Positions 1 through 64,000 of a stretch of DNA of 64,000 nucleotides are shown here, piece by piece. The stretch lies in assembly GCF_036321535.1 (NCBI RefSeq), contig NC_087442.1, forward strand, positions 71,920,001 through 71,984,000, written 5' to 3'. Origin of the DNA: Camelus dromedarius (lineage: Eukaryota). Numbering within the stretch: the first letter of the stretch is position 1; every line of letters begins with the position of its first letter. The position numbers were made by a program, and so were the translations under genes. A model generated the notes under the pieces. The model saw only the letters and a list, made by a program, of their open reading frames with translations. It had not been told where the DNA came from and ran no database searches.

Positions 1-159
1 TCAAATTTGATTGATGGGCCAATCCCTTAAACACATAAAATTTGACTCCTTACATGACCATCAGCCCTTTGATAACTGTAGAAGGACTTCAAGCATTGAA
101 TTGTAGTATGTCCAATAAGACATTATTTACAGTTTAAAAAAAAAAAAACAGTGTGTTGC

Positions 160-337
160 CAGGGATTCTCAACTTAGGCTGCACATTTGAGTCACCTGGG
201 AAATTTTTAAAAATACCTTTGCAGAATCTGACACCCAGAGATTCTAACTCACTTCCTTTGGGATAGGGCCCTGGTATCAATATTTTTAAAAAGCAACCCA
301 CATGTTTACAATGTACACCCTGGTTTGAAAATCACCA
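160..337. mobile_element. MER5-like (hAT-Charlie) non-autonomous DNA transposon relic
   Basis: Begins cagggattctcaa and ends ttgaaaatcacca (degenerate terminal inverted repeats). The internal gagtcacctggg...cccagagattct resembles the MER5A/B consensus as I recall it. Confidence 0.55.
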
Positions 338-1109
338 CCATCAACTCCACCTACTCATGCAGTACACCAAAAAATACAAGGTCTCAAAAGATAAAAACCA
401 AACTGACAGGATGGCTTGCCCTTGGGGAAGGTAACTGTAAGTGATGATCAAAGAGGCCTTTACGACATTTAAATGTTCAAGGTGAGACTATATTCATGAC
501 ATCTATACAAATAAAGTGTATTTAAATTAAAAATGGGAAATTTTAAAAAGAATGAAAGAGACCATAACAGCTTGGTTTGGAAAGGTAGGCTTATAAGGCA
601 TGTAGCATTTTCCCTTTAGGGACAAAAATGTTTGAGCAGCTGTTTCATTGCATCATTTGTCCTAAAGAGCACTTGAATGTGGAAGGAGGCAAACAGGATG
701 ATGCCAGCAAGAGAGGCCAGATCATATTTCACTAATTTGCAGTTTTCTCTCACATCCAGCTAATGGGGAAGAATGATTTTAAAGTTTACCCTGTGCTGAT
801 GCAATGAAATGGGGTCAAAGCCTTTCACTTGGACCATTTCCAATTTTTGGCCTCCTGGTTATGTGATCAGTTTTATTTGGCCATAAAATCTGTTGGTGAA
901 GAAAGATGAAATAAGGTTCTTAGTCTTAATGGAGACTTTCTTTAACAGTAACAGAGATACCCTTAGTTTTTCATATAAAGAGCAGATATTTAGTAAAATG
1001 GTAAAATAAGCCTGTCATCGATTTAAAATAATAATAAATGAAGTTGTAGCAGAAGAGCATCATATTCTTATTAGACATACTTCACTGGTGGCTACCTGAC
1101 TTTGCAGAA

Positions 1110-1270
1110 AATGTTTGGGTTTGACTCTTCTTCTGATGCGTATTGTCTTTATTGATTTGGCAAATTTACCTCCAAGTTTTAGTTTCCTCATTTGTAAACT
1201 GGAGAAAATAAAGTGTCTATATGTGATGATGTTGTAAGGATTGTTGAGATATTACATGTGGTAAATGTGT
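1110..1270 (+). mobile_element. MIR SINE fragment
   Basis: MIR core-like agtttcctcatttgtaaactggagaaaataa...gttgtaaggatt. Confidence 0.6.
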
Positions 1271-2270
1271 AAGTTGCTATAATAATATGCACTAAAAAGA
1301 GTGTGGGCAAAAATGAGAACGGACTTCGGAGTCTGACCACCATGACGTGAGCCCAGGTTTCTTCATTTGCCTGGTCTAGTATCATGGTCAATAACTCAAT
1401 TATTCTGAAACCCAAATCCTTAATCCTAATTTTGGGGGGACATAAGCCAGTTTTGATTATTAGTTTAAATGAACTGTGGACTATGTTATTTACTCAAACT
1501 TTTATTTCCTTCTGCCCTTATCACCTCCAAATATCCCATCAGGTCTAACACAAAGCTTGCTTTTTCTTTTCCTCTTTTTTTCATTCCTTCTTCCCCCTAC
1601 CTTCCTTCCCTTCTCTTCTTTTCTTAATGAAGCTTCCCCTCTGCTATTGATTTGCCCCAAAGGCACACAAGTGACAATGCCTATGTAGAAGGTAGAAAAC
1701 AGTGTGCAGATTAAAATGTTTACCATTGCTAATTTTTATGATTATAGAGAGGCACGTGATGGCAAATAATACTGTATATCAATATACTTTTTCAAATTGT
1801 AATTTTAGTGTATTGAGCTTTAATTTCCATGTTTACCCTGATTCTTATGTGGTATTTTTATTTCCTGGAAAATACATGGTCATGATCAAAGGAAGACAAT
1901 GTGCCAAATTAAATCAGATTCACCATTTTTTAACATGAGCATTTTGGTCCAATGGAAGTTCAATGGACTTACACCAAAATATTGTCATCCCTTTGGACAT
2001 CATATTCAGAAGTTAGTAACATATCCCAAAATATCCTAATTTCTCCACATATTATTTCATGGATTTTGCAATGAACAACTTTTCTGGACAGTCAGCCATT
2101 ATAAGGAACTTGAGTTCTGTTAACCTTTAGACATACTAAACAGATGTTTAATGAAATTATTACTGAATGAAGAATCACAAAATTGAAATGCTCTATTTAA
2201 AAAAAAGGAGATAATATGTAATCCCAAATAACAGCACACTTTTATCCTTCTCACAAATGCTACACTGTAG

Positions 2271-2428
2271 GAAGACCAACAACAACTTTATGCGATGGCA
2301 GATACCCTGGAAGATGGTGGTATGACACCTGAACTGGCTGAGATAATAAAACGACTGTGGAGAGACCCAGGAATTCAGGCCTGCTTTGAAAGGGCATCTG
2401 AATATCAGCTCAATGACTCAGCAGCTTA
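2271..2428 (+). CDS. GNAT3: G protein alpha gustducin, coding exon 4 (158 nt)
   Basis: Acceptor ctgtag ends at 2270 and donor gtaagt starts at 2429. Translates [52 protein letters not shown](Y), the Galpha-t helical domain. 158 nt is the conserved exon-4 size of Gi/t genes. Confidence 0.97.
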
Positions 2429-3296
2429 GTAAGTGAATACCTTTTGACAGGAACTATAGTTGAAACATTTACATCTAAGAATTATCACTCTATATACTCT
2501 GCATTTGGAATCACAAATGATGAAAGTAAACGGCTTTACATTTGATTATACTAAAATAAACAGTAACTGAAGAGAAATAAAGATCAAGATGATGTAAATA
2601 ACCGCTGGAGCATTTTAAATAACTGATTTTGAAACTGTCTGAGAAGACATATATGTTGAAAATATTTTCTCCCAATTAAAAAGATTTAATCATTAGGCAC
2701 CACGTGCAGCATGAACACACACTAGTGACATGCACACTGAGGTTTTGGGCTATTCCCTTCACACATATCCAAGTTATTGAAATCATCTTCTAAAATAATT
2801 ATGACACATGCTTTGGCTCCACTGGCTTGATGAGCATGAGACAGAATTTTAGAAGAAAGTAATGTATTGATTTAAAAAGCATTTGTATATTGTGGGATTC
2901 TTCTGGAGTCTCAAGAAAGATTATATAATTTTCACAACTAATACCAGCCAGTTAGCAATATTTAGCTAAGGAAATTAGGAGGTTGTAATGATATTTATAA
3001 TTTCATTATCAAAATGATTTTTAAATGATTTAAACCATTTTAGTAAGTGATTCTTAACCTATCCCATGGTTATATGCCTGCAAACATGTATGCACACATG
3101 TGTAAACATAATTTAATGACTTATTCTCTATTTCTGGTGCTGCATATGAATGTGTAAAAGGGGATACAGTTCTTCTGAGGGACTCCCAACAGAACATGCT
3201 AGTAGTACTTTAAAAAAAAAAGTAAAGTTAAAGTTAAACAAATGAAAGATTATGTGAGGACAGAACAAGAAAACTTACATGATAGTTCAGATTTTT

Positions 3297-3430
3297 TTTG
3301 AGGGGGGGTCAGGGGAGGGAGGTAAATAGGCTTATTTATTTATTTTTTTTAGAGGCAGTACTGGGGATTGAACCCAGGATCTCGTGCATACTAAGCATGC
3401 GCTCTAGCACTTTGAGCTATACTATCCCCC
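3297..3430 (-). mobile_element. tRNA-derived SINE, camelid Vic-1-like, with 17-bp target-site duplication
   Basis: The minus strand reads gggggatagtatagctcaaagtgctagagcgcatgcttagtatgcacgagatcctgggttcaatccccagtactgcctct-aaaaaaaataaataaataagcctatttacctccc (A box, B box, tail). Perfect direct repeat tgatagttcagattttt at 3280-3296 and 3431-3447. Confidence 0.85.
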
Positions 3431-4489
3431 TGATAGTTCAGATTTTTAATCATGATGTGTGGAAGGATTATGGAGAGAAAACACACTATATAAATTCTAG
3501 GAAAACCTAACAACAATGGTCTTTTGTGATTACTCATTCGTGTTCATTTTCTATTTCGAAATCCAACGGCCATATTGATGTTGTAGGAAAGTCCTGCTCT
3601 TGCCTCTCTGATGAAGCGGAAAATGAGTACATCAACTTGGATAACTGTTTTTATAAGTGTGCAAGTGCTTAATAAGCACATCTTAATACTACTCTTAGTA
3701 CAAAAAGCAATGCTTTTCTATATGAATCACTGATAAAGGCAGTCACAATTAATAAGAAACTGACTTGTGGAATATTCTCATAAAATGTTGCTTCACAAAG
3801 TTCTAGGGAGGAAGGGTGAGAAGGATAGATACCTGTAATTAACATATTTAACTTTAGATACACCTTATTGATTACACAAAATTTCCCTTAAAATTATGTA
3901 AGAAATGTATTTGCAATTATGTTATCATTCTGTTTACCAAATTCTTTGCTCTTTGATAGCAAAAATATTTACATATTGTATAGCCAAAATGGGCAGATAA
4001 AATGACTTTTTTATATTTTCTAGACTTCCTAATCTTTAATGTTAGCTTTTTTGACATATAAAAATTTTTTTATAAAAAAATTTTACTGTGACTATCACAT
4101 TATAGATTCGTATTAAAAACATTTATCTGTTCTTCAAGCTAAACACATCTATACAATATCTATTTGCATCCGTTTTATGAATGTTGCCACTAACAAAGAT
4201 TTGTAAAAGGCAGTAGAATAACAACAGGAAAGTTCATTTCCTCCCTCTGTGTCTAAGAAAGTTTTCATATAAAAATCAAAAAATGGAAATGTTAACTTTT
4301 TTTTGCCCTTAGGGATCCTTAAAAGGAAGATTATGTAAAAGCTTGCTAAGAAAATAGCTGCATGGCCATGGCTTTCATCCAAATTTTTTTCAAATACTTA
4401 AATTATATTCACATGGTAGAATTACATATAGTATCAGCTTGATACCATAGCCATGTTTATTTCATGTGTATTAAACAGGACAATGGTCT

Positions 4490-4568
4490 CTCTTTTCCTT
4501 CCTCTCTACCTCTCCTCCCTCTTTCTTTCTTTCCTTCCTTCCATCCATCCATTCATTCATCTATTTAT
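4490..4568. repeat. Pyrimidine-rich low-complexity / degenerate tetranucleotide tract
   Basis: ctctttctttctttccttccttccatccatccattcattcatctatttatc, grading CTTT>CTTC>CCAT>CATT. Confidence 0.7.
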
Positions 4569-6749
4569 CAATTTTTTTTGTGAAAGTGAGATATTTTTCA
4601 TCCTCTCAAACTTAGAGATCCTTTAAGTTGAGGCCAACAAAGAGGTGAGTTCTGATCAGTGTAAGGGAAGGGAATGTTGTTTGCTGGTAACGTGTTACCT
4701 CCCCTCCCCCAAGTAGTACTAGCAAACCGGAGAAAAGAGTCATGACAGTGGGAAAGATTTTACTTAATACTTCATGGTTTGCTGATTGGGGTTGCCTAGT
4801 GTATGATTTAAACTCCATATGCTTTAAGATTTAACACAGACTTCACCAGGAAAAATATTCTTACATGATTAGAAAAAGAATCAGATATTTTTAAAGTGAT
4901 TTGAGCTATGTGTGTTTAGGGCCTCTGGTTTCAGTTTTAGACCACAGGATTAAGCACCCAAATTCTATATTTGTTTATTAAACTAAGCATTTTAAATGCA
5001 AATTTCTTACTCTGTTGACGCTTCTGTTTGCTTGAAATTATTTAAACATGCAAATAAAAGTACACTAAAATGTGTCTTTAACAAAGTATTCATTTAGCTA
5101 GCATTAAAATGAATTTAATATCTGTCATGGCAGGTATGTTTCTGTTTTGTTTTGGCTCCTGCATAAACCAACTGACCAATGGTAAACTACCATATGTGCA
5201 GACTGAATCAACAGGGAATTCACCAAGGACCTTGCTTCACAAAATAGTAAATAAAAATAAACTAGAAAAATCTTCAAATACTTTCTTCTATGGATATCTT
5301 GATTTGTCCTTTTTAAAATAAAATCAAACTTTATTTGAATAAAACATACTGATGAATTTTCACATTAAACATATGTGTTTCTGAAGTATCTATTTGTCCT
5401 TGGTCAAAATCCCTTTGGGTACTTCACAAGTCTTAGCTTATCACAGCTTAAAAACAGAAAGATCCTCCAAGAATAAGTCATCTATATTGCTGCTGAATTT
5501 ATTTTGAAAAAATAATTTAGTTTTTAAGGCACTGTGCCAGGTGCTAAGGCCTAACAGCTCTTCTAATTAGTCCCTGAAAAATTCAACTTCTCAATAATAA
5601 TTAACATTCAGCCTGAGTCTACCTCTCAAAGTCTGCCTGAATGGATGCATACCCATCATGATGTTTCTATCTAAGCTGTATGTATAAACTTTGTTAAATA
5701 TAATGGCTAAGCGTGTCATAAAAACCTTACCTAGCTATTGCTATACCTTTTAACATTTTCATAGAAATGGTCATATTACTAAGTTCCTAAGTCCTTATTA
5801 TCAAAAGTCTAGACCAAGTGGTTTTGACTTTTTTTAAAGCAATAGAACACCATTTTAGTCTAAAGACATGATCTGGTTTGCAGGACGAAGCTAAAACAGT
5901 TTGTTTCCTCTAATCTAGCAGACTCTTCTAGAGCATATGCTTCATCAGATTTACTCCTGCCTCTCACCACCCCTAGATCCTGCAGGCAGAAAAGGGACAG
6001 CATTGAGCCTGATAAACATAGGTATTTTAAACATGGCCTCTGGAGAAGAGTTAAAGACACTGATGCACTGATGAGAGAGAAGAGGAGATAGGAGTGGCTA
6101 CAATGTGTAAATTCAGCTTTTAGTCCCCAGGAGTGCTGATTCAGGCATGAGTCAGCAATTTCATGAATTAATTCCAGCATGAACAAGCAAGAAAGTCAAA
6201 ACGTTCTTCTATTATTGACCTCACTGGATATAATCATGAGACTTAATGAAAATGGTTCAGACTCCTAAGCTATACAATCCAGGAGAAACAACACGACCAC
6301 CTTCAAATTATGTTATTAAAATCCATCACTCTCTTAAAATTCAAAGTGCCTAAATAGAAACTACACCATTTCCAGACTAGTCTAGCCACCACCATTACAA
6401 GGTAGCATTTTTTTGGATGATCTAAGTCCTATAAGGAGAGCTTTCCTCTCAATGCCTATCTAAACACCAGCAAACCTACCACATCCGCCTCATAAAATAC
6501 AAGCTCAGGCAGTATCGGCCCAGCCACCTTTAAAAGAGGCTCCACGAGTCAGCTGTGTGTCACACTCAGCTCTCTGCCACATTCACATCACAGCCACCAA
6601 GCTCTTGTAATTCTGATGAGCAGAGCTGGAAAAGTATCAGTCTAGAGTTTAATAATGTTAATGAACTCAAAACTAAAATTCACTTTGTACTGAATCCTGG
6701 TATCTTCAAGTACACAGTTAAAAATATATATGCTATTTTTTTTAATTAG

Positions 6750-6878
6750 CTACCTGAATGATTTGGACAGAATAGCAGCTCCTGGATATGTCCCAAATGA
6801 GCAAGACGTTCTGCATTCTCGAGTGAAAACTACTGGAATCATTGAAACTCAGTTCTCCTTTAAAGATCTGCATTTCAG
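6750..6878 (+). CDS. GNAT3: G protein alpha gustducin, coding exon 5 (129 nt)
   Basis: Acceptor tttttaattag ends at 6749 and donor gtagga starts at 6879. Translates [42 protein letters not shown](R), containing switch I and the catalytic Arg. LHSRVKTT is gustducin-type. Confidence 0.97.
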
Positions 6879-7545
6879 GTAGGATCTAATGTCTTTTTAA
6901 ACTATCAACAGACATGTGCATTAGGTTCAGTATTTCCTCACGGAAAAAACCCACGGTCGAGGGCAGTGGGTCCTCGGGCATGCTCCCTAGGCTTCATTTA
7001 CTTTCAGTACCACTGTCCTTTATTGCTTCCTGCAGCTCTATACACACGACCTCATCCTGAGCCTCATCCTTCCCTCCAAGAAAAATGCCTCTGTCTGGAG
7101 CAGATGGGAGTGAGATTTTATTTTCCTCATACTTGAAACTGATACCCTACTTTGGAAAAAAAGCAAATATATTTAAATAACATTTAAGTAACAGGTGCCA
7201 GGGATCCTATTTCTTTTGCTTTCCTACCCTCCCATCTGCTTGAAATATTCTTATTAATTTGTTTCCTTAATTTAAAAAATGCAAATAATTGAGATGAGAA
7301 GTATTTGAATGTGATTCTATTTACTGGAATAACAAGACCTATTTTACAAGCATGGTTTGAATATAAAAATGAGTATTATTTTCACTGCTGTTGCATTATT
7401 AAGATCATCTTAGAAATTCTATCACAAAATTACTCATTTACGATACCAAGAAACAGAAACCCTTCATGTTAGAAAACGTCCCTGGACATTTAAGCACCTT
7501 TCCCTATGGACTGGATGACACAGAATATTAAACATTAACGCCACA

Positions 7546-7872
7546 TTCTAGATGTACCTTTTAGTAATGAAAAAAGTCAAAAAAGCTTTGACTTTGGATC
7601 ACTGGAAGGGTTAAGTTTCCAAATCAAATTCTATCTCCTCATTGAGCCTTGAGCATCTTATCTATTAACCATCCCAGAATATCCTTGTCACTGCTATTCC
7701 CAGCAGAGTGTGGGTAAGCATATGACAGGCTCTCAGTGGCAGGGATGGGTGCAGCTTGATTTTTGGCCTTTAATGATGTTCTGGGTAAAAACACCCTGAC
7801 AGGCAGTTTCAGCCCACCTACGTGATGCTACTAAATGTTCTAGATGTACCTTTTAGTAATGAAAAAAGTCAA
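7546..7872. repeat. 257-bp insert (7581-7837) flanked by a perfect 35-bp direct repeat (7546-7580, 7838-7872)
   Basis: ttctagatgtaccttttagtaatgaaaaaagtcaa occurs twice exactly. The enclosed sequence aligns to 8861-9120. Confidence 0.92.
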
Positions 7873-8860
7873 TAAAAACATAATGAAGTCATTCATGTAT
7901 CAATAATGGGAATATTTTTTAAAAGTAGAAAAAATGGAAAAAACTTTATATGAAGTGTTTATATCCATTTGTAAGGAAAAATTGTTTCAGTGGGATCAAA
8001 GTTTAATTTTTAAGCATTAAAATTGGTGATATATAATATCTAATTAGAATACTTCTTACATAGGTGGCCAGGATATTTTCAAGTCACTATGGAAGAAAGC
8101 TCTTCAATATCTGTCTCTGAAATCTGTTGATTTCAGGCCCACAAATAGTTAATTTCTGTAAGAGAAGCCAAAGATCAAACCAGGATAAAAGTCCTGCCAA
8201 GGGTGGGATCGACATCCTCCTAGGCAGATGTAAGCCAAGGGTGTCTTCAGGTTGTCATCACCGTGGTACAGCTCCTCTTTGGCAATGACTTTCTCCAGAT
8301 TCCTGATCTTTGATCCAGTTTCCAGGGTTTTCCTAAGTCCAGATGCTCCTCCCCCTCTGCCCCTCCTAAGTCTGTCACAGCATTCTTGGCACACTTCCTT
8401 TCCTCTCTTACCCTTTCTCTCTAAATTCCTCACTGCAACACAGGCTAGAAGCTGAGTGCAGGCCTTGAAGCCAACCCTACCGAGGTCCTAATTCCAGGTT
8501 CCCCATTAATTCATGGCAGTTGCTGAGGAATAAAGCAACCTTTTCTTCACTTGCCTAACGAGGTTGTTGTAAAGATTAGCTGAAGTCAAGCCCTAGCAGT
8601 GTTATAACTTGGTGTTAGCTTATCTTGCATCGGCTAATGGAATCTTCTGGATCCTAGATTATCTGCATCATAAGCCAGCTTTGAAAATTAATGTCACATA
8701 TTGAACACCTAGAAGCTCACAACCATGGTCATTCCCTACAACAGCACCAATTCAGTATCTTGTCAGAAATAGTCTCTATCATGAATTACATTTTCTGTGT
8801 ATCTGTGCCTTGAACATGCTGAGCCTCAAAAGTCTCTGTACTTGCTATTCTCTTTGCCTG

Positions 8861-9120
8861 AAATGCTTTGACCCTGGATCTCTGGAAGGGTTAAGTTTCC
8901 GAACCAAACTGTATCTCCTCATGACACCTTGAGCATCCTATCTGTTGACCATCCCAGATTATACTTGTCACTGCTATTCCCAGCAGATTGTGGGTAAGCA
9001 TATGACAGGCTCTCAGAGGCAGGGGTGGGTGCGGCCTGATTTTTGGCCCTTGATGTTTTCCTGGGTATAAACACCTTGACAATAGCCAGTTTCAGCCCAC
9101 CCGCATGATGTCACTAAATG
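8861..9120. repeat. Second, direct-orientation copy of the 7581-7837 segment
   Basis: Hand alignment at offset 1280 gives 222/257 identical positions with one 3-nt indel. Confidence 0.92.
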
Positions 9121-9249
9121 GAGAGTTGGGAAGAAATACAAACAGCTCTTTCTAGCCATGCCGATGTGAGCCGGTACCATTACACACTTACAAATATCAC
9201 ACTCCTTTTCTTTAAACTGTTTAAACTTACCAATATGTGAAATCACCTT

Positions 9250-9400
9250 CTTTGTCTTCTTTCTTTGTTTCGGTGTCTGTCTCGTATGCTCTGAGCTCCA
9301 GGAAGGCAGGGGCCACGTCTGCTTACAGCTCTATCTCTCGTGATGATCACAGTGTCTGCAAAGAACAGGCATCCAGTCAATTCTTGCTGGATGAATAATG
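9250..9400 (+). mobile_element. L2 LINE 3' end
   Basis: ctgagctccaggaaggcaggggccacgtctg...cacagtgtctg...tcttgctggatgaat matches the L2 3'-terminal pattern. Confidence 0.6.
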
Positions 9401-11765
9401 TCCCATGCCAAGCACTCTATGAACATTATCTTTGTACTCTCACTGGAGTATGATGGATGGCCATTGCTATCCTCATGCAGGATAAAGAGTCAAGAAATGG
9501 ATACTAAAACAAGGTGAAGGGTTTTCCCAAGATCATACAGAGAAGGGCAAGAAACTTGATTAGAAGTGCATTATCTTTCTAAATTCAAAAATCACACTTC
9601 TTCCGCTGCTTGCCACAGATGGGCTGTAAGGTCAATGGGGTGGTAACCCTTCTTTTTCTGTAGAGTAAGTGCTTCTTCCAATGTTGCTGGTCATTCATAA
9701 TTCCCTTCAGAGAGAAGAAGGGAGGCGGAGGATGACAGCCACCTGGGGAGGTGGCTTTCAGTTGTCAGGGCTCTGTGGTGCTTCACAGGTCTGTACTTCT
9801 GAAACTAGGGGACGTGACAAATGCCCATGAACACACAAAACCTCAAAAAACCATGTTCATGTTCTGAAACATCTATTTTACTCAGTACTAAATAATATCA
9901 TTACTCATACATTTTTAAAATTGTATTTTGAATAGAACATATTTGCATTAGAACACTAAGACTCTCATGGGCACATCACCATTTTCCTGTCCTTTTGTAA
10001 ATCTGTACTGAATTCTGTGAAGCATTTTAAGTTATTTAAGTGATCTATTCTACTTTCATAAATTGCTGGATTTTTTGAAGGAATGAGAAAGGTCCTGCTA
10101 ATTATCTATCATGGTATCGAAAATGTAAGACGTTTGTGAACTGGATTGTGAAGCTCAGTTAGGCCTTACCTGGACGTAACATGTTCTATACTATGCAATT
10201 GCTACCTCTTTCGCATCTGCTAAAACAGGTTTTGAGCTCTTTTGTTCCCTTAATAGGTTTTGCTTCCTCTCTGCCTCAAGAGGGTGTGTTATTAGACATT
10301 GTGAGAAAGAAAATGCAGGGAATTTCTCTAAAAAGTATTTAAACAACAAAATTTTGAAAATACTTAAATTTTACTATAAAACATAAAAAAACAACAATTT
10401 ATACTTTTTTCTTAAGGAACTATGTTAAATCATTTAAATACATTTTTAAGTTCAGTCACAGCAATTGAGATATATTAATCCGTTAATAAATTCTCCCAGT
10501 TAAATCACTTTTTTTTTGAAGTACTAAAAAGGATTCTCCAAAAGTACGCGGGCTTTTGTAGTGTAAAATTCTTTAGTATTTCAAAATATGAACTATAAAA
10601 ATAATGTACCTTCCAACTTCATTTCAGTAAGTGCCCAGGTACTCACATTAGCACTTAACGTGTATTCACATAGTATAAATCATCCTAAGACTATTTAAAA
10701 TGAAAGACTTAATTTACATATTAATTTAGAGAACTGCAGAATTTTAAACAGTAGCATCAAAATGAAAAACTTCTCTACGTCAATGTACTGTATCATCCTC
10801 ATGTATCATCTAATTTAATGGAAATTACCTGAGAGTTCTTATCAAACCAGAACTCCAACTGTCAAACGGGAAAATTAATTATCTTTACAGATGTTCAAGT
10901 ACTATGCAAAAGGAAAATGCAATGCAAATGTGATCCCTTTTATTTTTGTAAAATAATTCCTCAGAGCAAAGAGCTTACAGATTTATAGGGATTTATCAAA
11001 CAATTACAGAGAAGTCATTTCTTCCTAATTGCTCCACGATTAGAAAACAGAATTGAAAAGACATGAAACTATATGGAAGCAAAGGAAAAGAGGTCAGCAA
11101 CTATTACAGCAGAGAGCTGCAGAGTTTGTAAATGTAACATAACTATTTTCAACCGTGTTGGAGCGAATCTCTGTTATGCAATCAATTGTAACTGTTTTGA
11201 ATTTGAAGTTTAATCATGTGCACTGTGTTTTCTGTGGAGGCATGAATCACGTGAGGAGTGAGTCTGATTGTCTATCCAGCAGCTCCATTCCCTCAGCTTT
11301 GTTATTCTCTACTAGATCTCACAGAGCAATCACTTAGGTAGGTTCATGCTTAAGCTATATAAGATGATGTCTAATTTATTCTCGTGATAGAATTTACTTT
11401 AATAACTTTAAGAATTATATTATTCAATAATTAGAAAATTATTGAGTGGGCATTTTAAGTTACACACACACGTACGTAGTAGAAAATATATAACGGTATT
11501 AACAATTATAGGTAGTTTAGAGAGCCAGGATCCCTTATGGATGTCAACCCTTGTAATTTTGTTTTTTAATCACAAGCACTTAAGAGATTCAGAATGACCT
11601 CTGGGCATATCCCTTCTATCTGCAAGTATCTGCCCTAATCTATTTTCAAAACCCGGCACCAGGCAAAGACTTAGGCCATCCTGCTATGGCTGTATAGTGG
11701 GGACGCAGAACCACCTGTTGGCCCTAACATATGTACCTATCTTAAGACTTTATGTCTAGACTTAT

Positions 11766-11870
11766 TGTGGTGATCAATTCACAATGTATATAAATGCCAA
11801 ATCACTGTGTTGTACACCTGAAACTACTGTGATTTTGTATGTCAACTATACTTCAATAAGAAAATAAAAA
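11766..11870 (+). mobile_element. L1 3' terminal fragment (L1M-type)
   Basis: gtggtgatcaattcacaatgtatataaatgccaaatcactgtgttgtacacctgaaact...tatgtcaactatacttcaataag followed by an A-rich tail. Confidence 0.75.
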
Positions 11871-12193
11871 GTTACACCAATTCTGATACAGTCAAGTATC
11901 TTGAATAAATCCCATTTAACAGAGTAGCTTCAAATAAATTTCTACTCACATTAGGTCTTATTTACTGAGGTCAAATACATAGAAGTTATCAGAAATTATT
12001 TTTCCAAGAAAGTCACAAGCTTATAGGATGAGCAAAGACATCTCTCCCAAATACATTCACTGCAGTAGCATTATTAATTTCTAGCTATCCTAGACTATAC
12101 AGTGACTTTCCAAGCACTATAAAAGACTCATTATTTCATAATAATCTATTCTGATATAAAATGTGAATAATCTTTTGTGGGCAAATATTTAGC

Positions 12194-12302
12194 CAACTGT
12201 TTAATATCAACACATAAAACTCAATAGTGTTTCCAACTGTTTAAAATGGGCCATAAAACTCAACTGTTTAGTCAACTGCTTAATATAAAGCCATAAACCT
12301 CT
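12194..12302. repeat. Degenerate ~40-bp tandem repeat, about 2.7 copies
   Basis: Units start at 12194, 12234 and 12273, each caactg(t/c)ttaa(t/a)at...(a/c)cataaa(a/c)ctc. Confidence 0.7.
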
Positions 12303-12716
12303 GATGGCTGGCCCTGTATTAATGCCACGGGCAGTTTAACGAATAGCTGATGTTCAGTTGTCACTTAAAAACTTGGTCTGTCAATTTTTAGTTACATCAC
12401 ACATTGCAGGCATTTAAACCCTTTTACTTTTAACATTTAAGAATCCTTACTTAAATATCACACTTAAGGAAACATGTATTACATACATACATACAACAAA
12501 AAACCTTTCCAAAATGAGTACTCCAAGTTTCATTTAATATCATTAAGGTCCTGGATACTGTAACTAATTAGGGAACTAAGGATATTCAAGCTACATCACA
12601 TGTCCATTCACCTCATTAATTGTCCCTATAGGCTTGACCAATCCAGATATTCAATCAGCAAGTTAACAGGTTTTTCTTTGATTTCTATTACTGTTTTTCC
12701 CAGAATGGTTATGATG

Positions 12717-12752
12717 GCGTGTGTGTGCGCGCGTGCGCGTGTGTGTGTGTGT
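12717..12752. repeat. Compound (GT)n/(GC)n alternating purine-pyrimidine microsatellite
   Basis: gcgtgtgtgtgcgcgcgtgcgcgtgtgtgtgtgtgt, 36 nt of strict RY alternation. Confidence 0.95.
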
Positions 12753-13729
12753 TTATTTCTTCCATGCTTCACTTGAGAATCTCCAAATTGTTTCAATAGG
12801 TTGTAATACCTTACACCTCTAAAATAAACCCCAAATCTAAATTGAGAGGAAGAGCTAAACGTGAAGAGAGATGCATAAAAAATAAATTACTACAACAGCA
12901 GCGAAACAAAATGTAACTTTTCTTAGAGCTAACATAGTATCCAGGATAATCAATATAAAAGCAAAGCTCCAGTTATTGGTCTGATTTGCTAATGAGCAGA
13001 TAGCATTAGAGAAATGTTCAATGTTCCCTGGACCTATGTCTCTAATGTCAATGTGCACAGAAAAAAAAATAATACTGCTCATCAAATGAGCTATAAAATA
13101 AGATTACTAGCACGCAATCTAAGATAGACTTTCAGAAGCCATTTTATCAGCATGAATAAAAAGCCCTAAGCCTGAATAATCTTTGTCCTCCCTTCCTGGG
13201 GAGAAAGCTAAGCCTATGAAACATGTTTAGTGGAGGCTTCAAGATATGTTAAGAGAACAGTGTGCTAAGGGTTATATTACTAGTTATATCTCTTACTAGT
13301 TGTGTGTATATTTGACTGAAGAGAATAGCCACCTCTCACACATAGGTTTTGATATCGATAGCGGACTACAAAGAAGCTGAATTATCAAAGATAGGAGATA
13401 GCCAGATTATCCATTAAAAGAATGGAACCAAACCTTTGGGAAGGGGAGAGTTAAAATTTTGCCCAGTGATCTGTTTGACAACATGGAGATCTACTGTCTG
13501 ACACAGGGAAAGAAGTCTCCACAACACAGATAATTCCAATCTACTTGGTGAGAGTTTGAGAGCTAACAGCAGACACTGTATACTAGGTAGGGACCTCTAG
13601 TATAAGTAGGTAGACTCATATTTAATGACCTTCACAAAAAAGCTTAACAACTTTCACAGCGTAACTATCATACACAAAGAAATTGTCATGGCACCTGGTA
13701 CACATAGCAGCTTGAACAAATATTGAATT

Positions 13730-13860
13730 AATAAGCCTTGGGCAAGTTGCTTAAAGGGCTCGTCTGAAAAACAGGAATAATAACTGTACCTATCTTGTAA
13801 GTTCATGGGGAAGTTTAAATAATTGTCGAAAAATTTAAAAGTATGAATGCTTATTTATTA
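13730..13860 (+). mobile_element. MIR fragment
   Basis: ccttgggcaagttgcttaa...gtctgaaaaacaggaataataactgtacctatcttg. Confidence 0.55.
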
Positions 13861-14108
13861 CCCTTGCTTCCGTAACAATGTTCACTGAATTTTAAAAATT
13901 TAATTTCTTGGCTGATTTTTACAAAATGGAACATTAAAGTCAAAACTCTGTCCTTTTTCTCCATTTATATTACAAGTCTAAAATTGCCGAGGGTTTGGAC
14001 ACTGAATTTAAATTTTCAAACCATATTATTAGTGAACTCCTAAACGCTGCCTTCAATATTATGAGCAACGTCTCTTTCAATCTATTAAATGGCGTGAACT
14101 TGCATTCA

Positions 14109-14141
<33 letters not shown>

Positions 14142-14154
14142 GTATATATATATG
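14109..14154. repeat. Compound (TG)11(TA)n microsatellite
   Basis: Direct reading of the sequence. Confidence 0.95.
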
Positions 14155-14559
14155 AATTTTAGTTCTATATATTTGTCCTTTACTTGGTTAATACATGAAA
14201 TGTAAAGTACTAGAGAAGTACAATATATTGTACTTTTGACTATTTTTAATAAGTCAGCTGATAGTTGATTGACATTTAATACATCAATATAGTTATTACC
14301 TTTGAAATCTGTGTACAAGTTGGATGGTTCCTGGTACATATTATTTTGGATTAAACTACTATGAAATCCCCATAACTTTTTCTCCTCTAGTCTCTTCCTT
14401 ATCAAATCTGTCTTCTGGACTCAGGTCAAAGTGACAAAACGTAATAATAAGCAAACAAACAAACGTTTACTCACTACCCCAAAGTCTCCTATAGACCAGC
14501 ACAGATACAATATACAATCTAATCTTCTCAGGAAATAATAAAAGACCCAGGAAATCTCC

Positions 14560-14850
14560 TTCTGGCCTGACACCGCAGACTCACTCCTGCTTGCTCAAAT
14601 CTGCTCTTGCTTTTCTCCTTGTTGCGTCTACCTGGAACATTCTTTTTACACAACTATCATCTTCTGTGGTTTCTGATCACACAATTTCAAATTACAACCC
14701 ACCCCAAACACTTATTATCATATACTGACATCCTAAGTATATTCTCACACTCACACACACACAACCACCACCACCAGATTAGAAGATTCTCAAGATTGAA
14801 TCACTGGTACCTGGAATATAATAAATGCTCAATAAGTAACTGAATATATG
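14560..14850 (+). mobile_element. L2 fragment (3' end)
   Basis: ctacctggaacattcttt...tggtacctggaatataataaatgctcaataagtaactgaat. Confidence 0.55.
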
Positions 14851-14949
14851 GAACAATTATCAGGCTATATATCTCAGTGTTTTCACCTTAATCTTCATGT
14901 TTCCAAAAATATAATTACTTATCTACCCCAAGCGTATCATATCCTCTCA

Positions 14950-15790
14950 TTCCTTGATGACTTGTACAGGCACTATATGCAAAAATCCTATGTGGGAGAT
15001 GACAGTCATTAAATGTGTGAGAAAATAAACCACTTAATTGTTGGTTGTGACAGTTACTACAAAGGAAATAAAGAGAGTGATGCAATAGAAAGTAAATGGG
15101 CAATGGACAGTTAACAATGTCCACGGACGCCCAAGGAGGCTATGATGTTGTGAAGGCGATATTGACATTAAGACCCAAAAGTCGAGAAGGAAGCAGGCTT
15201 ATGTAATAAAGGAATTGTGTCACATGGAAAGGAGATGGACTATGTAAAAGCCGAGACAGCAAAAAGTCAGGTTTTTATTAAGGAGCTGAATGGACAGCCT
15301 TGTGATTGGATGGCTTTAAAAAGAATGGTATGAACTAAGCTCAGAAAGGTAGGAATGGAGCACAACAGCTAGAGCCTTAGACGTCATCGAAACAAGTTTG
15401 TGCTTGATGCTAAGGGACAAAGAAACCTTCGGAATGTTGTAAGCAGGAAAGTGGTGGAATAAGATTTACATGAAGACAAAATTCTGGTAAATTGACAATA
15501 TTTCAATTAAAAAAAAAGGCAAAATTCTGAGTGCTATGAAAGTCAATTTTAGAGCTGCGAGAGTAGAAACAGGGAGGCAGGTTAGGACACTCTTGTAGTG
15601 GCCCTGGTGACGAATGTTCATAACTCATACAAGAAGAGAGAAGTTAGAAAGAAGTGGATAAATTAGAAACTGCATTTTGCACGTGTACTATATGGAAGAG
15701 AAGGGAAAGGGAGGTATTACGAATAATCCCTACTTTCTTTATTGAGTTGCTCTGTCCACATTGGTGCCTTTTACCAAAATACAAAAACAG
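14950..15790 (-). mobile_element. L2 fragment, minus orientation
   Basis: Purine-rich L2-like text, e.g. gagccttagacgtcat...gatgctaagggacaaagaaacc...gtaagcaggaaagtg and gagtagaaacagggaggcaggttaggac. Confidence 0.55.
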
Positions 15791-15829
15791 AGGGAGGGTC
15801 AAATTTTTAAACACATCCTCTGAGTAAGT

Positions 15830-16059
15830 TTCATAATCCCTCTGGCTGACTTAAATCTTCCTCTGGGCTCACTTTTTACCTTATATATTAGAATATTTAT
15901 TACCTTACATTATAATAATGTATTTGTTCTTCTCTCTACAAGACAGCAAGCTCTTTGAAGATCATGACTGTATCTTTTCATCTTTTTGTCCGTAGGCCTG
16001 GCACAGTGTCTAGTCATGGAATACAAATGATAATTGTTTAAATGAATGAATGAATGAAT
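15830..16059 (+). mobile_element. L2 3' end with (AATG)n tail
   Basis: caagctctttgaagatcatgactgtatcttttcatc...ggcctggcacagtg...aatgaatgaatgaatgaatg. Confidence 0.7.
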
Positions 16060-16470
16060 GTAGGAAGAGCTAAGAAAACAGGCAAGAATACAGGACCGGA
16101 ACTATGGTAGCTTCCAATCTTGTGGGCTCTGTTAATTTAAGAGTATGAATAGACGTTGATCAAAATCCCTAAGGCCAAGAGGTCTTACTAAAACTCTAAG
16201 TGGCTGTAAATTTTCCAGTTGCTCAAAGTCCAGTATATGAATTATTTTACTTTAGTCTGCATAAGTACCAAAAACTAAAGAAAATGTCTCTTTATCTGTA
16301 GTTCTTGAGCTTCAAGTTGGCCAAATAAATATATTTTCTCATCAATAAAAATCAAAAGACAACCTTTTAAAGATAGGAGAGCATTCATTTATCACTCCAA
16401 ATGTTTACCTTAATGTAAATTTTGGAGGATCCTGGTAAGATTCATTATTCTATCACTTTTGGTTTTTTAA

Positions 16471-16638
<168 letters not shown>

Positions 16639-16793
16639 TAAGCATTTGTGCTTTGCAATATTACTACTCCATTTCCCCACTCAATTACTGCCTTCCAAAG
16701 GGACATAGTATTTCTAGATCCTTGTTCATAATGCCCAACATTAATATCCTACAGATAACAATTCTACACATTTTCATCTTTTGTACCTAACAG

Positions 16794-16947
16794 AACAGAA
16801 TGCATGAAAGCCTTCACCTGTTCAACAGTATCTGCAATCACAAGTACTTTGCAACCACCTCCATTGTCCTGTTTCTCAATAAAAAAGATCTCTTTCAAGA
16901 AAAAGTAACCAAAGTGCATCTCAGTATCTGCTTTCCAGAGTACACTG
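16794..16947 (+). CDS. GNAT3: G protein alpha gustducin, coding exon 7 (154 nt)
   Basis: Acceptor cctaacag ends at 16793 and donor gtaaga starts at 16948. Translates [51 protein letters not shown](G), with G4 NKKD. Intron 6 is only 191 nt. Confidence 0.97.
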
Positions 16948-17764
16948 GTAAGATTCTTTTTTTAAAAAAATTCCATCATAGTTAATTCTTGTATAGAGAT
17001 ATAATCTTCTGTCTGGATATTGAAGTATAACGCTATGAGGCTGAGGCTTATGATACTTTTTGGAGTCATGTGTCTGATCCAAACTTGAAAGAATCTTACA
17101 AGATAAAGAGGAAACCCTCTCTATACTATACAAAGCTATAATGAGTAAATGAGAGGTAAATGATACTGCAAACTCTACTATCTTAAACATTGTGATAGGG
17201 GTGAAAATTTTATTCCGAATCAGCATTTTATATCTCCTAATAAAAACTTTTAATACTGTATTAGATCTCAGTGGCTCTTCAAAATCTGAATTCAGTTTCC
17301 AGAGGGATAGCTTGAATGAATTTGAGGATAGTGACCTCCCTTTTTCCAATTTTCCTACATCCTGGAGCTTTAGTACTGATCCTGTTAATCAATGTCAGGC
17401 TCTCTAGAAGAGTTATGTTTCTTTTGGAGAACTTTTTACATTATTAGTTATGTGCTCTTGTTGATGAAATTGTGTAAGATGGAAATATTTGATTTAAACA
17501 CAAATACAAACTCAATTTCACCACTTAGATTTGTGGGTATCCCAAATGTGCTGTCCTATTCTGTAAAAATAGCTATTTGTGCTAATCCATAATGAGTACT
17601 TATATTTTTCTTCATATCTGTAAGTAATTATATGTTTACACCTCAGCTGGGAAAAAATTATGTTTACACATTTATCATGTGCTTAAATATAATCACAATT
17701 GTGTAATGATGTTACAAATTAAATATAGAGTCATAATTAAGGGGTATATGTTTTCTTCTAAGTA

Positions 17765-18165
17765 ACAGTCTATTTCTTAGAACAATTTTTTGTTTACAGA
17801 AAATAGTTTCTATATATTCTCTGTCAGGTCAGCTCCCACAGTTTCCCCTATTATTAACATTTTGCATTGGTGTGGTACATTTGTTAAAACTGATGAACAG
17901 ATATTGATACATTATTAACTGAAGTCCATAGTTTAGGTTACGGTTAACTTTGTGTTGTACAGTTCGATGGGTGATGCTAAATGCATGTGGTGTTCCCACC
18001 ATTACTGTATTATACAGAGTAGTCTCACTGCCCTAAAATTCCGTGCTCCACCTATTCCTGCCTCTTCCCTTTCCTCCAACCCCTGGCAACCACTAATCTG
18101 TTTACTATTTCTGTGATTTTGTCCTTCCAAGACTGTCATATAGCTGGAATCATACAGTAGTATGT
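17765..18165 (-). mobile_element. L1 (L1MC-like) 3' UTR fragment in intron 7
   Basis: cagtttcccctattattaacattttgcattggtgtggtacatttgttaaaactgatgaac...cccctggcaaccactaatctgtt...gtcatatagctggaatcatacagta. Confidence 0.75.
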
Positions 18166-18617
18166 GCCTGCCACTTTTTGGCTTTCATTCACATGATTTT
18201 TCTTCTCCCTTCTGGCTATCCCTCAAGGTCCAGCTCAAATACCACCTCATTATGTACTCCACTCATCTATAATTTCTACTCTTCTTTCAGTTCATATTAA
18301 CACACACCCACACCCCCACGTACACATATACATGCATAGTCTTTGACAAATACATAGGCTTTATGACTCACTTTGTTGGATAAATACATTACTATTTCTA
18401 CTGTATCATGGGCTTTTTGATGCAGAGGTTACATTTTAGCCACCTGAAGCCCCCAGGGGGTAAGTAGATGCTGTGTAAATCCCCGATAATTGTTTATTAT
18501 CATTTTGGTTTTTCAATACCGAGTACATCAAATAGCACACAAAGTAAAATCCTAAAACTTATAGATATTATTTATAATTTTATGTTTTTTAAAATGCAAT
18601 TCACATTTACTTCTTTA

Positions 18618-18749
18618 NNNNNNNNNNNNNNNNNNNNNNNNNNNNNNNNNNNNNNNNNNNNNNNNNNNNNNNNNNNNNNNNNNNNNNNNNNNNNNNNNNN
18701 NNNNNNNNNNNNNNNNNNNNNNNNNNNNNNNNNNNNNNNNNNNNNNNNN
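18618..18749. other. Sequence gap (132 N) covering the exon 8 acceptor and ~118 coding nt
   Basis: Run of N. Other gaps are at 26134-26267, 48337-48525, 59935-60078, 60275-60445 and 61324-61451. Confidence 0.99.
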
Positions 18750-18822
18750 TGTCAAGTTTGTGTTTGATGCAGTTACAGACATAATAATCAAAGAGAATCT
18801 GAAAGACTGTGGGCTTTTCTGA
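18632..18822 (+). CDS. GNAT3: G protein alpha gustducin, terminal coding exon 8 (5' part hidden in N gap; start inferred)
   Basis: Visible 18751-18822 translates VKFVFDAVTDIIIKENLKDCGLF* with TGA at 18820-18822. Start 18632 is inferred from the 191-nt coding length needed for a 354-aa protein and falls inside the gap 18618-18749, just after a pyrimidine-rich intron end. Confidence 0.9.
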
Positions 18823-20242
18823 TCTATCCTTTTTTCTTCTGCACTTGCTCACGTACACTTTTCAAGATATAAAAAGGTGCCGTGTGATGTGTCTAGTTTT
18901 AAGAGATATTAACTTATGTAGAAATATAACTAGTGTTATAAGGCAAAAACTTTTCCACACAAAAACTTTAATGTATTGTCACCTATATGTGGATAAATTT
19001 CTATTTCTCTGGGACATTGAGGATGGGGGTTCCTTGATGCCTTTGGGTCTGAAAGCTGATGTGTTTTGGTAATTCTCTAACAATACATTTCAGTGACACT
19101 GAATTTGCTTGGAAGTCAATTCTGCATTGTGGCCTACTTGTAATGATAGGGCAAAGGAAGAAAAGCAAAGTTCTCCATGTTATTTCCACTGGCCAGATTC
19201 TGAGAGGCATTCATCTCTGCTGATAATATAATCGTGCCTGTACTGTAGAAACTATTCAAAGATGATATATGTGGGGTATTCTGTTGGTCAATTACTCTTA
19301 TTCAGCTAGCTGCAAATGAGGTTTTCACTATACATACATATACCTGTTGGTGGAAAATTATACATGCAAGAGAAATGCATGCAATTTTATTACTTTTCCC
19401 TAGAAAAAAAACCACTGATGCGGAATTTACCTTTAGAATTGAGGATTTCAATAATATATTCTTTGCACCAATCTCACTGAAAACAGGAAATCATCTATGG
19501 TCAAGGATAGAGTGTAAGGCTGTTCAAGTGGAACAATAGTCCTCAATGGAGTACCCATTTCCCACATTTTATTCCAGAGCAGCGTGGAACATGATCACAA
19601 TTGATGGATGGAGACAGTAATTCTAAACCTCAAGAGAAGAAGTAATTCAATGTCTTAGCACTAGTATGTTTTGGTTTTGTGAATAAGAGGTAGGAAGTAA
19701 GAGTGAGTAATTAGGAGTTTTTTTATAAGAAAGATTGACCTTCTTGTCAGTAGTGTATGGTCCTTTCTAAAAGTTCCATGGTATGCAAATGGTCAAAGCT
19801 GACTTTTTAAAAGCTAATCTGGTGCCTTACAAACAAAACTGTATTATTTATGAACAGAAGAGATTTTTTTTTTTTCAAAGTGAGCACCATTTACACCATA
19901 CACTTTAAAGCATGTCTGATATTGTTTACCCTCTACCCTTGTAGAAGGTGATGTACAGGTCAGAATAGTAGGTCAGTGTAAAAGATTTATAACTATTCTG
20001 AAAAGAGAGCTAATTAGATTTTCATAACTAGATGAGATAAAGGGAATATAAATTAAGCAATCTGCCAATCTGTAGCCCAGGTGGATGTAGGTAGCCCTGT
20101 CTCAGTGTCACTACTTCATTGTTTTATAATGCATTTCCATTCTAAACATGTAAGAATGATCATTATTCAATAAGTAACCTTGACTTGAGTGTTTCCGGTT
20201 TCATTTTCAAAAACACAAAGGAGTTATAAACAAACACAATCA

Positions 20243-20248
20243 AATAAA
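20243..20248 (+). terminator. Candidate polyadenylation signal (first canonical AATAAA after the GNAT3 stop)
   Basis: AATAAA about 1.42 kb after the stop. Further AATAAA at 20543 and 20891, and a variant TATAAA at 18868. Usage cannot be shown from sequence. Confidence 0.3.
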
Positions 20249-23200
20249 AATGTTACAGTAAGAAAAATTAATTTGAAATCCGTTTTCAAAATATGTTAAG
20301 GAGTCAGAATAGTAAGGACAAAAAAAAAAGAAAGAGAAAATATTTAGTTCAGGCATTCAATGAAATTTTCTGCTAAGGACCATAATTTACATGACAACAA
20401 GCCAACATTTTGCTGGGAGCTATTCAATGCTTTGAGATTTTAAATTAACATTACAAATGCTATCATTTCATCCAATGCTTTGTCTTTTTATTCTTCCACT
20501 CTAACCTACTTTTCTCCATCAGTGTGAAGAGAATGTTCTAGAAATAAATTAATTTATTTTGAAATATTACTATTACTATAATTTTGATTTTGACTCTGAC
20601 TTGACTTTAGGGTTTCTCTATTAGATAACGTAGAAAGGGTGGGATCAGAAATAGCTTATCTTTTAAAAATACACAACTCATCTCAATCTGTGCAAAAAAT
20701 TGACAGGCATCAATATTTATTTATGAAATTTTGTTCTATGAGAACTGTAAAAAATACATTAAATGGCCAAACTAAAATTAGAGGTGAGTTTGGATTACTT
20801 AAAAAAAAAAAACTGTCAAATTTTTTCCAATGCTATAATTGCAATTTTAAAAACTTTTCTTCACAATCAAAAATAGTTGCTGTGCTACACAATAAATTTT
20901 AATTAAGAAAAAATTTTAGTAGAGAAAATAAATGTTTCTATTATGTCTTTAATGATTATGTTCCTCAAAATTGAGTCTATTTCTGATTTTACTTTTATAC
21001 TTTATTAATTAAAAAAAAAGGTTGGAGTGGATATACAGCATTTGGGACTAATTAAAGAAAGCAACAAAATGGAAAATACAGGAAGCTATATTTCAGCTGG
21101 AAGAAACTCACACTGACACCAGAAATGTTAAATTTGGTTAGAGTTGAAACATGCATTTCAATTAAAAATTCAAGCTTTTAATTGTACAGATCGTGTTGCT
21201 GCTTTTATAGTATCTCAAGGAAGCAGTCTTTGTCATTCAAAGCTCAAATGTGGTTATACTGTTATTTTTCCTTTTCTGTTATTTGAGATTTCTCTTCCTG
21301 ACTCAGAGTGTTCTGCAGTCCTGCTTGCCTTAGATTTTTAACACTCCCAACTCATTCATTTCTAAGGTTTGTCCAGTAGTAGACACAGTGTACCACCTCA
21401 GAGATCTGGTACAGGCTTACATCTAATGGGATCACTAACAACTTAGTCCTTGCAGATTTTTTCCAGAAGCACGAACTGATCAAAGGATAAGTCTTCACAG
21501 CTTGGGACTAGCGAGTAGAGAGTTAAATGAAGAAGAGTATTAACTGGGTAATATCATTGTGTCAAAGTACAAAAGTTGGCAACTCTACAAAGGAGCTCTA
21601 TGGAAAGATCATTTCGAATTCTGTGAAATCTACAACATACATTATAGAGATCCAATATCCTACTGATTCAAAATTTATAAACAAGTAATAGTTTTCACGT
21701 ATATCACACAAATGGGCAAACTACCTTTTCAGGCCATGGTCCTGTCCTTATACAAATTTTCATACTTGATCCATTGTCCTCTTGAAACACAAAATGTATT
21801 TTCAAATACTTGCAGAGTCACTCAGGCTTGACTTAATCAAGTGCTATGTACACAAGGAAAAACTAAATCTTCTGTGTTGATTTATGTGCTTTTACTGTGT
21901 CACACCACTTCAGAATCAGAGGTAGCTGACCACCTGTATCTACTAAAAATAAGTATTTGTAAAAACTATAGGAGAAATTATGAATCCTCTAACTTAGAAT
22001 AACTTAAAAAATATGAGACAACCCTCTGCCTGGGATGAAGGAATTCACTAGAGAACGTAACCAGCTAAGGCCCTCTTTCCATTTTTCCTTTTCTACATTT
22101 TTATACACTCACCTCTATCCACTTGGGGGCACACTTACATCATGTGTTCTATCCAAATGCTCAAACATAATACATTTAGATTATTAATAACTTTAATGAC
22201 ACAGGTAATAAAATCGTATTAAGAATTATAGTTCATTTTGTGCTTCCAGCTCTGTGGTACATGAAAATGTTCTCATAGTCATTATACGCACTATTTTAGT
22301 CAAATTTGTGAGTAACACAGCTGTTGAAACAGTTCCAAATTTGTTTGGTGTTATTCATTTAGTCTCTTCAATGCTTTTATTTTTTACCATTTTCAAACTG
22401 ATGTTTAAATCTAAGTGATCATTCATTTTGTAAACAGTGCTTTTCCATTAATCTGTATTGTGTCTTAAATCTTGATTAGCTTATGGTGAAAGGGAGAATC
22501 GTTTGCATGTCTAACAATTACATTTTGTGAATATTTATCAATTGGCAACTGATTAATATCTTTTTAGCAAATCAAAGTAAAATTTCATTCTGCTTTAATA
22601 TTAGCCATTCCAGTATTCTGATTATTTCACTGTCTCCATAACCACTATCCCACCAAATCAAGAGGAAAATGAATGCTCTGTGACATTTTGCTATTACCAG
22701 CACTGCTGCTGCCAACAGATACTTAATTAGTAATAGTACAATTGTTATTTTAAGCCACACTTGTCACAGGGGTTAAGAAATAAATGCAGTCACTTGAAAG
22801 AAAAAGGAAATAAAAAGACCTTAATTTACTTCACAGGGACAGTAATGGCCCTCTAATTATTACACCTTTCAGATAAAGAATAATATATGAAACACACAAG
22901 TACAGTGATTATTTTATTTGAAAGACATTCTACTTTCTAAATTGGTCAGATTCAAACAAAACCTAGCGTATATATGATAGAAAAGTATGTTTTCCAATGC
23001 ATATTGCTGTCAATTTTTTTCTGAATAAGAAAACTGGTCAAATATTAAATGCCATTGTAATATCAAAACCAACAGAAAGTGTTTCTGCCTTCACATATTA
23101 AAAGCCTTACATTGGAGAAAATATTATGATTGTACTTAAGGTTAGCATAAGAAAATTTAGCATAAAAGTACCCATGCAGAAAGGCAAAGAAAAAGATGAT

Positions 23201-24659
23201 CTACCCTATGATTATCTTATCCGGTTAAAATCCAAATATTTCATTACATTTTAAAAATGGTGATGTACAAATGTACATTTATATGTAGCACAAGTTAGGT
23301 GAGATCATTTACCAGCAAAAGAAACAATTTTATCTGCCTTAGAGTCAAGTTATTCATCATAGTGAGTCCACACGTGTTTAGTCTCTACTATATTCAAGAA
23401 ACTGTGTCACTTTTTATTCTTATATGTGACGTGCTCTGCAATTATACCTGTAACAGGGCAGCATAATCATCTCTACCTTTTGAATCAAAAGGTAGAACAT
23501 TTTATTAAAAATATATAAACCATATATATCACATCCAAAACAGACACAAATGCATACTTTTTTCCATAATTCTGTTCTTTGGTAAATATACAAGTACTGC
23601 TTCATAATCTAAAGCAGTCACCACACTGTTTTGCTACAAAACAGAAGTGGAAGTACCTAAGCTGGACCACCATACATGGACAGTTTCGTTAAATTCGAGA
23701 GATTCCAACAGCAAATTACTCATGAGGTATTTCATCGTGAATCTGTGACAAAAAGCTCTCCTGAACTACATTTTCCCCCAAGAACAGGTGACATGGTCAC
23801 TGCAGAGAACTCTGGGCTGTGCTTGAGAACTCACATTGAAATCTCAGTTCTATCACCAACCATCCCCTCTGTGGGACAACATGCAAGTGTTAATTTTTTC
23901 CAGGTGGCTACTACTTTTCTTATCTATAGATGAACAGAGTAGATTAAACAATCACCAGAAACCAATACAGCCTGAGCTTCGGAGTCAGCACTGTCTTTGA
24001 ACATTGATATTAGACTAAGCTTGTCTTAACTGCTTTATTAAAAGAAAATTAAAAAATAGGAAGAGGAATGATATATAAAGGACTTTTAATGAACACTTAA
24101 AATGTGACTAATGAAACTGGTGACTTCATTTCTTTTCAGTTTTAAATTGAGGGCTTAGAAGTGTTATTTATTCCTGGGAAGAACATCTAGCACCCAGCAC
24201 TGCCCCTAGTAAAGACTTCACAAGGGCATCACTCATTCCTCACCTAGAGTGATCATCCTTTGCCAGCCAAGAGGAAAAATGCATTGATTCATGTAAAAAA
24301 ATTATTAAAGACTAACGTGACAACTTGTATGTAAAGTTACCAAACACTTAATTTTATACTTAAAATGGATGAATATATAAATTATTTCTCAAATCAGAGT
24401 AGTAATGATAAAGATGATTTTTAAAAGGAATAATATGCTACTCATCCTTCCCCATAGTATTTCATGTATGTAGTGGGATTAGTAAGTATTTAATAAATTA
24501 ATAAGCAATGCAGTCATATTTCCTATAATGACCTTTCCACCTGAAACAGAAATGTTCCAAACTCCAGTACCCCTGTCTAGCTAGGTCCACCCACCCTGCA
24601 CAGTTGGTGGCCTAAAAATAAATTAACTTTACTTTTTAAAAAGTCTAGAAAGCTGAGAG

Positions 24660-26050
24660 CGTTCTCATGCTAACGTATAGTTTCAGGATAAGTCCCAGTG
24701 CTCAGGGCATATGGTTCTGTCCCTCACGTAGAAGGTCCTTTGCTCTTGCCATTTCCTAGTCAGGACTGCCCCTCCCACACACACTCTGTGACTTAATGGC
24801 TCCTACTTATCTTCAAATTTTAAATCAGTGTTCATGTCTCGAGACAGGGGTTCCCAGATCTCATAGATAGAAGCTCACCTGCTTCATCCTTTACAGCTCT
24901 TTATTATAATCTTACTCTTTATGACTCATTGATGTTTACAATGAAATAATGTGATCAATGTGATTGTCTGGTTTATATTTGTTTCTCCACTTTACTGTTA
25001 GTTTCCTGAGGGTAGAGCCCTTCTGTGGGTTTTCCATAGTTGTATTTGAGGCGAAGGAGGAACTTAAAGAATATTAATGAATTAATGAACCAATAAACCA
25101 ATGACTGTTTACCAAGTTCTGGAAAGCTGCTTTTCTTTTGGCTTTGAAAATGCCATACTTCCCTGATTTTTCTCCTGTCTCTCTCACTTCTTCTCAGACT
25201 CCTCTGATCATCCTGTAAATGTTAACACTACTGAAAATACGTGTCTAGAGCTTCTTCTCCTATCACTCTGCATGTTCTCTAGTAGAAATCCTAATTACTT
25301 TCATGACTTTATATTTCTCTAGGCAAGATCAGTCTCCTGATCCCTAGATGTATAGATTAACTGCCTCTGGAGACATATACATATAAATAAAACTCAACAT
25401 TTTAAAAATTAAACTCATGACTTAACAAGTTTAACTAAATGTCATCTCACCAAATCTATCCCTCCTGCTGTGGTCTCTCAGTTGCTTAGTCCAGACCTTG
25501 AGTTTCACCCTTCTTTTCTCTCACCTGTTACCAACTCAAACTATTCAGTAAATTTTATTGTTCTGCACCCTAAGAATTTAATTATTTGGTTTTTCCATCA
25601 TCACTGCCCCTTGTCTAGTTCCACTCTCCCTATTTCAGAGATTCCTGGAAGAGCTCCTTGAACTGTCCACCCTGCCTCCATTCCTGCCACTTTCAACCTA
25701 TTTTCCAACCAACTGACAGGATAATTTGTCTGAAATGCAGAACAGTTACATTACATGACTTCAAATGCTTCCATGGTTCCCCAATGTCATAAAAGTCCGA
25801 CTGCCTTAACGTTTAAATGTTGTCCCTGATCTTCCCTCCCTAGCTCGTGTTTTGCCATTCTTCAATCTAAATCCACAAGCAAAAGTGCTCCCTCCTACAA
25901 CATTCTTCCCTCTCATCATGCACTGACTGATTAACTCAGCCTTTAGGTTTTCACTTTTTTCAGTAATTTTCTCCTCTCCTGCCAGGTCTTGGCTATCTGT
26001 TTGTCCATGTGCTCCCTGACCACCTTATACCTCCTTCTTTGTAAAGCTTA
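24660..26050 (+). mobile_element. Old L2 LINE fragments
   Basis: Pyrimidine-rich L2-like text, e.g. ttggctttgaaaatgccatacttccctgatttttctcctgtctctctcac and cagttgcttagtccagaccttgag...ttctgcaccctaag. An L2 3' end lies near 24990-25090. Confidence 0.6.
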
Positions 26051-29000
26051 TCACGATTATGAAGGTAAGTAAATCCATTCCAGCCCCTGTGAAGAGTATA
26101 CAAAGCAGACAATCCACTTTAGGACAGGAATAGNNNNNNNNNNNNNNNNNNNNNNNNNNNNNNNNNNNNNNNNNNNNNNNNNNNNNNNNNNNNNNNNNNN
26201 NNNNNNNNNNNNNNNNNNNNNNNNNNNNNNNNNNNNNNNNNNNNNNNNNNNNNNNNNNNNNNNNNNNTTCCCAACTCTAACTTAATGTTCATTGTGGAGT
26301 AGGGAGGAGTAATAAAAATGTCTAAAGAAAGTGATGTATCATGAGTAAAAAGATATCATTTGTTTCTACTCAATTGTTCTCAAAAAAAATCTTCAATGCA
26401 TTCAACAAAATTTTCAATTGCTAAATTTTACATACTAATTTTATATCCCAAACAAGGTTACATAAATGTGTCAGTAATCTGTTTCTCCAAAGCCATTTAC
26501 CACATCCTATTCTTATCAGTAGGAATAGAAAAGCTTCCAGAGAAGATGTCAAACTCATCACTATTCAAAAAGTCATAGCTAGCACTACCCAAAAGATATC
26601 TGAAAGAAACCAACACCACTCTTGCCTTTGCTGCCAGTTTGGCACCCCTGTAAACAGAAGGCACATCTAGTGTCTCAGAAGTTGTGAAATCTGATTGCCA
26701 ATCCAGAGCAGACACAGAAGTCAAATGGATTTTTCTGAGATTTTGGATAATGAACAACAGTACATTACAAAGGCCTGCGGCAATTAGTCCATTGTGTAAG
26801 AAACATAAACCTTAAAACGTAAGCATTTCTTTTATCTCACTGCTTGTAAAGCTAGAATTACATCATAGAAAGCATTACCCTTAGAAGAGCAAAACACAAT
26901 AAAAGAATTAAACTTTAGAATCTTTAAACATTTTATTTCATAATGTCTAATGATATTTTTACAATCTTTTCTTTCGGCTTTGAAAATGCCATACTTCCCT
27001 AATTTAAGGGAAGCTTTAAGGGTACTGCTAATATTTTTTGATTTTTAAAAAAGCTTTCTTCAAGCCTTTTAAAAGCAACTTTTATCTTCTTAACAGGACA
27101 GACTCTGAACTGCCTCAGCACGTAACCACTGTACGAGCATAAATTATATTTTCCTCAGAGTATCAGTAACTTTTAAAGCAAGTTCCATCTGTACTATAAA
27201 TAACCCCTATCTGGGACATTCCAGAAGATTACAAATCATGTACCTGATCAAAGTTCTATTCCAGAGCTTCAGAAAATGCTTACACTTCAAAACTTGAAAT
27301 ACCACCTGGGGAATCAATGAACTTTCATGTCTATAAATACAAGAAGATAACAGTGGAACTCTTATTTGCATGTTTCTACCATCTCAATATATTCTGCTTT
27401 TAGATTTATCAGCTTATAAAATACCTTTACATAAAAATATTTCCTTCACTAAGATGTTTAAGAATATATTTAGTTACTGGCAATAGACTTCAGTGGGAAA
27501 TCAAGAAAGACTTATTCTTGATGTTTAATAATTATAATCTTTGGTATTCATTTAGGCATTTGGTAATTTCCATTAATCATGTATGTGTATATAATAGAAC
27601 AGTCGTAAAATGTTTAGATTTCTTCTAATAGCCTTCCTTAATTTTATAAGCCCAACAAATTCAAAAAATCTCATTTTTTTTGTTGTTGTTGTAAACTATG
27701 GAGTCAAGTTGCTGAATAAAATTACCCTCATCATCTCACGTCTCATGAAGACCTAAAATAACTTTACTCAATGCAATTTTTAATGTGTCTTTTTAAACTA
27801 ATAAAACCTGCCAGTTTCTTAGTCCTTCCTGAACTCACAAATTTAAGTCAACCAGTTGGGGGTTGTAAATTTTTCCTATACAGTTCATGGGACTTTTTCA
27901 TGAAAAAAATTTAAAAGATTCAGTGAATTTCTACTGTTCACGAACTCAATCTATGCTCTCTCTCAGTTGTGTTTCAATTCCTAAAAGGTAACTAGCATCA
28001 GTTTCAATTTTTAAAGAGATTTGAAGAGGCAAATTTTCCCTCATGTATAATGACCAGACCACATTACAACCAGCCTGTAATTTATTAAATGCACACGATG
28101 AAAATGGTGATTGTATACAATGACTTTCTGATAATCATATAATACCGTACACAGTGTGTTGTGATATTTACCTCTGAAACAGTATTTTCAGTTTGAAAGT
28201 TTTTCTTTCTCAGTTAAATCAAGTCTGACTGCACGAGAGGCCTATCTTTAAACCCCATCTCAGCAGAGGCCCAGCAGATTTGTGCTTCTCTTCCCTTTGA
28301 GACCTACGACAACAAAATGCCCAGCTGAGCCCAGAGCATTTTCCAAATGTTCCAAACCCAGAAGGCTGGTGTATCAAACATCCACATACTGTGACATTAA
28401 CCTCCAGCCATCAGCTGACTAAGGGCATTAGAGCTGTATTAAAACCATGTTGAGGTTTTAAATCACTTTGTCAAGTAACCCACATAGTGCCGTATTTTAT
28501 TACTATTCCAACAAGGAGTGGCGAGAAACAAGAACAGTATAGCTGAGTGTAAATTTTGAAAGAAAAATGTTCTGTTTAGATATGTAAGTTGTGTAAGCAG
28601 AATATGATAAAACTGTCATCTGGAACTCAAAGGGTATTTATTTTGATCATCTCTCTATAAGGAAGACTTCTTACTAAGTAGGGTTTTTCCAAACTAGTAG
28701 AGGATTTGCTCCTTTCAAATTTTGGTATCTTGAACCATAATGAATATTTCAACAGTATTATCAACTCTTCTGTCTTCTGAGGTGGAATATATTCAATGTA
28801 TTTTATCCTTTTCTTAATGATCAGTAATCATGATGATGAACAACAACTACTATATTGTAATGCAGTGATACTCTGAGTTACAAGTTAGGCATGTGGGTTT
28901 CATCTTATTTATTGTCCTAGGGACTCATATATGTGAGGAGATAATATGAGTCACACGAGAAAAAGTTCTTGCCTTTAAAGACGAACATGCAAGGGAAACC

Positions 29001-29079
29001 TCCTCTTCAGTGTGGAGAGAATATAAACAGGAGAACAATGCCAAGTAAGGGTTCTCAGTCAAATATCTTGGCTGATATC

Positions 29080-29260
29080 TTGGCTTGGTCACTGATTAGT
29101 TATATAGTCTAGAGTAAGAGCCTTAACTCCTCAGTACCCACATCCACACAATGGGGTAAATAAAAACAGCTCCAGGTCAGAGCCCAGCAATAAATGAGCT
29201 CATATGTGCAGAGTGCTTAGAAGAGTGCCTGATAAATGGTATAGATGACTAGCTGTTTAT
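29080..29260 (+). mobile_element. MIR fragment
   Basis: ggtcactgattagttatatag...ccttaactcctcagtacccacatcc...acaatgggg...atatgtgcagagtgcttagaagagtgcctg. Confidence 0.55.
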
Positions 29261-29447
29261 ATAGGGCGCAGAAAAGTTAAGAAGCCACTGTAATGTTGTA
29301 TATAGACATATAAAGAGGGTTCATTGTGTAACAGAGCACCTGGTTGGGTACGTGGAAGGGATATGAGGAAGGTGGAGGTAAAAGAGGACAATATTTAAAA
29401 GTGGTATCCTCTAAAAGGTTAATGCATTGATTAAAAGGTTGGTGTTA

Positions 29448-29780
29448 ATGGAAAAAACTAAATGCCCATCAACAGATGAATAGATAAAGAAGATGTGTTA
29501 TATTTATACAATGGAGTATATTACTCAGCCATAAAAACTGAAATAATGCCATTTGCAGCAACATGGATGGATGTAGAGATTGTCATATTAAGTGAAATTG
29601 AGTCAGACAGAGAAAGACAAATATCACTTATTACGTGGAATCTAAAAAAAAAAGAAACAAATTTTATCTACAAGCCAGAAATAGACACATCTATATATAT
29701 GCATGTATATGTATAACTGAATCACTCTGCTGTACACCTGAAACTAACATTGTCAATCAACTACAACAAAAATTAAAATT
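29448..29780 (+). mobile_element. 5'-truncated L1 (3' UTR end)
   Basis: aaatgcccatcaacagatgaatagataaagaagatgtg...ataatgccatttgcagcaacatggatgga...gaatcactctgctgtacacctgaaactaac followed by an A-rich tail. Confidence 0.85.
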
Positions 29781-29867
29781 CTGTTAAAGGATTTTTCTAC
29801 ACATTACTGGTAGCATCTGACTTTAGCAACATTTCTTTCATCTTTAACTACAGTTACCCACCAACAG

Positions 29868-30201
29868 TGTAGATAAATGGTCCACAGATAGTTAAGATAT
29901 GTACCTCAAGAAATATTTCAATGACTTTGAGATTCCTGCTTCTTCCCATACATCATAGAAAAGCACTAAATCATTAACTAAAGATACCTGTTCTTTGTGA
30001 GTGGCAGTCATTTTTCACCAAGGTGTAGGCTTCACTACATGTATTTCCTCACCAAAAATTTATCTTGCTCCTCTCCTATCTCTTCAGAGCAATTCCTCAG
30101 AGCTATCTGAGAGGCTCTTTCTCTGCCTATAGTCCTTGGTAAGATCCCTGAATAAGACTGAAACTCACAACTTTCATTGTGCATTTTTCTTTCAGTTGAC
30201 A
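29868..30201 (+). mobile_element. Probable ERV solo LTR (boundaries approximate)
   Basis: The 3' part cagagcaattcctcagagctatctgagaggct...tatagtcctt..taagatccctgaataagactgaaactcacaact...ttcagttgaca is LTR-like and ends in CA. No TSD found. Confidence 0.5.
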
Positions 30202-31429
30202 AAGGTTAAACATTTCTTTAAATCTGTGTATCTTCAAGGAGACACAGTATAAAACCTCCTTTTTGGAATCTCTGTTTTTGCAGCTAGTGCCGGGGAAATA
30301 CTAGGTAATAAATAAACAGCAATGGCATTATTGCATGGACTTTATGATGTTGGGGACAAAAACCTTTTCTACTTACCTCCTGACTTTCAATTCTGTCCAA
30401 CATAGGGTTATGTGGCCACAAACATTTCAATTAAACAAGGGCAATGTTGGTATTTCTTTAAACCAAACACATGGGAAACAGACTTCAGCACAGTAAAATG
30501 CAATTTTGATGACTGACAAAGTCCAGGTCGCAGGAGAGGGAGCAGTGTCCCGAGACTGGTGAGGCCACCTTGTGGATGATGGTTTTGTGCTAGGTGCCAG
30601 CTCTGCTTTTCTCCTAATGGAGCTCGGATACTATTTGGTGCAACAATTATATTTAAAAACAAAAAAAGCCCTGGATAAGGACAGGCCCTTAGAGTTCTCC
30701 AGGGACTTGACTTTCATCCTGACTTCCCAAAGTGAATGAAGTGAACTGAGCAGCTATCTTTAAATTACGAAATTTTAATACTGAAACACAAATATCCTAC
30801 CCTAGCAGAAATTGTAAGTGCTCCAAAATTTGAACCATCAGAATGTCATCAATCTGATTTATTATCATTGTAAAATGCTGAATCAAAGACAAGATCCTCT
30901 CTCTTTCCCTAGGAAACCACTTGCTCCTTTGCATAATATCAACATGAGGTCATTCATCTGAATACAATTCTTCCTTGACACTAATTTTTCACTAACACTG
31001 TTGAAATAATCTTAACAAGGCTTTCTCAGCCTAGCTGTTTTCCAGATGATTTAACCCACAAAGTTGAACTTAGAAAAATGTTAGCACTTAAGGTTGAGAT
31101 CTCCCAAAAGACGACACAGTAAAATGTATGAGATATGACTGTAGATTAGGATCAATTACAGATTATGAGATACGACCACACCTTCAGCATCTAACGTTTA
31201 ATGTATCTCTGACCTCAAGACACAAGCAACAATTTCTTTATCACACAGGAGGACAAACACATTTTGCCCTTAGCAAAAACTGGTCAGATGAAATCGAAAG
31301 TGCACTTAAGGATCAGGAAAAAAAAAAAAAAAAAGAAAAGAAAAGGTAAGTTTTGTGTATCTATTGTAAATAAACTTGATTTTTGACTATATCATTATTA
31401 ACACATGAATGGAAGAATTCTGTTGCTTT

Positions 31430-32430
31430 GAAGAACACCTTTGAAAAGATTGGACCGCATAGGGTCTTTTAAGGTACATCCAGGATTTTGGAAAACAAGT
31501 GACCAAAATGGACAGGCACGATAAAATTTCCAATCTGAAAAGATCGCCTTGGCTGTGCTATGGAAAAATGATGAGAGGAAAGAAGACAAGATTTGTACAG
31601 AGAAGTGGGCAGCTATTCAAAAGTTTCCACAAGGAGATATAACAACCTGAATGAGGACAATAGAGGTGGAGAATGAAAGGGCAGACAGACTTACAATGTA
31701 TTCTGGAGGCCAAACCAACAAACCTCAGTGATTAATTCATCACTGTCAGATATGGTAGGATCTAGTGGACAGTCAGCAAGAGGAAATTTCAGGGGATGGT
31801 GGTTACTTAACTGACGTGCGGAATGGTAGAAGACCAGGTTTAAGGAACGAAGAGTGGACATATGATAATGGTTTTGAACATGATGAATTGGAGGTACCTT
31901 GGAGATCACCTTAGAGTTGAGTAGGTAATTAGAAATTCTGATTCAGAGATTAGAGAAGTATGAACTGGAGATAGACATTTGTGAATCATCAAGAAATAGA
32001 CAGTACTAAAAATCATGGGTGCAAATTAGATCAAGGATATGGAGTAGGAAATAAAAAAAAGAGCTTGTGATACAGCCTTGAGGAATTGTTAACAGTTTTA
32101 TGTCAAAGAGGAGGAGACTGCAAAGGACACTGAAAAGGAAAAGAAAATCAAAGTAGGATTCAGATCAGGGAGAATGCATGAACAGGACAAAATAGGAGAA
32201 TTTTTCAAACCTGAAGAAGAGCTATCAGTAATCTTACATTATGTATCCACTTGATTTATGGACACTGGTGTCACTGATGACATTTTGGCAAAATGGTATG
32301 TCTGGAAGTCAGAAAGTCATGGGTCAGAGAATAAAACTGGCAAGGATAATGGTGACAATAAGTACTGACAATCTTTTGTTTTGTTTTGTTTTTAAGAAAT
32401 CTGACTAAAAAGAGGAGAAGAGGGGGAGAG
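31430..32430 (-). mobile_element. L2 fragment
   Basis: aaaagatcgccttggctgtgctatgg, ggttttgaacatgatgaattggaggtacc, gaactggagatagacatttgtgaatcatc: L2 antisense pattern. Confidence 0.6.
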
Positions 32431-32916
32431 ATAAGACAGTGCTGATTTCAAATCCAGTACTTTCCAACAGAAACATCATCTTTACTTTCTTACTCAGTGT
32501 TGGAATTTCCTTTCACATTTCTTTTCTATTAAAAACACCATGCATGTATCACTGAAGCTAGTCATCTGGTTCTAACACATACCCTCTACCAAGACTTCCC
32601 TGGTCCTATCCCATCCTGCAACACACGGAAACGGTCGCCAGTACTCCGCACTTCCCCTGCTACCTAAATGAGCATGTGACTTAGTTTCACAAGACTACCC
32701 AAGTTCTATTATTTAGCTTAAACATAATAATGTAACTTTTTAAAAACACAGTTTGCTCAACTAAAAGGGAATAATGACCCTTATGTCATGGATGTCCATG
32801 AAAGTTGAGTGAGAGTGAATCCAAACTGCTCATCACATTTCCTGATCACTGTAGATCTCAACAATCAGCAGTTGAATTAGAATGTGACCCATCTGCACTG
32901 GATGTTTTTTACCCAG

Positions 32917-33302
32917 TGTTAAAAAGAAGACAGCAGGATCAAAATGGAGTCGCTTATGTTCATTTCCACTTCACCCATCTGAGACAACTTTATTACAGTT
33001 TTGGCTCTCCCAGAAAGGGAATGTGAAACCAATCAATCATCAACTGCAAGGTCAGCACTAGTGAAGTAATCTACCTGGCCCACCCTTGCCGTCCCCTAAA
33101 GGAAGGCAATCTTTCAATAACCAACCTGCTTTCTTGCCTCCAGTAACTTCCTTGTTCCCACTCCCTTCCGCCTGTAACCGTCTTTCATTTTGTACTGCTC
33201 CTCAAGCTTTTTATCTGCTAGACTGAATACTGCCTGATTCATAAATAATTGAATAAAGCCAGTAAGATCTGTAAAACTTACTCAGTTGAATTTTGTTTAA
33301 CA
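32917..33302 (+). mobile_element. ERV1-class solo LTR, complete, with 4-bp TSD
   Basis: Starts tgttaaa and ends tttaaca (terminal inverted repeat). Flanked by ccag on both sides (32913-32916, 33303-33306). Contains aaaatggagtc near the 5' end and AATAAA at 33252. Confidence 0.85.
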
Positions 33303-34299
33303 CCAGTTTCCACTTGGTAACTCCACGTGAACATAAGAATCACATAAAATGCTCTTGAGAAAATTAACATTTAAATAGCATTCAGATTAGGTTGAATCAA
33401 GATTTATTTCACTGAACTTTATCATCATTATCAGCAATTAGTTTAAAATAGATACATAATGTGCTATTTCAATCCAAGCATTTTTTAAAAAACAAACCCA
33501 CAAATTGAGGGTAGGTTAGTTCAAGTAACTTACAACAACATTCCCACTGTTATTTACTGGAAGATTAAAAGTTTGACTTAAATAACTTATCTTATAATTT
33601 TGTTTATAATCTTTTTAACTTAAAGAGAATTACTTTGTAAATCTACAGAGATGTGGAAAAAAATCAATGTTTATGATTTACTTTCACAACTTTCAATTTT
33701 AATATTAGGGATGGGCAAAAATATTCTACACATGGGAGCGGAGATATAATTTCCACTCACTCCCTTGAGCTTGTAAATTAAAAAGGAAACACCAGCATGT
33801 ATACGGAGAAGTAGAAGAATGGCAGAAAAGAAAAAAATCTAAGTCAATTTACCAAAGGACGGTGGAAAATCATGAATTTATTTAAAATGCTTATATTCTC
33901 TTTTGTGTGAGTGATACGCATTTGAGATCTCAAACCTGAACTAGAAGCAGGTGATTGAACAAAATGACTAGAAGGAAGAGGACTATTTATACTCTCATTT
34001 ATTTTTTGACATAAAGTTGGAAAATTTCTAAGGTCGAGGCAATGATTCCAGAAGAAAAATTTTGAGGCAGCAGTATAAAAGTAGGGGATTTTAATACACT
34101 ATTGATTAATAGAACATGGCATTTCAAATTCATGTGAAAAATAAGGCAAGTATCCTTAATATTCATGTAACTGAGGTTGAAACATTTGCTTATTTTTAAT
34201 AAAATTGCATTTCTTTTCCACTTTATTTTGAACATCAATGTACTGACCTAGACATTGTACCTATTCAATACATTATTTTATGTTTCAAAGTTAGCTCAG

Positions 34300-34892
34300 T
34301 GTAGTAGACAGAAATCTAGGAGGCCCCCAGGATTCCCACCCTCTGGTGTACACATCTTGTGTAATCTCCTCCCTTTAAGTGTGGGGAGGACTATGAACAC
34401 GATGGATTATCACTCTTGTGATTAGATTTTGAATTAATCAGAAAGGGGTATTACACTGGGTAGGCCTGTCCTAATCATGTGAGCTTTTCAAAAGATGATT
34501 AAAAGTGTCAGACAGGTGTTCTCTTGTTGGTCTCAAAGATGAAGTGAGTTACAATGCTGTGAGAGGGTCTCTGGGTTAGTAGGGGATCTGTGGTCTCAGG
34601 AGCTGCCAGAGAACTCAGGGACCTCAGTCAACATAGCCATTAGGGAATGAATTCTGCCAAAAACTATCTGCATTTGGAAGAGAACACCCCAAAACCTCAG
34701 ATGAGATTGGAATCCTGCCTTTCCCCTTGATTTCAACCTAGTGAGACACTGAGCAGAAAAGCCATCTAACCAATATCTGGACTCCTGATCCAGAGGAATT
34801 GTCAGATAATAAATTTGAGTAGTTTCAAGTCACTGAGTTTGTTATTTGTTGTTGTTATTTGTAGAAATTTGTATGAATAAAAAGCTAATACA
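34300..34892 (+). mobile_element. MLT1E/F-like MaLR solo LTR
   Basis: tgtagtagacagaaatctaggaggcccccaggattcccaccctctggtgtacac...aaacctcagatgaga...gataataaatt...gctaataca. Confidence 0.75.
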
Positions 34893-35499
34893 AAGAAGAA
34901 AATTGACACATTGTAAAATGATTATAAATCAATAAAAAATGTTAAAAAAAAAGAAAATCAAAAAAAAGTTCTGTAATATTCAGAGAAGTGAAATAGAAAG
35001 CTACAAGGTATAATATATTCAGAATTATAATCAACTGTTAATTCAGCAATTTAAAAATAACTCCTAATGCTAATGTAAGTATGGGAATATGCGCTAGTAT
35101 AAAGACCAGAAGAATATATATAAATATTTAGATCTGGTAAGGTGCTTCGATTTCTGCAACAACTAAAACCTCACTAATATCATCACAGTATTACTTGGAT
35201 AACAAGTGAAATGTTGAGGACTAAGTACTTTTTGATCCATCTGACACGTAGTTCACATTTGGAGAAAGAGCAGGAAAATCGCAGACTGAGTCTGGTGGTC
35301 TTGTTGTTGCTGGGATTTGACTAATTGAATTTACAAAGTTCCTACAAACTAGCTTATATCATAGTCACTAAACCAGCAATTTTACCTTCGCATATTTACA
35401 TTTTAGATGAATGAGCTATGAACCTCTATTATCTGCTCACACTAATACTAACATTTACATCAAGGGCTCTGCATCAGCCCTGCTCAAATCTGCCTGGCC

Positions 35500-35964
35500 C
35501 TCTCTCTTACTGCAGCCAATGTCCCAGTGGCGGTAGTCCAGTCAATTTCTACAGCACCTTGTCTGGGCTGAGCAGCATACTTCCCCTGACCAGGGCCTCC
35601 TCCAATACTATGGCATGGGGACACCCTAAGAAGTCCACTCGGCATTCAGACAAGCCCAAGCAGGAAGTGAGGGTAGTTAACACAACCACGGAGCCAAGTT
35701 TCATCAAGGAAGATCCGAAGCTTCTGAATAATGCTTTCTGCTTTTGTTCTCTCTGGACAGACAGCTTCCCAGAAATCCCAAGGATGGAGCACCAGGTAGA
35801 GCAACAATCAACTCAACAGTGCATTCCAGCGTTAGGTTTCTCTGGTGCCAGTTCTCACTCCTCCTAGTCCTCATTCCTGCTCACCAGGCTCCCTTGCCAA
35901 ATAAATCACCTGTAAGGAATCCTTTCTCTGAGGGCCTGCTCTCTGGGAAGCTCAGGTTAAGACA
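35500..35964 (+). mobile_element. ERVL-type LTR (LTR16/33-like), 5' boundary uncertain
   Basis: 3' end aataaatcacctgtaaggaatcctttctctgagggcctgctctctgggaagctcaggttaagaca is typical of ERVL LTR ends. Confidence 0.6.
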
Positions 35965-37544
35965 AATTGTATGTATAACATATTTAAATTCTTTAATTTG
36001 CAGTACATTTAATTTGATTTGATTACAGATATTTTAAAACCTATGTTTTGACCTCTAAATTATAATCTTGTGGAAGTGTATGTTTGAACAGAAGTGAATA
36101 GTCTCAATCAGATTAAAATATTTACCATATTAAAAGGAATGCAGAATGTAGTTATATTCCTGTCAATTGTAAAGTTTATGGAACTGTCTGTTTTTCCTCA
36201 AGTAAAATTTTCACAAGTACTAACATGCCTTTCAGTTTACGACAGGTGCGTGCTGATCAAGTCTTTCCAAATCATCTGCCTTCTCTTAAGTTTGGAGGAC
36301 GATTCTGGTCCTGTTATTATCCAGGAGGCTTTCCCCTATCATATGTTGTATAGCTGATCCAAGTAGAAGACTGCTTTTAATTAATATTATGGGGTTTTCT
36401 TTTGCAAGAGAGAGAATGAGAGCAATTACAAAACATCTTGAGAAAAGAAAATGTAGAAACTGCACTTGTAGTATGCAGACAAATGTGATGCATCAGTCTG
36501 AAAGAAAGTGACTCTGGCATGGGTCATGTATAGAGATGCGGGATTCACTGAATATGGACCATACTATTAGCTTAGAAATAAGCCTATGACTTGTTTATTG
36601 GAACAAAGCAAGAAGAACTCAAATAGAAAAAAGTAAATGGGTAAAGAAAAAACTTAACTTTTTTTTAATGGGTCATATTAAAAACCTAAGAAAGGAGTGA
36701 GGGATTGTTCTTAAGGGAAACTATTAAATGTCCAGTACTAATAAGCCATTTGGAAGCCCTAGATGAACAGACCATACCAAAACCCATAATAAAGAATTTT
36801 TCGTAGTAACATGGAAAGCAACCATTTGATTCAGTATGAATAACACAAAGAGAGCTTATGGCTGAATATACAGTAAGAAGTTATCAAATTAGAAGAGCTT
36901 TATGAATAGATGATGAACAATAAAATAAATTAAGCTATGGGAAGCAAAAATCTTGTAAGGAATACAGTGATTTTGCTCATCTCCTAAATAGCTCATACTT
37001 TGCTTTAACTCATGATGTGCTTCTCCAAAGTGGAACAAACCTGAAGTACTATTACTCAAAAAAAAAAAAAAAAAAAAGAGCACCTTTGCTCTCAGGATTT
37101 TGCTGGGTCTTTGCTTGAGCCCTAGAAATTCAAGCATATCTAAATATTCCAGAGAGTTTCCTTACCTGTCTGTCGCTCCTCATAAGACTATGTTTTGAGG
37201 GGAAAAGACTTTAAAATGATATATTTTCAGATTGTTAATATCTGTAGTTAACTCTGCCTAAGAAAGTGTGAGGGCTATGTAGTTTGACTAAAGCCATGCC
37301 AAGAAGTTTCAGTACTACTGTCTTGTTTGAAATTCCCTTGAGGAAGGGAGACAGGGGTTGCTAAGATTTTAATCTTTCTTCCCCTTGCCACCTTGCACCC
37401 CACATCTTATCTGATACACTCCAGGGAAGCTATCTTATGAATATATTTGGGGAGGGGGAATCTTCAATTAAGGCCAGATCTCCCATCTCCCTTTCTCCCT
37501 CCTTCACTGAGAATTCCTCAAAGGCAGCCAGTGGCTTTAAAAAT

Positions 37545-38070
37545 GTAAAGCCATGTAAATACCATGTTGTTACAAGTATCAATAGTTCATTCCTTTTATT
37601 GCCTATTATATCCCATTGTAGAGATATACCATAATTTATTTATCCACTCACATAGTGAGGGACATGTGAGTTGTTTTTCCAAGTTTGAGGCTGTTAGAAA
37701 TAAAGCTGCTATGAATATCCATATATAAGTCTTGGTGTGGACATATGCTTCCATTTCTCTTGGGTGAATACCTAGAAGTTGAATGGCTGGATCATATGGT
37801 AGGTATATAACTTTTTAAGAAATTGTCAAGCCGCTTTTGCAAATGGTTGTACCATTTTATATCCCTATGCCAGTGTAAAGAGTTCTACTTGCGTTATATC
37901 CTTGCCGACACTTGAAAAAGTCAATCTTCTTCTTTTTAGCCAAATAAATATGTATCGGTAACTCACTGTAGTTTTAACTTACTTTTACCTGATGACTAGA
38001 AAGGTTGAACATCTTTTCATACTTTACTGTTCCTATAGTATCTACATATTGCATGATTCCGTTAATATAA
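37545..38070 (-). mobile_element. L1 (L1M) 3' fragment
   Basis: aatagttcattccttttattgc...ataaagctgctatgaatatcc...ggctggatcatatggtagg...ggttgtaccatttta. Confidence 0.8.
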
Positions 38071-38179
38071 ATTCAAGATCTTGTAAGCAAACCTGTATTT
38101 TGACCAAAAGCAGACCAATGGTTGCCTGGGTACAGAAATGGGTAACAGGTGGATTCCACAGGTGTAAAAAACAGCTGTT

Positions 38180-39120
38180 TTCTGTCTACCACTGTTCTAG
38201 AAGTATTCTCAATACTTCACTTCTGACACCACATGTGAAGCTTTTTGCCACCCCAAGCAAGTCTCTGGTTCTCTGGATACCAGCTCAGTGTCCTATAACT
38301 TAATTCAATTCTGGCAATATTTTTCTGGAGATAGCATCAGATCCCATAGGTTAAGGGCTCAGTCCCACAAGACTTCCTCCACTTCAGATGCCAATCAAAA
38401 CTCCAGGTTGTTGCCTGTGCTTCTGACCATACCAGTGTAAATCAGAGTTTCCTGATCCCTTTTCTCCAGTTCCATCATTTACTAGAATAGCTTACATAGC
38501 TCAGGAAAACAGTTTACTTCTAAATTATCAGCTTACCATAAAAGGATACAACTCAGAAACAGCCAAAAGGAAGAGACGCCTAGGGCGAGGTAGGGGAGGA
38601 GGTGCAGAGCTTCCATGACCTCCCTAAGCACACCACTCTCCCCACACCTCCTCCTTACCCTGAAGGTAAGGACAGGGCTGAATGTTTCAACCCTCTAATT
38701 ACAGAACTGGTATCCTTGATAACCAGCCCCTACCCTGCCAGTACCTAGAGGCTTCTCAAAAAATCACTCACTGATAAACGCAGGTGATTGAAATGGCTTG
38801 GTATCAATAGCAAAAGACAACTTTATCACTCTTATCACTTAGTAAATAGAGGGGAAAGAAGGGGAAAGGAGGGGGAAGGGAGAGGGGAGGAGCATACAAA
38901 AGAGGGAGGGGGAGGAATGGGAAGGGGGAAGGGAAGAAGGACAGGAAGGGAGAAGGGGAAGGGAGGGGGAGTGCTCCAAGGAGAGATACAGAAATTAAAG
39001 AAGCAGCTCTTTCCTTTAGGACATGGTTCTTGACGTCATTTTTCTGAACAAAAGATACTGTCTGTTTCTAGACCTCCTCCTCACTTTCAGATTTGGGCAA
39101 TGTCTTCTTACATACACTGA
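38180..39120. mobile_element. MER21-like LTR, interrupted by a purine tract
   Basis: cacttctgacacca...ggagatagcatcagatcccataggttaagggctcagtcccacaagact...cacttcagatgccaatc...ggatacaactcagaaacagcc...ggtgcagagcttccatg. Confidence 0.7.
38848..38971. repeat. G/A-rich low-complexity tract
   Basis: agaggggaaagaaggggaaaggagggggaagggagagggg...gggagaaggggaagggagggggag, almost all purines. Confidence 0.9.
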
Positions 39121-40579
39121 TACAAAAGTAGAAAAGGAATCTTTGGAAGGCAGTCTGCTCTGTTATTGCTTCTTCTGAGCCATATTGGTCTCAATTCTTT
39201 ACAGGATTCTTAACTCGTGAGAAATCTTTCTATATGGTAGTGTCCAATACTTTTATTAGGATCCTGGGAATGAGGGGGTGTGGGTTTTGGAAAGATTATG
39301 AGATCTATAGTTAGGCATGTGTTCGAATCCCAGCTTCAGGAGGTATGCAACACCGTGTAAAGTTTGTGATCTCTTAAAACCTTTTTTTTTAAGCTGTAAA
39401 ATAATACCTATTAATTAAATGATAAACACACAAAGCTCCTGTTAAGTTGCTCAGAAAATTTTAGCTTATTTCCTATAGGTAGCTCTAAATACTCTAAAGT
39501 GAGAATTAGTGTATCTTAAAATTTTGTATTTATTAAGGTACATATTCAAGATTGTCTTGAGACAGTATCTTTAAGCAAAAAGCTTAGTCACTAGATGGTC
39601 TGAATTTCTCTTCCATTTCTAAAATTCCTAGTCTGTGTCCTCAGCAAACAATCATGATCTTACTTCTGTATATTTAATAATTATACCATCATACTCAAAC
39701 AATAATTTTTTAAAACAGAGTATCTGATGGCACAGCAGTGATCAGAAAGCAATTAATAAAATAGCCAATATAGGATGTGTCATATTTATAACAAAAACCT
39801 TAGTCAAGCGGCCTTCTAAATACAAAAATAAAGTCCATCTTATAGCATCATGTTCTTTCATATAGCCAATAACTCATATTACTTTCTTATTCATACTCCA
39901 AAATTTTAGGTTCTGGAAGATCTTAAATGCATTGATTTTGCAAAGTTCCTCTTACTTTTCTGAGTTTTAAGAATTATGTTTGTGTTTGAGATTAAATTGA
40001 AATTTGTTTGATCTTGAGATTTCTATTTCTAAGAAGCCTCCTTATGACTCAAACAGAATTGACTTCAACATAACTCTTTCAACTAGTGAACATATAAGAA
40101 GGGGCAAAGCTGTAATCTTTGCATTTCTCCAACTGCCCTCTGGAGGCAGGACCCTAATTGCTACAGGTTCAGTTTTTCACCAGCTTTAGACAGTGGATTC
40201 TTCAATGGTCTTTCTTTTTCTGCCCTGTATTGTTTGCAGGATAGTGAAGGCTGTGTGTGTTGGTGTGCGCTGCTCCCTACTGGACAAGGGCAAAGCTATG
40301 TCTTCAAGAGCGGGCACTGCCTCAAGATGCCGATATATCATAGTTCTCTCAGCTCTGTTAAAGACAGATATTTAGGAATCAGAAATACTTAGCTTAAACC
40401 GTCATGTTTCATGTCTGCTCTAGATTTATATTCCTGGTCATTAAAACAGGTCACAAATCTAGTCAAACATACATCACACTCCTCTTCCCTTTTTGCTCTG
40501 TAATGGTAATGATCTTATCTTCCTATCACCACTCATCATCCTTCTGTGAATGGGTCTCAAATCCACCATTCCCAGCGAT

Positions 40580-41140
40580 CATCACCGATACCATATAACC
40601 TAGCAATTCCATTCCTATTTGTATACTCAGGAGAAAACATGCATCCACACAAAAAGTGGAAAGTGAATGTTCACAGCAGCATTATTCATAATAGCCAAAA
40701 CATGGAAACAACCCAAATTACCTATCAACTGATGAATGGAGAAATAAAATATTGTATATCTGTTTAATGGAGTATTATTTCACAACAGAAAGAACTGAAG
40801 TATTGATACATGCAACAATACAGACAAACCTTGCAAACATGCTAAGTGAAAGAAGTCAGTCACTAAGGGCCGTATATTATTTGGTTCCTTATATATGACA
40901 TATTTAGGTTTGGCAAATTCATGGAGACAGACTGTAGATTAACAGCTGATCCGAGTTATAGAATAGGAGAGCTGATGGACTGCTAAGGAATTCAGTTTCT
41001 TTTAGGAAACAAGAAAATATGAGAAAATTACACTGTGGTACTATTGGGTGCACAAGTATGTGAAGATACTAAAAACACTGAAAGGTACACTTTACATGGG
41101 TGAATTGTATGGTATGTGAATTATGTCTCAATTAAGCTAC
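40580..41140 (+). mobile_element. L1 (L1MB/ME-like) 3' fragment
   Basis: agcaattccattccta...atgttcacagcagcattattcataatagccaaaacatggaaacaaccc...gtgaattgtatggtatgtgaattatgtctcaat. Confidence 0.8.
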
Positions 41141-42940
41141 TAAAGTTAAATTAAATATACACACAAATAAATCACTAATAAGCATCCAAGTAACCTTTTA
41201 TAAATTTATTTTTCCTTAAAATAACTTTCATTTTGAAAGTGTTTCTGAATTAATCCATTTCATTTCTAAAACTCAACTTTGTGCCTTTCACATCTTCCTC
41301 TGTTTTCTATGAATATGTATTTCCTATCTAGTTAATTAGGCAGTCTTTGAAACTAGAGAGAATTCTACGTTAATTTACTTTTTTCTTAAAAAAAAAAAAA
41401 AGCGCAGACTAAGGAAACAGAATTCTAGATTCATCTCTATTTAATGTGGAAACAATGCATACTTTTTTTTAAATCTTAAGTGACAACTGAAAGCATGTAA
41501 CCTTGAGTTTTCTTTGTTGCTAATTTTCTATCCTTCTAATTTGCAAATGGAAAATATGAAGTTTTGGATGTCTGTGACTATATACGTATGACAGAGTGTC
41601 CACATGTCTTCCAACAAGGTGATGTATCTATTTGCTGAGGAAAAGATGATACCAAGGACAGGTTTATTTTTAGCTGTAGGTGTCAATTATTCCACAGAAA
41701 CTTATCCTCAAAGGAAGCAATGGCAGGGATTTTTTAATTAATTTAATGCCATATATGACCTTTGTTTCACCAAGCTTTTTATTTTTACAATAAAATAAAG
41801 GTAAGTGACAGGAAAATGGGACTACTTTTTTCAGAGTGAATGATCTGTCAAATACACAGTGAAACTGCTCAAATCAAGCTGTTTTTAATATCTTACTACA
41901 CACATTGCTAAATTCAGCATCATTCAAGAGGACAGGTTTGGGGTGTTTTGGCTGTTTTTAATGGCACATATTATTTTTCATAGGAAAATCCAGAGTATTG
42001 TTTTCTGTAACTAGGTCCTGTTGAACTACTGAACATGGTGAGGAGCCACAGATCTTCATTAATCTCATCTGATCAAAACTAAGAGTGTTAACTCTATTTT
42101 CTGAATTACACCCTGAAAGACTGAAATGCAGAGAAATTCAAAAGGAGAAAGTAAAATAAGCTTAGCAGACAGAGAATGACTGAATAAAAAAAGATGGTAA
42201 GAACATTACCACTGGAAATATGTGACGTCTCAGAGTAATAGGAAAGTGCTCCTTATTCCCAAATATGGCTGGTGATGTTAACAGTTTCTATTTTCACTCC
42301 CTTTCATATGATTGAATCACTTTTTTAAAAAGCATCTTTGTATATACTGCTAATTCTTAAAGTTTTCACATCTGAATAGTTTTGTCTTTCCTTCTTAATC
42401 AGAAATGTTTTCCTACCATATTTAATGACAAAGTTACTTACGATATACTATACATATGAAAAGTACTTTAACAGTTTCTCAAAGTTTTCTCATGCTTTAT
42501 CTTAGTTTTTCCCCTACAAAATTTCTAGATCTTGTGTAGGGCAATTATTGCTATATGTAATTTAAAAATGAAGCGACTGGGGATTTAGAAAGCTTGAGTA
42601 TTAAGCAGAAAGCTTGCCTAAGGTATGTGGTTAATAAAGAACATGATCGGGAATAATATCTGTCCTTTTGAGCCGAAACTCAAATGTTCTTCCTAAAATT
42701 TTAATTCTGATTTACTTTTTAAATGAAAGTGTCTTTTTTCCCCTTTTTTTCACATCAAAAGGATAGCACATGCATGTTAGATAATAGTCTTATAATGTAC
42801 AAATTTATGTAGTAAACAATGAGAAGCCCTGAATTTTAAATTCTAGTACTATATACTGTTAAGTGTTTGGTGCCTGTTCTTTCATTTTCATCCCTTAATG
42901 CACACATATTAAAATTTTTAACAGAACAGATTTATATCAC

Positions 42941-43337
42941 TATCTTAGTTAGCTTGGCTGCCTTAAGAAAATACCATGGGCTAGGTGGCTTAAGCAATAG
43001 AAATTTATCTTACATGTCTGAAGGATGCGAAGTCTAAGATCAAAACATCTGCAAGTTAGGTTTTATTCTGAGGTCTCTTCTCTTGGCTTTTAGGAAGCCC
43101 CATCTCCCTATGGGCTCCCCATGATCTCTTCTTCAGGTGCCCATGGGGAGAGAGACAGCAAACTCTGATGTCTTTTCTTATAAGGGCATTAATCCTATCA
43201 TGAAGACCCCACCCTCAAGACCTCATCATCTAACCCTGATCACCTCCCAAAGGCCTCATCTCCAAATACCACATTGGGGGTTAGGGCTTCAATATACGAA
43301 TTTTGGAAGGGGGCACATAAACATTCAGTCCATTACA
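42941..43337 (-). mobile_element. MLT1A-like MaLR solo LTR
   Basis: The minus strand begins tgtaatggactgaatgtttatgtg, with internal gaagccctaacccccaatgtg. Confidence 0.8.
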
Positions 43338-44667
43338 ATAATATACAGTTTTCTGCAAACTATTTTTATAAACTATATTTTTAAAATCCTCGTTGTTAGC
43401 ACAAACATGCTATTTCATTAATTAAATGGCCATATATTAATCTACCAGATGGATTCCGTAAATCATTTGTTGAGTTATTGCTAAAATAAATGTTCTCCTA
43501 CATATCATTTGTGCTTGAGTTGGCAGTTTCTGTTGATGTAGATAACTATTGTCCAGTATGAACATTTATCAATTTAAATGTAATTGCCATTACTATTTGT
43601 TTCTTGAGAGAAATTCTATGAAGCAATGACAACCTCGGGCTTAAATAAATTAATAGTATAAAGAAGTTTCACATCTATAATCCTACTTGATTCTTCCGAG
43701 GACAATGTAAACTAAACAGAGTTAACATACTTTAACCCTATTTTTACACATTCAGAAATCAAGGCATAGAGTGAAAAATTATTTATCCAAATTCACATTT
43801 GAATAAGGACTAGAATTAAAATTCAGGCCTAGGCCTGTAGGAGTCGGCGGTTATCTCTTATGTTCTCTGATGCACTCACAGAAACAAAGAGGGACTACGT
43901 GGAAAATGTGTACTATTCACCTTGAACCTAGAGCCCTCTGCTGCTGAAATTCTTTTCAGACTACTTCCATATGTACTTACCCAGTCTCACTTTTTCTCTA
44001 CAAGGTATTTTTCCCCAGGTGTTCTTCAAACTCAGATAACAGCAACTTCCCAGTTTTGTGTCCCTTTCCTTGGACTTGACACTCTAGACTGTGCCCTTAC
44101 ATACAATGAAGGAAGAGAAACTTGGAGAATAAGAAATACCAGCAAAAAAGATACAAGGCTCATATCACAGTTCTCCTACATTCATATAATTTCTTCATAA
44201 TCTAATGGGGAATGTTCAAGGTTACAGAAAAGACTAGGAATAAATATGTATATTAAATACCTGTACATCATAACCTCCAGTCAATGGAAGACATATAAGT
44301 ACATCTCTTTGTGACAACACCGATAGTTCTGCTGTTTTATTTTGATGTTGTTTTATCTACAGAGGTCATTTCACCTATATTTATAGCTGTCCTTTCAACA
44401 AAGTAGAACCTGTTCTACCCAAAACAAAAACTCACTACTCTAATAAGCAGAAATTCAATTACCATGGCCTGGAAAGAAACTGGAGCATGACAAGAATTAT
44501 GCTTATAATTCATGTTGCCAATAAACACCAGAAGTTTCATTAAGGAAATAATTAAGACGAATCTTGTTCCTAAAACATTAATTAATATATGCAAAAGTGG
44601 GCACAATCACAGGAAACGTGATCAGGCACTCATCAGCAAAGACCAGAGTTTCAAGAGTTGGATTGCA

Positions 44668-44753
44668 GGGGGTGGGTTATCGCTTAGTGGTCTAGCCCAT
44701 AGGATGCATGAGGCCCTGGTTCAATCCCCAGTACCTCTATTAACAACAACAAC
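44668..44753 (+). mobile_element. tRNA-derived SINE (diverged Vic-1-like), inserted into a MIR
   Basis: gggggtgggttatcgcttagtggtctagcccataggatgcatgaggccctggttcaatccccagtacctcta followed by an (AAC)n tail. Confidence 0.7.
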
Positions 44754-47724
44754 TACGACAGGATTTGGACATAGAGTATATAATCACTTACACTGTGTGC
44801 CTTATACAAGTCACTAAATATGCCTCTCCTCCCACCAAAGTTTCTCACAATCCCCGATATTTTCTTCCCTTTTTTCACTTTCTCATAGCAACTGAATTAT
44901 CATCAATTGAATATTTATTAAGGTTAAAATGTCTTATTTTAAAATGCAAATTTTTCTCAAAGAATTTGCAAGTGGGTGAGGGTTATCAGCTATTCAAACT
45001 TCCGGTATCATTTAGTGTAATCTAAATGTATTTCTTTTATATCCAGTTGACATCAGATTCAATATAGGATTGCCAGTCTGAACGGAGACAAAAGGTTTTT
45101 AGCACAGAACGCTTTAAAGGAAGCAGAGCATGTGGTCTTGTGTATATTTCTGGTTCAGCAGGAGGTGCTGGATATTAAGCAGACACTGAGTCCAAGATCA
45201 GGGGGGAGAGAGAGCTCTCAGCAGGCCTGTTCTGATGTCTCTTTGGTGGACTGCTCCTTGAGAGGACAAGTAAGGTGTAAAATAAGCATCTTAGTTTGCA
45301 ACCTTTCTCTTTCTATAGCACAGTATTAACATTTCCCAATTTCCAGTTTATAGATGCACATATCTCCTCTTTCAGATATCTTCTCGTTCTGTGCCCTTCA
45401 CGACTGCCTACAGCTGCCTCCCCTGTGGCTCAGCCTTCTGTCCCACTCAACCGGTCCCCCTTGCTGTCTCTCGGGTTTCAACTGTCTTTTGTGTGGACAC
45501 ACTGTAGGCATTCCCAACTCACACAGCCTCATTATCCCACGTCTCCAAGGCTATTTGCCCATCATTCTCCACTACTGAACTCCAAACAAAAGGCTAACTA
45601 TGGAGTTCAAAAGTGACTGAGCACCGCAATTTATCCTTTATCCAGAAAAGGGCATCATCACACCAGTCTCAAAACCAAACAGACTTTACAAGACCAAATC
45701 TTAATAAAAATTGCTCACCTGTCTGATTCATAGAGTTCATTTTTCTGGTCCTTGAAGATTATTCTTAGGTTCCAAAACAGAACCACAAAAAAGTATGCCC
45801 AATCTGAGAGCTTATCTTGACATGGATAATTATGTACTTCAGCTACACTTAAGTGGAACTTTTTACTTCTACTTAGCAGAAACACTTTATAAAGTTTTTT
45901 CCATGTAGTCCAAAATGCTAACCTCTCAAACATAGATTGATAAATGTATTGAGATAAGTGTACATTAGTTTCTTCTTTCATGAGATTGTTAATTTCTGCT
46001 ATGAATAATTTTTTGGCTATCCTAAGCTCACGTCATTGTCTTTGTTGATTCACATCAGAACATTGGCAAGGCTTCACACGTTGCTAGAATTTAGATTACT
46101 ATCTTATTATGTTTTCAGTAATTCTATTGTCTTAATTTATGACATGACATTTCTTTTTGTACAACTTTTAAATTTTACTATCTAGTCATCTAATCATTAA
46201 CTTTTTTCTTTCAGTTGTTCTTGGCCATGCTTATTGTCATAATTTTTGTATTGCAATCTATACTCTCTATTGTTAGTTCTTAATTTTTACTCTCATTCTA
46301 CAGTTCTATTTGTTTGTTTTTCACATTTTATGAGATATTTTCTGTATCTTTTATGTTATAAACTTTTTATCTTTCAACCTTGTTTATATTGTATTTATTT
46401 TTTACAAATACATTTTTATAGTTCTGATTTTCAATTCTTCCATTTTTGAACCACTTACTTCTTTAATACTGTTTTTATTTGTACCTAGTTCTCAACTTTA
46501 ATCATTTAACTCTCTGCTCTCCATTTATTAAGCTCAATTTTCCATATTTATTTTTTCTTCTAGTTTTTGAAATTGTGTTATGATAGTCACAATAATCATG
46601 GCCACTTGGTACGTATATGGATAAAGTCCACACAAGTCAGGGACTGGGAAGCTGTTTCTGACTCAGCTGTCCATGCAGCTATTCCTCTAAATCTCTAAAT
46701 GGATATCATATCCTTTCTAGGAATACTTTCCACGAGTCCGAATAATAACCAGTCCCTAACAATAACAGGTTATTTCTCACAGGGAAAATTATTCCTTTGA
46801 TATAGATGTTTTATTATTGGATGCCATACATCCAGTTCTTTATTTGATGAGTTTGTGTTTATATTTGTTTAATGCCTATTCTGTGACACACATAAACATT
46901 AGACTTGGAGAAATGTGATAACGGCCTGTTTTGGCTAAAAAACTGATGTCTGGCTACAGAGGGGCCAGGTGGTACTGATCCTCCCAGCAGACATTCACGG
47001 CAGGAAGCACAGCAAGGTGCTACCATTTCAATCAACCTTTGCTTCCTGCTAACGTATTTACTAGCAGGTTGGCCTTCCTCCCCTTTCATTAGGTCCACGG
47101 GAGAAGTTGTTAGTGCATGACTTTCACCCAACCCATCCTTCTTTTTGATGGTCTAGGGAAGCTGAATACACAGGGAGGTAGCCTTCAAAGAGTTTCTGTG
47201 TGTCATTTGTACACCTATTCGGTGGCTTCCATAAATTTTCAACAACTTTCAGTGGGCCTGGACCAATGGAGAAAGAATCTAAGTAAAGGGGAAATGTTTG
47301 ATTCATTCTGTACATTTCCTGAAGTAGGGAGAGACAGATGGCTTTTTTTTTTTTCTAAAGCTTTTTCTCTATAGGTAGAGATAAGAATAAGCATTTTCAA
47401 AACTGAAATTATGGTTACTCTCAGAGAATAAGTCCGAAAAATTCCATATGTAAAAAGTAAGGTTAGCCTTTTCCAAGACATGATGTAAGAATTCAATCAA
47501 ACCAACCCTGAATATAAGCTCAAGGATGCAAAACTGAACAGTTATTGTAAAGAGGCTCTTATCTTCTCTGTCTGAAGTAAGAAATGTATTCACAAGAGGA
47601 AAATGTTCTAAAAAACCATCTACAAAAACAGAGAGAGAAAACTGGCATGATACCTCCAGCATTTTTCAGGGTTGCCTTGTCCCACAGACACAGGCTCTAT
47701 GTGGCAGGTATGTATATCTATGGT

Positions 47725-47915
47725 CAAAGTATAGCATGGGGTACCATGGTTTAATGAAGTATTAACACCATCCAGTGAAACCCCTGTGTTCTCATAATTT
47801 ACATACCTATGGTCGGTTTCATCATCTGTGAAATAGGAAAAATAGCAGTATCTACCTTATACTGTAAGGTTTAAATAACTATGCCTCCTACAATATACTA
47901 AGTGCTCAATAAATG
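47725..47915 (+). mobile_element. MIR fragment
   Basis: agtatagcatggg...gtttcatcatctgtgaaataggaaaaatagcagtatctacct...ctaagtgctcaataaatg. Confidence 0.6.
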
Positions 47916-48212
47916 AGGTATCTTCAGTATTATATATTATCAAACTTAAGGATTTGTAACTGCTGTTACAAGTATTAGAAGATTCTTGTAGACACACATA
48001 TAGCAAGTATTTTAACAACTTTGTTAAATACAGCAGTGACATTATCAAAAATTTTTTTGTCCTACAATTCCAAAAAAAAGTGTTGATTTTTGTCTGAGAC
48101 TATTGTCCAATTAAGTACCATTCGCAAGTAATCAGTTTGTTTTAAAATCTGTGGTGCAGCTTGTTCAATGTGCCAGGAGACCTTCTATCAAAACACACTA
48201 ATTATAAACTGC

Positions 48213-48601
48213 TGTATTAGTCAGCGTGGGCTACCTTCACAAAATACGGATTGAGTGGCTTAAAGAGGAGTTTGTTTTCTCACAATTATAGACTCGGAAG
48301 TCCAAGATCAAGGTCTACCAGCATTCAGTTTATAATNNNNNNNNNNNNNNNNNNNNNNNNNNNNNNNNNNNNNNNNNNNNNNNNNNNNNNNNNNNNNNNN
48401 NNNNNNNNNNNNNNNNNNNNNNNNNNNNNNNNNNNNNNNNNNNNNNNNNNNNNNNNNNNNNNNNNNNNNNNNNNNNNNNNNNNNNNNNNNNNNNNNNNNN
48501 NNNNNNNNNNNNNNNNNNNNNNNNNTCTCTTCAGTACAGCCACATTAAAGGTTAGGGCTTTAACATACGAATTTTGCAGGGACACAATTCATTTCATAGC
48601 A
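48213..48601 (-). mobile_element. MLT1A-like MaLR solo LTR (middle in N gap)
   Basis: tgtattagtcagcgtgggct...ggaagtccaagatcaaggt [gap] cacattaaaggttagggctttaacatacgaatttt...catagca. Confidence 0.75.
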
Positions 48602-50599
48602 ACTCTGTAGTCCAATTAAAAAAGAACTGACATCATATTTTTAAGAATATGCAGTATGTTTTCCAAGTACTCAAGTGAGCAGAAGTCTAGGAATAACACA
48701 TATGGCAAAATTTTTTAATGAGAAGAGTTAAATCCTTATATTAGCATGAGAAAACATTCAGTTACACAGACTAACTATGAAAGAAACAGATTAGAGGAGG
48801 AGGGCTAACTGCTATGTTAGGATGTTTATTATGAGGGATCTACTTTAAACATTTATAAGGAAAGTTTCTTCATTTTTTTAAAATAATAATCGCAATAAAC
48901 CCAATTTGTTCACAAAAACTATCCAAAGACAGGTAACCAGGAAGTTGAGTTAAATATATTTTATCATAGGAGAATGATGTTAACCCTTTCTAAAGTAATC
49001 TTATCTCCATTTTAGTTGGGATATTTATGCTTAAAATGAGAATGTGTTCATTGAAGTTAGGTTTTCATTTGGTCACTGAACATGTGAAAAAACACATGGT
49101 AAACTCCTTGCCCCTTAGCTGATCAATATTGGTCACCGCTTATGTGGTCATCCTCACCTATCAACACAGAAGCCAATATAATATAAATAGCTGACTCACC
49201 TATAACACAGTCATTTCACATGCATGGAGCACTCCATCAAGTCACAAAATCCGATACACAATCAATATTAGACACTATGTAAGAAAAAGTGCATGGCATG
49301 TAAAACTTGCATGAAATCTGTGGATAAAATGTAAGCAGAAATTTATAATAAATCTAGGTCTTTCTAGTATTATTGTCTATGCAAGAAATTGTGTATTACT
49401 ATACAATAGAAAGGATTTGATAATCATACAGAATTCAGACAGGACTATTATGTTCATGTTACTAGTAAATTCTGAGATTTCTAAGAAAGGTTCATGTTCC
49501 AAATAGATCAGCATTTCATAGGATGAGAGATGAGTTCTTACTACAAGTAAGAAATAATGCTCTGATCAGCTATATACATCATCAAAACGGGCACTAATCA
49601 CTCAGGACTAGGAACAGTGCTGGGATTTGACCTTTTATCCCACTGTCTCTAGGGTGTTAATAGAGATTAATTCAAAGGCTAATCAATTGTGTTTTTTTCC
49701 AGGACTACAGTTCATATTATAATCACATGGTTTATGTTTTTCCTTTTTATATTCTTATTTCAATCCTACTGTATTTATTGCACTTAGCCCTTATTTTGTC
49801 AAACATTTGGAAAACCATTTATAAAATAATGATTTCTCTTGAACAGCTTAAATTATGACCAAAATTCTAATCATCTGTGGAATTTTATTCCTCAAATTGG
49901 TCCTCATCTTACTTCACTCCATCACCAAAGGATAGCCAGCCACGAGGGTAACACAACAACCTAATTTTGCATTGGGTGTTATTTTTGGTTACATTGAGAC
50001 AGTCACTTCTTTAAAAATCTTAAAAATGCAACTTTTAGAATGCAATTCTTATTTTAACAAGTGGAAAATAAATAAAACCAGCATGCTACTAAGATCTCTT
50101 GATTTAGAAGCAGTTTTGTTAACTTAAAAAGTAATTTGCCAAGCTATAGATGTCTAGTACAATGGTATCTTTATATGTTAAAAGCATATAAAGCTTTATA
50201 CACCATAAACTTTTCTGGAAGTGAGTAGAACCTCCCAGAATCAGTCACATGGCACAGCTTGAACTAATAATGGACACTTAGGATTATCTGACTAAGAAGC
50301 TCATTTGGGACTGAGACAAGCAGTTCCTAATTCTAGTCTCCTGGGCCATCATTCAAATACATTATTATTCAAATAGCTAATGAGACAGGAAGAGCTTGAA
50401 CCATAATTGACTTGCATCCTCTTGGGAAGTCAGCTCTGAGAGTAGATCTAAATAAATTCCCCAAGCGTATTGTAGACTCAAAGTATTATAATTAATTTAC
50501 TAGTCAGGCCCAAAGCATTATGAGTGAAAGAATTGCCCACTTTCTCCTTTAACAATTCCAAGGTTCCACTGTCTCTAGGAAAAAATTATAATTTTTTTT

Positions 50600-51815
50600 T
50601 AACCAATGGTGTCAGGACAATGAAATAGTCACAACCAAAAGAATAAAGTAATATCTCTCCCTTGCATCATACATAAAAAATTAACTCAAAAGGGATCAAA
50701 TGTCCAAATATAAGAGCTCTTCTAACATCTTCTAAACTTATTAAATCTTTGTGAGATTGAATTAGGTAATGGTTTCTTAAAATGACACCTATAGCACAAG
50801 CAATCAATTAAAAAAATAAAATGTACTTCATCAAAATCGAACTTTTGTATGTCAAAAGAAATTAACAAGAATGTGAAAAGACAAACCATAAAATGAAAGA
50901 AAATATTTGTACATCATATATATGACACAGGTCTAGTATCCAGTATATATATACGTATATATATAAGTTCTTATAACACAATAACAAGAAATAATTTTTT
51001 AAATGAGCAAAGGAATTAAATAGCTATTTCTTCAAAGAAGATACACAAAGAGCCAATAAGCACTCGAAAAAGAGGCTAATCACTGTCATTATAGAAATAC
51101 AAATCAAAACCATGGTAAGATTCCACTTCACATCCATGAGTATGGCTAAAATCAAAACAACAGAAAATAACAAGCATTCGTGATGATGTAGAGAAATATG
51201 AACCTTATACTCAGCTGGTGGGAATGTAATACAGTACAGTCACTGTGAAAAAACAGTTTGGTAATTTCTGTATGACCCAGTAATTCCACTCCTAGATACA
51301 CACCCACGAGAACTAAAAATACATGCTCACACAGAAACTTGCACATGAATGTTCACAGCATTATTCATAGTAGCCAAAAAGTAGAAACCACCCAGACTTC
51401 ATCAACTGCTGAATAGGTAAACAAGGTGTGGTATATTCATACAATAGAATATTACATAGCTCTAAGGAAGATGAAGTACTGATTCATGCCACTGCACGGA
51501 TGAACCTGAAAAACATGCTAAGTGAAACAAGCACACTCAAAAGGTTACGTACTGCACAATTACATCTACATAAAATGTCTAGAATAGGTAAATCCAGAGA
51601 CAGAAAGCAAGTTAGTGGTTGCCAGGGGCTGGTAGGAGTGGGAGGTATCTGCTTAATGGGTATGCGATGTTTTTTGAGGGAGTGGTGATGAACATGTTCT
51701 GGAATTAGATAATGGCAATTGTTTCATCTTGTGACAGGCTTGTGAATAGACGAAAACCCCCGAACTGTACACTTTAAATTGGTGAATTTTGTGGTATATA
51801 AATTATACCTTAAGA
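50600..51815 (+). mobile_element. L1 (L1MB-like) ORF2 3' end plus 3' UTR, decayed
   Basis: catcatacataaaaaattaactcaaaa..., tatgacccagtaattccactcctag, ggtaaatccagagacagaaagcaagttagtggttgccagggg, gaactgtacactttaaattggtgaatttt. Confidence 0.85.
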
Positions 51816-52929
51816 CTATGTACATACATGTTTAAGATAAAATAAAGTTTAATGTACACCTGTATCCTCTCATTAATTTTGTCAGGAAAATGATACTGGA
51901 TGGTGGGAACCAAGGAAGGGATACTGTTCATTATAAACTTTTGAGTATTATGAATTTTAAAATTATAGGCATAATTATGTTAATGTTTACTAAACTATTT
52001 CATTATAATCATTTTAGTATTATGACTTTAAAACTGTATTTGTTTACATAAACATTTTATACATAGTCCAAAATATTACTCATTTTGCAAAGAACATTAT
52101 TTTACTTAATATGCAAAATTAGACAGGAATCTCAAGTCTGTGTTAATTACAGCATTTTGGTAAGTCTAAGATTTGATAAGAAAGTATCTTATAAACTGCG
52201 AGTTTTATTATTTTGCAGTTCTAATTATACATCCAAGTACAGATTGATTTAGCATGCAGAGGACCAAACCATCAGCTGTTTGCATTCAGAATGCCTGAAC
52301 GTACCATCTACTATCCATTTAAACCAGTAGCAATCAATTTTTTTTCTAAAGCCATACCTAATCCAAGACTATCTTATACACACCAAGAAGTAGAGTCTTT
52401 AAAATAGAGAACAACCTTAGTTCTCATTACTGTGCTTTGTTCCATCTGATATGATAGAATTACCAAGGAAAACATCTGTAGCTTATAACTGTATCCGAAG
52501 AATTGTTCATGCAGCAAGAAAGCAAGCAAATTGGATAATCACAGAAACCCAACTGTGAAACCCAAAGTAACTGCTTTGCAGGGAACAGAGATGATCTATA
52601 AGATTGCATAGTCAAGATTATTTGTTGGCTCGACTCACTTCTATTTAGGTTTTTGAATAGTCATATTACATTGTTAATAATTTTATATTTAGTTTCATCC
52701 CATTTACTATCTGTTTGGTTTTGTCATTGTGTTTGTTGTTTGTTTTTTCAGGACCAATAAAATTTGATTTAAGGCTAAGATAACATGGATCTGCCTTTCC
52801 TCTTATTTTAGCTCCCTCCTTACCAAACTTTCTCACAAAAAAACACCTCACAGAATAGCCCTGTTTAGCTGTAGAGGCGAGACTTGAGACTGAGTGCATG
52901 TGTTTACATCCAGAAATTCCAGATAACAC

Positions 52930-53990
52930 ACAAGATGATGAAAAGGAATACAAATAGTACACACCCACAACAATATGAACAATAGGAGAGGGGGCTTCAG
53001 CAGATGAGAGTTTACAACAAAGATACAGAAGAGGGAAGGCAGAGCAAACGGTGTTAGCTGATAAAGCCAAGGAAGAAAACTCCACCTAAAACATTCTAAG
53101 TGGGAGCTGCCACTAGAGAAAGCCCATCAAGCAAAGTGGAGCTCCAGAGAATCCTGGAACTCAAAGAGCACAGGTCAAAGAAGATCAAGATGGCTAGGGC
53201 ATGAGAAGTGTGAACTAAGTGGAGTCTACAAGGAAGCCCCTTTCATCCAGTAATACCTCAATACATTATCTACCATCACATGTTTAGGTCTAAATAAAAA
53301 TTACCAGGAATCTCTTTTTAAAAAATGTCTGGGAAGAACCACTTATGTGAAAGTTAGCAGCCCAGGGCTGAAATCCCTGCTTCTGATGTTCAGTGACACA
53401 CCATCAGAACTGCTGGTTCTGCACCATTCCCTCCCAAGTGAAGTTGTTCGTAACCCCCAGCTACCTTCCAGAGGTCCCAGTCACACTGTTCACTGTTAAA
53501 TATGGCCAACCACCAAGGGTTATATGACTTTTGAAAAAAAGCTTTGATATGGAAGAGAAGACAGACAGGAAAAACAATCTTGGAGGAAAACAATTTAAAA
53601 ATAAAATTTCGTATCTGATAATATCCTCCTATGTGTGAAGATATTATACTTAGAAAATACAAATAAAAATCTATGGCAAATAGGGTAATAGTGAGATTTT
53701 GTAACTTAAATATATACTTGGAGAAATTTTTTTAAAAGACAGGTACAATAGTGAAGAAAATCTTTCAGAACATAGAATAAAAATGCAAAAAGAAAAAAAA
53801 AAAACAAGCAGCAGCAGAGAACCAATCCAACAAGTCAAGTAACAAATTAGTGAAAATTAAAAAAAGTTAAAATCGAAATAAGGGAAGAAATTACCAAAGA
53901 AATAATTCAAGAAAAACTTCCAGTACTAAAGAGAGCCATGGGTCTTCAGTAAGAAAGGCTCCACAAGTGCTGAACCAATACCCAATCTCG
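52930..53990 (+). mobile_element. Very old L1/HAL1-like 5' / ORF1 remnant
   Basis: A-rich strand with aaagaaataattcaagaaaaacttccagtactaaag...gggtcttcagtaagaaaggctccacaagtgctg, resembling the ORF1 ENFP..K..LQIERAH segment. Confidence 0.45.
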
Positions 53991-56900
53991 GTAAGCAATT
54001 TAGAAATTTTATAATATAAGGAACCAAGTTTTCACTGCATGTCTCTTCCTTGTTTTTTGATAGTACTTTCTTCAACTTTGTACATTTTCTTAAAAACTGC
54101 TTCTGTACTATGAGTCAGAGTTCCTCTTATGAGCTTATATGCCAGATTCTGATCTCTTTCATGTGAGAACTTTGGCCTAGGATGTGTCCCTGGCCTCCCC
54201 TGAGGTCATATTCCCAACTTCTCATACTTCAGATAGTCACTCCAGCCTACATCCCATCTACTGGGCACTGACATCTGCATATAACCTATTAATTCATTTC
54301 CCTCCTTTCTCCACTTATGATTTTTAATCTCTTCTTATGACTTTTTCCAAGATAGCCTTAGATCATCTACTGTGTGGAAAGAGGAAATACTTGTGTTTCT
54401 GGAGGACTGGGGCATTTTGAATGAATTTTGCTAAAACTTGGGATCCTTAGCCAAGAATGAGACCTGGGAAGTTACTTGACAACTGTATAGATGCTGAGAG
54501 AATTCCAGAGATACTGATGTAACTCCAGGGGTACATATTTATACTTCAAGGGAAATATGAGGCCTGGAACCTTGGAGACATCTTTAATTATAAAATCCAG
54601 AGACACTGGATCGTATCTGGCCCTTGGAGAGATATTTGCATTCCAAAAGGTTAGAGTCAGAACACAGGATCCTCTTCATCCATCTCCAAGAAGCTTTTTT
54701 TTTTTTTTTCCTCCTTTTGGGAGGGTAGGAGGAGGCAGTTGTCTCTTTCTCCTGTACGTAAACAGAGAAAACCTATTTCTTCTGTTTCTCTCCTATGATA
54801 CAAATTTTGAAATTTGCATTTATAGGACACTATACCTAATTTTCACCTCATTGCCCATGGATAAAAATTAGAGTGTGGAGAATTACACAATCATTATTTG
54901 GCTTTTAAGTGAATAACAATAACCTATCTTTGATCCAGAAACCTTCATGTGCACATTTAGAATTCAATTAATAAAAATGACTATTTAAAAACCCAATACT
55001 TACACCCTGCCCTAACTCAGCCATCCTAACAGTTTCAGAGATCAAAAATCAAAACTTTCAAATGTTAGCTTTTGAAGGAAAGAAATAGGTACCACTTTTC
55101 TATTTGCAATCTATGATGATAGCATAAGACATTTCATAAAAATGTGAGATGAAGCAAAGTAACACTTTTTTTTCTCACTCAACAAAAGACAATGTTAACC
55201 TGTTTGGGGGTATTCTTTTTTTTAATAAATCGCATTGAATTGAACATAATGGAATGGCTAAAACTAGAAAATAAAATCTCCAACTGGATTTAGGCAACAT
55301 TCAAGGCTGAAATAAGTTGAGTATTTTAAAGGTCATATTATCTCACACTTCTCTGCCTCTCTAAGAATTATCTACTATGGGAAAACAAAATAGAAATACC
55401 TTTCGTATCTTGAACCAAGACTACCTTTAGCTTTTTTATTTGGGAGGAGGGGATCACTATTTAGTCTCTGTACTTTTAAATGAAGTTTCATTGTAATTTC
55501 ATTAAAGTTTACATCCCTATTATGAATTCGTAGAGGATGGAGTCCCCCCTGCATTATTACTTTACATCAACCTTTTAATTGAACAGTAAAAGTACTGAAC
55601 TACTGATGTAATTTTGAGCTTGATATTTTTCTATTCCCTTTAATCGTGTTTGTAGATAACAAGTATTTAGAGTTGAAGAAGTCTTCACGATCATTCAACT
55701 TAGTACTGCTACAAATTTTGACAGAGGTAAGCCTGTATCAGCAAGTACCCTGAATCAGTCTTTAGTTTGGCATCCGAATACTTGTAGTTTCATTCAAACT
55801 GTCCCAAGAACCTATTTTCTCTGGGTCAATAATAATTCCTTGGTCTGTTTGTCTTTTCACCACAACCATCCTGATAATCCCATCTCTGGAGAAAATCAGA
55901 CAGCCATGCAGTGAAGCATCATTACAAATATATGCTTTTCTTTTGAATCAGTCCACAATTTGTCCAGAATTCTGTTTTTTGACTCTAAGTCACCCCAAGT
56001 CCCTTTTTCTGAATACAGTTATTCACAATCTTGAGTACTACCTGCAAATCTTTACTGTATTCTTATTACAATTATTTTCATCTAACAGTTTTATTTTTAC
56101 AAAAAAAAAAAACTTTCAAAAAACTTTCTGCTTTCAAACGTTTTATATTCAGCCATCCTTTTTTTCTGCTTTCGAATTTTAACAGGAGAGGTGCCTTCTA
56201 CTTTCCAAGGTTATCTCTTTCATTTGGGACCCTGATTCATCCTCTTTCAGTGCCTCCTCCTGACCAGGACTCGCTCCATCAGGTACAGTCTCTGTCTTTT
56301 GTAACTCCATACAATTCTCCTTTTAAGACTACAAACACTTTATGCTTTTTTTGTCCTAAATCTACCCTCGGTCCCCATCAAATCAATCTTCTATCTTTCT
56401 CTCAAACTTCTTTGGCAACTAGGAACTTTCCCACAGTGTTAAATGCATTATAATCTGTCTTTGTCTGAAAAGACAAGGTCGATAGTAACATCCTAATTGC
56501 CCTAATAATGGATAAACTTCTGTTTAATCCTCTTTGGCATTTAATGTTTTAGAACAGTCCATTCTTTTTTTAATTTTTAAATGGAAAGTTAAGTCTGTTT
56601 ACAGTGTTGTGTTAGGCCAGCCAACGCTTGAAATATTTTTTTACTCATGACTACCAAAGGAATGTTTTCCTTCTGGTAAGCATGCTGCCCATATGACTTC
56701 TAGCTTTTTCCAAGTATCCTTCACATATTAATTTTCTGGTCCGCCTCCTGTTTTCCTTGAACAATCTCAAACTCAGCTCTTACAGCTTCTGTGAATCATT
56801 ATTCCCCCATTTTTTTTTTTTTAAATCTCCATCTCTCTTCTCTACTTGACTCACATTTCAGTAGCAACAGAGTAATTTCTATTCAGGAACTTACCCTTGT

Positions 56901-57370
56901 TAGAGACTTACTTTCCATAAGATGTCAGTTTTATGACATACATAAATGTTTACTGCAACGTATGACTGCACTTAACTGGCAACCTGAAAAGTACCAGCAC
57001 CCTAAGTACTAGCCAGGGAGGAAAAAAAAATACACCACTATTTCATATTTTTCAGCGTTAAATAGAAAATATTTGCTCAGTTGAACAAAACAATATTTAT
57101 GGAGTATTGCCCAAGGGAAATCTAGTATTTCTATAAATACTAAAAAAAAAAAAAAAAAAGTATCCTTAGATTAAATTGGACCATTAATGATTCTGATAGT
57201 CATGAATTACTTATTACTGACCCTCTTCCCAAAATTACTTTTAGGGAACTCTCTTTTGACATAATAGGTTGGTCTGTATTGAAAGATAGTCTAAGAAACA
57301 GTTCTAAGACCTGTATCACAGTATCTACTAAAAAAAAGTTGAGGATAAGAAATATATGATTTTAAGAATT

Positions 57371-60300
57371 GGGACAGAGAGTGATGTCACCATCATGATG
57401 GTATGAGTCATTTCTTTTTCTCTCCCCTTTGATTTACAACTAATTGGACATCCATAACCAGAGAATTTAAAAAGGATACCTCTGCACAGCATACAGAAGG
57501 ACACCTGAGAGACCCACCCATCTGTGCATGCCAAAGTGAGTTGACAACCTCGGAGGCTACACAGTGACAGACGTGGCAGCAGCAGAGGTGCCTGCAGGTC
57601 CAGAAGAGGGCCACACAACCCTCCTGGCAGAGGTGAAAGAGTCAAGTGGGGGTTTGCCCAGATGGGAGTGCTACAGCTGGAAAGACCCATTGCTCTTTCT
57701 GAGGAGAGAACTGCAGTGACTGGGGGAGGGCGAGTAAGGAGAAGAAAGCAGACAGATCTGAAGGAAAGCATTTCCTGCTGTCTGCCCTGGGATTCTGGCA
57801 AAACCACCACCCACAAACCTCAGTGACCGCTCCCCCCACCAACTCAAGGATTCTACTACCAGGCCATGGCACACACCAACCCAGCTCTGCTGCAACCTTC
57901 CCCTTGACCCTTCCACTGGTTTGTTGTTTTGTTAAATGCACATGATTCCTAGTGCAGCAGCCTGTCAGCTGTGGTCAGAGAAACCAAAACCTTGTGCTCT
58001 AGTGCCACCTTCTGGGAAAAAGGCAGGCTCCTAATTACCAATTTGTTGAATTGTTACAATCAAAGCCTTTACCTAAATAAGGTGTTCACCATTTGAAAAA
58101 TGGCAACAGAAGCACCTTCCATCAAATACTTCGAAAAATCATTGTTATACAGTGTAACAAAAAGAAAATAACCATTTTTCAGTAAGCAAACCCAAAGACA
58201 TGGAATATCAGGTCGGTGAAGGATTCAAAATAGGTGTTATGAAGAAATTTAATCAGTAACAAGAAAACCCAAAAAGGCAATACAATAATTTTGGGAATAA
58301 AATTAACAAACAGAAGGAGTCCTTTACCAGAGACTGAAATTCTAAAACAGAACCAGACAAATTCTGTAGCTGAGGACCTCAGTAAATGAGATGATGAATG
58401 CAGTCAAAGATACTGGAAAACAAGAAGATCAGAGGGAAGAGAGAATTTGTGAGCTTGAGGGCAGGAATATAGAAATGACTCAAGTGGAAGAGAAGAGAGA
58501 ACTAAGATTTTTTTAAAAGTGAAGAAGATCCCTACAAGAACCATCAGACTGCATTAGGAAAACCAACAAAGATTAATGGGTATAACAGAAGGAAAAGAGG
58601 GAGAAGAGAGCAGAAAGTGTATTTTAAAAAAAATAGCTGAGAAGTTTCTGAACATGGAGGAAGAACTAGGTACACAAGTCCATGAAGCTGATAGAGTACC
58701 TTATTATCTCAAAAGAAAAAGACCTTCTCCCAACACATTATATTAAAAGTGTCAAAAGTCAATAAATAAGAATTATAAAGGCAGCCAGGAAAAGACTAAA
58801 TCTTACAAAGGAACTCCCATTAGGCTAATATATTTTCCAGCAGAAACTCTATAGGCCAGGATGGAGTGAAATGACATATTCAATTTAAGGAAAGATAAAA
58901 ACTACCCTTCAAGCTGAAATGAAAGGACAAAAGCACGCAAAACTCTAATTAAGGCAATAAATAGACAGTCAGAATTAGAAAACTGTAACTCTTTAGAATA
59001 GTGTATTAAACCCTTAATTATAGCATAAAGATGAAAGAAAAAGAGCACTAAATATAACTACAGCTACTACAATTTGGTAGTGAAATAACAGCATTGAAAG
59101 AGAATTGGTGACATCAAAAATTTAAAAGGGGAAGAGTAAAAGGATAAAACCTTTATAGATGAGTGAAGATGAATTGCTATCAGCAGAAAAAAGGATTATT
59201 TTATCTATGAAATGTTTTATGTAAACCTCATGGTAATCACAAAGCAAAACTCTAGAACAGACACGAAACAAAAAAAGGGGGAGGCTGAGCAAATCACCAT
59301 GGAAAATTACCCACTTACAAAGGTAGACAGAAAGAGGAGAAAGAAATAATGGAGAGACCAAATAAGCAGAAGGCAAAAGAAAAGATGGCAGTAGTAAAAC
59401 CTTAGATACCAGTAATCACCTTAATTTTAAGTGGGTTGAACTATTAGTCGAAAATTATGGAGTGACTGAATGGATTAAAAAAGAAGAACTAACTATATGC
59501 TGTCTACAGGAGCCTCATTTTCTCTCTAAGGGAACACTCTAAATGAAAGGATGGAAGATGATATTTCAAGCAAATAGAAACCAAAAGAAGGCAGGTATAT
59601 CCATTCGTATGTCAGAAAAATATAGATTTCAAGCCAAAAAGGGTGACAAAAGACAAAGAAGGTCATTTTGTAACGGTAAAGGGGTCAGTACATCAAGAAG
59701 ATAGAGTAACTGTAAATATACATGCTCCCAATACCCTAGCACCAAAATATATTAAGCAAATACTAACAGATCTTAAGGAAGAAATGGGCAACAATACAAA
59801 AATAGCCACAATCAGCAATAAATACATCATTCGGACAGAAAAATCAAACAAGGAAACATTGGAATTGAACCACACTTTAGAATAAATGGACTTAAGATGT
59901 ATACTGAACATTCAACTCAATAGCAGAATACACANNNNNNNNNNNNNNNNNNNNNNNNNNNNNNNNNNNNNNNNNNNNNNNNNNNNNNNNNNNNNNNNNN
60001 NNNNNNNNNNNNNNNNNNNNNNNNNNNNNNNNNNNNNNNNNNNNNNNNNNNNNNNNNNNNNNNNNNNNNNNNNNNNNNAAAAACTAGAAATTCACAAATA
60101 TGTGGAAATTAAACATGCTACTGAACAACCAGTAGATCAAAAAAGAAATTAAAAGAAAAATTTTAAAGTACCAAAACAAATAAAAATGGCAGTATGATAT
60201 ACAGAAATCAATTACATTCCTTTACACTAAGGATGAAACATCTGAAAAAGAATTAAAAGAACTAAAAGAATTGTNNNNNNNNNNNNNNNNNNNNNNNNNN

Positions 60301-61853
60301 NNNNNNNNNNNNNNNNNNNNNNNNNNNNNNNNNNNNNNNNNNNNNNNNNNNNNNNNNNNNNNNNNNNNNNNNNNNNNNNNNNNNNNNNNNNNNNNNNNNN
60401 NNNNNNNNNNNNNNNNNNNNNNNNNNNNNNNNNNNNNNNNNNNNNTTAAAATGGGCATACTAACCAAAGCCATCTACAGATTCAACACAATCTCCATCAA
60501 AATACCAAAGGCTTTCTTCACAGAAATACAAAAAAAATCCTTAAATTAGTGAGGAACCACAAAAGACCCCATACACCAAAGCAATCCTGAGGGGGGATAA
60601 AAAAAGGCAGAGGTATCACACTTCTGGATTTCAAACTATGTTGCAAAGCCATAGTAATAAAAACCCCACTATGGTACTGGCACAGAAGCAGACACACTGA
60701 CCCCAGAATTGAATCCTGGCATATACAGTCAACTAATATTTGACACGAGAGCCAAGAATACCCACTGGGGAAAAGACTGTCTTTTCAAAATGGCGCTAGG
60801 AAAACCGAAAAAACTCATGTGGAACAATGAAATTGGACTCCCATTTCACATTATTCACAAAAACTAACTCAAAATGGATTGAAGACTTTAGCATAAGACC
60901 TGATATGATAAAACTACTAGAAGAAAACTTAGCAAAGCTCTTGATACTGTCTTGGCAATGATTTTTTGGACATGACACCAAAAGCACAAATAAAAGCAAA
61001 ATTCAACAAATAAAACTACATCTAACTCAAAGGCTTCTGCACAGCAAAGGAAACCATCAACAATATGGAAATACAACCTACAGAATGGGAAAAAATTTGT
61101 GCAAACCATATATTGGAAAAGGAGTTAATATCCAAAATGTTTAAAGAACTCAGTCAACTTAATAACAAAAACACAGTCTGATTAAACAATGGATAGAAAA
61201 ACTAAATAGATGTTTTTCCAGAGAGGACACCAAAATGGCCAAAAGGCATATGAAAAGATGCTGAACAATAAATCATCAAGTAAAAGCAAACAAAAACCAG
61301 AGAAAAAGAAAGCAGGATTGTGCNNNNNNNNNNNNNNNNNNNNNNNNNNNNNNNNNNNNNNNNNNNNNNNNNNNNNNNNNNNNNNNNNNNNNNNNNNNNN
61401 NNNNNNNNNNNNNNNNNNNNNNNNNNNNNNNNNNNNNNNNNNNNNNNNNNNTGCAGCCATGAGAAAGGTGGATATCCTACCATTTGCAACAGCATAGGTG
61501 GATCCTGAGCACATGCTAAGCAAGATCAATTAGACAAAGCCAAGTACTAGATCATATCACTTATATGTAGAATCTAAAAAATTTAAACTTGGTTTTTTTG
61601 CAAAAGGGCAATTACAAGGGGAGGAGAAGTGGATTAAGACTTATGGTGCTTAAAGGTACAAACTTATAACAAGTAGTAAATAAGCCATAGAGATCTAATG
61701 CACAGAATAATGAATATAGATAAAATTGCAATATAATTATATAATGTGATAAATATAGCTGTATCATATAGCTACACTGTATATTAAATTAAGAGTACAC
61801 CTTAAATTTGTACAATATTACATGTCAAATTTATTCAATAAAAAATGAAAAAA
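57371..61853 (+). mobile_element. Near end-to-end but internally deleted, inactive L1 (5' UTR, ORF1, ORF2 endonuclease, ORF2 C-terminus, 3' UTR)
   Basis: 5' end gggacagagagtgatgtcaccatcatg. ORF1 remnants at ~58200-58900. EN remnant KDKEGHFVTVKGSVHQED..VNIHAPNTLAPKYIKQILTDL (59643-59885). [17 protein letters not shown] at ~60450. AATAAA at 61837. Many stops and frameshifts. Confidence 0.9.
58000..58015 (-). promoter_or_regulatory. Candidate CTCF motif within the L1 5' region
   Basis: Minus strand ccagaaggtggcacta closely matches the CTCF core CCASYAGRKGGCRSY. Motif only, no binding data. Confidence 0.45.
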
Positions 61854-62816
61854 GTGTAAAATACCTCAGTAATTTTTTGTTGAGTACAAGTTCATTTTGG
61901 ATTGAACAAAATATATTTCACAAAAGAATTGTGACAGATATCATCACAGAATTCTCAAATCCTTAGGAAAAATTGGATGTTTTTTCAAAAATCACAAATG
62001 TCCACCCTACATAATAGCTACCGAATTCACATTTTTCATTTTAATTTCTCATAAAACATATTCTCCATTCAATGTTTGATTAATGTACATAAATTAGTAT
62101 CCATCTGAAGCATTATGAATATAGTTTTAAATATTCTATCATATGAGCTTGTTAAATCACTTATGTTTATATAACAGAGGCAATGTGAAAATTCACTCAG
62201 CATATCAGTAAACAGTAGAGACCTACAACATTATATTCCACCACAATGATCCAAAGTAGAACAGGTTTCATTAGGATTCCTTTTTAATTTCATGAATGCA
62301 TTTGCATTTAGATTTGTAATGTCCTCATTAGAAGGCTGAAAAATTACTGAAAAGTTTTCAAGCAAATATGAAAAATACAGAATGTTGGAGGCAATGTTAC
62401 AGAGTAGAAAGAATACTGACATGGAAGTTGTTAAACACAGATGGAACCTAGTCTTAATTTTGCTACTGATTAGCTGGAAAAGTTGTTTCACATAAGCCTT
62501 AGAGTTTTCACTTATTTATCTGTAAAAAGATTGTTTTGAACGTAAATTAGATTCTTTCTAAGGTGCAACAAACATCTCATAATTTGGCCTAGTTTTATTA
62601 TTCTCAAGCATTGTTTAATTTACATATAATTAAACTTTGCCACCAAATCCAAATGTAATTGCTTTGGGAATTAAACCCACTTTATTAGATAATGATGCCA
62701 CTCTTGAAAGTATTAGCAAGGGCAACGAGCATGTCTTCTTTACAAAATGTATTACTGAGAGTAGAAACTACGTGATTTCCTAAAGGAAATGCAGTAGTTG
62801 CATCTTTGAGCTATCA

Positions 62817-62847
62817 GAATGAATGAATGAGTGAATGAATGAATGAG
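62817..62847. repeat. (GAAT)n simple repeat, probably an L2 tail remnant
   Basis: gaatgaatgaatgagtgaatgaatgaatgag. Confidence 0.8.
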
Positions 62848-63139
62848 ATGTCTCTTTTCTGCCTTTCTCTGGTGCTTGAATAGGAGTCATTAATACTCAT
62901 GTTTTTTCCAAGAATAACTGATGTAAGAAAGACAGAAATCTTTAGTTACTCTAGTTGGTAAATTCAGTACCAACTCTTGTCATAGTTTTTATTTAAAAAA
63001 AATTGGTATTGCGGTAGCATTAGTTAGTACATGTTAACTACAAACATTTCAGCCAACATATGAAGCAAGAAGAAAAAGTTAAAAGCAATCATAACTGCAT
63101 ACCAAGAGATTACAACCACTAGTATTTTGGTGACTTGCC

Positions 63140-63215
63140 AGGAGAGTAGTGTTGAGTAGTGGCAAAGAACACCTCCTGGAGCCAAGTTGCCTGCTGAATC
63201 CAAGCTCTATAAATG
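63140..63215 (+). mobile_element. MIR 5' fragment
   Basis: gagtagtggcaaagaacacctcctggagccaagttgcctgctgaatccaagctct. Confidence 0.5.
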
Positions 63216-64000
63216 CTACTTCAGGCTCTTTTGTAATTTAGTCTCCGCAGTGTATAATACTTATTTGTGTATTTTTACAAATTCAAAATTGTATAACTGT
63301 TATACTTCATATTTAATCCTGAGAAGCTTCCCCAAAACTATTGAAATCAGCCATTTAACTTTTTTAATTGGGGAAAATTAGCTATTATAGAATCTTTAAG
63401 AACATTTTTTCCAAAACCATAAAAGTCTATTCTATATAATAGGTACAAGTTTACATTTACTTATTTTGATATGTTATAAAGCATATTCTCCACTCAATTT
63501 CTCCAGTTAAAGGGTTTAAATATAGTGCATAGTCTTTGCAACTTATTGATGTCCCTTAACTGACTTAGTAATTCCTCTATTAAGTACTTACATTGGCTGT
63601 AGCAACTTACTATCAAATAATTTTGTAGTTAATAAAATAAACTTGCTTTAGTCCTTTATAAAATAAGATTAATAACTATTTGATATTCCATTTAATCTGG
63701 AAAGCCTTTATTGATCATATCCCTCCCTATTTATCTAAATAAAATTCTACAAAAGACACCTCAAAATTTTGAAACACTCAAACATTCACATCTTCTCATT
63801 CAAGAAATATCAAATTTCACAGTGCCATAGCTTGAGGAGAGAAGATTCATAGATTCTCACATGCATTCTTAGCATTCAAACACACACATTTTTGCAGATA
63901 TGATATTCCATTTATAATTTACTGCTTCTTTGAAATACTGGATCCAAAACCAGACAGGTAACATGGTTAATGATTCCACTCTACAATATTTAATTCTTAC

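Follow-up and report, generated by a model that had tools for sequence, protein, structure and literature searches.

In the 64-kb window of the dromedary genome that was analysed (the whole stretch of 64,000 nucleotides; positions 71,920,001 to 71,984,000 of contig NC_087442.1), a segment of 257 nt, X, is inserted between two perfect copies of a 35-mer, A. A related segment, X', lies downstream in the same orientation, at a spacing of 1,280 bp from start to start. The features of this arrangement, referred to below as A-X-A, are the following (TSD, target-site duplication).

7546..7580, plus strand: 35-mer A, left TSD copy, 35/35 identical to 7838-7872
7581..7837, plus strand: X, the acceptor copy, an inserted patch of 257 nt, 87% identical to 8861-9120
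7838..7872, plus strand: 35-mer A, right TSD copy, 35/35 identical to 7546-7580
8861..9120, plus strand: X', the donor segment, sole other copy in the 2.3-Gb genome
about 8981..9190, plus strand: old hAT-like MITE copy (209-nt family consensus), cut in two by the right edge of the donor

The 35/35 direct repeat and its coordinates, which had been claimed in a sequence-only reading of the window, hold on re-measurement. In a global alignment, X and X' are identical in 224 of 256 columns, with 32 substitutions and three gap events (one of them of 3 nt); the 222/257 identity counted earlier matches this, with a slightly different placement of the gaps. The likeness between X and X' goes no further than the inner edges of the 35-mers, as had also been claimed: when the flanks of X' were compared with the 35-mer and its outer flanks, the best local scores were only 6-7, that is, noise. 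The 35-mer reads TTCTAG...GTCAA, is AT-rich (29% GC) without any CpG, and can be extended to 39 nt with one mismatch (7546-7584 and 7838-7876). The genome-wide copy count that had been suggested for X was carried out on the animal's own 2.3-Gb assembly and gave exactly two copies, 7581-7837 and 8861-9120; with X, X' and wider queries, neither a third copy nor a closer donor was found in this assembly. The 35-mer likewise occurs at two genomic places only, 7546-7580 and 7838-7872. Both target-site flanks are unique in the genome, so that no host repeat dates the insertion site. No other proximal duplicates were found within the 64-kb window.

The ends of X read ...GTCAA/AAAAGCTTTG on the left and ...CTAAATG/TTCTAG on the right (slashes mark the junctions). 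The left junction is blunt, or has at most two to three ambiguous A's in common, and the right junction has a microhomology of 0; no filler is visible at either. Neither end of X carries a poly(A)/T tract in addition to what the donor itself has (the four A's correspond to AAAT in the donor), and X bears no terminal inverted repeats, which confirms both absences noted in the sequence-only reading. The TSD starts at CA/TTCTAG on the plus strand and at TTTTTA/TTGAC on the minus strand, and an L1-type TTTT/A nick site is absent at either TSD end in either orientation.

The donor segment consists of 121 nt of unique DNA followed by the first 139 nt of the 209-nt MITE, which goes on for 70 nt past the right edge of X'. 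This composition is repeated in X, in which 7581-7700 corresponds to the unique DNA and 7701-7837 to the 5' part of the MITE; X therefore carries the flank/MITE junction too, and it ends where the 35-mer begins. On the right, X' breaks off at ...CACTAAATG/GAGAGTTGGG, within a block that is conserved in the family and is common to the genomic copies L005 and L006. Because X' is continuous with an older MITE running past 9120, X is a segmental copy, X' is its donor, and neither of them is mobile. An unrecognised low-copy mobile element, one of the options raised on first inspection, is contradicted by the presence of two copies only and by the edges of the donor, which lie in unique DNA on the left and in mid-MITE on the right.

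The MITE profile and consensus were built from 55 genomic copies, recovered by chaining from weak relatives that reach across the right boundary of X'; a first look at the genome gave 637 candidates. The consensus has perfect 14-nt terminal inverted repeats, CAGTGGTGTGCTGG ... CCAGCACACCACTG. The 8-nt sequences flanking the copies match at 7/8 positions in L009, L045 and L018 and at 6/8 in L019, with a mean of 3.4/8 over 20 copies versus about 2 expected, and a TA flank was found in none. The copies of the family (L004-L066) are about 72-82% identical to each other. On these termini and flanks, the old repeat under the donor is an abundant hAT-type MITE. An abundant 209-nt hAT-like MITE family is thus characterised in the camel genome as a by-product of the analysis. 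Around the donor, 8780-8880 and 9250-9400 may resemble L2/MIR 3' ends and 8440-8620 a MIR core; searches of the window with nhmmer and blastn for this likeness gave nothing and lend no support either way.

The locus was also followed in independent sequence data. Of the sampled words of 7400-9300, 98% are present in twenty public runs, which come from eight studies; the runs found carry two organism labels only and are identical in sequence. Contigs of four runs from four studies were placed on 6900-9700, using k=31 graphs. In each of these runs the 35-mer appears as a unitig of 35 nt with roughly the summed depth of its neighbours: 65 versus 27.5 + 33.7, 32.9 versus 18.5 + 12.3, and 19.2 versus 10.3 + 11.2, and, in the fourth run, which is of low depth, 10.2 versus 12.9 + 7.2. 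A unitig of 317 nt (7551-7867), which comprises X and 30 nt of the 35-mer on each side, was present in 4/4 runs with 0 differences. It is unbranched, shows X at single-copy depth and runs into the 35-mer on both sides in the four individuals, and the long downstream contig begins inside the right 35-mer, at 7843, in 4/4 runs. The words of this unitig are specific to X, because X and X' have no 31-mer in common. Such a pattern is the one expected in a k=31 graph for A-X-A with one X, a count that rests on depth since short-read graphs cannot span a 35-nt repeat.

Neither variants nor an empty-site joint nor a second context for X appeared in any of the four runs. That an identical donor persists elsewhere in the four sequenced animals is excluded, and the A-X-A structure is apparently fixed or nearly so in the sampled camels. 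The suspicion of an assembly chimera, voiced in the sequence-only reading, can be dismissed: each of the two junctions is seen in independent contigs, in four runs that come from as many studies, and the 35-mer has about twice the depth. As a separate observation, no contig from any of the four runs was placed on 6900-7463, with the neighbouring parts covered; this gap may be due to a record filter and hence does not show that the sequence is absent.

From X' to X, the changes are ten C>T, seven G>A, five T>A, two A>G, two T>C and six other transversions. The asymmetry that had been reported, 17 C>T/G>A versus 5 T>C/A>G, is thereby borne out for the 17, and the 5 is corrected to 4 on recount. 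The substitutions are evenly spread, with 14 in the left 121 nt and the other 18 on the right, and adjacent pairs number three versus 3.9 expected. Columns with CpG are enriched in changes (5/8 versus 27/248; Fisher p 0.001), and all three CpGs of X' have been lost in X. No APOBEC3/ADAR editing signature was recognized among the changes: one strand carries both C>T and G>A, the contexts are mixed, and there is no consistent TC/CC. Because the changes fall on both strands, are unclustered and are enriched at CpG, the differences between X and X' look like ordinary time-dependent germline decay.

With the MITE consensus as the outgroup, 132 MITE-derived sites could be polarised, and only these, because the left-side alignments were few and unreliable; for the left 121 nt, no relative suitable as an outgroup was found when the left parts of copies L061 and L031 were used as queries. 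X, X' and the consensus all agree at 73 sites, and at 42 sites X and X' are identical and both unlike the consensus. X alone differs at 10 sites, X' alone at five, and all three differ at two, X' being nearer to the consensus than X (83 versus 78 of the 132 sites). About five derived changes in 132 sites are accordingly assigned to X' and are best read as having occurred after copying, and the 3-nt deletion is derived and lies in X. The maximum-likelihood branch lengths are 0.110 for X versus 0.033 for X', a 3.3-fold difference. An X branch of zero length can be rejected (LRT p 2e-5), the corresponding length of zero for X' falls just short of rejection (p 0.07), and equality of the two branches is not rejected by these sites (p 0.17).

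The ages suggested by the insert and by its flanks are in conflict. At a clock-like t of about 0.06-0.07 per copy, the chance of perfect 35/35 flanks is about 2-4%, a figure that allows for the lower mutability of an AT-rich, CpG-free 35-mer. The earlier estimate of 0.5-2% for flanks and insert of equal age is in line with our recomputation, which gave about 1-4%. In a joint likelihood combining the flanks with the three-way sites and with the other sites, compared pairwise, a plain clock was nominally rejected (LRT 5.4-8.1, p 0.002-0.01, inflated because this case was picked for its perfect flanks). The joint maximum-likelihood fit favours a small age (t 0.005-0.013) together with 0.11-0.13 of additional change that is confined to the X branch. 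By a rough reckoning, a tail of 2-4% would be met about once in a scan of many genomes.

Among known systems, proximal repair-mediated duplications (RDs) were described in vertebrate genomes by Pace, Sen, Batzer and Feschotte (2009, PLoS Genet; PMC2671141). The donors of these RDs lie on the same chromosome within 5 kb (66% at less than 3 kb, with an apparent peak near 1.2 kb), and the RDs are 50 bp or more in length, with a mean of 162 bp and a maximum of 619 bp, and never have a poly(A) tail (PMC2671141). Mammalian genomes hold hundreds of detectable cases, with 202 RDs in cow, and the pipeline required that the acceptor interrupt a transposable element (PMC2671141). The junctions carry microhomology of 2-9 nt, filler, a deletion or a TSD of 4-21 nt; among the proximal RDs inspected, a TSD was found in 6/39 and a junction with a 'TSD only' in 0/39 (PMC2671141). 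The camel X is like these RDs in that it is one extra copy, 257 nt long, with its donor 1,280 bp away and no poly(A)/T, and it is like the minority of them in being flanked by a TSD. It is unlike them in the length of its flank duplication (35 nt versus 4-21 nt) and, with regard to the proximal RDs, in having a TSD without clear microhomology, filler or deletion. Its target is unique DNA and its donor partly overlaps a repeat, in contrast to the published set, and its oddity is that the flanks are perfect though the insert is 13-14% diverged.

Templated sequence insertion polymorphisms (TSIPs) fall into class 1, with poly(A), a TTTT/A site and a flank duplication of at least 5 bp, and class 2, with neither poly(A) nor flank duplication (Onozawa and Aplan 2016; PMC5110952). 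Their donors are distant and are thought to be RNA-derived (PMC5110952). A-X-A shares with class 1 a flank duplication of at least 5 bp and with class 2 the lack of poly(A) and of an L1 site preference, and so fits neither class cleanly; moreover, unlike TSIPs, it has a donor only 1.3 kb away and is apparently fixed, not polymorphic. An L1-mediated retrocopy, or a class 1 TSIP, was considered and rejected on finding neither a poly(A) tail nor a TTTT/A-type nick beside the TSD. In template switches of the FoSTeS/MMBIR type, synthesis moves to a nearby stretch and, after returning, repeats a short part of the original sequence, the junctions usually having 2-5 nt of microhomology. On these established models, copying of a nearby stretch in direct orientation would also yield A-X-A, but the right junction of the camel insertion is without microhomology and the left one has at most an ambiguous run of A's.

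On balance, and with modest confidence, we read A-X-A as an old, fixed proximal repair-mediated duplication, both copies of which have decayed in the ordinary way and the flanks of which have stayed perfect by chance. The old duplication is preferred because it needs one modest coincidence and nothing new. On this reading the flawless flanks are most likely a survival of low probability that is otherwise unremarkable, and a divergence of roughly 6-7% per copy would probably correspond to an age of tens of millions of years. The event may have begun with a germline break in non-coding DNA, the two strands being cut 35 nt apart, and fill-in of the overhangs would have produced the 35-nt direct repeat. 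The gap would then have been patched with about 260 nt, through SDSA-like synthesis or capture, the template lying 1.0-1.3 kb further downstream on that chromosome in the same orientation, and the ends joined with microhomology that was slight or absent. This template (8861-9120) would have been an arbitrary stretch made up of unique DNA and the first two thirds of an ancient MITE. A replication template switch that re-primed 35 nt back would give the same product and is indistinguishable from this route here. Of the options listed in the sequence-only reading, a templated patch of a double-strand break thus finds support, but the third, diverged donor that it invoked was seen neither in the assembly nor in the four contig graphs, the local twin being the only visible donor. 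The option of an old duplication with later gene conversion of the flanks fares similarly: the old duplication is the best reading, and conversion of the flanks is disfavoured by their length of 35 nt, which is too short.

The conflict between flanks and insert can be explained in other ways. X could have been copied from X' recently, with about 11% substitutions introduced during or just after synthesis by an error-prone polymerase, in a damaged single-stranded intermediate or through an RNA/cDNA intermediate. The joint fit with its small age and its excess on the X branch points in this direction, as do the 3.3-fold longer X branch, the zero X' branch that is not rejected, the loss in X of all three CpGs of X', and the derived 3-nt deletion. 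Such a capture would, however, need an error density without precedent, since no repair polymerase or break-induced replication known to us yields near 10% substitutions. The changes carry no editing signature (only four are A>G/T>C), they are unclustered and CpG-enriched as in slow germline decay, and the five sites at which X' is best read as having changed after copying do not suit a recent event. In the RDs of Pace et al., too, the divergence between donor and acceptor tracked the neutral expectation (PMC2671141). We therefore regard a young, mutagenic capture, which was also among the options of the sequence-only reading, as unlikely. A further copy of X', which had duplicated earlier, diverged, been copied or moved to this site recently and then been lost or left unassembled, would reconcile an insert that looks old and CpG-decayed with flanks that look young. 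It is quite unlikely nevertheless: the 2.3-Gb assembly contains no such copy, the four individuals show no second context for X, and two rare events and a loss would be needed, with a landing at a distance of only 1.3 kb from X'; the N blocks in the window measure 128-189 nt and lie at a distance of more than 9 kb.

It is also conceivable that the duplication is old and that its flanks were kept identical by something other than chance, be it gene conversion, purifying selection or a low local mutation rate. The sole observation in favour is that the flanks differ at 0/35 positions and the insert at 32/256. Efficient gene conversion in mammals needs homology far longer than 35 nt, there is no sign of function, the 35-mer is unique AT-rich DNA with no other copy in the genome, and its lower mutability is already included in the estimate of 2-4%; this possibility is accordingly very unlikely. 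A mobile element, an L1-mediated retrocopy or an assembly artefact is hardly credible. A flanking direct repeat is indeed typical of transposition, but only two copies exist, the ends of X are arbitrary relative to the older MITE, poly(A), a TTTT/A-type site and inverted termini are all lacking, and the junctions were confirmed independently. The candidate of a transposable element copy was rejected because the left end of X lies 121 nt outside the MITE and its right end 139 nt into the 209-nt MITE.

As an old repair-mediated duplication, the camel A-X-A would be one more repair scar of a documented type, with no sign of function. It would raise the flank duplication observed in this type of scar to 35 nt, a length that implies a break with its two strands severed 35 nt from each other. 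The conflicting ages of flanks and insert make the locus a clean test case for mutagenic templated patches in the germline. If a mutagenic capture were true, it would represent a patch-restricted burst in the germline, with about one substitution per nine bases, a broad spectrum and 35-nt flanks free of errors, and such a burst would be far above anything reported for repair synthesis.

The X patch has no visible function. Nine translations of ORFs from the region were looked up in the protein collection without an exact match, and 24 nt of the flank gave no match in a metagenome scan. An open frame of 51 codons occurs in the same register in both copies (7639-7794 and 8919-9074, both on the minus strand), and neither of its translations is in the protein collection by exact look-up. 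By eye about 15/51 residues differ between the two, too many for a conserved coding sequence, so that the frame looks like a chance ORF. Elsewhere in the window there are six exon-sized N blocks of 128-189 nt (18618-18749, 26134-26267, 48337-48525, 59935-60078, 60275-60445 and 61324-61451), which are the nearest candidates for the exons of the gene.
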